Origin: Candidatus Thorarchaeota archaeon
Lineage (GTDB): Archaea > Asgardarchaeota > Thorarchaeia > Thorarchaeales > Thorarchaeaceae
NCBI GenBank assembly: GCA_016933575.1
Contig: JAFGAR010000040.1
Coordinates: 64,001 to 128,000, forward strand
Direction: 5' to 3'
DNA length: 64,000 nucleotides
The position numbers were made by a program, and so were the translations under genes. Positions 1 through 64,000 of this stretch are shown one piece after another. Each line of letters opens with the position of its first letter. Position 1 is the first letter of the stretch. The notes beneath the pieces are model-generated. The model made no database searches and was not told the DNA's origin. It worked only from the letters and a program-made list of their open reading frames with translations.

Positions 1-1
1 A

Positions 2-190
2 TCCTTGACATCGCTGGCTGATTTAGTTTCTCGTCGTTCTGAAGTCCCTTACAGCACCGTGAAATGGAATCTACGCTCTCTAAAAGAGATGGGTCTGTTA
101 ACTGGTGGGGATATGAGTTGCAAGGGAGAACACGCTCGTCTAACGCATGCGGCTCAGATGTTAGCGGATCATCTGGAGAAAGAGTATTAG
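2..190 (+). CDS. C-terminal part of a winged-helix DNA-binding protein (runs off the window's left edge)
   Basis: SLADLVSRRSEVPYSTVKWNLRSLKEMGLL has an HTH pattern followed by a wing; frame open to the window start. Confidence 0.6.
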   Translation, partial: SLTSLADLVSRRSEVPYSTVKWNLRSLKEMGLLTGGDMSCKGEHARLTHAAQMLADHLEKEY

Positions 191-193
191 AAC

Positions 194-221
194 AAAGGGG
201 CTTCTTCAGCCCCCTTTTTTT
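194..221. terminator. Probable bidirectional hairpin terminator
   Basis: AAAGGGGCT-tcttc-AGCCCCCTTTTTTT between convergent genes. Confidence 0.7.
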
Positions 222-261
222 GATTAGGATATTCGAAAGAAGAGTAAGGGTGCTTCCCTGT

Positions 262-299
262 CTCAACCGATACTGCTTTGCTTTACGTACCGATATCAT
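262..299 (-). promoter_or_regulatory. Eukaryote/Asgard-type SECIS element overlapping the stop codon of the selenoprotein gene
   Basis: Minus strand AUGA-U-AUCGGUAC-GU-AAA-GC-AAA-GC-A-GUAUCGGU-UGAG: AUGA/GA core, 8-bp helix (includes G-U pairs), apical AAA and a mini-stem. Confidence 0.8.
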
Positions 300-1102
300 T
301 GAATCTTTTTATCGAACATCTCCAAGCCTTTTTGTGCAAGAGCTTTCGCCTCTTCAGGATTGGTCGCAGCTGCAAGAACGACATCCACAGTCTTGTGTTC
401 TCCAGAATCATAGGATCCAAGATTCCATTGAAGCGCTGTGGCAATGTCTCTTGGTCCAAGCTCGAGGTTCTTACTTAGGTCGCGGTTTTCTTCATCGATT
501 CTGAGTTTTGTGGGACTGCCAATTTCCCACGCATCAGCCTTCGGATTTGAAACCATAACCACACATAGCGGGTTGTCGTCGTAGGCAGCCATAATTCCAG
601 ACACTGGATCATAGGTGCCGACATCATCCTTATAGCTGGTTGGTCCACCAACATCGAAGTCCATGAAATTGTAGAGTTTCAAGTCCTCAATGGTGGAACT
701 GTTCGATAGGTTTGTCGTTTTGAAACGTACCAGCAATATCGGTGTGTTATAGCTCCACACCTCGAGATCAAATCGTGCCATGGGTGGTTGTCCTTCTACT
801 GGAGAATGATCCAGAACAACGTGTAGTCTTCCATCCTGCGCATCTTCAGTTACTACGGAGATTGTGGCAATTTCAGTAGAGCTTACTCTGTGAACAATAC
901 CGTCCACAATGTACGTGAGCGAAAATCCACCTTTGTAATCTGCAGGATTTCGTAGTAGTAGTCGTTCTTTCCCACTAGCATCGATCAGACTGAGGCGCTT
1001 GATGTAGAAACCTAGGCGACCTTTTCCTCAGGATGAACACTCGACAGCGTATGCGATATCCAACCTCGGACTGCGATTGCCCGTTTCAAGGATTTCAGAC
1101 AT
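296..1102 (-). CDS. Putative selenoprotein (268 aa, Sec25 in a CSSU motif) with a C-terminal beta-sandwich-like domain of unknown function
   Basis: ATG at 1102 with SD-like GTGAT is in frame with ORF 296..907; only one TGA interrupts it (1030-1028): MSEILETGNRSPRLDIAYAVECSS*GKGRLGFYIKRLSLID...; SECIS at the 3' end. Confidence 0.82.
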
Positions 1103-1260
1103 GACCGATCACTTTACCAATGCTATTGCTGCTGACTCGCTCTTTTGATATAAACCTCAGGATATATCCTAGTTTATTCACAAATTGGATAATTCCTCAT
1201 GATTCATAAAGTTGATAAACAGCATAAGACAAATCGGTTTTGTTTTTGGTAGGTAATTCC

Positions 1261-2493
1261 ATGACTAATCTCACAGTTGAACAATTGCAGAAATGGTATC
1301 GTAAACAGGTCCAGAAGAAATCTAGTGATTTCCTTAAACAGGCTGAAAAAAGTTACAAGATTGTCGAAAGGGCTCTCAAAGATATAGAGGAGTTAGTCAA
1401 GGCTTTTGCTGTTGAAGATGAGGATGATCCAGAATCAAGTGGCATAGCTGCACGATTTGCGTTCAAAGTCAAGGAAATGATTGATAATTTCTATGTTGAT
1501 AAAGAGATTTCTTATGAGAGCACAAAAGCAATGCAGAGTGAGATCCAGAAATTTATCCAGGAGTTGTGGGGTGCAGGTGCTCGTTGGATTCGTAAGATGG
1601 ACAAACGCCACAAGGCAACGATAAAATCAATAGACGTTGCTATGAAAGATCTTGCCAAGGAAATGAACAGGATTGGAAAACTTCTCTACGACTTTGCATG
1701 GGTTGATGATTTAGAGCGAATTGGTAATCGTATTGACACCCTTCATGACCTTACATTCAGCAAAGATGTTTTTGAGGAGCAGATCAAGACTGTTAGATTA
1801 AAGATTGACACTGCCACTAACGAATACAAAACTGCAAAAGAGAATTACGACAAGTTCACTGAAACATCAAATGTCGCAGAGCTACTGAGTCTTGATGAGC
1901 AGGCTGAGCATGTGTCCACACTACTCAGAATGAAGCTCAACCCATTAAAGAAGCAAGTGAAGAAGTTTCAACAAGTCGATACCGGCGTTCGTGTAAGTCC
2001 TGCTGGACAGATAGCACTGAATAATTATTTTGATGATCCATATACAGCAATTGTTGCTGAACCCGTTGGATATCCTGCCCTTCTCGAAGGATTTCAAGGC
2101 CTTGCAGAAGCGATTGAGAACGACAAATTATCCCTTAAGGACAGACTAGCTCGACGTGCTATTGAAGAAATTGAGGCTATACGTAAAGGTGGACTACAAA
2201 AGCTACAGAATCAAGCCAAGGATATAGAAGACAAACGACATACCTATACTGGTTCTGATATCTATGCTCAGAGTCAAAAACTAGAAACATCTCTAAAAGA
2301 AGCTGAAAAGAATCTCGAATATCATCGAAACGACCTACTCAGGATAAAAGATGATATTTCCCGCCAGATCGACAAAGTGAAGGAATTTAAAACAAGAATT
2401 GAGTCCGAGATACTTCAATCCTTTAACGAGAAGGTAACAATCGAACTTGAGGTGTCTCTCGAACCTTTGCTTGCAATGTGTACTATTGAATAA
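1261..2493 (+). CDS. Alpha-helical/coiled-coil hypothetical protein
   Basis: Long K/E-rich ORF with heptad patterns; ATG at 1261 follows GGTAGGT. Confidence 0.75.
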   Translation: MTNLTVEQLQKWYRKQVQKKSSDFLKQAEKSYKIVERALKDIEELVKAFAVEDEDDPESSGIAARFAFKVKEMIDNFYVDKEISYESTKAMQSEIQKFIQELWGAGARWIRKMDKRHKATIKSIDVAMKDLAKEMNRIGKLLYDFAWVDDLERIGNRIDTLHDLTFSKDVFEEQIKTVRLKIDTATNEYKTAKENYDKFTETSNVAELLSLDEQAEHVSTLLRMKLNPLKKQVKKFQQVDTGVRVSPAGQIALNNYFDDPYTAIVAEPVGYPALLEGFQGLAEAIENDKLSLKDRLARRAIEEIEAIRKGGLQKLQNQAKDIEDKRHTYTGSDIYAQSQKLETSLKEAEKNLEYHRNDLLRIKDDISRQIDKVKEFKTRIESEILQSFNEKVTIELEVSLEPLLAMCTIE

Positions 2494-2509
2494 ATGAAGG
2501 CTGGATATA

Positions 2510-3334
2510 TTGCGTGTCTTAGTCACATCTGAGAAGGATATCGCAAGTCAAACCATCAAGCACGTTCTTGTCGAAGAATATGGATTCAAACCTAGTGAAA
2601 GAAGCTTCGAAGGCAATCCAATCTTTAGTTATGATGATTCTACAATCCTAATAACAACCCAACGTGACATGATCTACTGTGACCATCTTGAGGTCTTCTT
2701 TGATGCTGATGTTTTCATCTTTTGTTCTCGGCATAGAGCTGAGTCTGCTAAGCCTGCTCTGCTGGTTCACAGCACGGGTAATCTCGGATCAGAAGCCTCC
2801 TTTGGTGGTAATCCTAATGAGGTATCTGTTTCTGCACCTTCTTTGGTTTCTGCAGCTTTAAAGCGTCTATTCAAAGAGAGAAACGATCGAAACCTCGATG
2901 AATTTGATGTTTCTCTTGAGGTCACGCATCATGGACCTACATCTATGAAAACGCCTCTTGTTTTTGTAGAACTTGGTAGTACCGAGGAATATTGGGTACA
3001 CACTGAAGGTGCTAGAGCGGTTGCTGCTGCTATCATGGATTGTGTCCGTACGCCTCTCTTATCAACTACTGCAATAGGTTTTGGTGGGACTCATTATGCT
3101 AGTAAGTTCAACAAGCTCGTCTTGGAAAAGGATTACAATTTTGGGCACATTGCTCCTAAGTATGCTATAGATGGTTTGACTCATGATGTAGTACGACAAA
3201 TGGCCACAAGAACCACCTCTGAATCTAAAATCGCGATTATCGATTGGAAAGGCATGAATGCTGAGAACAAAGCCAATGTTTTTCCTTTACTTGAGGAGCT
3301 TGGACTTGAAATAATCCGTGATAAAGACGCATAA
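2510..3334 (+). CDS. dtdA: D-aminoacyl-tRNA deacylase (archaeal DTD2/GEK1 type)
   Basis: SRH, VHSTGN, EVTHHGP, FVELGS, GFGGTHY motifs. Confidence 0.92.
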   Translation: MRVLVTSEKDIASQTIKHVLVEEYGFKPSERSFEGNPIFSYDDSTILITTQRDMIYCDHLEVFFDADVFIFCSRHRAESAKPALLVHSTGNLGSEASFGGNPNEVSVSAPSLVSAALKRLFKERNDRNLDEFDVSLEVTHHGPTSMKTPLVFVELGSTEEYWVHTEGARAVAAAIMDCVRTPLLSTTAIGFGGTHYASKFNKLVLEKDYNFGHIAPKYAIDGLTHDVVRQMATRTTSESKIAIIDWKGMNAENKANVFPLLEELGLEIIRDKDA

Positions 3335-3456
3335 TACTGTTAATGCATTGCTTGTAAACACTCTCTGGCATAGTAATATCCCGTTTACTACATTCCCGAA
3401 AGGCTAATTACTCTAATTGAACAAAACGCGATTACTGTCTTAGGGCTGGGGATAGT

Positions 3457-4548
3457 ATGGCCTCTAAAGAAATTGAAACTGCAATCGATGAGCTGACTGA
3501 AAAAGTAGACAAGCTGACTGATGAGTTAGCGAGTTTACGTGAGGAACTTGAAGTCCTTAAATCCCTTCCAAGTGTGATTGATAAAGTCGATTCCATTGAA
3601 TCTGAATTGAAAGAAGTTCAATCCACAATCTCTCCTATGACTAAAATGGATGATCTGATTTCTTCTATTGAATCACTAAATGAGGATATGTCAAGTGTAA
3701 AGGATTCCAAGGAATTAGAGAAATTGGGTAAGAAACTTGCGGATCTTATCAAAACAGTTGAGAGTGTTGATTCAAATATAGAGGGAGTAAAAAGTTCTCA
3801 GGGATTAGAACTTGTTGATAGTAAAATGGATGACATTATCTCTTCAGTCAAGAATGTTGATGAATCAATGAAGCAGATTCTAGATTCTAAAGAATCTGAA
3901 GTAATCATAAAGAAGGTTGATGATATACTAATAGTGTTGTCAGAAACTGAAGTGATTAGCAAGAAATTAGATGATCTTCAAGGATATGTTGCGAATCTCT
4001 CGGGAATTGAGGAAAGGGTTCAAGACCTCTCAAACCAATTTGAAGAAACAAATGAGATCGTCGGTATTATTGTTAGACAACTTGATGATATCGAGCGGAA
4101 GTATAATCTTTCCATTGACAAGATTTCTGAAACAGCTGAACTCGTAGAAAAAATCGCCATGGGTAGTACTACTGAACAGACCTCTTCTAAATCCCCAGGA
4201 AAGAAACCTTCCAAGGAGATAGAAGATGAGGAAGAAAAGGATAAACCAAAACCAGTATCAAAAGTCAACCTCCCGTCAACCATTGATGCACTCATGGAGA
4301 GATTACTCGGACTGGTTAATCCTCACACTGAAGCCAAACAAATGGCCGAGGCCTTGGAAGACGTACGTGATCAATTAACAACTATGATACAGGGACACAC
4401 ACCTGTCCTCTTCCAGTTTGGAAAGAAAGCTAGGGAACTGAAGTCTTACCCACCCACTGCTACACTAAATGAAAATGACATTGCAATTCTGAATAAAGAC
4501 ATCAAATCTTGGGCAAGTAAACTGAAAGAGATTGCTCGGGAGTCATAA
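3457..4548 (+). CDS. Coiled-coil protein with 30-aa repeats and a C-terminal helical domain
   Basis: Heptads; three KxDDxISS-like 30-aa repeats; C-terminal domain resembles that of 47860..48762. Confidence 0.75.
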   Translation: MASKEIETAIDELTEKVDKLTDELASLREELEVLKSLPSVIDKVDSIESELKEVQSTISPMTKMDDLISSIESLNEDMSSVKDSKELEKLGKKLADLIKTVESVDSNIEGVKSSQGLELVDSKMDDIISSVKNVDESMKQILDSKESEVIIKKVDDILIVLSETEVISKKLDDLQGYVANLSGIEERVQDLSNQFEETNEIVGIIVRQLDDIERKYNLSIDKISETAELVEKIAMGSTTEQTSSKSPGKKPSKEIEDEEEKDKPKPVSKVNLPSTIDALMERLLGLVNPHTEAKQMAEALEDVRDQLTTMIQGHTPVLFQFGKKARELKSYPPTATLNENDIAILNKDIKSWASKLKEIARES

Positions 4549-4742
4549 TCTTCAGTGTACTCATTCATAATATTGATTGATCCATGAGATTATTCAATAA
4601 CACCACACATTCGGGTGGCATAGGTTTATCTCGTTAGTTCACAAATGCGCAATTAGATTTGCCTTGGGTGATAACTTTTCACCACGGATTTGTATATTTA
4701 ACAATCCGTTTCTTTCATCAAGTGCAATAGGTGTGAAATGTC

Positions 4743-5543
4743 ATGGAACTGGTAAAACACAACGATGAACTTCAAAGGAGAATCGAATTGCTCGATGTAA
4801 CTGCCGATTTACAACTAGCTAAAGAACTGATGGAACTACATCAAGCGAAATGTGCAGCATGTCAGGAAGATCGATTGCGATGTGCTACACGTCCTGCTTG
4901 TAAGGATCGCAATTTTCTCAATGCCCTTATCGAAATCGGTGTTGAAGTCATTGATTTGCCAGATTTCTGTTATAGTCAAAATGTCGAACAGATACGTCGT
5001 CTTGTCCTAGAGAAGAAAGGACGGAGGATGATTGACCGTAGGCTTCCAATCAAAGACCTTCTACAATCTCTCGGGGTTAGCTCAATTAGACATTTCACAA
5101 CAAAGTACAAGAAAGAATGGGATAATTTTGCTTCGGTACACGAGGGAAACCTCATGCTAGTGACAGGAGATGGTCTCCTTTTCCGCTTTGATTTCACTCG
5201 TGGAATAGTTACAGTAAATCCATCGAAGGACAGAATCCGCTCCTACAATATATTCAAACTTTACTGCGATCTATTTTCTGAAAGATATCAAGTGAATATG
5301 ACTGTCAAGGATGTTACACAGAACTGGTGGATTCTTTCCCTAACAGTTGATGATTCTGATGCAGCAGCAGTAAAAGCACTGCAAAAAGGTGATTTGGCTG
5401 AATCTTTCGACGCCATTTACCGGACTGAATCCGAAGGAAAAGTCCAGATTCAAGTTGAAGTTCTACTAGATACTGATGCTAAATATCTGGAATCTGAAGA
5501 CCTTAGCGAACTATTTGTCAAAGCATCAAAACTCTGCAAGTAA
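4743..5543 (+). CDS. Hypothetical protein with an N-terminal Cys cluster (CxxC-x6-C-x5-C), possibly metal-binding
   Basis: CAACQEDRLRCATRPAC; SD GGTGTG. Confidence 0.7.
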   Translation: MELVKHNDELQRRIELLDVTADLQLAKELMELHQAKCAACQEDRLRCATRPACKDRNFLNALIEIGVEVIDLPDFCYSQNVEQIRRLVLEKKGRRMIDRRLPIKDLLQSLGVSSIRHFTTKYKKEWDNFASVHEGNLMLVTGDGLLFRFDFTRGIVTVNPSKDRIRSYNIFKLYCDLFSERYQVNMTVKDVTQNWWILSLTVDDSDAAAVKALQKGDLAESFDAIYRTESEGKVQIQVEVLLDTDAKYLESEDLSELFVKASKLCK

Positions 5544-5600
5544 ATGTTGCAATGAATATCAGATAGTTCGAAAAACCACAGATATGGTGGGATGCACATA

Positions 5601-8600
5601 ATGAGTGATGACACATTAAGTAAATCAATGCCGGTGCTCCGGCAGAGTCTTGGCCTCACAGAGGCTGAGGCAACAACAATCGTACCAATCTACTTGGGTG
5701 GTAATATGACAGCTGGAGGCGTATCTCTCCTGACAGGCGAGAAACTAACCACTGTCACTAAGACCCTGAGTCGTCTTGTTGAGAAAGGATTGGTCAAGGA
5801 AATTCCTGGAATTGTACCAGTATATCGCGCTTTGGCTCCAAGCCTTGCTCTATCAGGTACTTTGAGTGAATCTCTAAAGGAAGTAACAAGCCTTGTTAAT
5901 GAATCCGAAAAGATTCTATTAACCCGGATAACCCAAACTGATGAAGCTATCGAAAAGACAATTGATTCACAGAATAAGACCATCAATGAAATTAGGACTT
6001 CTCTTACTTCTTATGAAGAAAACATCCTTAATCTTGTAAAGAGTCAGATCGAACAGGTTGTATCAACAACAACAAACACAATGACGAGTTTCTCTGATGA
6101 GATTGAGCAGGCAATGATTGGACTGGATACCATCTTAGATGAAAATCTAGGCTCCAAATTGCTAGAGCTTCAAGGAGAAATCGACAAGGCACAACTAGCC
6201 TTAGAGAAAGATATGAAGACTACTGTTCGAGATTTCGATAAATGGTTGAAACCTGAGAGAAAGAGCACATTTAACTCGATAACTGAATTCGGGACTAAAT
6301 CTGGCTCAATTGTCGCGTCTGCGAAGGCTACTGTAACAAAAGCGCTCTCAAAGTCTTCTGAGTCGATTCATGCTCTAGCGCGTGATATATCTGAGCATCT
6401 CACATCCTTAGCATCAACAGCTTCTGATGAAGGTCTCGCAGTACTCAATGAAGTCTCAAAGGAAATCTCTCAATTATTGAATAATCTCGATGGTGAATTA
6501 AGTCAAGCTTACCTGACAGGGCAGGAGTCACTCAAGGAAGTCATCACTCAAGCACGATCTATTTCAAAGGAATATGGTGAGTTTGCTAAGAACCGAATTG
6601 GCGACGCTGTAGAGATTGCAGACTCTGTATGCAACGTTGTAGAAGATTGGAAAAATGAGGTTTCTGGATTTATGGAGGTTGCATCCCAGTCCGTAACATC
6701 CCAACTCAACCAAGTTGCATCAACTGATGCCAAATATCTTGAAGCGACAAAGACTGCACTTACCCTACATATTGACAAAGTCAATGGCGTATTAAGTGAT
6801 GAATATGGACAACTCATCTCTCTTACAACAGTACTTGGGAACGAGTGTGAGAACTCTCTTGCTGAAAATCGTACATTAGTACTCGAACTTCTTCAGGCTC
6901 AAATTGATAGTGAGCAAACATCATGTGAATCTGCTCAGACGCAACTTGATTCTGCATTGAATCAATGGGTGGGTGATACTGTTGTGTTGATTGAGAAGAG
7001 ATTGAAGGAGACATCAGCTGATGTGTCTAGTATCTTAGGTACTGAAATTTCTGAATTGAATTCTATCTCGGATACTATGAATAGTCGACTGAAATCTGCC
7101 TTCAATTCGGTCATTAAAAGCACATCTACTAAGAATGAGTCTCTAATTACATCCTTAAAACAGACAACCCATGACTTTGAAGCAAATATTGGTTCAAGAC
7201 TTGAGGAACTAATCTCCAGTTTCACAACCGCAACAGAAAATCAGGTCAGAGAGTCGAAGGAGCTATATGAGGGACTGAGAAATAGACTTGATCAACGCAT
7301 GTCACAAAGTGTGAATGCAATCAGTACACAGTCAGAACGCATTCAGAAAGAGATTGGCAATATCATCACAGAGCAAAACGATCGAATAGAACAACATACT
7401 CTGGTCATAAGAAACGAATTTCATTCACGTCTTGAGGAGATCACTACGCAGTTCATAAGTCTCACGCAAGGTCTCGAAGCCACTTTCAATGGATTACTCT
7501 CAGCACAGACAGTCGAAGCACGTGATATCATTGCATCTGCACATTCAGAATTTCGTAACTCATTGAAAAACGAGGTTGCACACCTCAAAGATGATTCTGT
7601 GAAGTTACAACAAGAATATTCAGCTGAACTTGTTCTTAAAGTTGAAGAGGTCGCTTCCTCAGTTTCCTCTGCTAAGAAGACTCTAGAAGAATTATTAGTT
7701 GATAAACGGACAGAGATTTCAGAGAATATGCAGAAGACCCTTACAGATCTTGAGTCTATTATCCGCAGTACTGAAGAGAGTCTGCGTGATATAGAATCAG
7801 GTACTGTTAAGCAGTTCATTGAAAACATGGAACAAGTATCCCAAGAGTTCAATGTAACTGTTGAGGGAGCGAGTGCAAACATCTCAGAACGTCTGGACAA
7901 TATCCGTGCACTGACTGCTTCGTCTCTTGAGAAAAGTGTAATTAATGCAAAGAAGATAGCTGACGAGTTCGTTCAAGAACAGAAGAATCAGAAACAACGA
8001 TTCCTCGCTGATACTAGTAAAAAGATGAACCGGTTATCTACCAAGAGCGTTAAAGATTCTGCAGGAAAGATTGAAGCATTTCAGACTGAACTTTCTGAAC
8101 GTCAGACAATTGGTGTCAAAGATCGAAGTACAGCAAAGGAGGATGTTCTAGCTGCTGTTGAAACAAGACGTGCTGAAGTGGCCAATGCGTTTGATGCTGC
8201 AGCGACATGGGTCGATTCATCGGTAGCGAATGTAGCAACTTCTCTTGATGCTTTTGGTACTAAGTTGAAGAATGAACTTACCATCATGCAGAAAGGATTG
8301 CAGAAATCAGCTAACGAAGCATCCACAGCCATAGAGGAACGCGGCGATTCAGATATGGATATCTTTGAAGAAATGGTGATTACTCTGCTTCAGAATGCCG
8401 AATCACTCGTAACTGCACGACTAAACGATTTCGGTGATAGTGCTGCTGATGCATTATCCGAAAGTAACGATTCATTTACATCGCTACCAACAAAGATTGG
8501 AGACGATTTAGCTAAATTGGAATCATTAATCTCTGAAAAGACATCGAAGGATTACAGTTCCATTTCTGGTGACTTAGCAACATCCTTCACCGAGTTTATC

Positions 8601-9494
8601 AGAAATGCTGAATCTGCATCTGAGGACTTGAAACAACTAGTTGAGAACATCTCAGTCAATATCACAGAGAAACGTGATGAAATAGTAGAACAGGCAAAAA
8701 GAAATGCAGAACTATCGAATCAACATGCGTCTCGCAAGTTCGAATCAATCGGTTTAGAGTTGAAGACCCAACTCAGCACAGATACGTCTCGGCTCCTTGA
8801 GAATGCTAGGTCTACATTTTCTGCAAAGAACCTTGAGATTAATGATACAGTTACAAAGGTGACGAACACAATCAATGAGGAAACCTCTAGTTTCAAACAG
8901 AAACGAACTGAGGCTTTATCTCAATTTGGCGAGCAGAGCGAGAAAGCACTCAAACGTTGGTCTAGTGAACAAAAAGACCAGATGAATGCACTGAAGACTA
9001 AGATTCTTGAAACAATTAATGGCGTCACAGAGCAGACTCAATCAACAATCAGTATGTTGGATGCTATCCACAGTATCACTGATTCTATGATCCGAGAACC
9101 TTCGAAGAGAACATGGTATCTCTCAGGCACTGAGGAAATCTATGCTCACATAGTGGACATGGCAAATAGAGCTGAGGAATCTATTGTCATCTCACTTATT
9201 GACATTGCATCTATCGACCTCAAGAAGCTTGGTAAGGTGAAACAAGCAAAGCGTCGCGTGCTAATTGTTCCTGAAAGTGAAGACCCTGATCCTGCTCTCG
9301 AAACATTGGATGGTTGGCGAATATGGCAAACTAAGAATCCAATGCTCTTATCAATTGCAGATGATAAAGAGCTCTTAGTAGGCGGTGCAACTGACTCAAA
9401 GGACCTAGTAGCTCTGATATCTGAACATGATACATATCTTCGTCTATACCATGATGTTATAGGCCCTCGTTTGGTCAAGAGTAGAGTGACTTGA
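5601..9494 (+). CDS. Giant TrmB-like protein: N-terminal wHTH, about 1050-aa amphipathic helical rod, C-terminal TrmB/PLD-like domain
   Basis: LGLTEAEA..IY...TAGGVS...L.RLVEKGLV...P.VYRALAP (TrmB wHTH); C-terminal G.EEIYAHIVDMANRAEESIVIS...ADDKELL. Confidence 0.75.
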   Translation: MSDDTLSKSMPVLRQSLGLTEAEATTIVPIYLGGNMTAGGVSLLTGEKLTTVTKTLSRLVEKGLVKEIPGIVPVYRALAPSLALSGTLSESLKEVTSLVNESEKILLTRITQTDEAIEKTIDSQNKTINEIRTSLTSYEENILNLVKSQIEQVVSTTTNTMTSFSDEIEQAMIGLDTILDENLGSKLLELQGEIDKAQLALEKDMKTTVRDFDKWLKPERKSTFNSITEFGTKSGSIVASAKATVTKALSKSSESIHALARDISEHLTSLASTASDEGLAVLNEVSKEISQLLNNLDGELSQAYLTGQESLKEVITQARSISKEYGEFAKNRIGDAVEIADSVCNVVEDWKNEVSGFMEVASQSVTSQLNQVASTDAKYLEATKTALTLHIDKVNGVLSDEYGQLISLTTVLGNECENSLAENRTLVLELLQAQIDSEQTSCESAQTQLDSALNQWVGDTVVLIEKRLKETSADVSSILGTEISELNSISDTMNSRLKSAFNSVIKSTSTKNESLITSLKQTTHDFEANIGSRLEELISSFTTATENQVRESKELYEGLRNRLDQRMSQSVNAISTQSERIQKEIGNIITEQNDRIEQHTLVIRNEFHSRLEEITTQFISLTQGLEATFNGLLSAQTVEARDIIASAHSEFRNSLKNEVAHLKDDSVKLQQEYSAELVLKVEEVASSVSSAKKTLEELLVDKRTEISENMQKTLTDLESIIRSTEESLRDIESGTVKQFIENMEQVSQEFNVTVEGASANISERLDNIRALTASSLEKSVINAKKIADEFVQEQKNQKQRFLADTSKKMNRLSTKSVKDSAGKIEAFQTELSERQTIGVKDRSTAKEDVLAAVETRRAEVANAFDAAATWVDSSVANVATSLDAFGTKLKNELTIMQKGLQKSANEASTAIEERGDSDMDIFEEMVITLLQNAESLVTARLNDFGDSAADALSESNDSFTSLPTKIGDDLAKLESLISEKTSKDYSSISGDLATSFTEFIRNAESASEDLKQLVENISVNITEKRDEIVEQAKRNAELSNQHASRKFESIGLELKTQLSTDTSRLLENARSTFSAKNLEINDTVTKVTNTINEETSSFKQKRTEALSQFGEQSEKALKRWSSEQKDQMNALKTKILETINGVTEQTQSTISMLDAIHSITDSMIREPSKRTWYLSGTEEIYAHIVDMANRAEESIVISLIDIASIDLKKLGKVKQAKRRVLIVPESEDPDPALETLDGWRIWQTKNPMLLSIADDKELLVGGATDSKDLVALISEHDTYLRLYHDVIGPRLVKSRVT

Positions 9495-9965
9495 TTAAAA
9501 ATCGATAGCATAGATGATAGCGTCTTCGTCGTCGTAGTAACCTACGCTTCTATCGACAGCTATCATCCCTACCTTTTCATAGAGATGTCTAGCTCCTTTA
9601 TTGCTCTCTCTCACTTCGAGATCACAGGTCTCTATTCCTGATTGTTTCATATGTTTGAAAGCAAATTCTAGCAGAGAAAGTCCATTTCCTCTATTTCTTT
9701 GATCAGAAGCCACAGCAAGGTTCAAGATATGTGCGTGTTGGTATTCAGAACATTCATCCCATACAATATACCCAACGATTCTCTTCTCACTTGCTATTAC
9801 AATCATAAATACAGTAACAAATTCATCTACTTGGTAAATTCCTTTTTTCGAAATAATTTCGTGAAAGATATTCTGGCTCCATGGTGTCGAGAAGCAATTT
9901 CGTTCTAATGTCATAATATGACTAATATCGCTCAATATTGGTTGACGAAATCCATGGACTATCAT
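9495..9965 (-). CDS. rimI: RimI/Ard1-type N-acetyltransferase
   Basis: FSTPWS, HILNLAV..RNRGNG, LEVRESN.GA..LY, YYDDEDA. Confidence 0.85.
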   Translation of the reverse strand: MIVHGFRQPILSDISHIMTLERNCFSTPWSQNIFHEIISKKGIYQVDEFVTVFMIVIASEKRIVGYIVWDECSEYQHAHILNLAVASDQRNRGNGLSLLEFAFKHMKQSGIETCDLEVRESNKGARHLYEKVGMIAVDRSVGYYDDEDAIIYAIDF

Positions 9966-9984
9966 TTGTCAATGCCCCGTCATT

Positions 9985-10350
9985 CTATATATCATTGTCC
10001 AGTCCATCACCTTGGAGGATTATTTCTCCACAGTATGGACAGAAAGATGAATCATCTGGTATTGCTTCAAAGCAGTAATCGCATCTTCTTGAATATAGAA
10101 CCTGTTCGTTTCTACTTCTACTACAACTGATAAGCGGATAGAGCGCAAAAGATACGAATAATACTGTGAATAGTAAAATGAAAAGGAGACCGGATGGTTC
10201 AGAAGCACTAAAGAAGAAGAAAGGGAAGATATAGAATAGTCCTCCTTCTGTTGAAGAAGTCACAGCTATAATGAAGGCTCCCGATATCACAAGCAGAAAT
10301 CCCAAAATCAGAGTATTTTGTGAACCTTTCACAGGAGTCCAACTCCTCAT
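9985..10350 (-). CDS. Small membrane protein with a C-terminal zinc ribbon
   Basis: Hydrophobic segments followed by CDYC...FCPYCG. Confidence 0.7.
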   Translation of the reverse strand: MRSWTPVKGSQNTLILGFLLVISGAFIIAVTSSTEGGLFYIFPFFFFSASEPSGLLFILLFTVLFVSFALYPLISCSRSRNEQVLYSRRCDYCFEAIPDDSSFCPYCGEIILQGDGLDNDI

Positions 10351-10357
10351 TTGACTT

Positions 10358-10717
10358 CTACATCATTCCACGACTCTTCATCTGCTCTACGATACTGTGA
10401 TACTTCTGATTGTCACTAATCATATCATTGACTTGAGCCTCTAATGAATGCGAACCCGGCAAAACAAGGACTTCGATCTTTTTGTCAGGATATACCGATT
10501 CTAGTCTATTCCGAATTAAGACTCCAATCAAACCACCCATAGGACAATAGGGAACTGTGGGCTTGAACTGGACTTTGATCGTATCGCCTTCTATTTCGAT
10601 GTAGTCTTCTTGAACAATTGACATCTGTGGATCTGTAATTGATATTGGATGTTCTGGATCCATTACTGGTTCGAGTGCTTTGAAGACTTCTCCAATTGTT
10701 GCCAAATTAATCGCCAA
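10358..10717 (-). CDS. MIP18/CIA2 (FAM96)-like Fe-S cluster assembly protein, DUF59 family
   Basis: DPEHP, FKPTVPYCPMGGLIG, PGSH..EAQVN motifs. Confidence 0.8.
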   Translation of the reverse strand: MAINLATIGEVFKALEPVMDPEHPISITDPQMSIVQEDYIEIEGDTIKVQFKPTVPYCPMGGLIGVLIRNRLESVYPDKKIEVLVLPGSHSLEAQVNDMISDNQKYHSIVEQMKSRGMM

Positions 10718-10895
10718 GAAGATGCCCCTTTCAAGTCTGCTTAATAATCTATGGCTTCTACTATTTCATTGACCATTTTCTCTCGAAATAGATGGCTACA
10801 CAAGGTATATCTAGCAAAGCACTCCATTGAATTTTAATTCACTAAATAGAACTTAGACTAATTGGCTGGTTAGCTGCTCTGGAGATAAGGAAATC

Positions 10896-11351
10896 ATGGC
10901 TCCTGCAAAAAAGAAAACTACCACACCAAGAAAGAAGTATCTGTTTAAAATCACAGTTGTTGGACCTGATGATAGACTGTTGGAACAGGTTCTCTCTACC
11001 TTCGACCCCGTCGTTGCAGTTGATGGAATTCGAATAGGTTCAACTGAAGTCGATCTTGACTCGTCAGAGATACATGCAGTCTTTATGTCGCCCCGTCATT
11101 CAGCATTAGATATACTCCTGGCTCTCACATACAAAGGGGCAAGTGCAGCTATCATTGTTCTCAGAGAATCTGATCCTGAGATAGAAACTATCTACAGAAA
11201 TGAAATTCGTGAGAATCTAGGTTCAGGCATACCAACGCGTGTAGTAACAATAGGCAGCACTCTTGATGATTACAAGATTAATGAGATACAGCACACATTT
11301 GATGATGTCATCTCTGAGATACTGGCAATGAAAACAAAAAAGGGGTCATAG
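10896..11351 (+). CDS. Degenerate Rab/Ras-like small GTPase-fold protein (pseudo-GTPase)
   Basis: YLFKITVVG and YKGASAAIIV are Rab-like; GKS/T, DxxG and NKxD are absent. Confidence 0.55.
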   Translation: MAPAKKKTTTPRKKYLFKITVVGPDDRLLEQVLSTFDPVVAVDGIRIGSTEVDLDSSEIHAVFMSPRHSALDILLALTYKGASAAIIVLRESDPEIETIYRNEIRENLGSGIPTRVVTIGSTLDDYKINEIQHTFDDVISEILAMKTKKGS

Positions 11352-11399
11352 TACAAACCTTTTTTTCAATTCCAAACTCCAAAAACTCGGTGTTCTACA

Positions 11400-12491
11400 G
11401 TGAGTTCTGAAAATCCCGAAAATAAGAAACCCGATGAATATTGGATGGGCGTACGAGATGCGCTGAGAATGGTTGATAGTTTCAATAAATGGGCACAACG
11501 CAATCCTGGTAGAGCAAAGAGTCTCGAGGATTTCATACATGATGGACTCATTGCAGCAGCTAAGCGGTGTGAATCATGCCTCCGTGAGAAACTTGGTCTA
11601 AGTTTTGTTGAGGATTCAGATGATGTGGAAGAAGTTACCATACCCGTTGAATCTAGCACCTTTATGGGAGAAGAAGAAATTATACCTGAGTTCGAATCTA
11701 CTCCTGAGATTGAATTTAGCCATTCATCCGAGGATATTCCTGAACCCCCTGATGAAGTATCTGTACCTCTGGAAAGTTCTGTATCTGTATCAGAAGCTGA
11801 GTCACCTATTGATTATGAAGATGAATTGGTTTCTCTTGATAATGTTGGAAGACTAGAAGATGATTCTATGAACGATCTAGATATAACAGGTCCTCCACGT
11901 GATTTCACGAGTGATTTTAGACTTGTAGAACCTAAACCTCTGGTAGTAGATGAAGAAGAACCAGAAACACAGACTCTCCATCAAATAGAAACCCCTGATG
12001 ATATTCTGTTAGATGAATCTGATGACCTTGATGAATCCGAGGAATTTCTTGATGAAGTGACACGCGATAACCTCGAAGAAGAAACAACATCCGAAGTAGA
12101 ACCTGAAGAAAGTCATGAAAAAACTTCGTTTACATGGTCCGATTATGAGGCTGCTGTGACACCAGTAGTAGAACCTGAACCTGCGGATGTTGAGGAAGAG
12201 GAACCAAGTCTTGAAGAGGAAGCATTTCATGAATCACCAGAAACTACAGAAGATTCTGAATCTACAGAACCACCCAAGGTCTGGACTCCCTATGACGAAC
12301 CATCTCTCCCTGAAGAAGATGTCTTTGAGGATGAGGATGATCTCCAAGATGCAGAAGTAGCTGAAAATGATGAATCTGATAGCTCTTCAGAGCCAATCAT
12401 TGAACCTCCAGCACCTCCGCCACCCCCGGAGAGCGAGGAAGATGAGGAAGAACGCCGCCGACGGGCTCGAAGGCTATTCTTTGGAGCTTAG
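11400..12491 (+). CDS. Highly acidic, largely disordered protein with an N-terminal CxxC helical domain and a poly-Pro/basic C-terminus
   Basis: E/D/P/S-rich; CESC; ends PPAPPPPPESEEDEEERRRRARRLFFGA. Confidence 0.75.
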   Translation: MSSENPENKKPDEYWMGVRDALRMVDSFNKWAQRNPGRAKSLEDFIHDGLIAAAKRCESCLREKLGLSFVEDSDDVEEVTIPVESSTFMGEEEIIPEFESTPEIEFSHSSEDIPEPPDEVSVPLESSVSVSEAESPIDYEDELVSLDNVGRLEDDSMNDLDITGPPRDFTSDFRLVEPKPLVVDEEEPETQTLHQIETPDDILLDESDDLDESEEFLDEVTRDNLEEETTSEVEPEESHEKTSFTWSDYEAAVTPVVEPEPADVEEEEPSLEEEAFHESPETTEDSESTEPPKVWTPYDEPSLPEEDVFEDEDDLQDAEVAENDESDSSSEPIIEPPAPPPPPESEEDEEERRRRARRLFFGA

Positions 12492-13519
12492 TCTGGTTGT
12501 CCTAAAATTTCCTCGTAGAACTGAATGGCACTCTCGGGAGTACTAGCTCCCTTTATTATTGCACTACCTGTAGGCATTAGAGTGATCTTTTCTCCTGAAG
12601 GCTTTTCAACTATCAAATATCGTTTCGCCAATTTGTGGGAGTATGATTTCTTCAGCTTAGTTGATATCTGCTTGAGGTCAATTGACAATATAGTATGTGG
12701 CGAGATATTGTAGCTTTCAGAGCATAGATGGGTGATTACAAGATCTTGCTGTTCCTCTTCTACTGTACCAACTGGTTTTGAACACACAGGACAATCACTC
12801 ACTTTCCCTACGTCAAAGAAATCGAAACTGAGAAACGACGAGTCAATTGTCATCAGTCGATTTGCTAGTTGAGTCTGATGCCCTGTAGCTAAAAGAATTG
12901 CTTCATTGACCTCTATAGAAGATGCCAGATGCAGAAGGACCGGAGAAACGCCTACTCGTGCGCAGGTATTTTCTGGATTGTCATCTGCGTTTCCCATTAC
13001 ACACTGCAAGCACCCAGTCTGTCCAGGGATGAAAGTCGAAAGGTTAGCATAGTGCTCGATAGCACCAGCAAATATGTAGGGAATATCCAGTTCAAGACTT
13101 GCTCTATTCACTGCTCTGCGTGTTCTAAAAGAGTCCAATCCATCCAGAATTATATCAGACCCACGTAAAAGGTCGCTTGCATTTCCTTCTCCTATTGAGA
13201 TGACCCTGGGTTCAAATTTCACCTCAGGATTCATAGCAGCAAGGTTTGTTGCTGCAATCTCTGCTTTTGGTTTACCAATATCTTCTGTGTTGTAGACAGT
13301 CTGTCTTTGGATATTCGATAATTCCACCACATCTCTGTCAATAATTCGAATGGTTCCAAAACCAATTGCTGTGAGAAGGCGTAGTGCAGGACTTCCAAGG
13401 CCTCCAGCACCTACTACTGCCACAGTTGTTTTTATAATTGACTCCATATCGTTTTCACTGAAGTCCCTTAGAGCCAACATTCGGGAGTATCGCTCCCTTT
13501 GATTCTTTGTTAGTGTCAT
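12488..13519 (-). CDS. ThiF/MoeB (E1-like) adenylyltransferase
   Basis: RYSR, VVGAGGLG, DRDVVELSNIQRQ, two CxxC motifs, catalytic TC. Confidence 0.9.
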   Translation of the reverse strand: MTLTKNQRERYSRMLALRDFSENDMESIIKTTVAVVGAGGLGSPALRLLTAIGFGTIRIIDRDVVELSNIQRQTVYNTEDIGKPKAEIAATNLAAMNPEVKFEPRVISIGEGNASDLLRGSDIILDGLDSFRTRRAVNRASLELDIPYIFAGAIEHYANLSTFIPGQTGCLQCVMGNADDNPENTCARVGVSPVLLHLASSIEVNEAILLATGHQTQLANRLMTIDSSFLSFDFFDVGKVSDCPVCSKPVGTVEEEQQDLVITHLCSESYNISPHTILSIDLKQISTKLKKSYSHKLAKRYLIVEKPSGEKITLMPTGSAIIKGASTPESAIQFYEEILGQPD

Positions 13520-13579
13520 CCCACGATAAATAGACACAATGCACTCACTTAAAGCCTTGGACATCATCATCCCCTAGAT

Positions 13580-14404
13580 ATGGAGTACACATCAGAGGTT
13601 GCTATAGGACTTCGTAAAACTGTGAGTGAATCTTTGGATGCAGCTCTTTCAAAGCTCTCCAAAAGACTAGATATTCCAACGTCAATCTCACAAGTCCTAA
13701 TCAAGCCATCAATCTATGATCCTACCCTCGTCGGAAATACCGACGTCAATCTGGTAAGAGCTGTCATTAGCAAGTTCACTAACCTCGGACCCGTGTTTGT
13801 TGTAGAGAGTGATAATCCTGTTAGGACAACACATTTTGCTTTTGAAAAATGCGGATACACATCCTTGGTCTCAGCAGATGTATCATTAGTCAACCTATCC
13901 GAAATACCGACCTCGAGTGTCAAGATGCCTGGTTATTGTTTCAATGAACACGAAATGCCTACACTGCTATCTCAATCGAACTTCTTCATCAACATTCCCA
14001 CAGTAAAACTTGAACCCAATATCTGTACTATAGGTGGTGGCGTTAAGAATCTCTTTGGTCTTCTTCCAGAGAAAGACAAACGTCATTATCACTCCAATAT
14101 AGATACAGTCCTACTTGATCTTCTATCGGTATACCAACCGCATCTCACAATCGTTGACATGTCAACTCTGGTGATCGGAGACCGAGAAAATGCGAAGACC
14201 AAACACATCGGTGCTGTCATTGTGGGAACCGATTCAATAGCTGTAGATTCTTTTTGTGCTAGTTTAATGGATATAGATCCACTGAAGATTGCACACCTAA
14301 AACGTGCGTATGAACTTGGTCTTGGTGAGGCAATTTTAGATAGAATACGAATAAGTGGTACAGAAACGCAAATTGAACGATTATTCGAGCTTTGCAGAGT
14401 TTGA
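13580..14404 (+). CDS. DUF362 family protein
   Basis: LIKP, VVES, NIPTVK, GGVKNLFG, D.IAVD, HLK.A.E.GLG. Confidence 0.8.
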   Translation: MEYTSEVAIGLRKTVSESLDAALSKLSKRLDIPTSISQVLIKPSIYDPTLVGNTDVNLVRAVISKFTNLGPVFVVESDNPVRTTHFAFEKCGYTSLVSADVSLVNLSEIPTSSVKMPGYCFNEHEMPTLLSQSNFFINIPTVKLEPNICTIGGGVKNLFGLLPEKDKRHYHSNIDTVLLDLLSVYQPHLTIVDMSTLVIGDRENAKTKHIGAVIVGTDSIAVDSFCASLMDIDPLKIAHLKRAYELGLGEAILDRIRISGTETQIERLFELCRV

Positions 14405-14497
14405 CAGAACGGAATGCATTTATTTAGATAAATATAACCAGCGAAATTGCAGCGTAGATTAATGAATCTATTCTGGTCATCAATGGTCGTGTCTTAT

Positions 14498-15664
14498 ATG
14501 GACTGGACATCTCATACGATGGAGCGAATACCCGAATCTGGCACTTTACGGATGTTTGACCTGGCTAAGAAGCTAGAACGAAACGGGAAAAAGATCTATC
14601 ATTTTGAAGTTGGTCAACCTGATTATCCCACTCCTGATAATATTGCAAAAGCAGGCATAGAGGCTATCACGAAAGGCTTCACTAGGTATACTCCTGCTAG
14701 AGGTATTCCCCCCCTTCTCGATGCAATAGAAGACTCCTATAAATCACGAAATATCGATATTGATGGTTCAAAACATGTCATCGTAACGCCTGGTGCAAAG
14801 ATGGCACTGTTCCAGGGATTTCTAAGTAGCCTTGATGCAGGCGATGATGTTCTTCTTCTTGCTCCAGCTTGGCCAACTTATCGAGTAATGATACGCACAG
14901 TGAATGCAAAACCAGTTGATGTGTGTATGAAACCTGACCATACTCTCAATGAAGAAGCACTGAAGCATGCTATTGCTCGCACTGTTAGTGCTCTGATTAT
15001 TAATACTCCAAATAATCCTTCTGGAGGCGTTCTAACTAAAGAGGACATGAAGGTCATTCACGATTTGGCAATGGATCATGATTTTGTTGTTTTCTCTGAT
15101 GAGATCTATGAGATGCTGGTCTATGAAGGTTTCAAACAGACATCTATGCTCGAAGTCGATCCTAATCTGGAACGTTCCCTCATAATCAATGGTTTTAGCA
15201 AGACATATGCAATGACTGGCTGGAGACTTGGATATGCTATAGGAAATGAGGAGACCATCTCAAATATGGTTAGAATTCAACAAAACACAACCTCTTGTGC
15301 TACTTCCTTTGTCCAATATGCTGGTGTTGAGGCTCTCACTGGTGATCAGAGTTCAATTGAGAGAATGGTCCAAGAATACCAGAAGCGCCGCGATGAGATT
15401 ACTCGCCTCTTTAATAATATTGAAGGTGTTGGATGCATTAATCCCATGGGTGCATTCTATGTATTTCCTGACTTCTCTGAATATGGTCTAAGTAGTACAA
15501 CGCTTGCTGAGCTGATACTCAAGAAGATCGGTGTTTGTACGACTCCTGGAGTTGCATTTGGAGCGAAGTACGACAATTTCCTGAGGTTTTCATATGCTAC
15601 ATCTCTTCCTGAGATACGAGAGGGGATGGAGAAATTAGCAGAATTCCTGCCTACGCTCTTATAA
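14498..15664 (+). CDS. Class I PLP-dependent (aspartate-type) aminotransferase
   Basis: GQPD, NTPNNPSG, SDEIY, SKTYAMTGWRLG. Confidence 0.93.
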   Translation: MDWTSHTMERIPESGTLRMFDLAKKLERNGKKIYHFEVGQPDYPTPDNIAKAGIEAITKGFTRYTPARGIPPLLDAIEDSYKSRNIDIDGSKHVIVTPGAKMALFQGFLSSLDAGDDVLLLAPAWPTYRVMIRTVNAKPVDVCMKPDHTLNEEALKHAIARTVSALIINTPNNPSGGVLTKEDMKVIHDLAMDHDFVVFSDEIYEMLVYEGFKQTSMLEVDPNLERSLIINGFSKTYAMTGWRLGYAIGNEETISNMVRIQQNTTSCATSFVQYAGVEALTGDQSSIERMVQEYQKRRDEITRLFNNIEGVGCINPMGAFYVFPDFSEYGLSSTTLAELILKKIGVCTTPGVAFGAKYDNFLRFSYATSLPEIREGMEKLAEFLPTLL

Positions 15665-15715
15665 GCTAAAAGTTGTTTAAATTACTCACTAATAATAGAG
15701 CTCGAGTAATTTCAA

Positions 15716-16309
15716 ATGACACGTAAAAAAGGGAAGAACTTAGTAGAAGAAAAACCCCCTCATTTTGAGTGCACAAAATGTGGGACCTGTTGTCGTGATG
15801 ATTCAATTCTAATAACAGTCACGGGAGGTGATATCAAGAATATTTCATCTGTTTTGGATCTAAGTCCCGAGGAAATCCTTCGAGCACTCGACTTCTATAT
15901 TACCTCAGATGACAGACCAGCTCCCCTTGGTCTAAAGGATATTCCCTCTCCAATCACTGAACGTGGCAAGGCATTGATTGCTCTTAGAAAGATGGAGAAT
16001 GGGGAATGTATCTTCCTCAAGGATGACCTCTGCATGATTCACACATTTCGTCCAGTGGTATGTCAGTCTTTTCCATTTGTGTTTTCTATAAAGGGTGGTG
16101 AGATAATGTGGGGGCTAAGTGCAAAGAAAGAAATCTGTCCCGGGCTTGGAACTGGTCCACTTGTTTCTGTTGATGAACTTGGTAGTCTTGCAGAATTGGT
16201 ACTAAGAGAGATAGGCAATTATCACGTATTTGTAGATGAATGGAACCAGAATGGAGGAGGGTCTACACTCAACCTCATTCGTACTATTCTCTCTGATGCG
16301 CGTTTCTAA
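15716..16309 (+). CDS. YkgJ-family (CxxCxxCC) cysteine-cluster protein
   Basis: CTKCGTCC, CIFL..DLCMIH..RP.VC..FPF, CPG. Confidence 0.88.
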   Translation: MTRKKGKNLVEEKPPHFECTKCGTCCRDDSILITVTGGDIKNISSVLDLSPEEILRALDFYITSDDRPAPLGLKDIPSPITERGKALIALRKMENGECIFLKDDLCMIHTFRPVVCQSFPFVFSIKGGEIMWGLSAKKEICPGLGTGPLVSVDELGSLAELVLREIGNYHVFVDEWNQNGGGSTLNLIRTILSDARF

Positions 16310-16312
16310 ATT

Positions 16313-17272
16313 CTACAGTTTTGTCAAGATTTGTAGAATATTCCCAAAATTATGCTCAACTGTTCTACTCTTCTCAGCATATCCAGAAAGTACTTTCAAT
16401 CGATCATCATTCTTTTCCATTTCCATAAACCGGTCAGAACGTATCTCATCATGAATGCTCTTATTGAGACTAAGAATCTCATCTGACGACCTGAGGATAT
16501 ATTGAAGCATCTTGATTAGCAGGTTGAAGTCATTGATATCTCTAAGTTGTAACGTTTGACTATAGAATTGAAATTCCATCCTTGCCAATCGTTCACGCAT
16601 TCTGATGAGATTGAGGACCCATGATTGAGCTTCGTCATCTTCCAATTTTTGATGAAGGTCTGACCAATAGTGCTGTTGTTCTAATAGCTGTACAAGATAG
16701 TTCTGCAGAAAGAGGAAATGGTCCACTCCATTCTCAATGTCATCTTCTGTTCCGATTGGTTTCATCATAGAGTCCATTTGACTATGCTTTACAGCAATTT
16801 TGAGTGAGAATTTGTCAACATATCGTTTGATCTCATCGGTCTTCTCTCTTTTTGTCATGAGGTCTGCGAAAGTGTCACCAAGAGTCAGGATGAATTTGTA
16901 AAGACACTCGGAACAAATCTCAGCATTTGCAGTTGCTTCTTTTGTTGATAGAAATTGAAGTGCATCTTCTAGGTCGTCCGCTGGTACATCTTTTCCATGA
17001 ATTCTAAGAACCCAACCCTGAGAAATGCAATACACCTTGTTATCGGGGTAATTGATGAAGATGGAAGCATAACATACATTTCCCTCCGATGCTTGTTCTT
17101 CCTCCATACTCTCCTTATCGCGGTGAAAACCAAATATGGATGGGTCTATCTCAATGGCTTCAATCTCAAGAACACTATCATCATTGACACAGAGTTTCTC
17201 ATCTCCAAATACCTTGTAACATGGACACCCTCTGACCATTTTAATTGAAGATGATTCTTGATCGCTTAACAC
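16313..17272 (-). CDS. Hypothetical Cys-rich protein, paralog A
   Basis: GCPCYK, CY, YCISQG, ICSECLYK shared with the adjacent gene. Confidence 0.8.
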   Translation of the reverse strand: MLSDQESSSIKMVRGCPCYKVFGDEKLCVNDDSVLEIEAIEIDPSIFGFHRDKESMEEEQASEGNVCYASIFINYPDNKVYCISQGWVLRIHGKDVPADDLEDALQFLSTKEATANAEICSECLYKFILTLGDTFADLMTKREKTDEIKRYVDKFSLKIAVKHSQMDSMMKPIGTEDDIENGVDHFLFLQNYLVQLLEQQHYWSDLHQKLEDDEAQSWVLNLIRMRERLARMEFQFYSQTLQLRDINDFNLLIKMLQYILRSSDEILSLNKSIHDEIRSDRFMEMEKNDDRLKVLSGYAEKSRTVEHNFGNILQILTKL

Positions 17273-17357
17273 ATTGCTCTGCTCCAGACGATAATATTCC
17301 GATTGTTAGCTCTTTTTCTACTCTAAAAAGATATTTCTAGTTGGCATTTAGGAGTTC

Positions 17358-18278
17358 TTATACGGTGTGTTGATCGATTTCAGTTAACACTCTCACAAGA
17401 TTACTAAATCTGTATTCCGTCCTCTTCCTTTTTTCAGAATGCGTGTGCAATTTCTCCTGTAAGTCTTTACTCAGAATATTGCGTTCCATCAGGTCATAGG
17501 TCTTCTCTCTGATCAGATCGCTTAGTTGTATTACTCTCTCAGACACCCCAACCATGAATCTGAGTGCCTCCAGCGCATCAATCTCCTGTGGCGGATTTTC
17601 CAACTCTAGTACCTGCGATAAGAAAATGACCTCAAGTCTGTAGAACTCTCTGTAGCAATCAACAAGTTCTATTAAAGCAATATCAGCTTGTGACTTCTTT
17701 AGTTTTAGCGTTAAAGCCGCCCATTGAGACCGAGTGGAGTTGATTCGTTTGATATGTCTCTTCATAGCTTTGGCATAATCGCTAATTGATTCACCTTTCA
17801 CTGAGTAATTAACTATCTCAGCTGCCATTTTCATAGAAACCTCTTTCACGTAGGTTGTGACTATTTCACCTCTTTCCGTATCTGTCAGGAATCCCTCTGA
17901 TGCCTCTCCAAGTGTTCGCAGATATTTATACAGACACTCTGAACAGATTATACCATCACTACTCTTCTCTGTGGATGTTACGAATTGTAGGGCACTATCA
18001 ACCTCTGAAGATTTGACGTCCTTGTCATTGATTCTTATCCTCTTGCCTTGACTCACACAATAACAATAGCCCTCGTTTCTATCAAGGTAGATTAGAAGAT
18101 AGCACATATTCTCATTGTTACTCTTATGCTCTAGGAGTTCTTCAATTGTATTAATTTGTTCGAAAAATGAAGGATCTACTGAGATTGCTCTGATTGGAAG
18201 AACATCATCGTTATTTAGGCACACTTTCTCTTTTTCTTCTATTCCAAATTCCTTGTAGCACGGACATCCCTTGACCAA
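17358..18278 (-). CDS. Hypothetical Cys-rich protein, paralog B (start may lie further upstream)
   Basis: Same motifs as 16313..17272. Confidence 0.8.
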   Translation of the reverse strand: MVKGCPCYKEFGIEEKEKVCLNNDDVLPIRAISVDPSFFEQINTIEELLEHKSNNENMCYLLIYLDRNEGYCYCVSQGKRIRINDKDVKSSEVDSALQFVTSTEKSSDGIICSECLYKYLRTLGEASEGFLTDTERGEIVTTYVKEVSMKMAAEIVNYSVKGESISDYAKAMKRHIKRINSTRSQWAALTLKLKKSQADIALIELVDCYREFYRLEVIFLSQVLELENPPQEIDALEALRFMVGVSERVIQLSDLIREKTYDLMERNILSKDLQEKLHTHSEKRKRTEYRFSNLVRVLTEIDQHTV

Positions 18279-18538
18279 GCATGTTGATGTCTGATTGGAG
18301 TCAACTGGATTTGAATCAAGATCAATTCCAGAGGCCTCATGCTTAATCTGTTACACGCTCCTTTGAGGGGGAATCCTCAGTATTAGATATAACCTAATAT
18401 GAATAGATATCAAGGTTTCTTATATGGACATCTAGCGTATCACTCGACGCGCCAAAGACAGGCCTCTTACCTTCTATACACTTTTCAATCATTCTCGCAT
18501 GTCGAAATAGTGTACTATCTGCTTGATTTTGAGATTGA

Positions 18539-18679
18539 TTATCCCCAGAGCTCTCGTTTGAGTAGATCTCGAATCGCTATTCTGATTGCCTCTGACCTGT
18601 TTGGGTAGAGATTGTTTTCAACCAAGCGTTCAAGTCCCTCGACGTATTGTTCAGGAATATGCAATGTTACTAGCTTCAT
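18539..18679 (-). CDS. Ribbon-helix-helix (CopG/CdrS-like) transcription regulator, 46 aa
   Basis: MKLVTLHIP...YPNRSEAIRIAIRDLL; SD AGGAG before ATG 18679. Confidence 0.85.
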   Translation of the reverse strand: MKLVTLHIPEQYVEGLERLVENNLYPNRSEAIRIAIRDLLKRELWG

Positions 18680-18802
18680 GATGAGTAATCTCCTGATAGG
18701 GTTCTGTGTCATACATGAATATGGTTGTGAGTAATACTCGCTTGGCACTAGAATTCAGAAGTTTGATATTGATTCAAAATAATAATTGAATGAGGTAGAG
18801 TA

Positions 18803-19096
18803 TTGAGCGATTGGGAAGAACGAAGACGAAAATCGTGGGGATATTATGTATGCCTTCTCATATTAATCTGGCCTGTTTTTTTGATACCAGTGAATCTATT
18901 TCTTGCTATTCTGTATTTAGAATTTGATTATCTAATTCTCTCCTTCATGTACGCAATACTAGTAATTGGACTTGTTCTTGGTTTTGGCGCAAGATATCGC
19001 TATCGAGGGATAAATCCTGCATCAAGGAATCCAATCAATGTGGGTGATGGCCACTATTTTGAAAGAATAGGTGCAGATGAGTCAGAGTACCCATAA
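18803..19096 (+). CDS. Small two-TM membrane protein
   Basis: Two hydrophobic segments; SD GAGGT. Confidence 0.6.
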   Translation: MSDWEERRRKSWGYYVCLLILIWPVFLIPVNLFLAILYLEFDYLILSFMYAILVIGLVLGFGARYRYRGINPASRNPINVGDGHYFERIGADESEYP

Positions 19097-19207
19097 TACT
19101 TCTAGCAACCTGCTAAGGTATTTGAAACTAATTTGGCCGTCAGGATAGAAGTTATATGACTGAGGAATTGAACCCCGACCTGTGCCCAACCATAGGTCGT
19201 GTACAAA

Positions 19208-21322
19208 ATGGACCGGCAGAAAGGAATCGACGTATTGTTCAATCCTCGCACAATAGCAGTGATTGGAGCATCAGAGACCCGTGGGAAACTTGGTAATGAT
19301 GTCATGAGGAATCTTATCGAGAGCGGATATGAAGGTCGAATATATCCAATAAATCCAAAATCGAGTGATATTCTTGGTCATAGAGCATATCGGTCGATTA
19401 TAGATATAGCTAGCACCATCGATGTTGCTGTCATTGTAATACCTGCCAAATTTGTGCTGAAAGCTGTAGAAGAATGCGGAGAAAAAGGTGTCAAAGCCTT
19501 AGTCATCATTACAGCTGGCTTCAAAGAGATTGGTCACGAAGGGCAAGAACTCGAGAAGAAGCTTGTTGATCTCGCTGAGAAATATGAGATGGTCATCCAA
19601 GGTCCCAATTGTCTTGGCATCATCAATACATCATCTCCTTACAACGCTTCATTCTCTTCAGGAACTCCCAGTAAAGGAACAATTGCTTTTGCCTCACAAT
19701 CTGGCGCTCTTATGACAGGTATTCTGGATTGGAGCCTTATGGAAAAGATTGGATTCTCAAAATTCGTAAGTCTTGGAAATAAGGCTCATCTCAATGAAGC
19801 TGACTTCATTGAGGCTTTTGGTCGCGATCCCGATTCAACGTTTATTCTCCTCTATATAGAGTCTGTAGTTGATGGGCACAAGTTTATGGAAGCCTGTCGA
19901 AAAGTCATTCCACAGAAACCAATCTTTGTTGTGAAATCGGGAGTAAGTGCTGCAGGCGCTAGAGCCGCATCTTCGCATACAGGATCTTTGGCTGGAAGTG
20001 ATACTGCTTATGATGTCGCTTTCAAACAGTCGGGAGTTCGAAGAGCTAATGATATGGCTGCTCTCTTTGACATTGCATCAGTGTTCGATGACATGTATCT
20101 GCCATCAGGAAACCGTGTAGCAATTGTGACAAATGCTGGGGGTCCGGGTATTCTCACAACAGATGCCTGCGAAGCTAGTGGTCTTGATATTGCTCAACTC
20201 TCATCGCAGACAATAGAATTCCTTAAGGAAAATCTGCCTCCTGCTGCCGCTGTCTATAATCCCATTGATGCGCTAGGAACTGCTCAACCTGAAGATTATG
20301 GACTTTGTATCGAGGCTGCACTTCGAGACGAAAATGTCGACTCAGTATTAGTTCTCTTAACTCCCCAAGCTATGACCAAAGAAACTGAAACTGCTCAAGT
20401 GATTGTTGATGCCCATACAAAATATCCTGACAAGCCTTTGATCGCAGTATTCATGGGCGGTAACTCGATGGTCTACCCAAGGATTGTGTTGACAGAAGGT
20501 CATATCCCCGTTTTTGATTTTCCAGAGCGAGCTGTGCATGCTCTTGCAGAGCTCTACAAATATACTGTAAGCCGGGATAGTCTTAGAGATGAATCCATAC
20601 CTAAATTCAAGGCAGATAAAAAGAAGGTTGAGAAAATCATTAGTGATGTGCGAAAAGATAACCGACGCGTTCTCCTTGGCAATGAAGCTCATGCTATAGC
20701 TGAAGCGTATGATATTCCGGTCGCAAAAATACGACTTGCAACGAGCTCGGAAGAAGCAAAGAATCTTGCAGAAGAACTTGGTTATCCAGTGGTCTTGAAG
20801 ATAGCAAGCCCTGATATAGTTCATAAGAGCGATATTGGTGGAATTAAGGTAGGTCTCAAGACGCCTGAGGAGGTTGAGGCAGCATTCCTTCAGATTCTCG
20901 ATAATGCCAAGAAACATATGCCTAAGGCGATTATCTATGGTGTCGACATACAGGAGATGGCTGAAACAGGAAAAGAACTGATCATTGGATGTTCTAGAGA
21001 TGTTCAGTTTGGTCCTCTGATAATGTTTGGAGCTGGTGGTATCTTTGTTAACTACCTCAAGGACATCTCCTTCAAACTTGCTCCTATGACACGAACTGAT
21101 GCTAATGAGCTCATCATGGAGACCAAAATTGGTACGCTTTTGAAAGGTGTCCGTGGTGAATTACCAAGTGATGTGATTGCTATAGAAGATACTATTCTGA
21201 AAATCAGTCAGCTTGTTACTGATTTTGAAGAGATAGTTGAACTTGATATCAATCCCGCCTTTGCCTATGACAAAGGAAAAGGTGTATCAGCAGTTGATGT
21301 GAAAATTACAATCGGCGGGTGA
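19208..21322 (+). CDS. acd: ADP-forming acetate/acyl-CoA ligase, fused alpha-beta
   Basis: IAVIGAS, GPNCLG, SQSGA, SHTGSLAG, HKSDIGG, LDINP. Confidence 0.93.
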   Translation: MDRQKGIDVLFNPRTIAVIGASETRGKLGNDVMRNLIESGYEGRIYPINPKSSDILGHRAYRSIIDIASTIDVAVIVIPAKFVLKAVEECGEKGVKALVIITAGFKEIGHEGQELEKKLVDLAEKYEMVIQGPNCLGIINTSSPYNASFSSGTPSKGTIAFASQSGALMTGILDWSLMEKIGFSKFVSLGNKAHLNEADFIEAFGRDPDSTFILLYIESVVDGHKFMEACRKVIPQKPIFVVKSGVSAAGARAASSHTGSLAGSDTAYDVAFKQSGVRRANDMAALFDIASVFDDMYLPSGNRVAIVTNAGGPGILTTDACEASGLDIAQLSSQTIEFLKENLPPAAAVYNPIDALGTAQPEDYGLCIEAALRDENVDSVLVLLTPQAMTKETETAQVIVDAHTKYPDKPLIAVFMGGNSMVYPRIVLTEGHIPVFDFPERAVHALAELYKYTVSRDSLRDESIPKFKADKKKVEKIISDVRKDNRRVLLGNEAHAIAEAYDIPVAKIRLATSSEEAKNLAEELGYPVVLKIASPDIVHKSDIGGIKVGLKTPEEVEAAFLQILDNAKKHMPKAIIYGVDIQEMAETGKELIIGCSRDVQFGPLIMFGAGGIFVNYLKDISFKLAPMTRTDANELIMETKIGTLLKGVRGELPSDVIAIEDTILKISQLVTDFEEIVELDINPAFAYDKGKGVSAVDVKITIGG

Positions 21323-22392
21323 TTATAGTGGCGAGGAACATTGTGATTACAGGCGATACTGTAACTGGCAAGACAATGGTTGCAATTGCCTTGACAAATC
21401 GGTTCAAGGCAAATGGCAAGTCCGTTGGATATTTTAAACCCTCTGGCATGAAGAGTTTCATTCATAGTACCCCTGATGAGGATGTTGACGAAGATGCTGC
21501 AGTCATGAAAGAACTTCTAGGAATGGATGAGAAGTTGAGCTGCATCTGTCCAATTGTCCGCCATCTGTCAAGTTACGACGAACTACTTCGTATTGGGAAA
21601 GAGACCTTACACACTCGAGTATTCAAGTGCTATGAGCATATCGCAAAAGATAGTGACTATGTCATTATTGAAGGTACGAAGTCACCATGGAATCTTCTAC
21701 ATGTTGGACTATCTACACCAGAGATTGCTCAGGAGCTTGATGCGACTGTGATTTGTCTTGTTAACTTCCCCGATATCACTGCAATTGATGATGTTTTGAT
21801 GCAGAGCGAGCTTTTCACAAGTCATGGTATAAGTAAGATTGGAATTGTGCTGAATCTTGTGCCTCCTATGTTGAAGAAAGTTGTAAATGAAAACATCCGA
21901 CCCTTCTTTGAAGAACGTGGAATGTCCTTCTGTGGGGTACTGTACGATAACAGGGAACTGTTCAGTCCCACTATTGGAGAAATTTTGAGAGCCTTGAATG
22001 GTGAAATGGTCATTGGTACTGAAAAGTTGGATCTGCTTATTGACCAGTTTATTGTGGGGAGCATGGCTCCTGAAAACGCACTCAAGTGGTTCCGTAGGTC
22101 AAAAGATAAAGCAGTAATAACAAGTGGCGACAGAACTGACATCTGTCTTGCTGCCTTGGAAACTGACACAAACCTGCTTATTCTGACTGGAGGGATTGGT
22201 CCTGACATCGGTACACTGAGTAGAGCTCGTGAACTTGGTGTTCCCGTTATGATGACTGCACTCGATACATATGGAACAAGCAGAATTGTTGATGGTCTAA
22301 TTGGAACCATCACCGTAGAAAATAAGGAGAAAATCGCGGCTGTTGGCAGAATTGTGGGTGAAGCTCTCCAGCTCGATTCACTAGATTTGTAA
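21319..22392 (+). CDS. Phosphotransacetylase N-terminal (BioD-like/DRTGG) protein
   Basis: TGKT, GYFKP, IEG, ITSGDRTD, LILTGG. Confidence 0.88.
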   Translation: MIIVARNIVITGDTVTGKTMVAIALTNRFKANGKSVGYFKPSGMKSFIHSTPDEDVDEDAAVMKELLGMDEKLSCICPIVRHLSSYDELLRIGKETLHTRVFKCYEHIAKDSDYVIIEGTKSPWNLLHVGLSTPEIAQELDATVICLVNFPDITAIDDVLMQSELFTSHGISKIGIVLNLVPPMLKKVVNENIRPFFEERGMSFCGVLYDNRELFSPTIGEILRALNGEMVIGTEKLDLLIDQFIVGSMAPENALKWFRRSKDKAVITSGDRTDICLAALETDTNLLILTGGIGPDIGTLSRARELGVPVMMTALDTYGTSRIVDGLIGTITVENKEKIAAVGRIVGEALQLDSLDL

Positions 22393-22401
22393 AATGGGGA
22401 A

Positions 22402-22420
22402 GGGAGCAATAAGTGCTCCC
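22402..22420 (-). terminator. Hairpin terminator
   Basis: GGGAGCA-ataag-TGCTCCC; pyrimidine tail on the minus strand. Confidence 0.55.
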
Positions 22421-22423
22421 GAC

Positions 22424-22495
22424 TTAGAAAGAAGTGATTGTGCAATCGCCGGGAGGAGCTTGCACATTCAAAACGAGTAGTAATAGACCTCCCAT
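22424..22495 (-). CDS. Putative 23-aa small peptide MGGLLLLVLNVQAPPGDCTITSF
   Basis: AGGGG SD 4 nt before ATG; terminator hairpin directly after TAA. Confidence 0.35.
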   Translation of the reverse strand: MGGLLLLVLNVQAPPGDCTITSF

Positions 22496-22703
22496 AAGTC
22501 CCCTTGTATAGTTGAGCTATTACATGGTTATTATACAGGGGGTATTCTGTGTGTGATACAGACACTGTCACCATAATTCTAACCAGATATACATGGTAAA
22601 ACCTCAAAATTGCTCATCTGAGTTTGTTTTTCAATTCCTAGCAATACATTTATGCTAGGGTAAATTATCGAAATTCTGTTATTCTTAAATATGAGGTGAA
22701 TAA

Positions 22704-23468
22704 ATGGCTTCAGATGCTGAAAAGTCAGAAGCTGCTGGTGAAGCTCTTGACACTGTGAGGACCGATAAAGAACTCGAGTCTTTGAAGTGGATTAGAGAGC
22801 GCCGTTCTATAAGAGAATTCACTGGCGAGCGTATACCTGACGAACATATAGAATTGATCCTTGAAGCTGCTCGGCATGCACCAAGCCCTGAAAACATGCT
22901 GATGATACGCTTCGTTGTGATCCGTGATGATCAGGACATGAAAGTTTTTCTTTCAGATATTGCTCAAGAGATGGCTCAGACTGCTTTTGGTGGAGCCCCC
23001 TTTGAACTCACTAGTGGTCGTAATTGGTTTATTGGTGATCCACACAGGGCTGCAGTCTATGCGCGTCTACGAGATGGCGAGCTTTTCCGATATCCGGAAA
23101 AGAGTGATGCAGTAATTATTGTCTGTGCAAGCGAGTCTTGGCATGATGCAGGCTATCTGTATCCGAACGAGCTTTTCGGATCAGTTGTTTCTGGTATGGC
23201 AATCCAGAACATGTGGTTAACAGCCACAGAGCTTGGGTATGGTTGTGGATATGAAGCACTTGTTTGTTCGGATCCACGACATGCTGAATTGATACGTGAT
23301 AAGTTAGGAATTCCTCCAATCTGGGTTCCTCTAACTGCATTCTGTATTGGTAAACGAATATCTCCAAGAGCACTTGGACCAAGCAGACCTCCACTTGAAG
23401 GATTGATGTATGCTGAACGTTGGGGACATCCCTACAAGCGTCTTGCTTTTAGAGAGGAGGGTGAATAA
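22704..23468 (+). CDS. Nitroreductase-family flavoprotein
   Basis: RRSIREF, ILEAARHAPS, AIQNMWLTATELGYG. Confidence 0.88.
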   Translation: MASDAEKSEAAGEALDTVRTDKELESLKWIRERRSIREFTGERIPDEHIELILEAARHAPSPENMLMIRFVVIRDDQDMKVFLSDIAQEMAQTAFGGAPFELTSGRNWFIGDPHRAAVYARLRDGELFRYPEKSDAVIIVCASESWHDAGYLYPNELFGSVVSGMAIQNMWLTATELGYGCGYEALVCSDPRHAELIRDKLGIPPIWVPLTAFCIGKRISPRALGPSRPPLEGLMYAERWGHPYKRLAFREEGE

Positions 23469-23996
23469 ATGGACGTAGAATTCAAAGGCGAAACCCTTGC
23501 GAATATGAAGAAGCTTGCAGAAGAGGCTGGTCTTACTCCTGAAGGTCTTATCGAGGTAGTAATGCAACAATTCGTTGATAACAAAGGCGCTAGAGTTTAC
23601 ACTGGCCGTTGGTCAAAGGGTGAAGTGGATGGTGTCAAAGGCTTCAGATATGTGCCTCAATGGCCATTCAGACCTGGTTTCAAGGAAGCTGACGGTTCAG
23701 AGGTCAAACGATGGAAATCCGATTCTAAGAAATTCCGGAAACATCCTACAGGTGCTTGGCCATTCTATCCCCATCTGAAAGAAGGTGACATTGAGCACGA
23801 ATATTGGAGTTCAAAGAAGATGTACCATCAAGCCTTCTTGAACGATAGAAAAGGTCGCATTGTGACCTTGATGGATGGTGATAAATATGAAACCTTTCTC
23901 GATACCGTCAAAAAGCGAAAGGGCAACTTCTGGACCACCACAATCGAGCAGGTCATATTTGAAGCGATCGATGACTGGATGGCAAAGGAGGAATAA
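23469..23996 (+). CDS. Hypothetical protein, possibly two RHH-like units flanking a repeated WPFxP motif
   Basis: Operonic position; WPFRPGFKE / WPFYPHLKE. Confidence 0.65.
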   Translation: MDVEFKGETLANMKKLAEEAGLTPEGLIEVVMQQFVDNKGARVYTGRWSKGEVDGVKGFRYVPQWPFRPGFKEADGSEVKRWKSDSKKFRKHPTGAWPFYPHLKEGDIEHEYWSSKKMYHQAFLNDRKGRIVTLMDGDKYETFLDTVKKRKGNFWTTTIEQVIFEAIDDWMAKEE

Positions 23997-23998
23997 GA

Positions 23999-24358
23999 AT
24001 GAGTCAATTACAAGAATTTTTCAAATTCCTGATGTCGCAAGTTAACTCAAAGGATGATATGAAAGCTCACCTTGCTACGTGGGTCGGACCCTATCATGGC
24101 AAGATACTCCAAGTGCATACCGAGGAAGGAGCTCAATATATCGTCGTGACAAAGGAAGGCATGAAACTCTTTGATGGTGTCTATCCAAGCCCTGATGTAA
24201 TATACAAGGCAAACTCATCGATACTACTTGGTATCTTTACTGGTGAAACACCATTCAAGGATACTATGAAAGATGGCAGTCTTCAGGTCATTGGAAATGC
24301 TAACGAAAGTGATCCCCTTGCCAATCTAATCCTCGTTGCAATGACAGGTGCACTCTAG
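23999..24358 (+). CDS. SCP2 sterol/lipid-binding domain protein
   Basis: PDVIYKA...IFTGE.PF...M.DGSLQVIGN. Confidence 0.75.
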   Translation: MSQLQEFFKFLMSQVNSKDDMKAHLATWVGPYHGKILQVHTEEGAQYIVVTKEGMKLFDGVYPSPDVIYKANSSILLGIFTGETPFKDTMKDGSLQVIGNANESDPLANLILVAMTGAL

Positions 24359-24370
24359 GAGGTCCAAATT

Positions 24371-25495
24371 ATGGCTGTCAATAAAATCGCGGTCATTGGC
24401 TCTGGACTCATGGGCTCAGGGATAGCTTATGTTTCTGCTTGGAATGGGATTCATGTTACTATGGTCGACATAAAGCAGGAATATATCGATGCAGGAATGG
24501 AACGCATTCGAACAGATGTGATGACTGGAATCGATAAGGGCAAAATCTCAATGTCCGAAGCTGAGGGTCTCATGAGCAGGCTCAATGCTACTATTGATCT
24601 TGAAGGCGCTGTAAAAGATGCTGACATGGTCATCGAAGCTATCTTTGAGAACATGAAAGTCAAAAAGGAGGTTTTCGCGAAGATTGATGCAGCAGCTCCT
24701 CCACATTGCATCATAGCGTCAAATACATCATCCTTGAGTATCGATGAACTTGCTACAGCAACTAAACGTCCTGACAAAGTAATTGGAATGCACTATTTCT
24801 CTCCTGTTGCAGCAATGAAACTCCTTGAGGTTGTCATTGGAGAAAAGACTAGTGAAGAGACTATTGCTGCTGCAATTGCTGTCGGTGAGAAACAAAAGAA
24901 ACAGACAGTAAAGGCGAAGAATAGTCCTGGTTTCATAGTCAACCGAATCTTGATGCCGGTACTCCGAGAGGCAATCATTCTCTACGAACAAGGCGTTGCT
25001 ACAAAGGAAGAAATCGATAATGCAATGACCACTAAGGCAAAATTCCCAGCAGGTCCCTTTACTCTTGGAGATTTTGTTGGTCTTGATGTAGCCTTCAATG
25101 CAATGAGTACACTCTATCGTGAACTCGGCGACTGCTTCAAGCCTCCTGAGGTTCTTGCCAAACTTGTCGAAGAAGGTGCTATAGGTACTAAAGCCAAGAA
25201 AGGTTTCTACCAATACGGTGCTGAGCAAGCAGAACCTGAAGAACCGAAAGGTGTTGACAGTGATTGGCTTGTGAATCGAATTACAATGCCTGTTCTCCGT
25301 GAAGCAATGATTCTAGTTGACCATGGTATTGCTAATGAGAACGATATTGACATTGGAATGAAGCTTGGAGCAAGTTTTCCAGCTGGACCTTTTGAAACTC
25401 TGAACAAAATTGGCAAAGACAAGGTCCGCAACGAGTTGGAAAAGCTACACAAAGAACTTGGTGAATGCTATTCAGTGCCAAAATACCTTGGATAA
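24371..25495 (+). CDS. 3-hydroxyacyl-CoA dehydrogenase with duplicated C-terminal domain
   Basis: GSGLMG, EAIFE, SNTSS, GMHYF, PGFIVNR. Confidence 0.93.
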   Translation: MAVNKIAVIGSGLMGSGIAYVSAWNGIHVTMVDIKQEYIDAGMERIRTDVMTGIDKGKISMSEAEGLMSRLNATIDLEGAVKDADMVIEAIFENMKVKKEVFAKIDAAAPPHCIIASNTSSLSIDELATATKRPDKVIGMHYFSPVAAMKLLEVVIGEKTSEETIAAAIAVGEKQKKQTVKAKNSPGFIVNRILMPVLREAIILYEQGVATKEEIDNAMTTKAKFPAGPFTLGDFVGLDVAFNAMSTLYRELGDCFKPPEVLAKLVEEGAIGTKAKKGFYQYGAEQAEPEEPKGVDSDWLVNRITMPVLREAMILVDHGIANENDIDIGMKLGASFPAGPFETLNKIGKDKVRNELEKLHKELGECYSVPKYLG

Positions 25496-25504
25496 TCCAA
25501 ACTA

Positions 25505-25540
25505 AAGGCAGGTATTTCATCCTGCCTTCTTACCTTTTTT
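25505..25540 (+). terminator. Hairpin plus U-tract terminator
   Basis: AAGGCAGG-N8-CCTGCCTT...TTTTTT. Confidence 0.7.
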
Positions 25541-25647
25541 GAAAATCACGTATTTTCGAGATTATAGAAGGTCCGACTCTGTCAAGAATGGAGTTTATAA
25601 GTGAGACCGGTTCTCATTTTTGTTATCGTCTCCGTAAAGGTGGTATC

Positions 25648-26460
25648 ATGCCAGAATTTGAGACAATGCTATACTCAAAAGAGGGTTCGTTCCTTTCACC
25701 TGCAAAGAACGTAGCCGTAATTAAAATGAACAGAGTCGATGCTCTCAACAGCATTAATGACCAATTCCTCAAAGATCTTGTTGCTGCCCTTGAAGCGGCA
25801 GAGAAGGATCCTGAGGTCAGATCTGTAGTTATTGCATCTGCACATGATAAAGTGTATTGTACTGGTGCAGATCTGAAGATGGCTCAGGGTTACCTCGGCA
25901 AACCCGATCAAGTCAAACCCTTGCTCGAAGAAGGTCAGCAGGCAATTGATGTCATTGCAAAGCTCAGCAAACCAGTAATTGCAGCGATTAATGGTCTCTG
26001 TCTTGGCGGTGGCGCTGAGATTGCTCTTGCATGCGATATTCGCATCTGCGACACTGAAGCAAAAATTGGCACCCCTGAAGTATCTCTTGGACTCATACCT
26101 GCTTGGGGTGGTTGTATGAGGCTTCCAAGAATTGTCGGTCTCGGAAAAGCCATGGAGCTTATCCTAACTGGCGGCCAAGTAACTGGACCAGAAGCTCTGG
26201 AGATCGGTCTTGTCAGTAAGGTAGTTCCAAAAGAGGAGCTTCTCAGCCAAGCTATGTGGTATGGAGCCAAACTTGGTGGCAATGCTCCAATTGCAGTCAA
26301 ACTGGCTAAGCAGGCGACTCACATGGCATTTGAAGAGAATTACCAAAATAACTTAGTATTCCAAACCAAGGCTGGCGTTGAGTGTTTTGAAACCAAAGAC
26401 CTTGGAGAAGGAATCTCATCAGTCTTTGAGAAACGCCGCGGCAAATTTACAGGTGAATAG
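25648..26460 (+). CDS. Enoyl-CoA hydratase/isomerase
   Basis: GADL, AAINGLCLGGGAEIALACDIR, PEVSLG.IP. Confidence 0.92.
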   Translation: MPEFETMLYSKEGSFLSPAKNVAVIKMNRVDALNSINDQFLKDLVAALEAAEKDPEVRSVVIASAHDKVYCTGADLKMAQGYLGKPDQVKPLLEEGQQAIDVIAKLSKPVIAAINGLCLGGGAEIALACDIRICDTEAKIGTPEVSLGLIPAWGGCMRLPRIVGLGKAMELILTGGQVTGPEALEIGLVSKVVPKEELLSQAMWYGAKLGGNAPIAVKLAKQATHMAFEENYQNNLVFQTKAGVECFETKDLGEGISSVFEKRRGKFTGE

Positions 26461-26471
26461 TATTTTTCTTG

Positions 26472-26506
26472 AGACCCCGGTCATTCCGGGGTCTTTCTTA
26501 ATTTTT
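26472..26506 (+). terminator. Hairpin plus U-rich terminator
   Basis: AGACCCCGG-tcatt-CCGGGGTCT-ttcttaattttt. Confidence 0.7.
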
Positions 26507-26622
26507 CATTGTTAAGCGTCAAGCTTAAGTCCTCGTTGGTAATCGTCGATTGTCTTACAATTTAATATAGACAGAGTTCTGCTACAATACCCTTTGCAGA
26601 CTCTTCACACGGAGGATACAAA

Positions 26623-27789
26623 ATGGTAAGAAAAGTCGCTGTGGTCGCAGGTGGCCACAGTAAATTTGGAAAAAGATATGATGCGACTATGCGAGAGCTA
26701 TGCGCAGAGGCGTACAAACCAATCTATGATGAAGGTATTACGCAAGATAGGATAGACGCAAGTGTTCTCTCATATGCTGCATCACAGTTTACAGGCCAAG
26801 GTGCTGGCTCAGCTCTTATGGCTGATTATGTGGGTATGCAGGAAAAACCCCATCTGAGAGTCGAATCCGCATGTACAACTGGTACTGCAAGTCTCCGAGC
26901 AGCTTGGGGAATGGTTGCCGCAGGTCTGTATGACGTCATGCTTGTTATGGGTGTGGAACAGATGAATCGTGTGTCATCAGCAACTGCCACCGAATATATG
27001 TCACGAGCTGGAGACATGCGTTGGGAATATCCCTATGGAATATCATTTCCAGCGTTCTATGCTCTAATGGCTTCTCGATATATGAGTGAATACAATATGC
27101 CTCATGATGTGCTAGCAAAGATAGCTGTCAAATCACATTTCTATGGTGCTCAGAATCCTAAAGCACACCTTCCAAGAGAGGTTTCCTTTGAGGAAGCAAA
27201 TAACGCTGTCCCGATTTGCAGACCTCTTAATTTGTACGATTGTAGTCTGATTACAGACGGTGCTGCTGCTGTTGTTATAGCTGCTGAGGATCGAGTAAAG
27301 GAGTTTACAGATCGACCGATGTGGATTAAAGGCATTGGAGCTGGAGCATCAGAGATGATGATTCAGGACCGTCCAAGTCTTACCTCCATTCCTGGTGCAA
27401 AACGAGCTGCAAAGGCAGCCTACAAAATGGCTGGACTGGAACCAAAAGATATGAACATGGCGCAGGTACATGACTGCTTCACAATTGCAGAGCTTATTGC
27501 CTACGAGGACTGCGGATTTGCGGAACCTGGAAAGGGCCGTGAGATTGTCGAGAATAAGGAGAACTACATTGATGGTAGAATCCCTGTCAACTGTGATGGT
27601 GGTCTTAAGAGTAAGGGTCATCCTCTCGGAGCCACAGGAGTATCGATGACCTATGAGATCATGAAGCAGATGAGAGGCGAAGCTGAGAACTTATCACGAC
27701 AGATCAAAGATGTGCAATATGGCTTGGCACACAACGTAGGACAATCCGGTCAATTTGTCAATGTATTCATCTTTGAGAGGGGATGGTAA
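26623..27789 (+). CDS. Archaeal/SCP-x-type thiolase
   Basis: VESACTTG, DGAAA, VHDCF, GGLKSKGHPLGATG. Confidence 0.93.
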   Translation: MVRKVAVVAGGHSKFGKRYDATMRELCAEAYKPIYDEGITQDRIDASVLSYAASQFTGQGAGSALMADYVGMQEKPHLRVESACTTGTASLRAAWGMVAAGLYDVMLVMGVEQMNRVSSATATEYMSRAGDMRWEYPYGISFPAFYALMASRYMSEYNMPHDVLAKIAVKSHFYGAQNPKAHLPREVSFEEANNAVPICRPLNLYDCSLITDGAAAVVIAAEDRVKEFTDRPMWIKGIGAGASEMMIQDRPSLTSIPGAKRAAKAAYKMAGLEPKDMNMAQVHDCFTIAELIAYEDCGFAEPGKGREIVENKENYIDGRIPVNCDGGLKSKGHPLGATGVSMTYEIMKQMRGEAENLSRQIKDVQYGLAHNVGQSGQFVNVFIFERGW

Positions 27790-27790
27790 A

Positions 27791-28207
27791 ATGGCAGAGA
27801 AAAAAGAAATCTACTTAGGATATTCAACCGACAAAGCAATGACTCCGTTCTTTCAGTCGTTCCTAGAGGCTCTCGACCAAGAGAAGCTCATGAAGAGTAA
27901 GTGTACAAAGTGTGGAGCAGAATATCTTCCACCAAGAGAACACTGTCAAAAAGACATGAGTAAGTGCGAATTGACTGAATTAACCGAAAAAGAAGCAAAA
28001 CTTTACTCCTATGTCATTGTTGACTTTGCTCCTGAATCTCTTTCATCAAAAGCACCTTATGTCGTAGCCATCGGTGAATTCCCATCAGGCCTGCGGTTGA
28101 CAGCTCATATCACTAATCTAATGTCTATGCCTGAAGTTGGTATGCCGCTCAAGCTAGGCTTTGAGAAAGTTGATGAAAAGAAAATCACTTACAAGTGGTT
28201 AGTATAA
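27791..28207 (+). CDS. DUF35 Zn-ribbon/OB-fold thiolase partner
   Basis: KCTKCG..YLPPR..C; directly after the thiolase. Confidence 0.9.
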   Translation: MAEKKEIYLGYSTDKAMTPFFQSFLEALDQEKLMKSKCTKCGAEYLPPREHCQKDMSKCELTELTEKEAKLYSYVIVDFAPESLSSKAPYVVAIGEFPSGLRLTAHITNLMSMPEVGMPLKLGFEKVDEKKITYKWLV

Positions 28208-28213
28208 TCGAAC

Positions 28214-28245
28214 GGGGGTTATTACCCCCATCTCTCCTTTTTCTA
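28214..28245 (+). terminator. Hairpin terminator
   Basis: GGGGG-ttatta-CCCCC followed by a pyrimidine run. Confidence 0.55.
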
Positions 28246-28248
28246 TTT

Positions 28249-28593
28249 CTACTTATGATATTTTGAAAACATCTCTAATAGCTGTGTCCATCGTGATTGC
28301 AATAGTACAGCCTTAAGGGTCTCTAAGTAGATTTTTGATGCTTCAACAGAATTGCAACATCCAATCTCTGCAAGAGCTTGATTAATAACCTCAGTGATAT
28401 CATTGAACCGTCTTCTTCCTTCGTTCCTTAGATACCCCGCAAATCGGATGTAGTCTCCGTTCTTTTTATCAAGACCTTCAAGGATATGACTCTCGTCTTC
28501 AACAAGGACTCTTAGTTCATAGGAACTCTCTAGGGATTTTTTCATGGCACTAAGGCTTTCTATATACACTTGTTTAGTCCCTGCAGAATCCAC
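28249..28593 (-). CDS. Hypothetical protein
   Basis: ORF with AGGAG SD and GTG start. Confidence 0.65.
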   Translation of the reverse strand: MDSAGTKQVYIESLSAMKKSLESSYELRVLVEDESHILEGLDKKNGDYIRFAGYLRNEGRRRFNDITEVINQALAEIGCCNSVEASKIYLETLKAVLLQSRWTQLLEMFSKYHK

Positions 28594-28762
28594 GCGATTT
28601 CTCTCCTTGTATTCCGCTTTCCCATATACTCAAAACGACTAATTAAGCATTAGGGACTCTATCTACTGGAATGATGATTCTATTCCACTTACAATTTATA
28701 ACCTGTATTCAATTGATTTTGTATCCGACTACGACATGCTTTTCAGTTTAAGAGAATATCTG

Positions 28763-30808
28763 CTATTTTTTCCTGATTATTATCACAATAACTATTAGTA
28801 TACTCGCAACTGAACCAATAGCAACAATCATTGTAAGAGCTGAACCAATCATTGGTTGAACAGTGACTATTACTGAACTCATTGCAGAATTTCCGGAACA
28901 GTCATAGAGCCATAGTGTATAATTGTATGTTCCCACTGATAGACCATCAACGTTTTGTGTAATGTCCGAACCATTCCAGGAGTTTGTAACAAAGGGTGTT
29001 GATTCTGTATCCTTGTAGATTTTGTAAAGATTCGGATTGTCGTCAGAAACTTCCCATACTATCACGTTACCGGTTGTACCTTCTACATATGTGATACCTT
29101 CAACGCTGCTTACAATTGGAGCCGGATTGACTGGCATATAGTAGTGTGAATTCTTTGTAATTCTGTACCATTCTCCCTCATCGTATGAATCGAAATTGAA
29201 TGGTCCACTTGTCACATCTGGACTTATTGATGATGTCCAACTTGAGTATGGAGTATTTTTGTAGATATGATAGGGAATGATATAGCAAAAGGCAAAATTC
29301 GAGAACGACCAATATGATTCTATATCAAACTCAAATACAACTGTATATGTCGATGTACTTTCTACAGATACCAAATTATCGAGTTCAACACCCGCTGGAT
29401 TACCATAGGCATAGCTCCCAAGTATGTATGTGAAAGTGAATTCAATGTCTTGTGCTGTAAGAGATATTCCATCATTCCATGTTGCATTTTGGATAATATC
29501 AATAGTATACCTCGTATGTCCTGCTGGAACTGCAATATTATCATCATGAGTTTCAACTAGCATACTCTGTGCAAGGTCTGAGCAAGGTAGTAAATCGGGA
29601 CTGTATTTGTAGAGCGATGAATAGAGGTTTGATAGTATGTTTGCAGAGTGGGGTGACGATGTTGTATAGATGTTAAAGTAACCGGGTACATCAGCGATAG
29701 CAACTGTAACAGTCCCTCCGTATGTTCCATCAAGTTTGTGGATATTCATCATAGTCCAAGGTCCTGTAATGGATCCTGCAATGTCCTCCACATACCCACT
29801 AAATCGGTCAGTCCTATAGGCCTGCAAACTCATTCCTTCATCGACCACAAGTATTGGCACATTATACTGAATGATTTCCTGCATTGCAGCAACTGCTTCG
29901 TAGACATCCTTGTAAGATATGCTGTTAAGAAGCTGGTTCCTCCAATTGTCATAGGTCGAGTTTTCAAAATTTGATGGATTTTGAAATGGGGTGGTTGAGT
30001 ACTCAGACCAATATTGATACGCAATCCAATCGACATCATTGCCATAGAAATTGGTCTTGTAAACGACCATGTCATAATCGCCATGAGTAGATAATCTTGA
30101 CATAGACTGGTAAAATTCTGTATCCGTGGCATATGCATCAATGTGCAAAGCTGTAAGTGCATCCACTGCAGCTTGAGCTATTGCATCATAATCTTCATAC
30201 ATTGATGTGTATTCTATATTAATGTCAAATGCGGAACCATTAGGTGCATTTCTAAATCCTGTTTCACCATTAATACTAAATCCTGCTGCATCCAGAATTG
30301 CATTACCAACATCCAACTCAGCAGTATAATAATGATATGAGAACTCATCCTCAATACACCAGCTACAAATACTTGGCACAATAGAGTCATGTTCTTGTGC
30401 GAAACCATCTAAATTATCTGTCACTAACTTTTTCTTATCAAAAGCATAAGCGAAAGCCTTCCTAAGTGCTGAGATATTTAACGGATAATCTCTGCAATTT
30501 ATTGTGATATGTTTGTATCCATTACACAATACTTTGTAAATGGCAATGTCTGGGTCCGAATTCAGGGTATCATAATGGATTGGATCAAAGTAACTCGTGT
30601 CCATATCTATTGTTCCAGCTTGCAGAGCAAGAATACGATTATCTTTGTATGAGATAACTTCGAAGTTAATATTGTCTACATATGGAAGCATATTCAAATC
30701 ACTAGGAATCGAATTGTATGCGGTAATCTCATTACTTGCATAGATTATCATAATCGATAAGAAAACGGCAATAGAAATTGCCTTGTAATTCCTCCAATGC
30801 ATCTCCAA
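28763..30808 (-). CDS. Family-5 (Opp/Dpp-type) extracellular solute-binding protein, circularly permuted, with an Ig-like domain and C-terminal TM anchor
   Basis: Signal peptide; LRKAFAYAFDK; DLAQS...NATWNDG...TAQDIEFT; SGPF; C-terminal hydrophobic helix then RKK. Confidence 0.85.
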   Translation of the reverse strand: MEMHWRNYKAISIAVFLSIMIIYASNEITAYNSIPSDLNMLPYVDNINFEVISYKDNRILALQAGTIDMDTSYFDPIHYDTLNSDPDIAIYKVLCNGYKHITINCRDYPLNISALRKAFAYAFDKKKLVTDNLDGFAQEHDSIVPSICSWCIEDEFSYHYYTAELDVGNAILDAAGFSINGETGFRNAPNGSAFDINIEYTSMYEDYDAIAQAAVDALTALHIDAYATDTEFYQSMSRLSTHGDYDMVVYKTNFYGNDVDWIAYQYWSEYSTTPFQNPSNFENSTYDNWRNQLLNSISYKDVYEAVAAMQEIIQYNVPILVVDEGMSLQAYRTDRFSGYVEDIAGSITGPWTMMNIHKLDGTYGGTVTVAIADVPGYFNIYTTSSPHSANILSNLYSSLYKYSPDLLPCSDLAQSMLVETHDDNIAVPAGHTRYTIDIIQNATWNDGISLTAQDIEFTFTYILGSYAYGNPAGVELDNLVSVESTSTYTVVFEFDIESYWSFSNFAFCYIIPYHIYKNTPYSSWTSSISPDVTSGPFNFDSYDEGEWYRITKNSHYYMPVNPAPIVSSVEGITYVEGTTGNVIVWEVSDDNPNLYKIYKDTESTPFVTNSWNGSDITQNVDGLSVGTYNYTLWLYDCSGNSAMSSVIVTVQPMIGSALTMIVAIGSVASILIVIVIIIRKK

Positions 30809-30947
30809 CCACCTCTTTCTTAAAAATTAACTTAGCCCGCTTTTTTAGTTTTCTCTTTCTGATTCTTGCATCTCTGTTGTTTAAATATTCCGAAATCTTA
30901 TTACCAAATATGAATTTAGAGAATTATATATATCGGAGGAACCAGCT

Positions 30948-31733
30948 ATGTCCGAACAAGAAGTACTCTACGACAAATCTACTGGTGTTGCGACAATTAC
31001 TATTAACAGACCAGCAAAATATAATGCTCTTAACACGTCTGTAGTGACTACTCTAAGGGAGCTATTCAAAGAAGCTGAGAATGATGATTCTATTCGTGTC
31101 GTTATTCTTACAGGCACTGGTGACAAGGCATTCGCAGCAGGTGCTGATATCACCGAGTTTCAAGGCCGGAACTCAAAATCCGTCCGTCCTCTTGCTGAAA
31201 ATGGACAAGAGCTCTGCAAATACATTGAGGCAATGAGTAAACCCGTCATCGCTGCAGTCAATGGTTTTGCTCTTGGTGGTGGATGTGAGATTGCGATGGC
31301 ATGCGACATCAGACATGCCTCATCAAATGCAAAGTTTGGTCAACCCGAGATTGACCTCGGCATCATACCTGGATTTGGGGGAACTGTAAGACTCCCTCGA
31401 CTTGTAGGTCTTGGTATGGCGAAGGAGCTTGTTTACAGCGGTAACCAAGTGAAAGCAGATGAGGCACTCAGGATTGGCCTCGTCAATAAGATCTATGACT
31501 CAGTAGAAGAACTTCACAAGGGTACGCTAGAACTAGCGAAGAAGCTAGCATTGAAACCGGGAGTAGCAATGAAACTAGCCAAGCAATCAATGAATAATAC
31601 ATGGGCAACTCCTGTTGCGGATAATCTCGAATTCGAGGTTGATGTCTTCTGTAAGACTTTCGATACGGAGGACAAAGATGAAGGCGTTGAAGCGTTCTTG
31701 ACAAAGCGAAAACCTGAGTTTAAACATAGATAG
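30948..31733 (+). CDS. Enoyl-CoA hydratase (crotonase)
   Basis: FAAGADI, VNGFALGGGCE, QPEIDLGIIPGFGGT. Confidence 0.93.
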   Translation: MSEQEVLYDKSTGVATITINRPAKYNALNTSVVTTLRELFKEAENDDSIRVVILTGTGDKAFAAGADITEFQGRNSKSVRPLAENGQELCKYIEAMSKPVIAAVNGFALGGGCEIAMACDIRHASSNAKFGQPEIDLGIIPGFGGTVRLPRLVGLGMAKELVYSGNQVKADEALRIGLVNKIYDSVEELHKGTLELAKKLALKPGVAMKLAKQSMNNTWATPVADNLEFEVDVFCKTFDTEDKDEGVEAFLTKRKPEFKHR

Positions 31734-31741
31734 AATTGAGT

Positions 31742-31760
31742 GCGGGTCAAAATGACCCGC
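31742..31760. terminator. Hairpin between convergent genes
   Basis: GCGGGTCA-aaa-TGACCCGC. Confidence 0.55.
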
Positions 31761-31765
31761 TATCA

Positions 31766-32695
31766 CTATTCTAGTCTGAAATGCCCATCATCTTCGATGA
31801 TTTTTTCATCTCTTATCAACAGAGCAATATGCTTCTCTAACATGAACACTTCGAAGGCAAGGTAGACTTCCATTGGTATTCTCGGATAAATTGTCGGAAC
31901 CTGCGCAAGTTTTTCAATAGTATCTATCCCTTTCCCAATATTCTCAAGAATCCTCTTCTCTCTCTCATCAAAAACAGATCTGAAAGTTTGTAATCTTGCT
32001 GCAAGATTGTCTGTAACAGGATTAATGAGATGACTACTGATTCCAATTTTGGGTTTCATTGCAATGACCTGATCAACCGATTCCTTGAAGACCTCAATAT
32101 CACTCACTTCATTTCCATACCAGGGTCCAAAACTTGTAAGATCAATATCAACCAAGAAGAGCACTTTGTAACCATTGATCCCAAAACAAGTATGGTCAAG
32201 GGTATGTCCAGGAAGATGGATAGGTATTAGCTGGATCTCTCCACTGTCTACAGGCTCTCTATTGCTGAAAGTTCCAGTGACATCATAATTGCCTGTGATA
32301 TCTGGGAATCTTATATCAAGTAGATTTCTCCATGAGTTGTAGTATTTGTTTCCTTCAATTCCATAGTACTCCACAAGTCCATCAAAGGATCGTACTCCTT
32401 TTTCAGCAAGAGGATGACAAAGAATCTCGCAATTAGATATCTCTTGAATTTTAGATGCATGATGCTTATGGTCAATATGAAAATGTGTCAGTATGATTCT
32501 ATCAATATCTGCTATTTCATGTCGTAGGTTCTTTAATGCGGTCTCAATATTCTTCATACTTGAACCTGCATCTACAAGAGTTAGAATCTCATCATCGATG
32601 ACTAGAGTATTTGCTTCTGGGAACCTCGCTCGATTCTCTCCTCTAATGAGATGCACCTTTGGCATGATTTCTATATGCACAGGATATTCTGACAT
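31766..32695 (-). CDS. Metallo-beta-lactamase-fold hydrolase
   Basis: THFHIDH, PGHTLDH, SSH. Confidence 0.9.
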   Translation of the reverse strand: MSEYPVHIEIMPKVHLIRGENRARFPEANTLVIDDEILTLVDAGSSMKNIETALKNLRHEIADIDRIILTHFHIDHKHHASKIQEISNCEILCHPLAEKGVRSFDGLVEYYGIEGNKYYNSWRNLLDIRFPDITGNYDVTGTFSNREPVDSGEIQLIPIHLPGHTLDHTCFGINGYKVLFLVDIDLTSFGPWYGNEVSDIEVFKESVDQVIAMKPKIGISSHLINPVTDNLAARLQTFRSVFDEREKRILENIGKGIDTIEKLAQVPTIYPRIPMEVYLAFEVFMLEKHIALLIRDEKIIEDDGHFRLE

Positions 32696-32796
32696 TAAGA
32701 GGTCAAGTCTCTTTTCACTAAATAACTCTCACTGTCGCACAATCTATATGCTGCCCTGTGTATTGTTTTGCTGTCTATTTGACAAAGGTGTATGTC

Positions 32797-34254
32797 ATGA
32801 GTCAACGAATGTTTGCCATATTCGACATAGGAACCACCGGAACACGATCGGTAATTGTTGATGAAGAAGGACGTGAACTTAGCAAAGCATACGAGGAATA
32901 TCCCTCGAAACCTAAAGAGTTACAGACGCATGAGCAGCTTGCTGATACCTTCTGGCGAACTTCAGCAAATACGATGCAACGTGCAATTGCTGCATGCAAG
33001 CATGGTGCTGAATCAATTGTTGGCGTTGTTGTCGCCACAACCAGAGACAGTCTTACTCCTATCGACAAACAAGGAAAACCCCTAGCACCTACTGTGACCT
33101 GGGTTGACAATCGATCTAGTGCTAAGAGCAAAGAACTCGCAGATATCATTGGTCCCCGAAAGAGTGTCAACAAGATAATGTGGTTTCAAGAGAATCGCCC
33201 AGATTTTTTCAAGAAGGTCCACAAGTGGGTTCATCTTGATGCATACATTAACAATAAGCTCTGTGGATCTCTAGCTAGTTCTCCAGCTGATGCACGATTT
33301 GGTCCAATTGACCATGGGACCCTGCAATGGTCCGAAGAGCTCTGTGAGGCAACTGGCATCCCGATTGAATCGTTGACCGATATTGTAAATTCTGGCAAAC
33401 TAATTGGAGAGATTGATATGGATGCTGCCAAAGCTACTACTCTCCGAAAAGGAACTCCAGTCATAATGGGAAGTGGTGACCAGCAGTGCTCAGCTCTTGG
33501 AATGGGCGTGATAGAACCCGGTATTGTCAAAGCAACAACTGGTACTGGAACATTTGTAATCACTCATCTCGACGAGTTCTTCGAAGAACCCTATGTCATG
33601 TTTTGCAATCCTGCAGCAATCCCTGGAAAGTGGATTCTCGAAGGCGTCATTCCCGGAACTGGTCTCACCTATAAGTGGTATCGAGATCAGTACTGTGAGC
33701 CCGAGATGGCATTAGCTGCAAAAACAGAAACGGATGCATACCAGATAATCGAATCCTCTGCTTCTTCTGTTCCTGCTGGCAGTGAGGGTCTCATCATGTT
33801 CCCATTCATGGCATATAGACTAGGCATTCTCTATCATTTGGGTTTCAATCATACAAAAGCACATGTAGCTCGAGCTATTCTTGAAGCAAATGGCTATGGA
33901 ATCAAGATGTACCTTGAGATGATGGAGGGCATGCTCGACATGCAATTCAATGAGCTTAGAATTGATGGCGGTGGTGCTAACTCACCTCTCTGGAGGCAGA
34001 TACAGGCTGATTGTGCAAATAAGACCGTTGTCTTGCCTAGAGTACGGGACTCGACAGTAATTGGTGCGGCTATACTTGGCGCAGTCGGGACAGGTATCTA
34101 TGGCGGCTATAGAGAAGCTGTGGAAAATATGTTTCACATAGAAGAACGACGCGAGCCAATACCTGAAAATGTAGAGGTATACAAGAAGCAATACCAGATT
34201 TTCAATAAGATTTTGAACGCTGAGTTGGGTAATATTCTTGAGGCAACATCTTAG
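32797..34254 (+). CDS. FGGY-family carbohydrate kinase
   Basis: DIGTTG, GDQQCS, TGTG, DGGGANS.LW.QI.AD. Confidence 0.9.
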   Translation: MSQRMFAIFDIGTTGTRSVIVDEEGRELSKAYEEYPSKPKELQTHEQLADTFWRTSANTMQRAIAACKHGAESIVGVVVATTRDSLTPIDKQGKPLAPTVTWVDNRSSAKSKELADIIGPRKSVNKIMWFQENRPDFFKKVHKWVHLDAYINNKLCGSLASSPADARFGPIDHGTLQWSEELCEATGIPIESLTDIVNSGKLIGEIDMDAAKATTLRKGTPVIMGSGDQQCSALGMGVIEPGIVKATTGTGTFVITHLDEFFEEPYVMFCNPAAIPGKWILEGVIPGTGLTYKWYRDQYCEPEMALAAKTETDAYQIIESSASSVPAGSEGLIMFPFMAYRLGILYHLGFNHTKAHVARAILEANGYGIKMYLEMMEGMLDMQFNELRIDGGGANSPLWRQIQADCANKTVVLPRVRDSTVIGAAILGAVGTGIYGGYREAVENMFHIEERREPIPENVEVYKKQYQIFNKILNAELGNILEATS

Positions 34255-34268
34255 GAAAAGGAAGGACT

Positions 34269-34291
34269 GCCTAGGCGGATATTGCCTGGGC
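34269..34291. terminator. Hairpin between convergent genes
   Basis: GCCTAGGC-N7-GCCTGGGC. Confidence 0.45.
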
Positions 34292-34318
34292 AATTCATCT
34301 GGGTAGTTATTTATCCAT

Positions 34319-34573
34319 CTATTCTTCTTCTTCTTTCTGGTTGTCTTCCCAAATTCTCCCAAAGAAGACGAGGGTTAGGACAAGCTCAGAACCTTTAGCA
34401 TTCTTAGCAATGAACTCAATTGATTCGCTAATGGTATCTTCGTATTCCCAAGCTCTACGAGCTAAGTTCACAAGATCATCGAAACGGTCATCAGGTATGT
34501 TGAGTGCTTGAGTAAGCTTTTCAACATCATGACCAATCACAGTAAGAGTGCCAAGGTCATAACTTTCAGGCAA
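34319..34573 (-). CDS. Small hypothetical protein
   Basis: 84-aa ORF; SD AAGGTG before TTG. Confidence 0.7.
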   Translation of the reverse strand: MPESYDLGTLTVIGHDVEKLTQALNIPDDRFDDLVNLARRAWEYEDTISESIEFIAKNAKGSELVLTLVFFGRIWEDNQKEEEE

Positions 34574-34728
34574 TAATATACACCTTCAATCTCAGCTTAT
34601 CATGACCATTTTTAATCTATCTACGTTATCTTGAATCCTGCAAACCATATCAGTCAAATCGAAACCCTTGTATTGTGCGCAGCGTCTGCATCAACTACAA
34701 AAAGAAAGAGTAGAAGGAATCGATTGAT

Positions 34729-36393
34729 ATGACCGAATCTGAATTTGATGTCGTCGTGATTGGTGCAGGAAGTACCGGGACTGCTGTAGCCAGAGACTGT
34801 GCTATAAGGGGACTCAAGACAATTCTGCTTGAACGTGATGATATAGCTTCAGCCACAGTTGGCACCTGTGCAGGAATGATATCTTCAGGTCTGAAATACA
34901 GCAGTGAGCCCGAAATAATGGCACTATGTTCTCGAGAAGTAGTCCATCTCAATCGCATTGCTCGTCATATCATTATGAAGAATCCAATATTAGCACCTCT
35001 CCTTGATCTTAGTGATGCGGCAAGTGATAGTTCATACGTGGATTCCTATTCAGAACATGCGGAAGAACGAGATGTTCCATCAATGCTCTTTCTGACTCCT
35101 GATGCATCATTGGAAATAGAACCTTCTCTCCATCAAGACATCATAGCGAGTGTCTATTATGAGGAGTTTTTCCTTGATCCGTTCCGTCTATGCCTTCTTC
35201 AAGCCTTAGATGCTAAACGTCATGGAGCAAAAGTGAGGACCTATTGTGAAGTCATTGATATAGAAACGGATCCTGAACATGGAGTTAAAGGGATCGTCTT
35301 CTATGATAGGGCTAGTGGAGTCAAAGATCGAGTTACGACTAGATTCATAGTCAATGCTACTGGTCCTTGGGCGCACAAGATTGCTAAACAGGCTGATGTA
35401 GGACTTGCTATTAGACTAAACAAAGGTGCACATGTTATCTTTGACCGACGAATAGTCAATGTTGGAATTACTGTTAAAGCAATAGATGGAAGATGGATTT
35501 ACTTGTTTCCTCATGAGAACACGACCCTTCTAGGTACCACTGCTCTTGATACTTGGGAAGATCCTGATACTTTGGTTGCATCCTTCGATGAGATTGAATA
35601 CCTCTTGCAAAGCATTGAGACTGTTCTTCCTTCTATTCGCAAGGCACGAATTATCCGAACTATGAGTGGTGTGAGACCCCTTGTTCCTGAATGGAAGATA
35701 CCCGAAGGCAAGGTCACCCGAGGGTATCAAATTATAGACCATGAAAGCACAGATGGCTTGAAGGGTCTGATCAGTTTCACAGGTGGCAAACTTGTCATGT
35801 GTCGTGATATGGCTGAAGCTGTCACTGATTTGATATGCAAAAAGATTGGATTAGAGGTAGCCTGCACCACCCATGAGAAACCACTACCCGGGAATGAAGA
35901 TGATGTTGATGTTCTCGCGCTCTCAAAGGAGTACGGAATCTCTCTTCATGCCCTTGAGCGCATGCGGGCTCGCCGTGGGACCGAAATGCTGAAAGTTCTT
36001 GAGTTAACCAAGGAACATCCTCAGTGGAAGACTACAATCTGCACATGCGAACCTGTTATTGAAGCTGAAATCAGATACGCAATAAGAGAGGAATTTCCAA
36101 AAACGTTGAATGATCTCAGGAGAAGGCTTCGGTTAGGAACCGGTCCTTGTCAAGGGACATTTTGTACATATAAAGCTGCAGCCATTCTCTCTGAAGAGCT
36201 TGATTTAGGCGGGGATGATTTCTTGGTTGATATACTCGACTTTCGTTCTGAGCGATGGAAAGGTATACGTCCATCTATGCGGGGAGAACAGTTAGCTCAA
36301 GAAGAGCTTGCTCAGGGTATGTATGCATGTGTAGCGAATCTTGACCAATCGGATGTGGACTATGACCTAAAACCGTGGGAGGAGGGACTCTAA
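34729..36393 (+). CDS. glpA: Anaerobic glycerol-3-phosphate dehydrogenase subunit A-like, with C-terminal BFD-like [2Fe-2S] domain
   Basis: GAGSTG, NATGPW, GVRPL, GGKL, CTCE...GPCQGTFC. Confidence 0.88.
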   Translation: MTESEFDVVVIGAGSTGTAVARDCAIRGLKTILLERDDIASATVGTCAGMISSGLKYSSEPEIMALCSREVVHLNRIARHIIMKNPILAPLLDLSDAASDSSYVDSYSEHAEERDVPSMLFLTPDASLEIEPSLHQDIIASVYYEEFFLDPFRLCLLQALDAKRHGAKVRTYCEVIDIETDPEHGVKGIVFYDRASGVKDRVTTRFIVNATGPWAHKIAKQADVGLAIRLNKGAHVIFDRRIVNVGITVKAIDGRWIYLFPHENTTLLGTTALDTWEDPDTLVASFDEIEYLLQSIETVLPSIRKARIIRTMSGVRPLVPEWKIPEGKVTRGYQIIDHESTDGLKGLISFTGGKLVMCRDMAEAVTDLICKKIGLEVACTTHEKPLPGNEDDVDVLALSKEYGISLHALERMRARRGTEMLKVLELTKEHPQWKTTICTCEPVIEAEIRYAIREEFPKTLNDLRRRLRLGTGPCQGTFCTYKAAAILSEELDLGGDDFLVDILDFRSERWKGIRPSMRGEQLAQEELAQGMYACVANLDQSDVDYDLKPWEEGL

Positions 36394-37763
36394 TGGACCT
36401 ACAGACAGATTTCCTTGTTATTGGAGGTGGAATGGCTGGCCTTGTCGCTGGTACTATTGCATTAGAGGCTGGAGTATCAACTATTCTTCTCAGAAAAGGA
36501 CAGAGTGCTACTGCATATTCTTCAGGTGCTATTGATGTAATTGGCTATCTTCCTGAAGCTAGACAACCATTCTCGTCTCCTGAAGAGGGATTGATAGCAA
36601 TCTCGGGGCTCTATCCCCTTCATCCATATAGTATCGTTGGTTATAGTGATGATATAGCTCCCAATGCTGTTATTGATACTATTGTCAATAAGACGAGGGT
36701 CTCAATTGAGTGGTTGAGAAATCACCTTGAGGAAGTCAACCTTCCACTCCATGGAACATTTGACTCAAATATGTACCCAATCACTATTCTGGGAACTACA
36801 AAACCAACATGTCTTGTGCAAAAGACAATGGATTTTGGAGACCTTCACGAAAGAGAGGATAGCGTACTTCTTTTTGTAGGGATCCGAGGATATCCTGATT
36901 TTAATCCCGCAGCTGCAGCCAAGACCTATTTAGAAGATAGAATGGCAATTGGTGAACCTCCCCACAAAGTAGTGCATTGCATGCTTGATATTGCTCCCTT
37001 TGGCAATTCGTTCAATATTTCATCAATAGAGATTGCAAAGCATTTGGATCATGAAGGCTCAATCAAAGCACTAGGTGACCAATTAAAGGAACAAGCAGAT
37101 CAGATTGGAACAACTCATATCGCTTTTCCACCCATACTAGGTGTGCATAATACACAGACAATCAAATCTCAACTGGAAACTCTGACAGGAGCAACAATCT
37201 TTGAACTCCTAGGGTTTCCACCATCCGTTCCAGGACTCAGGCTTCAAAGAGCTATGGATGAGATATTCACCAAGGCTGGTGGTAAATTGTTAGTTGGATT
37301 CGAAGCCAACTCCTTCTTGAAGTCCGGAACCAAATTAACCCAGATAACAGCTTCTTCTCCAAGACGCGAAGTGAATATTTCTGCAAAAGCTTTCATCCTT
37401 GCTTCTGGAATGTATATTGGTGGTGGCATATCTGGTGATGAAAAAGGAGTCAAAGAAACGTTATTCAACTTGATGACAGTGACTGGCGACTATCACTCTG
37501 CGTCTGAACTATTACCGTCACGTTCTACTCACCGTCTAGCGATTAGCCCTACTGGACAACCAATACAATCTTGTGGACTGAGTGTTGATCCGCAATTTCG
37601 CCCCGTAGGAGAAGAGGGAATCGAATGGGCTGAGAATCTCTTTGCTGCAGGATCAATACTGGCAGGTTACAACTATTCGGTCGAAAAAAGCGGACTTGGC
37701 GTAGCTACAACAAGTGGATTCCATGCGGCAAAGAATGCAATCGAATTCCTCATAGGAGGTTGA
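36393..37763 (+). CDS. glpB: Anaerobic glycerol-3-phosphate dehydrogenase subunit B-like
   Basis: IGGGMAG, SSGAID, PPSVPGLRL, NLFAAGSIL. Confidence 0.88.
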   Translation: MDLQTDFLVIGGGMAGLVAGTIALEAGVSTILLRKGQSATAYSSGAIDVIGYLPEARQPFSSPEEGLIAISGLYPLHPYSIVGYSDDIAPNAVIDTIVNKTRVSIEWLRNHLEEVNLPLHGTFDSNMYPITILGTTKPTCLVQKTMDFGDLHEREDSVLLFVGIRGYPDFNPAAAAKTYLEDRMAIGEPPHKVVHCMLDIAPFGNSFNISSIEIAKHLDHEGSIKALGDQLKEQADQIGTTHIAFPPILGVHNTQTIKSQLETLTGATIFELLGFPPSVPGLRLQRAMDEIFTKAGGKLLVGFEANSFLKSGTKLTQITASSPRREVNISAKAFILASGMYIGGGISGDEKGVKETLFNLMTVTGDYHSASELLPSRSTHRLAISPTGQPIQSCGLSVDPQFRPVGEEGIEWAENLFAAGSILAGYNYSVEKSGLGVATTSGFHAAKNAIEFLIGG

Positions 37764-37767
37764 TTAA

Positions 37768-39006
37768 TTGAACGAAGATGAAGCCTATGAATACGTCAAG
37801 AGTACTCTCAAAAAAGAGATGATTACTCCCTATCATCGTGATGAGCTCGATATAATCAACTCGATAGGTTCCTGTATTAATTGTGGTCTATGTATCAATC
37901 ATTGCCCTGTGGTGGCATCGGTTGGAATAAACAAATTCAGTGGTCCTCGAAGTATTGCAGTAGAACTCTCTCGGTCTCCGCCTGAATATTGGTCAACGGC
38001 TGACAAGGTATACCTCTGTACTGGATGCGGCACATGCCGAGAAGTATGTCCAAAGAATGTGAATATCCCTGAGATCGTGAATGCTATTCGCTCTAGAATT
38101 CTTGATCATCGTCCTGATTTAGTACCAAAAGGATTGATGCTTGTCAAAGAGACTATCACCAAGTACAGTCTTGCTTTTGAACCCTGGGAAGACAAGCTAG
38201 AGAAAGAAGAGAGTCGTGACATGCGACGGGAACGACTAGGACTCAGATTTGTTCCCGATCGAGTGAAAGAAAATGCTGAGGTTCTCTTCTATCCTGGCTG
38301 TCAAGCTGAAGAACGAGCTCAAGAAGTACGTGAAGCTGCAAAGGTGATTCTTGATTACTTTGATGTTGACTTCACCCTGCTTGATGAATTCTCTTGCTGC
38401 AGTCTTCCTTCACATCTTATGGGGGATGCAACAACTGCTCGAGACCTTGCTAAACGATTAAAAAAGAAGGTCAAGAAATTAGGAGTAAAGAAGGTAGTAA
38501 CTACTTGTGCTGGGTGCACATCTAATTTGGCTGACCTAGCAGATCGTGATAATTGGGGTGTTCCTACATACCACCTATTGGAGTTCTTGGCTGAAGTGAT
38601 TGGTTTTGATCGATTTGCCAAAGCAATGCAAGGAAGCAATTCTTCTGAGCAAGTTCATGTATCAGTCCATGATCCCTGCCACTTAATTCGCCACACATCT
38701 CGTCAAGTAATGGATCACGCATTGACAATTCTCTCGTTAATGCCTGGAGTCCGTGTAACTGCATCTGAAGCTCACGATTCCTGTTGTGGAGGCGGAGGCA
38801 TGGTCTCTTATCATTCAGGGGATGTCGCTGATGCTGTAGTAGCTGAGAACATCTCAGCACTCAAAAAAACCGGAGCTGATCGTCTTGTGACTCCCTGCCC
38901 ACTATGTACTGCTCAGATTGAGAACAATCTATTCAAGAGTGGGAGCACGATCGAGGTCGACGATCTAACAGTGTTTATTGCGCAAAGATTGCCAGATAAG
39001 GAGTGA
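37768..39006 (+). CDS. glpC: GlpC/HdrD-like Fe-S protein (two [4Fe-4S] motifs plus CCG domains)
   Basis: CINCGLCINHCP, CTGCGTCREVCP, HDPCH, CCGGGG. Confidence 0.8.
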   Translation: MNEDEAYEYVKSTLKKEMITPYHRDELDIINSIGSCINCGLCINHCPVVASVGINKFSGPRSIAVELSRSPPEYWSTADKVYLCTGCGTCREVCPKNVNIPEIVNAIRSRILDHRPDLVPKGLMLVKETITKYSLAFEPWEDKLEKEESRDMRRERLGLRFVPDRVKENAEVLFYPGCQAEERAQEVREAAKVILDYFDVDFTLLDEFSCCSLPSHLMGDATTARDLAKRLKKKVKKLGVKKVVTTCAGCTSNLADLADRDNWGVPTYHLLEFLAEVIGFDRFAKAMQGSNSSEQVHVSVHDPCHLIRHTSRQVMDHALTILSLMPGVRVTASEAHDSCCGGGGMVSYHSGDVADAVVAENISALKKTGADRLVTPCPLCTAQIENNLFKSGSTIEVDDLTVFIAQRLPDKE

Positions 39007-40442
39007 TTGTGAACTTGCTTGATTCTAAGTTTCGCGAGAATCTATCCAAACGTCTAATCTCTGTTGTTGGTGAAGAACATGTGATGACCCAAGAGACCGA
39101 TCGTGTGTTGAATGCTCATGATGCTTGGCCTTTGAGTGAAGCAAAACTTCGCGCTGGAGAATTGCTACCTCTTGCTGATATTGTAGTCTTTCCAGCAACA
39201 AGCAAAGAGGTTTCTGAGATACTTAGAATTGCTAACGAACTAGAAGTACCCGTCACTCCTATTGGAGGTGGTGCTGGTACTTGTGGTGGAACATTGGCAA
39301 TCTATGGTGGAATTCAGTTAGACTTGAAGCGAATGTGTAAGATCTATGATATTGATCATCAGTCAATGACAATCCGCGTTCAAGCGGGAGTTGTAGGAAT
39401 AGATCTTGAGGAAGAAGTGAATAGACATGGATACACTCTTGGTCATACACCAACTTCACTTCGTGCATCCAATATTGGAGGATTTATTGCCACGCGTTCA
39501 GGTGGTTCAATGTCATCGCTCTATGGTAAGATAGAAGACCTAACTCTTGGACTTGAAGTTGTCTTGCCAAATGGGTCCATCGTTGAGTGTAAATCTGTAC
39601 CACGCCATTCCGTCGGTCCTGATTTACGCCAATTGTTTATTGGTTGCGAGGGGACATTAGGTGTTATTACCGAAGCAACACTCAGGCTGTTTCTAATCCC
39701 TGAGGTCAGACGATTCAGAAGCTTCTCATTTCCTGATGTGCATAGTGGTCTAGAAGCAATCCGCAATATATTCCGGATTGAGATTAAACCATCTATCGTT
39801 CGACTCTACGATCCAGAAGATGCAGCAATGAGTTTCTCGATGCAATTTGAGTTTGGGGACGGTCATTGTGTTTTACTTCTTGGATTTGATGGTGATATCA
39901 CACACGTTGAACTCGATGAGAAGGAGGCAGTCAAAATCTGTCTGGAACAGGGTGGAATCGATTTGGGTGAAGGCCCCTCAAAACGTTGGTGGGAGCATCG
40001 TTATGACATGTACTATCCCTCACGCCTAACAACCTCTGGCTATGCCATTGGTGATACGATTGACATCGTTGCTACCTATGATAAACTTGAGAATGTGTAC
40101 CATGCTATGAAAGAAGCAATGGAGGCAAATGAAGTCATAGTGATGTCCCACTTTTCACATATGTATCAGAATGGCGGAAGTATCTACATGATTTTCTTTA
40201 GCTCCCAACCGGATGCGGAAACCGCATGGGCCGTATACAAGAAGGTCTGGGATGATGGAGTTTCTGCATGCCTTCGGGAAGGTGGGACTATGAGTCATCA
40301 ACATGGTGTGGGCCTTTCAAGAAGCACATATACCGAAGATGAATTGGGATCAGCCTTTCAGGTTCTACAAGACATTAAGTCAGTGCTTGATCCTAAGGGA
40401 ATAATGAATCCCGGGAAATTGGGCTTGGGGGTGCGAGAATGA
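39003..40442 (+). CDS. FAD-linked oxidoreductase, alkyl-dihydroxyacetonephosphate synthase-like
   Basis: PCMH-type FAD domain; GHTP, SSLYGKIED, GCEGTLGV, HFSH.Y..G.SIY, SHQHGVG, MNPGK. Confidence 0.8.
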   Translation: MIVNLLDSKFRENLSKRLISVVGEEHVMTQETDRVLNAHDAWPLSEAKLRAGELLPLADIVVFPATSKEVSEILRIANELEVPVTPIGGGAGTCGGTLAIYGGIQLDLKRMCKIYDIDHQSMTIRVQAGVVGIDLEEEVNRHGYTLGHTPTSLRASNIGGFIATRSGGSMSSLYGKIEDLTLGLEVVLPNGSIVECKSVPRHSVGPDLRQLFIGCEGTLGVITEATLRLFLIPEVRRFRSFSFPDVHSGLEAIRNIFRIEIKPSIVRLYDPEDAAMSFSMQFEFGDGHCVLLLGFDGDITHVELDEKEAVKICLEQGGIDLGEGPSKRWWEHRYDMYYPSRLTTSGYAIGDTIDIVATYDKLENVYHAMKEAMEANEVIVMSHFSHMYQNGGSIYMIFFSSQPDAETAWAVYKKVWDDGVSACLREGGTMSHQHGVGLSRSTYTEDELGSAFQVLQDIKSVLDPKGIMNPGKLGLGVRE

Positions 40443-41563
40443 TTTTTGATGAGACCCTTGCTGAGCAGATTAGGATGTGTGCTGCTTGTCCTAAGATGTG
40501 TCGTCATGTCTGTCCTACATTTTTTGCTTGGCGTTCTGACTCTCCAACACCTCATGGTAGAGCACTATTGCTACATCAAGAACAAGTGGGTACGCGTGAA
40601 CTTGATACCAGAGCTATTGAAGTCCTATATCAGTGTCTTGAATGTAGCCATTGTCTTACATTCTGCAAACCTGAAATTGACATTGCCAATCTAGTGGAAG
40701 AACGACGCAAGAGTATTGTTACTGAAGGTCGGAGACCCACTGGATTGAATGAATTGGCATTTACGATAGACAAATATCACAATCCATACTCTGAATCACA
40801 TGAATCCCGAAATGATTGGTTACAGACAAACACAACTGGCAGCAAGCATCTGTTTTATTTCACAGGATGCACAGCAGCATATCGTGAGAAGGAGATTGCT
40901 CGTGATACCGTGGAATTACTACAGTCAATTGGATATGCTGTAGAAACCTCGCCAGGTGAGTGGTGTTGCGGCTCTCCTTTACTTCGTACTGGAGATGTGG
41001 AATTGGGTCTTGAACTTGGCCGCCATAATGTCGATATATTGAATCAGATTGCTTCAGATGAAATCGTTGTCACATGTCCTGGCTGCTATCGTGTTTTGAC
41101 GCAGGATTATCCAAATCTGGGATTAGAGTTGAAGAAGTTTGTTAAACACATTAGCCAGATTCTAGTTGAGCAATTGGATAATTTACCAGAAGGCGATTTC
41201 AGTGAGACAATCACATATCATGATCCCTGCCATCTTGGGCGACACTGCGATATCTATGATGAACCTCGAAGTGTTATCACGAAGATTTCTGGGAAACCGA
41301 TTGTTGAAATGGAGCGGTCTCGAGATAATGCCATGTGTTGTGGGAATGGGGCAGGACTCAGGACACTTTTCCCGGAAAAAGCAAAGAAGATTGGTACTGA
41401 ACGTGCACATCAAGCAAAAAGTATTGGAGCTGACATCTTAGTTACTTCATGTCCATTTTGCAAAAATATGCTTCAATCCCAGTCTGATGATAATCTGCAA
41501 GTTATCGATTTACCTGAACTGGCACTAATGGCAAAAAGAGGCCGCAAGGTCAATATAGATTAA
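40439..41563 (+). CDS. Fe-S CCG-domain oxidoreductase subunit
   Basis: CAACPKMCRHVCP, CLECSHC...C, CCG twice, HDPCHLGR. Confidence 0.85.
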   Translation: MIFDETLAEQIRMCAACPKMCRHVCPTFFAWRSDSPTPHGRALLLHQEQVGTRELDTRAIEVLYQCLECSHCLTFCKPEIDIANLVEERRKSIVTEGRRPTGLNELAFTIDKYHNPYSESHESRNDWLQTNTTGSKHLFYFTGCTAAYREKEIARDTVELLQSIGYAVETSPGEWCCGSPLLRTGDVELGLELGRHNVDILNQIASDEIVVTCPGCYRVLTQDYPNLGLELKKFVKHISQILVEQLDNLPEGDFSETITYHDPCHLGRHCDIYDEPRSVITKISGKPIVEMERSRDNAMCCGNGAGLRTLFPEKAKKIGTERAHQAKSIGADILVTSCPFCKNMLQSQSDDNLQVIDLPELALMAKRGRKVNID

Positions 41564-41592
41564 GGAAAAACACGAGGCTATTGGGAACCATA

Positions 41593-42714
41593 ATGGATGC
41601 AGAAGAAATACTTCACCTAAAGATCCGGCTTCTCACCGAAGGTGCTACATTGCCTGAGAGTGAATATGGTGGACGAAAAGGTGGAGCTGGTCCAGTCGGG
41701 GGACGATATTTCCTTTTACCAAATGGTCGTGCTTGTGGCATTCCTATTCGTTCTGGAGAACAAGCGATTCTCTACAATTCTGCACCCCTAATACCCACAG
41801 AGAATCCAGCTGTCTGGCTCTACGATGGCATTATAGAGTTGCAAGCAATACCCCGACCAAGATTCTATGATTTGAAAACACCTGATGGAATTCCCTATTA
41901 TCAGATAGCATTACTCCATGGAGATCGGACTCTTGCAACTACTGTCTATCAATCTTGCAGATACTGGTCACATGGAACACAATGCAAATTCTGCACAATT
42001 CCCTTGTCTTATCGATCGGGCGACACAGTTCTAGAGAAGAATCCCCGGAATATAGCTGATGTTGTCTTAGCTGCAGAGCAAGAAGGGGTCATTGATAATG
42101 TACTACTAACAACTGGCACTCCTGAGTCCGAAGATATGGGTATTGAGCGGCTGATTCGAGTAATTGAGGCAATCCGAGAAATCAGCCAGATTCCGATAGG
42201 AGTCCAATTTGAACCTCCTATAGACAAGAACGAAATACATGCAGTTTCTAATGCTGGTGCCACTGCGGTTGGAATGCATATTGAGACTGCTGATGATGCA
42301 GTTAGAGAGGAGATTTGTCCTGGCAAGTTTCAATATGGTCCATTAGACCTGTATAAACTGAGTTGGCAATACGCTCTCGATTACTTTCCTAAAGGACATG
42401 TCAGCACTTTCATTCTCCATGGATTAGGTGAAGACTTGGAGAAAACATTGAGCTTGATTAGAGAATTGGCTGATGTTGGTATTATGCCTGTTGTCACTCC
42501 TGTAAGGCCATCTCATGGCAGTCAATTAGCCAATTTTAAACCTACATATGTTGGAAAACTCAATGAGACCTTGTCATTTTATCAAGAAGTGGGGAAAATA
42601 CTATTTGACTCAGGTCTAAATCCTGAAGCGACACTGGCGGGTTGTCACAGATGTGGGGGATGTACTCCAATTCAAGAAGCCTATGATTGGGCTGCTTCCA
42701 TCGAAACCTTGTGA
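41593..42714 (+). CDS. Radical SAM protein, MSMEG_0568-like family
   Basis: LATTVYQSC-x8-CKFC, N-terminal RKGGAGP, C-terminal GCHRCGGC. Confidence 0.75.
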   Translation: MDAEEILHLKIRLLTEGATLPESEYGGRKGGAGPVGGRYFLLPNGRACGIPIRSGEQAILYNSAPLIPTENPAVWLYDGIIELQAIPRPRFYDLKTPDGIPYYQIALLHGDRTLATTVYQSCRYWSHGTQCKFCTIPLSYRSGDTVLEKNPRNIADVVLAAEQEGVIDNVLLTTGTPESEDMGIERLIRVIEAIREISQIPIGVQFEPPIDKNEIHAVSNAGATAVGMHIETADDAVREEICPGKFQYGPLDLYKLSWQYALDYFPKGHVSTFILHGLGEDLEKTLSLIRELADVGIMPVVTPVRPSHGSQLANFKPTYVGKLNETLSFYQEVGKILFDSGLNPEATLAGCHRCGGCTPIQEAYDWAASIETL

Positions 42715-42770
42715 TTCTTAACATTACCCTAGGAGTTATAGCATGGTATGAAGAAGGAGTCTTGACCGTC

Positions 42771-43256
42771 ATGTCCGAATTACCTGCTGAAGAAATTCGA
42801 GTGATAGAATTCACAGAGGCTGACGCTGAAGAGATTTCAGAGTTGTTCAAACAAGTATGGCCTCTTGCACTCGAGTATCCTGAACATTGGCGAAAGAAAC
42901 GGATGTACTCTCCAGAGCAGGTAATCGATGACATGCACAATGGTTACCATTATTTTGGAAGTCGTCTGCAAGGGAGAATTGTAGGTCTCTACAAGGCGCG
43001 AATCACTGACGAAGGTCTCTTTGGTGAACATCAGACTGTGCGTCCAGAGTGCAGAAGCACAGGCCTTGCATCAGCTATGTATATTCAATTTGCAGAATAC
43101 GGTCGAGCTCATGGTTGTATACGGAATTACTGCAACATTCTTGTTGGCCAAGAAATTGGTGAAAAACTCATGAAAAAATATGGGTTCAAACCTTGGGGTG
43201 AACCATATGAACAGGCTGAAGGAATGTTTGTCCAGAGATACGAGCGACTATTGTAG
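42771..43256 (+). CDS. GNAT-family acetyltransferase
   Basis: VRPECRSTGLAS, KKYGF. Confidence 0.8.
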   Translation: MSELPAEEIRVIEFTEADAEEISELFKQVWPLALEYPEHWRKKRMYSPEQVIDDMHNGYHYFGSRLQGRIVGLYKARITDEGLFGEHQTVRPECRSTGLASAMYIQFAEYGRAHGCIRNYCNILVGQEIGEKLMKKYGFKPWGEPYEQAEGMFVQRYERLL

Positions 43257-43336
43257 GATCAATTCAGAGTCACTCCGAAAGACCTTTAGAGACGACTTAA
43301 TGCCCAATCGTCGTCTAACAATCTCGGGGAATAAGT

Positions 43337-45001
43337 ATGGAAGTCTTCCCAATTCTTGTTGATGGTCATGAGATAGATACTGGCAAGTACACAATCTTTC
43401 CAGATATGGAAAAGGTCACTCAGGATCCGGGTTTAGCGATTGCATTGCAGATGCAGAGTGCCTCTACATTCTCAAAGTTTGCTTTTTCGAAAATTCCTGG
43501 GATGATTCCAGCCAACTCTCCAGATATGCGATTTGTCAGAGACTTTAGGAAATATCATGGAGTCCCAAAGTATTCCAAAGATGAGCTTGATGAAGTCGCC
43601 TTTGCAAAAGTATCTGTAGCCAGAGAAGAAGATATCAATCGTGCCCTGAGTGCTGGTATCCGTGACCACAAGAAATTGTTCAATCCTTTCAAGTTACCAG
43701 ATATGGGTGTGACAATAGAGGAACGCGCTGATGCTCTTTACGAAGCTGGCCTTGCACTCAAGAAGAGCTGGGAAGCAGTCAGAGACATATCGATTAAAGA
43801 AGGAGTGCCTCTTGGTACATTGAAATGGACTTGGGAGCTCTTTGAGCCATCTGCATACCGTAAATCTGTTGATGAATGGGGACGACTTCTAGATGTTATT
43901 GAGAATCCCGGTCTCGATGGTGGCCGGAATTACAGATTTAGAGAACCCTATGGTATCTCCTGTCTATTTACACCATACAATTCGCCTATTGCTCTGGGAA
44001 TATTATCAATAACTTCCTCTATTTTAGCAGGGAATTCCACGATATTGAAGCCTCCAAACAAGGTTCCTCTAAGCACCATTTTACTTGGACGTATCTACAT
44101 GAAGACCTTTCTTGAACGAGGATTGCCTTCTTCTCTCTTACAGCTTCTTACTGGCGGTGGCAAGAGGATGATGAATCGTTTCATGGCCGACTCTCGAGTC
44201 GGAGCTATTGTCTGGTACGGAGATAGTGACACTGGCATTGAGTTATGGTCAACAGCCATAACGAAAAGAATTCAGATGGCTCCTGAACTTGCAGGAAGTG
44301 ATGCTTGTCTTGTCTGGGGAAATGATGTGGATTTGGAGCGAGCTGCAGATATCATTGTTAGGGGGCGCTACCTTGGAAGTGGGCAGGCGTGTATGGCAGT
44401 AAAACGACTACTTGTTCAGGAGTCTCTTCATGATGAATTGGTTAGGCTATTAGTCGAAGAGTCTGAGAAACTCAAAGTTGGACTACCTTCAGATCCTGAT
44501 GTCACTCTTCCCCCGGTTGGTTTTACTGCACTGTATCTGTTAGTTGATCAAATTGAAGATGCTCTTGCCAAAGGCGCAAAAATTCAGACTGGAGGATACA
44601 GAGTCAATTATCTTGACGACCCTGATCCTGCTGGAATGTTTTACAAACCAACCGTCCTGACAAACATCTCTTTGGATATGCGATTGATGAAGGAAGAAGT
44701 ATTTGCTCCAGCATTGCCGGTATATTCGGTAAAGAGTGTCAATCAGGCTCTTGAGATTGCGAATAACTCCCGGTATGGCCTTAGGTCCTCAATTATCACT
44801 GATGACATTAAAATCCGTCAGCAATGGATAAAGGAGATTCAATCTGCTGGCGTGGGAACTGGCGATGACCATGTATACTATGATCCATATATGCCCCATC
44901 TTGGAGGGTACAAAGATTCTGGGATTATTGGTGGAAAATATTTCACTGAGATGCTTACTCGAATGAAGTATGTACATACTGGTCCTGATACAGGCATATA
45001 G
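43337..45001 (+). CDS. Aldehyde dehydrogenase family protein
   Basis: PYNSP, ELAGSD, GQACMA, EEVFAP, YGL. Confidence 0.88.
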   Translation: MEVFPILVDGHEIDTGKYTIFPDMEKVTQDPGLAIALQMQSASTFSKFAFSKIPGMIPANSPDMRFVRDFRKYHGVPKYSKDELDEVAFAKVSVAREEDINRALSAGIRDHKKLFNPFKLPDMGVTIEERADALYEAGLALKKSWEAVRDISIKEGVPLGTLKWTWELFEPSAYRKSVDEWGRLLDVIENPGLDGGRNYRFREPYGISCLFTPYNSPIALGILSITSSILAGNSTILKPPNKVPLSTILLGRIYMKTFLERGLPSSLLQLLTGGGKRMMNRFMADSRVGAIVWYGDSDTGIELWSTAITKRIQMAPELAGSDACLVWGNDVDLERAADIIVRGRYLGSGQACMAVKRLLVQESLHDELVRLLVEESEKLKVGLPSDPDVTLPPVGFTALYLLVDQIEDALAKGAKIQTGGYRVNYLDDPDPAGMFYKPTVLTNISLDMRLMKEEVFAPALPVYSVKSVNQALEIANNSRYGLRSSIITDDIKIRQQWIKEIQSAGVGTGDDHVYYDPYMPHLGGYKDSGIIGGKYFTEMLTRMKYVHTGPDTGI

Positions 45002-45060
45002 TAGAAACAGAGCATGGAATACTTCATTTGCATCTCACTCCTTATCAAGAGTGATATTCG

Positions 45061-46392
45061 ATGAGAAATTCACCTCGAAATACAAGAGATCTTCCGGACC
45101 CAAGGATTCGTCAGGAGGCACTTGAAGCACTAGCTAAATATCAGGACTCATCAATATCTATGAAACGCATTCTGCGTGAAATGCGCACTGAATCCGTTAC
45201 TGATCAATTATTTGCCCAAGAAACTCTTGCACTTGGTGTTATTAGATATCTCAACACAATTGATTTTCTTATAGCAAGGTCTCTGGGAAGAAAAAGAATC
45301 ACAGGTCTGACAATTGACCAGCGGAATATCCTGCGTCTTGCCATTTATGAAGTACGATGGTTAAAGATGAAATTGGACCCAAGCTATTCTCAGCAACTAG
45401 GCAGTTCCCTATTGAGAGTTTTAGACAAGGCTCTCAACATAAATTTGGATTCTATACTAACCAGATTTGAACGAATAAATCAGCTGAGTCTTGAATACTC
45501 CCATCCAACTTTCATCGTAGAAACACTATTGGAACATCTCGAAGAAAAAGAAACTATCGCACTACTCTCAGAAAATAACTCAAATCGTACTCACTATATT
45601 CGTTTCAACAAACTTAGGTCCAATTCTGAAGACAATCTCCAACGAATAATGGATGCAGGTATCAAATTGGTCTCTGACAAGGATATTCCAGATGTCTATC
45701 AAATCGTGTCTGGTCTTGATTTACTTGTTAGTTCGAGGTATTTCACCAATGGTGATATTTTGATTCACGATAAGGCTAGTATTCTTGCAGTTGAAGCATT
45801 GTCACCAAATCCTGAAGACACCGTGTGGGATTCCTGTGCAGCTCCAGGAATGAAGACACAGCTAATTTCTGAAAAATTACAGAATACGGGCCATATCGTT
45901 GCTTCAGATATCTATTCAGATCGTGTAAGGGCTGCAAAAAAGAGATCCCATTCTTTAGGTCTACTAAATGACTCTTGGATACAAGCTGATGCTTGTAAGG
46001 CAAAAATCGAAGGTGCTACTAAGATTCTCATTGATGCTCCTTGCACTTCAACTGGAATGATTCAGGGTCATCCCTCTTTCAAATGGCGTCTGAATAAAGA
46101 TACACTCATGTCAATTATGTCTGTTCAGAATAAGATTCTTGATGGAATTTTGAATAGTTACAAAAATGAGCCTGGAACAGAAATCGTGTATGCTACCTGC
46201 TCTATTTTGCCTCATGAAGGCGAGTCGCAAATTGATTCAGCTATGAGTCGACATGATATACAACTGATAGATCCCAAAATACCAGCAAGTTCTGGCTATA
46301 CTGGTTTCAAATGTTCTCAAAGAGTCCGAAGACTTTTTCCACATAAGCACGCAACAAGTGGATTCTTCATTGCAAAGATGAGAATCAATTGA
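45061..46392 (+). CDS. RsmB/NOP2-type RNA cytosine-C5 methyltransferase with NusB-like N-terminus
   Basis: DSCAAPGMKT, DAPCTSTG, YATCS. Confidence 0.9.
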   Translation: MRNSPRNTRDLPDPRIRQEALEALAKYQDSSISMKRILREMRTESVTDQLFAQETLALGVIRYLNTIDFLIARSLGRKRITGLTIDQRNILRLAIYEVRWLKMKLDPSYSQQLGSSLLRVLDKALNINLDSILTRFERINQLSLEYSHPTFIVETLLEHLEEKETIALLSENNSNRTHYIRFNKLRSNSEDNLQRIMDAGIKLVSDKDIPDVYQIVSGLDLLVSSRYFTNGDILIHDKASILAVEALSPNPEDTVWDSCAAPGMKTQLISEKLQNTGHIVASDIYSDRVRAAKKRSHSLGLLNDSWIQADACKAKIEGATKILIDAPCTSTGMIQGHPSFKWRLNKDTLMSIMSVQNKILDGILNSYKNEPGTEIVYATCSILPHEGESQIDSAMSRHDIQLIDPKIPASSGYTGFKCSQRVRRLFPHKHATSGFFIAKMRIN

Positions 46393-46395
46393 ATC

Positions 46396-47337
46396 CTAGG
46401 CGCTGATCCTTCTTTCTACAGATTCCATTACGCGTCTTGCAAACTCTCGATCATCTTTGAATGACCAAGGAATCTTAAGGAATAATTTCTTAGCGCTTAC
46501 CAACATATCCTGATCTCGGCTTACAAGAATCTTGAAAATCATCTTTGTCCATTCAAAACAAGGATGCTCGTGAAATACTTGACTAGTTTCACGTTTTGAG
46601 GCGATGTCAGTGAGATATGCAATACCCTCTTTTGGTTTACCAAGCATTAAGTCCGAAAGTGCACCCATGCATGCGAGGATCACTGCATTCTTTGTCATTC
46701 CTGATTCAATGTAGGACTTTGCTCCGTCTTTGTATTCTCCTGCTTTTTTCTCGTATAGCGCGTGTCCATGACTAATGATTAGGTCTCTCGTATCATCAGA
46801 ATCAGCTTTCTTTAGCGATACACCTCCCATAACTGCAGCTTTTAGCTCAGCTTGCATATCTGTTAGTGGAGCGGATTGGTTCAATTTACGCATTTTCTCG
46901 ATAATGCTATTCCCAGATTTCACCAGTGTTTGTTTAACAGCAGGATTGTTGAGAGAGATGTCCTTTTTCTGGAGACCATTCTCGTAGGCATTTCTAGCAG
47001 CTCGAAAGAAATCATACGCTCTCTCTGTAAGGTCGTTTTTGTTTGCAAAATTTATCGCTTTCACATAAGCCATAATTGCATTGTCTGTTTCGCCTAAGTT
47101 CTCAAATTGCGATGCTGCCTCAACTAACCACGGAAATGCATCAGTACTATTGGTATCTACCGCTTCCTGTCCTCTTGAGAGAGAGCTATAGGCATCAACG
47201 CAGATTGTTGCAATGTCAGGTTGCTTACACTTCACAGAAATTTCTGTTTTTGGTAACGCAACACCTCTGAGCCTGCACATACTTGCTCCAGTTTCTTCTC
47301 TAATCCCTAACCATGTGCATTTCTCGACCCCTGACAA
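46396..47337 (-). CDS. Hypothetical helical-repeat (SNAP/TPR-like) protein with an N-terminal four-Cys cluster
   Basis: EAASQFENLGETDNAIMAYVKAINFA...AYDFFRAARNAYE. Confidence 0.7.
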   Translation of the reverse strand: MSGVEKCTWLGIREETGASMCRLRGVALPKTEISVKCKQPDIATICVDAYSSLSRGQEAVDTNSTDAFPWLVEAASQFENLGETDNAIMAYVKAINFANKNDLTERAYDFFRAARNAYENGLQKKDISLNNPAVKQTLVKSGNSIIEKMRKLNQSAPLTDMQAELKAAVMGGVSLKKADSDDTRDLIISHGHALYEKKAGEYKDGAKSYIESGMTKNAVILACMGALSDLMLGKPKEGIAYLTDIASKRETSQVFHEHPCFEWTKMIFKILVSRDQDMLVSAKKLFLKIPWSFKDDREFARRVMESVERRISA

Positions 47338-47455
47338 TTGAAATCACTCCAATCTTCAACATCATTCTTCACGCTGAGGTTTAAAAAAGAAACCCTTGTT
47401 GTATCGTTACCTTTAACTATGTACAAAATCCGGACTTTTTTTCGAGGTTCTCGCA

Positions 47456-47863
47456 CTGACAGATGATGATGATGAGCTTGCATTGTTAAGACGGAAAAAA
47501 ATGGCTCAGCTAGTCGCTCGGGAGAAGCAATTACAAGAAACCCGAGAGCATCAGGATAAGGTCTCTGTGGAGCGTGAGAAACTTCTCAAGCGATTTTTAG
47601 ATAATGAAGCATTGACCTATTTGGACGCTCTTAAGAAGAACGAACCTGCTATTGGAAACAGAATACAAGAGATTCTTCTCTATCTAATCGTCTATAGAGG
47701 GATTCGGCAGACAATAACTCAAATCGATGTAAGATATATTGAACGTCAAATCAAAGGTGAGGGACCAAAGATACGTGTGCAACGAGATGGCGAAACTTCT
47801 GATTTCGGATCTTATGTTCGTGATGCGATTAAAGACAGTAGTGATAAGAATAACGCGGATTAG
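47456..47863 (+). CDS. PDCD5/DUF122-like DNA-binding protein (probable CTG start)
   Basis: MTDDDDELALLRRKKMAQL matches the family N-terminus; L..EA..YL..LK..P; SD GAGGT 7 nt before CTG 47456. Confidence 0.7.
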   Translation: MTDDDDELALLRRKKMAQLVAREKQLQETREHQDKVSVEREKLLKRFLDNEALTYLDALKKNEPAIGNRIQEILLYLIVYRGIRQTITQIDVRYIERQIKGEGPKIRVQRDGETSDFGSYVRDAIKDSSDKNNAD

Positions 47864-48762
47864 GCAAGTGCTTGTGCTCTCCCTTTCCAATCTCTGATAG
47901 TGTACCTCAATTCTTCCAAGTTACTTGGTTGTTTGCGCCATGAATCTGCAGTGCGTCGCATTTGAAAAATCAGTGCTCCTCCTCTTGCCATTTTTTGCTC
48001 AAGTATTTCTACTGCAGTTTCTATCGCTCTGATAATACTTGAAGAATCATCGGTCTTCCCAACGAATTCTTCTAGTTGGAAAAATATATCCGATGGTTCA
48101 AGTAGTTTCCACTCCTCTTTGGGAACTTTCAATTCTCTGTATTTTCCTGCAGGAAAGACAGTATTCCCATCCTTGATCTCGACTTCTCCTGCTGTCTGCA
48201 GATCTTCAACATACTTGAGTGCTTGGGTCATATCAGTTACTAGAGTTGAAGCTATCTCTTCAAGACGAATCGATTTTCTCGCTAGAACCATATTGAGGAT
48301 TCTATACTTCGGGTCTCCAAATTCTAGCAGTATTTCTTTAAGACGATCTCGTGAACCCTCTTCATCATTCAATATAGCTGTTGCAGCCTTAGAGAATGCC
48401 TGCAAATCAGTTCGTAGTCGTTCTATGGTCATTTGAGCCAGAGTCAGCTCATCTTTGAGAGAGGTTGTTTCTCCTCCTGGTTTCTTCTTGGCGAGTAATT
48501 GTGTTTGTTCAGATTTGATTTCTTGTATCTCCCTACCCACAGTATCCAATGCGCCTTTTGTCTTAGCAAGTTCGGACTTCAGCATCTGGATTTCAGATTC
48601 TCTCTCTACTATTGTAGATTCTAATTCTGAGACCTGACTTCCAAGTTGGTTTGCTCTTCGTTGAGATCCAGTCAATTGTGCCTGTAAGGCTTCCATCTTC
48701 TGATTAAGGGATACTATTTGCACAGTCTTCTCCCTGAGTCTTTCGTTGACATCATCTGACAT
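47860..48762 (-). CDS. Coiled coil + winged helix + C-terminal helical domain protein
   Basis: Long heptad region; DPKYRIL..LEEIA..L...GEVEI wHTH. Confidence 0.72.
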   Translation of the reverse strand: MSDDVNERLREKTVQIVSLNQKMEALQAQLTGSQRRANQLGSQVSELESTIVERESEIQMLKSELAKTKGALDTVGREIQEIKSEQTQLLAKKKPGGETTSLKDELTLAQMTIERLRTDLQAFSKAATAILNDEEGSRDRLKEILLEFGDPKYRILNMVLARKSIRLEEIASTLVTDMTQALKYVEDLQTAGEVEIKDGNTVFPAGKYRELKVPKEEWKLLEPSDIFFQLEEFVGKTDDSSSIIRAIETAVEILEQKMARGGALIFQMRRTADSWRKQPSNLEELRYTIRDWKGRAQALA

Positions 48763-48824
48763 AATCGGTCCCATCGCAAGTCCATAACCATCGATAATTA
48801 AAGGAGTCTCGTCTGGATACACGC

Positions 48825-49592
48825 TTGGAGAGCTTGCAATTGAATCTGTTCGATTCTCACACTCACATAGACATGAATCATTTCCAAAACGATCTTGAGA
48901 AGGTCATTCATAGAGCAAAAGAAGCTGGACTCGTGGGAATGGTCACTTCATCAATGGGACCAGGATCATTTCGAAGAACAATTGGTATCCAGAAAAAACA
49001 CCAGAATTTTGTCTTCCATTCGGCTGGAACTCCAGTCTCTCAGTTGACTAAAACTGATGCTGATAAAATAATAGAACTGACAAGAAAGTATGCAAAAGAT
49101 ATTGTTGCAATTGGGGAAGTGGGTCTTGATTATCATTGGATTAAAGACAGTCGAGGGCGAGAGGCACAGGAACCACTCTTTTCATTATTCATACAACTTG
49201 CAAAGGATCTTGACCGACCAATCGTTATTCATTCTCGAAAAGCAGAGGAACGTGCAACCGAGATTCTAGAAAAACAATTCAATGGTGATGTATTGATGCA
49301 CTGTTTTGATGGATCTGTTGAAATTGCACAACGTGTAAGTGACAATGGGTGGTACATCACACTCCCAGCAAATTTTGAGAGGTATCGAAACAGGAAACTG
49401 GCTGCAAAGATTGTACCGATTGAACAGATAATGCTTGAAACGGATGGTCCTTATCTCTCTCCTACCAGCGAGCGAAATGAACCTGCCAATATTAGATATG
49501 GTTGCGAAGCACTTAGTCGAGTCTTGGAGACCGATTTACTAAGTGTTGCTGAAATTACAACTGAAAATGCTAAGAGATTCTATAGACTATGA
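48825..49592 (+). CDS. tatD: TatD-family nuclease
   Basis: DSHTH, GEVGLDY, IHSR, HCF, ETDGPY. Confidence 0.93.
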   Translation: MESLQLNLFDSHTHIDMNHFQNDLEKVIHRAKEAGLVGMVTSSMGPGSFRRTIGIQKKHQNFVFHSAGTPVSQLTKTDADKIIELTRKYAKDIVAIGEVGLDYHWIKDSRGREAQEPLFSLFIQLAKDLDRPIVIHSRKAEERATEILEKQFNGDVLMHCFDGSVEIAQRVSDNGWYITLPANFERYRNRKLAAKIVPIEQIMLETDGPYLSPTSERNEPANIRYGCEALSRVLETDLLSVAEITTENAKRFYRL

Positions 49593-49629
49593 CCGATAGA
49601 GCCAAGTGTGTTCTCGTGAGTCTTCTTGT

Positions 49630-50421
49630 ATGCATTTACGGCGGTATATGGAAATCAACTCTAACTCACTAAAATCTCCCATTGCACTAGTTGGTCTTCC
49701 TGGAATCGCAAGTGTTGGAACAATTGCAATAGAGTCATTGTCACAAATTCTAGATGCGCAGCCTATGATGGATATTTACAGTACTGATTTTCCTCCAAGA
49801 ATACTAGTTCAGAAAGGCCTTACATTCATACCTAAATCGAGTGTTCTATTATACCGTGCCGCACCTGATGAACCTCATGACTTGATTTTTCTTACTGCAG
49901 ATTATCAGCCCTCATCTAGTGGTGGCGTATACGAATTTGCAGATTATGTAGCCCGAGAACTCAACAGCTTTGGCGTAAAGGAGATGTACGCACTAGCTGC
50001 ATATGAACAAGGATATGAGGAATACTTCAGTCATTTTCCAAATTCTCCTAGAATCTACGTTTCTGCAAGTTCTGAAGGTCTTCTGAAACGGGTATCTTCT
50101 GTAAATGGTACTATCATTACAGAGGATGGCTCAATTGTTGGCGCTAATGGTGTCATCCCTGTGTGGGCTTCTACAATGTACAATATGGAGAGTGCTTGTC
50201 TTCTTGGTGAGACACTTGGTGTGATAAAAGCCGATTATCGTGCCGCACAGCATCTTCTCGAAGTTATCATAAATCATCTACATATGAAGGTTGACCTCGA
50301 AAGCATGGAACCTCAGATTTCGAAAGTGCTGGAGTTTATAGAGTGGGCTCGTAGTGAGATTGCACAAAGAACTGATTCGCCTAGTGAGGATGATCTACCG
50401 TCTGATAGATACATTGGATAA
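49630..50421 (+). CDS. PAC2-family (proteasome assembly chaperone-like) protein
   Basis: GLPGIASVG, DFPP, GANG, CLLGET; ends YIG. Confidence 0.85.
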   Translation: MHLRRYMEINSNSLKSPIALVGLPGIASVGTIAIESLSQILDAQPMMDIYSTDFPPRILVQKGLTFIPKSSVLLYRAAPDEPHDLIFLTADYQPSSSGGVYEFADYVARELNSFGVKEMYALAAYEQGYEEYFSHFPNSPRIYVSASSEGLLKRVSSVNGTIITEDGSIVGANGVIPVWASTMYNMESACLLGETLGVIKADYRAAQHLLEVIINHLHMKVDLESMEPQISKVLEFIEWARSEIAQRTDSPSEDDLPSDRYIG

Positions 50422-50616
50422 TTATTCCACCATATCTGGATGGAGGATATCCGTTATCCAAGCTTGACTATCCAAATTGATATAGAAATAGTGGTCTTCG
50501 TGTTTCACCTTTACAGTATAAGGAAATCTTGATGCCTTCTTAATTACATCTGGAGGGACTTTTAGAACCGTTCGTTTTTCACAAACGGGACACTTGGCAT
50601 ATCGTTCAAACATCAT
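50422..50616 (-). CDS. Small putative Zn-binding protein (CxxC...HxxH)
   Basis: CPVC...KHEDHYFYINLD. Confidence 0.65.
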   Translation of the reverse strand: MMFERYAKCPVCEKRTVLKVPPDVIKKASRFPYTVKVKHEDHYFYINLDSQAWITDILHPDMVE

Positions 50617-50635
50617 AATGATCCCTCTGTGTGTT

Positions 50636-51040
50636 TCATTTGACCATTGAATCCTCACTAAGGATTAACATCGTATCATTTGAATCTGGCTTTTCTAGGG
50701 CATCAGTGAATATCTGGATCAATTCATCTGGAGCGTGTTGTGCGAATTCTTCTGAATCTGTTGCTACAATCCTTAGGTTCTCATACACACCCGATTCTGC
50801 TAGTACTCGAAATTCTGAATCACCATTTTTAATACGTAGAATTAGGAATTTGGCAAAGTCCTTAAATTCGCCCTTAGGTCCTCGTAATTTGCCTGGTATT
50901 CTCTCAATTCTGTTACTCGCTATCATATCTTTTAGCAAATATGCCCTAATGACTTGATTCCCTACCTTTCTGCGAATATCTATGAATTCATCTACATTTG
51001 AGTCTTCTTTGATTAGTTTCCATGTAGGTCCTGATATCAT
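50636..51040 (-). CDS. Hypothetical protein
   Basis: 134-aa ORF; SD GGTG. Confidence 0.7.
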   Translation of the reverse strand: MISGPTWKLIKEDSNVDEFIDIRRKVGNQVIRAYLLKDMIASNRIERIPGKLRGPKGEFKDFAKFLILRIKNGDSEFRVLAESGVYENLRIVATDSEEFAQHAPDELIQIFTDALEKPDSNDTMLILSEDSMVK

Positions 51041-51180
51041 CTAACACCGATATTTCATATTTCGGGAGTAAATATAGGGATTATCTGACTGTATATTACC
51101 CTGATAGAAGGCGCGGTAAAGCTTTATTTGTCAGGTAGTAATGAACTATCAGTTAGAAGGAATAGGATGGAACGAAAGCT

Positions 51181-51897
51181 ATGCAAACTGTAGACATGAT
51201 TATTCGAGAAGTACATGCAGGATTATGGTTTCTTGTTGTTGGATACTACTTCTTCATCTTTATCTTCCTGTTGTTCTTTAGATGGAGAAATACTAGAAAT
51301 CCCTTCCAGTTCGCTATGGCCATGTTCTTTCTGCTTCTTGCTATAGGCCGTTGTTTCTACTTCGTTGGTGACTTCTATGCTGATCCTAACAGTCTGATAA
51401 ACTTCATAGCACCCTATAATGTTCCGTTTCTTGGCGAGTCTCCATTCTGGCTTATGGCTGGATCTTTTATCCAATGGATTGCACTAGCAACACTCTCAGC
51501 TACAGCGGGTTTCATGATTTTTGGAAAGAGATGGGCTGAGATAGCATTTGCAGTTCCTGCAGTAGTCATTGCAATAATTCTTGGATTCATTTCATTAGAT
51601 TCCACTACAAGAGGTCTGCTCTCTGGTGGTGCAGGGGCTGTGTATGCTTTATTCATCCCACTTTTGTTCTGGTATCTTGCATGGCAATCTGGTGGGAAAT
51701 TACGCCGTTCCAATTTGCTCTTAGGATTAGGATTCTTTATTCTATTTGCAGGTCGTGTCATCCACGCGATTCGGTATCCAATGGCAGAAGCTCTATTCAA
51801 TAACTCGATAGCAATACCCGGCGTGATTGCACCTGGTCTTATTGTTATAGGATTAATCCTCATAGCCACTGGTAATGAATGGGGACAATCTGTCTAA
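51181..51897 (+). CDS. Integral membrane protein with about 7 TM helices
   Basis: Seven hydrophobic segments by eye. Confidence 0.78.
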   Translation: MQTVDMIIREVHAGLWFLVVGYYFFIFIFLLFFRWRNTRNPFQFAMAMFFLLLAIGRCFYFVGDFYADPNSLINFIAPYNVPFLGESPFWLMAGSFIQWIALATLSATAGFMIFGKRWAEIAFAVPAVVIAIILGFISLDSTTRGLLSGGAGAVYALFIPLLFWYLAWQSGGKLRRSNLLLGLGFFILFAGRVIHAIRYPMAEALFNNSIAIPGVIAPGLIVIGLILIATGNEWGQSV

Positions 51898-51960
51898 GCG
51901 AAATTAACCGGATTGTATCTGAAATTACGTTTCAGATGTGAAAACTTGTGGTTGAGAGAA

Positions 51961-52572
51961 TTAACCAATCTCTCGCCACTCGAGAATCCTCATATCTTCC
52001 AAGGTGTGTAGTGATTTCTGAACTTCTTTCATATGCTTACCAAGTTGGTCCGCGATATCAAGTGCAGTTAATTTTCCCTTACACATATTTGCGACATCAA
52101 AAGTTTCTTGGCTCATTTGCCCAAGTCTAACAAGCATGGGCGAGACTTTTCCTTTTAGGACTGGAACGACAATCTTGGTTTCAGATGCATGTCCGTTGCT
52201 TGTGATTTCATCTAATTTTTGATAGAATCTCTCAAAGGGTTCAAGGTTTCCATCCCACTCTTGTAGCATTGTACCATATATCTTGACAAACTCATTATTG
52301 ACTTCAGCAAGTACAGCCATTGCTGCATTTCCATCATCGACCTTGTCGACTATGGCAGCGACAATTACGTTATCCTTCAGAGAGAGGCAGATATCGAAGG
52401 CACCGAAATCGATTACATGTACTCTATTTCCATCACTCAGCTCTCGTCCAAACTGAATGAGTGCTGTAAGGAATCCGCTGATTAGATTCGGATCCATATC
52501 CGCTTCTCCATATTTGCGGTCCAGAACACATAGACCACTATCAGCGATCAATATGTATACAGCTTGAATCAA
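51961..52572 (-). CDS. Longin-domain + winged-helix protein (NPRL2-like architecture)
   Basis: MIQAVYIL..SGLCV...DPNLISGFLTAL...F...Y (longin); VPVL...G.LTALDIADQLG...V...L..LE (wHTH). Confidence 0.75.
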   Translation of the reverse strand: MIQAVYILIADSGLCVLDRKYGEADMDPNLISGFLTALIQFGRELSDGNRVHVIDFGAFDICLSLKDNVIVAAIVDKVDDGNAAMAVLAEVNNEFVKIYGTMLQEWDGNLEPFERFYQKLDEITSNGHASETKIVVPVLKGKVSPMLVRLGQMSQETFDVANMCKGKLTALDIADQLGKHMKEVQKSLHTLEDMRILEWREIG

Positions 52573-52691
52573 GGTGTGTATCTTCCTCTCTGAACTTTGA
52601 ATCGAATAGCTCGTTTGTCTTTATAGAACTTCGTGTGGCCTCCTAAATTGATTGGAGAGGTTTATCAAGACAGTTTCTTTTTGCAATATAG

Positions 52692-53399
52692 GTGAGTTCT
52701 TTGGATACAGCAAAGGATGCACGAATACTTGTGGCAGAAGACGCACTTCGTCGTCTCAATGAGATTGTTAATAATCGAAAATTGAAGCTCCATATTGAGT
52801 ATAACAAGATTGGAACAATCCTACACCAAGCTGGAAGTTACTTCTATGAAGTAAAATATTCATACGTTCCAGCAGAACAAGTGGCAAAACTTGAACCCAC
52901 ACAGAAGATTGTCGATGATATCATCGAGTTTAAGAAAATGGTCGAATCAGCCTTAAAATCAATTGGTTTCAAACCGTCCACAATAAAAGAAATTCTTGTC
53001 TTTGCAGAACTGAACTATTCATTTCGTACTATTGAAGGACTAAAAAGAAGACTTACAGAATTCGATGAAGAACCAGCATATGCTATTGATATTTTAGCTG
53101 TTGAGGTTTCGGAAGTAAAACCAGTTGAAGACTCCAAGAATCTAACCGAATGTCGTTGTACTGATGGAAAACGAATATGGAAAATTCTCACAAACATCGA
53201 AGGAGTCCAATCTGGAGAGATATATCCCTGTGCAGTTCTTCCACCTGTCGAGATGGTTGGTATTGTTAGTGAAGCGATGTTCCTTGGAGGCGAGCCATTA
53301 CCTGAAACTACAAATGTGGGACCTTTAACTCAACCATCAGCTTCTGTTCTAGATCAGGCTAGAGCTCAAGTCCTACATATCATAAAGAGGATGCAATAG
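52692..53399 (+). CDS. Archaeal tRNA-binding OB-fold protein
   Basis: DTAKDARILVAE N-terminus; ILTN...LPPVEMVGIVSEAMF. Confidence 0.8.
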   Translation: MSSLDTAKDARILVAEDALRRLNEIVNNRKLKLHIEYNKIGTILHQAGSYFYEVKYSYVPAEQVAKLEPTQKIVDDIIEFKKMVESALKSIGFKPSTIKEILVFAELNYSFRTIEGLKRRLTEFDEEPAYAIDILAVEVSEVKPVEDSKNLTECRCTDGKRIWKILTNIEGVQSGEIYPCAVLPPVEMVGIVSEAMFLGGEPLPETTNVGPLTQPSASVLDQARAQVLHIIKRMQ

Positions 53400-53738
53400 A
53401 TGCACTTGACTGAGATTCAGAAGAAATTGAAGTTGTTCGAAATAGAGCGAGGGTGGGACAAATTTCCCCCTTCACTTGTCTTTGCACATCTAATTGAAGA
53501 GCTAGGAGAAGTGTCTCGACATATCACAGTTGATGAAGGGTATAAGGTAATAGGGCTTGGACACGAGGCTCCCAAGAAATCGGATTTATCTCGCGAGTTT
53601 GCACAGGTTTTCATTCTCTTTACCCAATTAGCAAACCATTATGACATTGACCTCGAAGAAAGTATCCTCTCAGAACTAGTTATCATGGAAAAACGGTTTT
53701 CAGCTAAGGACTGGTCTGAACATATGAAGGACCGCTAG
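53400..53738 (+). CDS. MazG-like nucleotide pyrophosphohydrolase
   Basis: ERGWD, LIEELGEV, EFAQV..LAN.YDIDL. Confidence 0.8.
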   Translation: MHLTEIQKKLKLFEIERGWDKFPPSLVFAHLIEELGEVSRHITVDEGYKVIGLGHEAPKKSDLSREFAQVFILFTQLANHYDIDLEESILSELVIMEKRFSAKDWSEHMKDR

Positions 53739-53743
53739 CTTAA

Positions 53744-54175
53744 CTATCCCATCTTGCGACTTGCTTCAAGAGCTTTCTTTGCCATATCCTCTAGATCTTT
53801 GGTTGCTGCAAGAAGTCCTAGGGCCTTGTTTCTAACCTGAGTGATATTTTTCTCTTTAGCCCACTGAGCTAAGCCTGTAACAAGAGGACCAAGAGCAGTT
53901 CGAGCTGCTTCTACTGTACCTACTGCTTTACCAAGAAGCTCAACGCTATGTTTCTTATCCTTTCCTGCCTCAGCAACTCTCAACCAGACTAAAGCATGGA
54001 TCATATACAGTGCATCCAACATTAGTGTTGGCGATTTTGGATTGTCCTGAACCTTTTTCAGAAGTCTTTCTTGTCGATCTTCGAAAACATCTTTGAAATA
54101 ACTGAATGCCTTACCATCATTTCCTTTATCAAGTTCAATGATGCCTTTCTGTAGCTTCTCATCATGCTCTGACAA
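53744..54175 (-). CDS. Hypothetical helical (TPR-like) protein
   Basis: 143-aa ORF; SD AGGAG. Confidence 0.7.
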   Translation of the reverse strand: MSEHDEKLQKGIIELDKGNDGKAFSYFKDVFEDRQERLLKKVQDNPKSPTLMLDALYMIHALVWLRVAEAGKDKKHSVELLGKAVGTVEAARTALGPLVTGLAQWAKEKNITQVRNKALGLLAATKDLEDMAKKALEASRKMG

Positions 54176-54348
54176 TGTTGAAACACTCCTTGGTCTAACT
54201 ATCTACTTCAGTAAATCTCTAAGTATTTGTGTGTTATGACTTTCTATATCATATCTTAAAGGGTTGTATTTCCTTTTCTTAACTCACAACATCTTTATGC
54301 CGGTTATTTTCTTGACAACCTGTCGAATCTATGTTTGGAGGTTGTCGA

Positions 54349-55941
54349 ATGGTTAAGACCACTTTCACATTTGATGAATTGAAACGTACGAATCATAAAG
54401 AAATCAAAGAGATGCAGGACAGAAAATTCCGTGCATTTATTCGGTATCAAATCTGGCCTAATCATCCCTACTATCGACGACTATTCAAGGAAAACAATGT
54501 TGACCCATTCAATATTACATGTTTTGAAGATTGGGCAAAATACAACATTCCCCTTGTGAAAAAAACTGATTACAAAGATCATCTCACAGAATTTGTGCTT
54601 AATCCATCGCAAGTTGATGGAAAGGATCGTGATCCTGCAGATATTATAAAGAATATGCTTACTTATTCAAAGGAATCTGGCAATCAGGAACAATACAAAT
54701 TCATTCGGAACAATGGTGCACGAGTTAAGCTTCATCTTGGTGCAAAAGGTGCAATGGATCGATTAAAACAACGATTGACATATACTTATTCACCGCTTCA
54801 ATTCTGGCTCAGCTCAGGACGTGCCTCAGGACTTCCATCTCCAGTCTTTCTAACACGGTATGATAACATGCTTCTTGATCAAAATAGCATAAAATGTGGC
54901 CAACTAGCAATTGACAAGTTTGTCCAACAAGGTTGGGAGGCATCTTCAATGAATCTATTTCCTTATGCTCCTCACCTTGGATGGCATGCTGTCAATGCTG
55001 GCCTAAGACAGATCAGCAAATTCTACATCGCAACAAGTGCAGGTGGTGCAATACCCAGTGAGAAGCTCGTTGAGCTTGCAGGAGTATTCAAGGCAAATGC
55101 AATTACTGGAATGCCAAGCTATTTGCGAAATCGCTTCTTCAAAGCCATGGCCGAATCTAACTATAAGGCTCCGGAGAAGGTGGTAGTCCTCTTAGCTGGT
55201 GAAAAGATTTACCCCCGTGTTGCTGATGATATTGTTCAGACGCTTCATGACAAAGGTGCAAAAGATGTCCATCTCATTGGTGGTTATGCCTCATCTGAGA
55301 GTAAGGTTTCTTTTGCTGTGCAATGTGATTATCATGGGCCATACCACAATCTGTCCCCACTCATTATGTCTTGGGAATTCGTGCGGCTCAATGATGATGG
55401 AAGCTATGAGTTCGTAGATGAAGATGAACCCGGGCATACTGTTCTATTTCACCTTGATAGTACAGGAACTGTCTTTGAAGGATTCCTCTTGGGTGATGTA
55501 GCTACAAAACATGAAGCTGGTAAATGTCCAATTTGTGGTCTTGATGGCCAGTTCTTCTGGGATATTGGGAGAACAAATGATGCTCAGACTCAGCTAGAAG
55601 TCATGGGCCTCACCGAGAAAAAGATCAAAGGAGCCACTGTTAATCTCACAGCACTTCGGACAGATGTCCTTCAACTGGGAGAGGTGGAAGAAGTACAGAT
55701 TGAAGTTGCCAAGGAAAACATGTCAGATCCCTATAGCATGGATGTTTTGAATCTCTATATTGCTCCTAAAGGCCCTAAGAAATCAGACTATTCGTCATTG
55801 ATTGCCCAAATTCAAAAGATAACCAAAACGAGTACTGAGGTCACACCAAAAGTTGTGATTATTGGGTTTGAGGAATTGGTAGAGAAAGCTGGTGGTATGA
55901 AATTCATGGAAATCATCGATAGCCGACCAAAGCCTGCTTAG
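54349..55941 (+). CDS. Phenylacetate-CoA-ligase-like AMP-forming enzyme
   Basis: PYYRRLF, SSGRASG.P, GMPSY, AGE, YASSE, GD, GR, IKGATV. Confidence 0.75.
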   Translation: MVKTTFTFDELKRTNHKEIKEMQDRKFRAFIRYQIWPNHPYYRRLFKENNVDPFNITCFEDWAKYNIPLVKKTDYKDHLTEFVLNPSQVDGKDRDPADIIKNMLTYSKESGNQEQYKFIRNNGARVKLHLGAKGAMDRLKQRLTYTYSPLQFWLSSGRASGLPSPVFLTRYDNMLLDQNSIKCGQLAIDKFVQQGWEASSMNLFPYAPHLGWHAVNAGLRQISKFYIATSAGGAIPSEKLVELAGVFKANAITGMPSYLRNRFFKAMAESNYKAPEKVVVLLAGEKIYPRVADDIVQTLHDKGAKDVHLIGGYASSESKVSFAVQCDYHGPYHNLSPLIMSWEFVRLNDDGSYEFVDEDEPGHTVLFHLDSTGTVFEGFLLGDVATKHEAGKCPICGLDGQFFWDIGRTNDAQTQLEVMGLTEKKIKGATVNLTALRTDVLQLGEVEEVQIEVAKENMSDPYSMDVLNLYIAPKGPKKSDYSSLIAQIQKITKTSTEVTPKVVIIGFEELVEKAGGMKFMEIIDSRPKPA

Positions 55942-55975
55942 ATGAATACTCTGTGTAATTCAAAAGAGGAGTCAG

Positions 55976-56317
55976 CTAGACTGACTCCTTGAACCTACTT
56001 TTAATATCGGGGAGATTCAAGTACACCACAATTATTCCTGAAAGAATGGCACCAATCAGGTTGCTACCTAAAAGAAAGAGTATGCATCCAATGATATTGA
56101 GAATAAATGCCCAGGTCCAAGCATAATCCTGTAGTGTAAATAGACCATACGCAATAACAAGTCCAAACAGGCCAATAATTCCAAATGGAATTGCTACGAA
56201 CAATCCAAGTATCGGTAGTAAAAGCCAAACTGCCCCAACAAATAGAATCCCTAATGCCTGAAGTATTTGTAATCCTGCAAGCAACAATATGCCAAATGGT
56301 ACTCCATTATCGCTCAA
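55976..56317 (-). CDS. Small four-TM membrane protein
   Basis: P.GILLL...YGL...WAW...YL..PDIK.RF. Confidence 0.7.
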   Translation of the reverse strand: MSDNGVPFGILLLAGLQILQALGILFVGAVWLLLPILGLFVAIPFGIIGLFGLVIAYGLFTLQDYAWTWAFILNIIGCILFLLGSNLIGAILSGIIVVYLNLPDIKSRFKESV

Positions 56318-56365
56318 GGAAACTCACCTAACATTCATTCATCAATTTTCGAAGAAGTAGGAGAT

Positions 56366-56386
56366 GCCCAGGATAGACTCCTGGGC
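56366..56386 (-). terminator. Hairpin downstream of the arcE-like gene
   Basis: GCCCAGGA-tagac-TCCTGGGC. Confidence 0.5.
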
Positions 56387-56395
56387 TGAAGAACT

Positions 56396-57727
56396 CTACT
56401 TCAGTTTATGTTTTTTCACAAATTCTGTGAGCACATAAACCAGATCGGGTTTACCAATCTCTTGGAGATCGTATCTCACCCGTACACTTGGTTTATTGAT
56501 CCTGATGACACGGGTCAGATCTATTGGTGTGCCAATCACAACAGCATCTACATCAGAGTTATTGATCGTCTTTTGAAGTTCCTCCATCTGTTTCTTACCA
56601 TAGCCCATAGCTGGCAGTACATTTTCTAGATGGTAATACTTCTCAAAGGTGTCCTTAATACTTCCAACTGCAAATGGTCTTGGGTCAACAATGATTGCTC
56701 CAGCCTTTCTAGCAGCAATGAATCCTGCTCCGTAGGGCATCTCTCCATGAGTAACTGTCGGTCCATCTTCGACGACTATGACACGTTTTCCACGGATAGA
56801 TTCCATGTTCTCAATAGTGAGTGGCGAAGCTCCATCAATGATTATAGCATCAGGATTAACAGCCATTATGTTCTCTCTGACCTCTTCTACATCCTCATAA
56901 TCTGCAGTGTCGATTTTATTGATTATTACTACATCAGCCATTCTCAGGTTCGTTTCGCCTGGGTAGTAAGATATCTCATGACCAGGTCTGTGCGGGTCCG
57001 CGATGACGATCAGAAGGTCCGGTTTATAGAATGAGAAATCGTTATTACCGCCGTCCCATGTGATGACATCAGCTTCTTTCTCAGCCTGTTCGAGGATTTT
57101 GCCATAATCAACTCCTGCATAGAGGATTACACCCATGTTGATCATCGGTTCATACTCTTCACGTTCCTCGATTGTACATCTGTATTTGTCCATATCTTCA
57201 AGAGTTTCATATCTCTGGGCAATTTGAGATGTGAGGTCAGGATCATAAGGCATCGGATGCCGAATATTGACAGGCTTCAATCCCATGTCCACGAGAATTT
57301 GATTTACCCGTCTTGATGTCTGGCTCTTACCACAACCAGTTCGTACTGCACATATTGCAATGACTGGTTTCTTACTTTTAATCTCAGTATTCTTTGGTCC
57401 CATAAATCGTATATCTGGACCAAGTTTGTTTACCCACGCAATTTTGTGTCCAACCACTTCATAGGGAAGATCTGAATAGGCAAGTATGCATTGCTCCACA
57501 TCGAATTCCTTGATGAGCTCTGGCAATTTTTCTTCAGGATAGATCTTTATTCCCTTTGGGTAAAGAGGTCCTGAAAGTTCAGGGGGATACATTCTATCTC
57601 CAATTCCTGGAATCTGTTCAGCTGTGAACGCAACAACTTCATAGTTCTCATTCTTTCTGAAATACACATTGAAGTTATGAAAGTCACGTCCAGCAGCACC
57701 CATGATAATGACTTTTTTCTTACTCAT
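56396..57727 (-). CDS. arcE: Arginine synthetase ArcE / cyclic 2,3-diphosphoglycerate synthetase-like P-loop protein
   Basis: IMGAAGRDFHNFN, RTGCGKSQT, RHPMPY, TIEEREEYE, DGGNND, EDGPT.THG, LPAMGY. Confidence 0.8.
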   Translation of the reverse strand: MSKKKVIIMGAAGRDFHNFNVYFRKNENYEVVAFTAEQIPGIGDRMYPPELSGPLYPKGIKIYPEEKLPELIKEFDVEQCILAYSDLPYEVVGHKIAWVNKLGPDIRFMGPKNTEIKSKKPVIAICAVRTGCGKSQTSRRVNQILVDMGLKPVNIRHPMPYDPDLTSQIAQRYETLEDMDKYRCTIEEREEYEPMINMGVILYAGVDYGKILEQAEKEADVITWDGGNNDFSFYKPDLLIVIADPHRPGHEISYYPGETNLRMADVVIINKIDTADYEDVEEVRENIMAVNPDAIIIDGASPLTIENMESIRGKRVIVVEDGPTVTHGEMPYGAGFIAARKAGAIIVDPRPFAVGSIKDTFEKYYHLENVLPAMGYGKKQMEELQKTINNSDVDAVVIGTPIDLTRVIRINKPSVRVRYDLQEIGKPDLVYVLTEFVKKHKLK

Positions 57728-57899
57728 TTTCAAGTCCACACCTGAGTGATTGAGTTACTGGTTAGCTGACCTGATTCCGCGTTAAGTAATTGTTGGTCTA
57801 GTCATGAGTTTCTTGTACGTGTTCTCAATCTTGAAAAGATGCGTTGATGATTTGGTTTTTCGGTCAGTTTTACTAGAATGGATTAATATGTAAACGACA

Positions 57900-57949
57900 T
57901 TCGGAAAATCGTAGTGTAAATCTTCCGAAAGTTCTTTCGGAAAATCGTA
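57900..57949. promoter_or_regulatory. Putative operator: 14-bp direct repeat plus 9-bp inverted repeat
   Basis: TTCGGAAAATCGTA at 57900 and 57936; TTCCGAAAG-TT-CTTTCGGAA at 57923-57942, in a divergent promoter region. Confidence 0.65.
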
Positions 57950-58052
57950 CCATATATTTGAGCAATACAAACCATTAAATATGTGGTACGTAAAACTTAA
58001 TGGAAGTGTGCTCTTTGGAGCTCGCCGCCGGATTGATCAGTGGGGTGCATCG

Positions 58053-58604
58053 TTGAAGCTAGTTGAATTGGCTCAGGAATCAGTTAGGATTCTGAAGGAA
58101 GCAGGAGAAGAGGGATTAAAGAGCGAAATACTGGCTCAGCAACTTGATACACCTAAGCGTCGTGTATACGATGTTGTAGCTGTGTTGAAAGCTTTGGGTC
58201 AGATAAAGACGAGTCGTAAGTTTGATGGTACAACCATAATATGGATTGATCGATCAAAGGACTATGTATCTAAGACAGCTCATGAAGAATTACGCACTCA
58301 ATTGACCCAAGAGAATGAACAACGAAAAGACTTGCAGGTCGAAGTTGCTGAACTAAAGGAACAACTTCGAATAGCAAGATCAAAACTGCGTCGAGATTCT
58401 CAAGCTATTGAAATGGCTGAGAAGACAGAATTTCTTACAACACAGCTTCGGGTTCGTGCTCTCTCCAGTAATGGAATAAAACGTGTTGAGCATTCTGGAA
58501 TCGAAGTCCTCATTGAGACCCATGAATCTGGAATGGTTGTTGATCCATCTGAAGTTGAAGTTGATGAGAACGAAATCCTTCTCAAGAATCTACAACGCAT
58601 TTAG
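58053..58604 (+). CDS. E2F/DP-like winged-helix transcription factor with coiled coil
   Basis: LAQQLDTPKRRVYDVVAVLKALG...IIW (E2F/DP RRxYD signature) followed by a heptad segment; TTG start after GGGGTG. Confidence 0.8.
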   Translation: MKLVELAQESVRILKEAGEEGLKSEILAQQLDTPKRRVYDVVAVLKALGQIKTSRKFDGTTIIWIDRSKDYVSKTAHEELRTQLTQENEQRKDLQVEVAELKEQLRIARSKLRRDSQAIEMAEKTEFLTTQLRVRALSSNGIKRVEHSGIEVLIETHESGMVVDPSEVEVDENEILLKNLQRI

Positions 58605-58610
58605 AATCTC

Positions 58611-58997
58611 TCAGACCATTTTGATATGAACAAGGCTTCCTCTTCTTACTTGTTTCAATGACATCAGATCGTTGTCACTCGAAGTTATTTTACCAATAAC
58701 ATTGACTTGACTATAGGTCCGCATGTCCTCAAGATAGATACAGAGTGAATCCCCTAATGGTAAATATGAAATATCTCCTCTCTTTACCGTGTTTGTCGGT
58801 TTTGCATTGCCCTTGGATATTCCTAGAGTTATTTGCATCTCATTCCTCATGAGAGCTGTACGACCTTCTAAAGGAAGTCTGAGTTTTATCTCTTCGACAA
58901 TAAGTGGCGCATGAATTCGGTTGATATAACCTCTAAGGATCAAATCTCCCTCAAACACAAACTCTAGATGAATATCAGTATCACTCAAATCTGGCAT
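58611..58997 (-). CDS. Cyclophilin-like fold protein (DUF369-like)
   Basis: APLIV...LPLEG...VKRGDISYLP.G.SLCIY...VNVIGK. Confidence 0.75.
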   Translation of the reverse strand: MPDLSDTDIHLEFVFEGDLILRGYINRIHAPLIVEEIKLRLPLEGRTALMRNEMQITLGISKGNAKPTNTVKRGDISYLPLGDSLCIYLEDMRTYSQVNVIGKITSSDNDLMSLKQVRRGSLVHIKMV

Positions 58998-59095
58998 ACA
59001 CTTTCCTCAACACATAGTCCTAAAATGTTCTACGTTCTATTCTTCGGCAAAGCCTTAATTGGTCACACACATTTTTACAATCGGAGCGGATACGA

Positions 59096-60223
59096 CTGTC
59101 AAAAACCAAAATGGATGTCGCATTTGTTGTTGATACAACAGGTTCAATGAAAGACGACATCAAGGCTGTGAAAGACAGTCTATATGAAATTGTTAATCAC
59201 ATAACTTCGAGAACCAAAGACTTAGCTATCCGTTTTGGAGTTGTGTCCTATCGGGATCATCCTCCACAGGACCGGTCTTACATTACAAAGGTATTTGATT
59301 TCACAGAGAATGTGAAACGTGTTCAAAAACTCATCGCAGAGCTAAAACCCTCTGAAGGTGGCGATACGCCTGAAGCTGTTGCTGATGGATTACATGAAGC
59401 AAGAACTAGATTATCTTGGGATCGCGAAGCCTACAAGATCGTACTTCTTGTTGGCGATGCACCGCCTCATGGCAGAAAGTACAATTCTATTGGTGATGAT
59501 TATTTCACAGAAGGTTGTCCTAGTGGTTATGATCCCATAGATGAAGTCCAACAACTTAGGAAGGACTTTGGTTCAACTATCTTCATCTTTGTATGCGGCT
59601 GTAATCCCCTTGTAGAGGTATCATTTCGTCAGATTGCTGATTCAATTGATGGTGGGAAATACTATTCATTACTTGAAGCGCATGAACTGCCCCAAGCGAT
59701 ACTCAATATCCTTGAAGGCGTGAGTGACCTTATTGAAGCAGATAGAAAGGTTCTCTCTTACTATGAATCACATGATGGGACATTCGATATGGGTGAGGCT
59801 GCAGCAACTTTGAATTTGGAGCTTCGCGTATTAAAAACCTCACTCTCAAGACTTCTAGAGCTGGGTCGGATCACTCGTTGGCCAAAGGGACGACCCCTTG
59901 CATCTGACACCCTAGGAATATCTGCAACACTAGGTGCTATGCCGAACAATATTGTCGCTGGGAAAGCATTCAACTATTCAATTCACATAAACAATCCAAG
60001 TGCAGCTGTGGTTCGAGTGAGAGTAATTGCTTCACTTGTAACTTCAGAAGGTGTATCTGAAGTAACTAATGAAAGCCATGATGTACCACCTCAATCTGAG
60101 AAAACATTAGACCTGAAGCTTGTCGCAATGACTGACATAAAAGGCAAAGCAACTCTTCGTGTAGAGGTATTCTATGGCTCGCAGTCGATAGCTACTGAGA
60201 TTTACCCAACACGATTGTACTGA
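59096..60223 (+). CDS. vWA domain (intact MIDAS-like) + wHTH + Ig-like protein; probable CTG start
   Basis: DVAFVVDTTGSM, YRDH, GGDTPEA, GDAPPHG; SD GGAGCGG 6 nt before CTG 59096. Confidence 0.85.
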   Translation: MSKTKMDVAFVVDTTGSMKDDIKAVKDSLYEIVNHITSRTKDLAIRFGVVSYRDHPPQDRSYITKVFDFTENVKRVQKLIAELKPSEGGDTPEAVADGLHEARTRLSWDREAYKIVLLVGDAPPHGRKYNSIGDDYFTEGCPSGYDPIDEVQQLRKDFGSTIFIFVCGCNPLVEVSFRQIADSIDGGKYYSLLEAHELPQAILNILEGVSDLIEADRKVLSYYESHDGTFDMGEAAATLNLELRVLKTSLSRLLELGRITRWPKGRPLASDTLGISATLGAMPNNIVAGKAFNYSIHINNPSAAVVRVRVIASLVTSEGVSEVTNESHDVPPQSEKTLDLKLVAMTDIKGKATLRVEVFYGSQSIATEIYPTRLY

Positions 60224-60237
60224 AGGAGGACCTTCCA

Positions 60238-61395
60238 GTGAAACTGAAGGCAAAACAAGGCCGCAATCAAAAGGGACTCAGTTTTATTCTCTCTAAAGAG
60301 TCAGAATTCAAATCCGGAGTCTATTACCTATCTCATAAGATGGTGGATATTCTCGCTGATGTTCGTGTTTCTACGCAAGTACCAGAAGGGTATTTGATCA
60401 TAGATCGTCGCATATTCGATTGGTTATCCTGCGATGAAGCATCTGATATCATAATGACTCCTATTGACTCTACTATTCCTTCATGTGAAATACTTAGACT
60501 TAGTGTCAAATCAACAAAAGGTATAGAATCTCAGACTATAGCTGATATACTCTCAAAGAGAATTAATGATCTGCAAGATGATCTTGAGGGCCTAGTGCTC
60601 CAGAAAGGTCAGACATTTCTAATACAAAGACTTGGAATCCAGTTCACTGTGCTATCTCTTTCTCCGAACGATCCTAAAACGTCCGCCGCACGGATATCTT
60701 GGAGAGCACTAAAGAAAATACATCTGGAACCAATTCATCCAGCTAAGGCTTTCAATCTGTGTTGCGTCGTAGAGGTAGCTGCAGCCTCTCACATTGCTGA
60801 TGTGACAAAAAACACGACTGGTGTTGACACTGAGAACATCCCCCGATATGAAGCATCTCTCGAAGCTCTGAAGCAAATTGCCTTGTCTTATAGTGGATAT
60901 GGTTCTGCCGCTCAATTTTCAGGATTAATTTACTCTGATGATGTCATCGCCTACCAACAATACGATTCCAAGACAGGAAATCCTACTGAAATATCTCCAT
61001 TATATTCTGAATCACTGTTACTGTCCTTCATTGAGTGGATTCGGATGCTCATAAATGAACATAAGAACATCACCTCAAATCCTGGTGTGGCGCTTCAAGA
61101 GGCATTTAAAAAAGCCAGAGAACTAAGTGAGTCCAATGGAATTCCATCAGTGATTCTCTTCTTCTCAAGTGGAGCCCATTCTTCTGGTCCTAATCCCCTC
61201 AAGATTGCAAAGAAATTTCTTGAATCAGTTACGGTTCCCATCATCTGTTTCTCTTTCGGTCAAAATGCAAACCAAGACCTCATGAACGCGATTGCTGATA
61301 TTAGTAAGGGTGTATCGATAGGCATTAGAACTATGAGCGAGATGAACCAAGTTGTGGACGAATTTGAAACATGGAGTACATCTGGAGGCTATTAA
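60238..61395 (+). CDS. Cdc48/NSF-N-like domain + degenerate vWA domain protein
   Basis: GYLIID...L......I.M.P...L.GLVLQKGQ....F.V..LSP; vWA-like NPGVALQEA, ILFFSSG, IICFSFG, LMNAIA. Confidence 0.65.
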   Translation: MKLKAKQGRNQKGLSFILSKESEFKSGVYYLSHKMVDILADVRVSTQVPEGYLIIDRRIFDWLSCDEASDIIMTPIDSTIPSCEILRLSVKSTKGIESQTIADILSKRINDLQDDLEGLVLQKGQTFLIQRLGIQFTVLSLSPNDPKTSAARISWRALKKIHLEPIHPAKAFNLCCVVEVAAASHIADVTKNTTGVDTENIPRYEASLEALKQIALSYSGYGSAAQFSGLIYSDDVIAYQQYDSKTGNPTEISPLYSESLLLSFIEWIRMLINEHKNITSNPGVALQEAFKKARELSESNGIPSVILFFSSGAHSSGPNPLKIAKKFLESVTVPIICFSFGQNANQDLMNAIADISKGVSIGIRTMSEMNQVVDEFETWSTSGGY

Positions 61396-62547
61396 GTGAC
61401 AGATGATTTACTTACTCTGATACAGGGGATGTACCATAGTAATGAAATCTATGATTTCATATCAGCTAGATTGCCTGATGATAAACTCTCAACAGGATGG
61501 GTCGAGCAAGGTCTTGTCTACAAGGGTTTCACTGGAAAGATGCACGATAAAAGAATCCAAGAACAACTTGTGATTCCAACGGACCGATTTGCAAGACTAA
61601 TTCAGGATCGGGCTGTGGATTCATCTAGCTTGATTGGTTTACTTCTCTTCGGAGAACATGGTATTCGAGAACCAAAATTTGTAACTTTGATTTTTAATGA
61701 ATCTCCTGATTCTCGGAGTACATTGATGGCACTGACCTTTAGATCAAAAGAAATGAGTCAATCTGAGATCATCCGTATCATCTCAAAACATGTACTTGGA
61801 AATGATAAAGCACCTAGTAACATAGAATCCAAACTAGACTATGTTGAACAATTGAATACAGATGCAGTTCATGGAAATATAGAGGCATTTCTGTCACTAC
61901 GTTTGCCGTCCCCGAAAAAAAGCGTAAATGAATGGATTCGTTCATCAGTCAATGGCATCAATGACCCGTCAGAAGTCATTGCATATCATGGAGATTTGGA
62001 TGAGCTATCTTCAATTGCACTTCTCTTTTCAAGATGGTTGACCTCCTTAGATGCTTTCAAGAAGATTCGAAAAGGAATTGCAGCAATCTTTCTCAAATAT
62101 GGAAACAAAATTGAATCCTGCTTTTGGGATATACCACAGAATCTTGCAACTTTTGTCATAAGCAATGAAATGAATCTTGAGCGATATGTGAATGAATATG
62201 CGTTGGCTCTCTGGTCAAAATCCAGTGATATCGTGGATATCAAATCTATGAAACCTGAAGTCGTTGTGGAAGAACGAAAATCCTTAGATGGTAGACTCCA
62301 CACCATAATTGATGAACTCAATCGTAGACTGACAACCTTCTCTCCGACTGAACTAAGAAATCGCATTGAGACATTAGAATCTCGTTTAGATCTCTTGGAA
62401 CAAGATATTAAAAGCAAAGACTCGCCCGAAATTCGATCCATCTCTGTAGTAAAGACACGACTTGAGATGACCACAGATCGTCTTGAACAATTACTGAGCC
62501 GCCTAAGTGCTTTAGAAGAGCGTATCAAAAAAGTCAGTAAAGAATAG
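61396..62547 (+). CDS. Hypothetical protein with a C-terminal coiled coil
   Basis: Starts immediately after the upstream stop; heptads at the C-terminus. Confidence 0.7.
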   Translation: MTDDLLTLIQGMYHSNEIYDFISARLPDDKLSTGWVEQGLVYKGFTGKMHDKRIQEQLVIPTDRFARLIQDRAVDSSSLIGLLLFGEHGIREPKFVTLIFNESPDSRSTLMALTFRSKEMSQSEIIRIISKHVLGNDKAPSNIESKLDYVEQLNTDAVHGNIEAFLSLRLPSPKKSVNEWIRSSVNGINDPSEVIAYHGDLDELSSIALLFSRWLTSLDAFKKIRKGIAAIFLKYGNKIESCFWDIPQNLATFVISNEMNLERYVNEYALALWSKSSDIVDIKSMKPEVVVEERKSLDGRLHTIIDELNRRLTTFSPTELRNRIETLESRLDLLEQDIKSKDSPEIRSISVVKTRLEMTTDRLEQLLSRLSALEERIKKVSKE

Positions 62548-62559
62548 TGGTGATGTTGA

Positions 62560-62850
62560 ATGGAGCAACCATCTGATGACACTCTACAAGAATTGAAGAA
62601 GATTGAGAAGGATACACGGATATTGGAACAACTTACTGAAAGCATTCGTGTCATGGAGCAAAGACTGGAGCTATTGCAAACAGCTCAATCCTCTGATACA
62701 CTCTTTGATCAGACTCAACTTCAGGAGATTGTATCCAAACTATCTACCATCCGTGAAATTATGGATAAAATCGAGGTTGAAATTGAACAGCTGGATTCTC
62801 GAATCAATGATATACAATCATTGAAATTTAAGCGTCGGACTGGAATCTAG
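62560..62850 (+). CDS. Small coiled-coil protein
   Basis: Two heptad helices; SD GGTGA. Confidence 0.7.
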   Translation: MEQPSDDTLQELKKIEKDTRILEQLTESIRVMEQRLELLQTAQSSDTLFDQTQLQEIVSKLSTIREIMDKIEVEIEQLDSRINDIQSLKFKRRTGI

Positions 62851-64000
62851 TACTTATTGGGATTAAGGTATCTATCACATCTAGAAGATGACCAAGAAAT
62901 AGCTGGGATGAGAATGTATCAATAGGGAGTATTCTTGCATTTATTCCCTTCAATAATCTAAGAGCACTACGATGATTTTCCTTATTTTCCATAACGAGTA
63001 ACTCTATCTGATAACGTTCATGTTTAGCGATTGCTTGCGTAAATGCGAGATGCTGTTCATCATATTTTCCTGCACTTCCTCCAATCACAACCACGAGTGT
63101 AGGCCTTTCTGGTCCAAAATCTTCAAGGAATTCTGCTATTCCACGGAAAGCACACGATACATCTTCACGTCCACCTGTTTCTTTTATTGTGTCAAGAATG
63201 GAATAGATTAATGATACCACTACTTCTTCTGATGGTAAATCATTGGCGAATTCAATATATTGCCTGACTTCTTCACCATGTTGCACAGAGAATTTCTCGA
63301 GATCTTCTGCAAATGTCACTAAACCTAGCTTTCCTTCTGTCTGATTGTGATTCATCATATTCATGATCAATAAGGCTACCAATGCAGCAATATCTGCTCT
63401 TGATACTCCGCTTCTTAATCCATAGAGGTATTCTTTGAGATCATCGACTTTTTGTGAGAGTGGGTCTAGATTTCTGATTATAGTACTCAGCGTCTTCAGA
63501 GGTATGTCTCTCTTTCTCATATCATTCCCTGTTGAAATACAGAGTACAATATTCAGTTCTTGAAATGCTTGAAGAGGTCTCAGGAATATTTCATTGTCAG
63601 GAATTCTACCTATCTGTCCTGACATAAGTTCAGGTTTTGTCTGTGCGATATTCAGAGTGATTGGTGTTTTCTCCGGTCCAATGAATAATTTAGAACCAAA
63701 CCCGACCAACATACCCCTAATACTATCTAGAATCTCATTTTCATGAAGATGGATATATGACAGTAGTTCAGTGTTTACAGGGAACTTGCTGCTACTATAC
63801 GACAACACAACTCGAGATAGCTTCCCAATTTCGTCCTCAAGTTTCACAATATTTACCACTGAGGAATTTCTGAAACCATAGAGTGATGCATCTTTTTCAG
63901 AAATCACAATTGACCGTTCGTTACATTTCACATGTTTCTTTATCTGCCCCGCACACCATTGCCCAGTTCTTGTTTCTAGAGCCAATACAAAATCGTCAGA
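62828..64000 (-). CDS. Cdc48N-like + degenerate vWA protein (5' end beyond the window)
   Basis: IVISEKDA..YG.....VVNI...L.SIRGMLV..G...L.I.QTKP; LNIVLCIST..M, KLGLVTFA; frame open to 64000. Confidence 0.65.
   Translation of the reverse strand, partial: SDDFVLALETRTGQWCAGQIKKHVKCNERSIVISEKDASLYGFRNSSVVNIVKLEDEIGKLSRVVLSYSSSKFPVNTELLSYIHLHENEILDSIRGMLVGFGSKLFIGPEKTPITLNIAQTKPELMSGQIGRIPDNEIFLRPLQAFQELNIVLCISTGNDMRKRDIPLKTLSTIIRNLDPLSQKVDDLKEYLYGLRSGVSRADIAALVALLIMNMMNHNQTEGKLGLVTFAEDLEKFSVQHGEEVRQYIEFANDLPSEEVVVSLIYSILDTIKETGGREDVSCAFRGIAEFLEDFGPERPTLVVVIGGSAGKYDEQHLAFTQAIAKHERYQIELLVMENKENHRSALRLLKGINARILPIDTFSSQLFLGHLLDVIDTLIPISTRFQSDA

Follow-up and report, generated by a model that had tools for sequence, protein, structure and literature searches.

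An E2F/DP-family factor of Thorarchaeia with a predicted homodimeric coiled coil and candidate E2F-type sites upstream of thyA

The gene, its promoter and its neighbour

The window, by which we mean the whole 64,000-nt stretch analysed, contains a forward-strand open reading frame (57981-58604) in which all three peptide segments cited in the initial annotation occur. Read from the ATG at 57981, the form entered in the table of Eme et al. (2023), it encodes 207 aa; read from the TTG at 58053, it encodes 183 aa. The TTG is likely the true start, because the equivalent codon is used in the gene calls of most orthologues, distant relatives open with an equivalent MKL, the conserved hexamer GGGGTG just upstream can be read as a ribosome-binding site, and the ATG at 57981 falls inside a conserved TATA-like block (Table 1). 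The ATG was rejected as the start, since it overlaps the TTAAATA of this block and the hexamer precedes the TTG. The conservation of GGGGTG as DNA also accounts for the apparent conservation of 'WGA' upstream of the start. Residue numbers below refer to the 183-aa form.

Table 1. Features of the E2F/DP-like locus (positions are those of the window)
Feature	Position	Strand	Basis and remarks
Two exact TTCGGAAAATCGTA repeats, 36 nt apart	57900-57913, 57936-57949	+	operator-like, not E2F-type
Inverted pair TTCCGAAAG / CTTTCGGAA	57923-57942	+	between the TTCGGAAAATCGTA repeats; right arm overlaps the second repeat
TTAAATA, TATA-like box in block CAATACAAAsCATTAAATA	57975-57981	+	conserved in Thorarchaeia orthologues; putative promoter element
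GGGGTG, Shine-Dalgarno-like hexamer	58042-58047	+	5 nt before the TTG; conserved at DNA level in orthologous upstream regions; putative role
E2F/DP-like factor, coding sequence	58053-58604	+	183 aa from TTG, stop included; open reading frame and gene call
E2F_TDP winged-helix DNA-binding domain, residues 4-65	58062-58247	+	PF02319, PDB profile matches, AlphaFold2 pLDDT 85-91
RRVYD (RRxYD motif), residues 36-40	58158-58172	+	R36, R37, Y39 and D40 invariant in alignments
Coiled-coil helix, residues 74-115	58272-58397	+	AlphaFold2 pLDDT up to 97; predicted parallel in-register dimer; aligns to the E2F coiled coil
Beta region, residues 123-166, four strands; candidate marked-box equivalent	58419-58550	+	AlphaFold2 strands; in the predicted dimer interface
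C-terminal helix, residues 172-182	58566-58598	+	AlphaFold2; present in Thorarchaeia, absent from several other Asgard lineages
Cyclophilin-like gene (PF04126)	58611-58997	-	Pfam E = 1e-12; convergent, 6 nt past the stop of the factor

In the AlphaFold2 model built from 52 sequences (mean pLDDT 83), the protein is composed of a winged helix (residues 1-66), a single long helix (74-115), four strands (133-136, 142-147, 152-156 and 161-164) and a terminal helix (172-182). It stops 17 residues past the beta region and is without a C-terminal transactivation or pocket-protein (Rb) binding region, which is consistent with the account of Asgard homologues given by Eme et al. (2023).

The promoter of the factor carries operator-like repeats. 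The 12-mer TTCGGAAAATCG has only two exact copies in the 3.47-Mb genome, and both lie in this promoter, 105-155 nt before the start. Variants of it are conserved before orthologues, and some of them are palindromic, e.g. TTTCGATTTATCGAAA at locus L053. In addition, many Thorarchaeia orthologues share, as DNA, a 5' leader (58003-58041) in which a short hairpin, GTGCTC-N4-GAGC, precedes CGCCGGATT; the leader may act as a downstream operator or as a regulatory element in the RNA.

By tblastn, the convergent cyclophilin-like gene was detected beside the factor in 74 of 80 loci, including those of Hel-, Hermod-, Baldr- and Odinarchaeia, and the loci without it include several that end at a contig end. 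The other neighbours are not common to the Thor and Hel loci.

A DNA-binding domain of E2F/DP type in a catalogued Asgard family

The N-terminal domain matches Pfam PF02319 (E2F_TDP) with 34.4 bits against a gathering cut-off of 25.7 (E = 1.9e-8), whereas TrmB reaches E = 0.11 on the same protein. When a family profile built from 21 diverse members was searched against all PDB sequences, the only winged-helix matches were E2F8 (E = 1.2e-12), E2F4 (2.8e-7) and DP2 (0.012); the remaining rows are weak coiled-coil matches with E = 0.24 or worse. A preference for TrmB or another generic winged-helix family, named in the initial annotation as the outcome that would speak against an E2F/DP assignment, was thus not observed.

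The RRxYD motif is the base-contacting motif of the family, a role known from the E2F4-DP2-DNA structure 1CF7. Its residues R36, R37, Y39 and D40 are invariant in 52 sequences, as is W64, the terminal Trp of the wing, and according to the alignments the base-contact residues of E2F/DP are all retained in the Asgard family. In the recognition helix, Ala43 takes the place of the NVL Asn, as the initial annotation had remarked. This Ala is nearly invariant across the Asgard family, so on the alignments the replacement is a family-wide substitution and by itself no bar to E2F/DP membership. At the level of sequence, the profile matches and the invariant residues show a genuine E2F/DP-family DNA-binding domain, not a generic winged helix of TrmB or MarR type.

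The gene is not new but a catalogued member of the published family of Asgard E2F/DP homologues (arCOG02749). The exact protein is listed as "E2F/DP" in the sequence table of eukaryotic signature proteins of Eme et al. (2023, Nature 618:992), under Thorarchaeia_Zod_maxbin_0292 at 121981-122604, which corresponds to 57981-58604 of the window on contig C5. The suspicion voiced earlier that E2F-like domains might already be listed among Asgard eukaryotic signature proteins was therefore justified, and the novelty of the gene had been overrated. In the same study, E2F/DP homologues are described in most Asgard groups (Suppl. 4.1.5), their base contacts are reported as conserved and similar DNA motifs are suggested from the contact residues; homology is held to end at the DNA-binding domain, the dimerisation domain being absent. 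Asgard E2F homologues are also mentioned in a review. The protein analysed here is the same, with the same DNA-binding domain and base contacts; compared with that account, our models and alignments add a coiled coil collinear with that of E2F, a predicted homodimer with the beta region in its predicted interface, and named candidate target sites.

The family is small. Among 1.84 billion representatives, the family profile retrieves only 65 proteins at E = 1e-3 or better; the top matches are Asgard proteins of about 165-185 aa, and the tail consists of eukaryote-type E2Fs with PF16421. The named homologues of the protein itself are from Thorarchaeota, and the named relatives are from Hel-, Loki-, Odin-, Baldr-, Jord-/Freya- and Ranarchaeia, some of them called 'E2F family transcription factor' by NCBI. 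A family match was found in 74 of 151 sampled Asgard genomes; several of the taxonomic families in this sample have none (e.g. 0/17 and 0/29). The factor is nearly universal in its own taxonomic family (54/61). A search for longer or fused forms in the range of 437-2000 aa found none, which is weak evidence for their absence.

Among the non-Thor Asgard genomes (G088, G099, G102, G106 and others), some have two family members, paralogues that might pair as heterodimers, and some have short forms whose match is confined to the DNA-binding domain.

Coiled coil, predicted dimer and beta region

The initial annotation had placed a dimerisation coiled coil directly after the DNA-binding domain, and this part of its description is borne out by the predicted helix 74-115 and by profile-profile alignment. 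Using hhalign, the Asgard alignment matched eight eukaryotic E2Fs with a probability of 98.9 (E = 1e-17, 111 columns), and 55 Asgard sequences matched 46 eukaryotic ones with a probability of 98.0 (E = 2e-13, 105 columns). Each alignment begins at helix 1 of the winged helix, extends about 45 residues beyond the domain into the coiled coil, and keeps one register behind the Trp. The coiled coil begins at an E2F-like distance from the terminal Trp, with high per-column alignment confidence, and the HMMER matches of the family profile to PF16421-bearing E2Fs span profile positions 13-116. On these alignments the coiled coil appears collinear with that of eukaryotic E2F; the evidence for homology is good, not conclusive, because coiled-coil segments can align by composition alone.

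Two copies of the protein are predicted to form a complex with an ipSAE of 0.50, against 0.00 for the best of three controls. This mark is attained by 20 of the 30 proteins whose solved structures are pairs of one chain, and by one of the 23 with single-chain structures. The prediction runs agree in at least 88% of the contacts, with a partner pLDDT of at least 78. The contacts of lowest error are 101:101, 105:105, 98:98 and 94:94, and such pairs of identical positions along the helix indicate a parallel, in-register coil. The predicted interface comprises residues 2-11, 39-50, 69-115 and 123-166, and thus includes helices 1 and 3 of the winged helix. The genome (85.5% complete) holds a single E2F_TDP gene, and no gene for a DP partner was found in it, which is the reason for predicting a homodimer. 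The probable homodimer proposed in the initial annotation is therefore in line with the model. Since E2F-DP complexes have already been solved, the dimer score may partly reflect the memory of the model for such structures; a parallel homodimer is plausible, and the model supports binding of the two copies rather than showing it.

The beta region is conserved among the Thor, Hel, Loki, Odin, Baldr and Jord relatives, and the pattern F-x-T-x-x-L-R-I-R ... V ... G-x-E-V-x-I-E ... G-x-I-V-x-P is retained from Thor to the Odin and Jord relatives at 25-35% identity. Its AlphaFold2 pLDDT was about 45-55 with 27 close sequences and rose to 73-87, with four strands, when 52 diverse sequences were used. 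The complete E2F layout claimed at the outset, i.e. DNA-binding domain, coiled coil and marked box, stood for its first two parts; the marked box was not recovered by profile methods. In the Pfam search of the protein, E2F_TDP was found, but neither E2F_CC-MB (PF16421) nor PF08781 matched even at E = 10, and the family profile retrieved no CC-MB chain from the PDB sequences. When the beta regions alone were compared by hhalign, on shallow as well as deep alignments and against reversed and column-shuffled controls, P was 0.34-0.37, and the score of 9.0 fell within the column-shuffled range and was no better than that of reversed templates.

Other comparisons gave leads. At low stringency, hhalign returned an identical strand-to-strand register for the four strands in three runs. 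When only the C-terminal part was considered, the closest named clusters of a protein language model were PF16421 (0.78 and 0.76), and those of an Odin/Baldr relative with 30% identity were again E2F_CC-MB (0.80 and 0.77), all below the trust level of the tool. Foldseek searches against the PDB with both AlphaFold2 models, and a search by VIA wide with the second model, were filled with generic winged helices; they contained no E2F CC-MB chain and were uninformative for the C-terminal half. A shape search of the ESM Atlas placed a eukaryotic E2F cluster third among family sets (TM 0.40 over residues 1-140), which is not decisive. We regard the beta region as a candidate marked-box equivalent, the language-model neighbours serving as leads only.

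These results bear on the position of Eme et al. (2023, Suppl.) that the DNA-binding domain alone is homologous. The C-terminal half would then be an independently arisen, lineage-specific oligomerisation module, and its likeness to E2F would come from heptad composition and from a small beta meander of a common kind. The missing PF16421 and PF08781 matches, an hhalign result for the beta region within the shuffled controls and language-model similarities of 0.78-0.80, below the trust level, all fit such an origin. Against it stand a coiled coil that lies at the E2F distance from the Trp with high per-column confidence, two divergent relatives whose C-terminal parts are both nearest to PF16421, and one four-strand register in three independent runs. 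We consider this alternative possible but doubtful.

The resemblance to known eukaryotic systems is graded. With E2F1-6 (PF02319 + PF16421), the Thorarchaeia factor shares the RRxYD winged helix, the terminal Trp, a coiled coil in the same register and four strands following it. In contrast to them, it is half the size, lacks the transactivation and pocket-protein-binding tail and a detectable PF16421 signal, has Ala for the NVL Asn, and is predicted to pair with itself, there being no DP partner gene. With DP1/DP2 (PF02319 + PF08781) it likewise shares the RRxYD winged helix, but it matches DP (DP2, E = 0.012) more weakly than E2F. DP1 has a C-terminal helix after its beta strands, and one is predicted for the Thorarchaeia factor as well. 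The best PDB sequence match is the atypical E2F8 (4YO2, E = 1.2e-12), and E2F7/E2F8 likewise need no DP partner; their symmetry, however, comes from two tandem winged helices in one chain without a coiled coil, whereas here one domain is combined with a coiled coil.

E2F-type sites in Thorarchaeia promoters and their possible reader

A genome scan for the palindromic E2F site TTTSGCGCSAAA gave three copies. One of them, the perfect E2F-type palindrome TTTCGCGCCAAA, lies outside the window (G000:C5:20883; L084:1384-1395), 93 nt before a thymidylate synthase gene (thyA; TIGR03283, 226 bits) and in the gap between this gene and a divergent thioredoxin-like gene. The thyA upstream regions of 30 Thorarchaeia genomes from 16 genera carry TTTGGCGCG, TTTCGCGCG or GGCGCCAAA in either orientation, with poorly conserved surroundings. 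TTTSSCGC, the consensus of eukaryotic E2F1-6, is also found in Thorarchaeia promoters, and its frequency there was compared with that in all genes of the genome (Table 2). The thyA of TIGR03283 type is almost confined to Thorarchaeia, and two genomes with the factor (G020 and G030) have no site within 200 nt of thyA.

Table 2. Upstream regions with an E2F-type site within 200 nt upstream of the gene (orthologous promoters are not independent samples)
Gene	TTTSSCGC	TTSSCGC (relaxed)
thyA	19/30	29/30
AAA_5 ATPase gene (divergent from AAA ATPase gene)	11/30	17/30
Polymerase D small subunit	11/29	17/29
Factor's own gene	0/74	2/74
All genes of the genome	47/2937 (1.6%)	123/2937 (4.2%)

The control word TTSSGCC was found in 0-3% of the same upstream sets. 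Genome-wide, 14 of the 34 copies of TTTSGCGCS (41%) are intergenic, compared with an intergenic share of 12.8% for the genome and 8-10% for control words. Many of the sites are near-palindromic and match the eukaryotic consensus including its T tract, and near-palindromy is what a homodimer would be expected to read.

Besides thyA, two TTTCGCGCC sites (G000:C138:7015 and 7031; L118, L119 and L162) lie in the 131-nt gap of the divergent AAA (356 aa) and AAA_5-AAA_lid_2 (577 aa) ATPase genes. In the AAA_5 promoters the site precedes a conserved TATA-like box by about 15-20 nt, and the site or a one-off variant of it is present in nearly all 30 promoters. A further conserved element, ATATTACATCTTCGGAG, was observed upstream of the TTTCGCGCC sites in these promoters. 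The signal upstream of the polymerase D small-subunit gene lies partly within a longer conserved element, CTTATTACAnTTCCCGC, and we regard this gene as a possible target on the strength of the upstream sequences. The promoter of MCM was tried as another target and left uncounted: GGCGCC-type sites occur there at a fixed distance from a TATA-like box in 10-12 of 30 genomes, but they overlap the end of the upstream gene, whose final codons specify Trp-Arg, and coding may account for their conservation. In the genome of the protein, no site was found at Cdc6-1, Cdc6-2, both PCNA genes or the polymerase D large subunit.

What connects the factor with the GCGC sites is the conservation of its contact residues, and another factor could bind them. 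The E2F-like protein would then bind the TTCGGAAAATCG repeats of its own promoter and mainly regulate itself. No other exact copies of the repeat occur in the genome, variants of it are conserved before orthologues, some as palindromes, and the own promoter is without a GCGC site (no TTTSSCGC in 74 upstream regions). Nevertheless, the retention of every E2F/DP base-contact residue, and the fit of the sites to the eukaryotic consensus with its T tract and to the near-palindromy expected for a homodimer, make this an unlikely account of the data.

We therefore favour, with a probability of roughly 0.6, the joint reading that the protein is a Thorarchaeia member of the E2F/DP family which forms an E2F-DP-like homodimer and reads E2F-type sites at thyA and other genes. 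Two copies would pair in parallel through the coiled coil, their two beta regions packing together and their two winged helices touching via helices 1 and 3, and the outcome would be a symmetric homodimer resembling the E2F-DP heterodimer. This dimer would read near-palindromic sites of the eukaryotic E2F type, TTTSGCGCS, e.g. TTTGGCGCGAAA, which lie upstream of the TATA-like boxes of thyA, of the divergent AAA / AAA_5 pair and possibly of the polymerase D small-subunit gene, and it may switch these genes on or off. Without an Rb-binding or transactivation tail, such control would have to differ from that in eukaryotes.

A sensor regulator of the prokaryotic style, with a winged helix, a coiled coil and a ligand-binding domain as in BusR or TrmB and a beta region that binds a small molecule, is very improbable: the order of parts is identical, with parallel coiled-coil dimerisation (predicted here), and BusR chains rank near the top when the whole model is searched with Foldseek (E = 1.7e-3 to 9e-3), but these matches have a TM of about 0.3 and an rmsd of 16-19 A and so indicate likeness of layout only, the beta region of about 45 residues is too small for an RCK_C or a TrmB sugar domain, no TrkA_C or TrmB_C Pfam match or other sensor-domain signature is present, and the winged helix is of a different family, specifically the E2F/DP type.

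E2F-DP-Rb is the central switch for the entry of eukaryotic cells into DNA replication. We tentatively extend the favoured reading to a further proposal, to which we give less credence than to the reading itself: the homodimer may keep the ancestral, symmetric coiled-coil/marked-box module of E2F-DP and may read canonical E2F sites at genes for DNA precursors and replication (thyA, possibly the polymerase D small subunit). If so, the core logic of the E2F S-phase regulon would be older than eukaryotes, as would the pairing module, and E2F and DP would have arisen by duplication of a self-pairing factor. With the pairing module and the thyA/replication promoters already archaeal, the switch would have been assembled on an existing archaeal regulator instead of being a eukaryotic invention, whereas the published account sees in the Asgard homologues only a DNA-binding domain (Eme et al. 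2023). The predicted homodimer interface, the predicted site TTTGGCGCGAAA and its variants, the named target promoters and the conserved neighbour gene provide material for testing. Among these, the sites upstream of thyA are the most useful new lead, since a single recombinant protein and a handful of oligonucleotides would suffice to test them.

No clear theme unites the remaining genes of the genome that have a site upstream; among them are genes for a G1P dehydrogenase, an Arf-like GTPase, an EMC3-like protein and VWA proteins. Within the window, an E2F-type site, CGACGCGCCAAAGA (TCTTTGGCGCGTCG on the other strand), occurs at 18445-18458 (G000:C5:82445), about 170 nt before a 306-aa gene on the reverse strand (17358-18278) whose product gave no family match. 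In addition, the region G000:C64:156000-159300 resembles a replication-origin neighbourhood: an Orc1/Cdc6 gene, preceded by TCCAGTGGAAC-type origin boxes, is convergent with the polymerase D small-subunit gene, and the contig (C64) also carries MCM and two PCNA genes. Finally, the inverted repeat GATTGGCGCCAAACCTAGCGCCAATC between convergent genes (G000:C57:77376-77400) scores as an E2F-type site and resembles a terminator hairpin.
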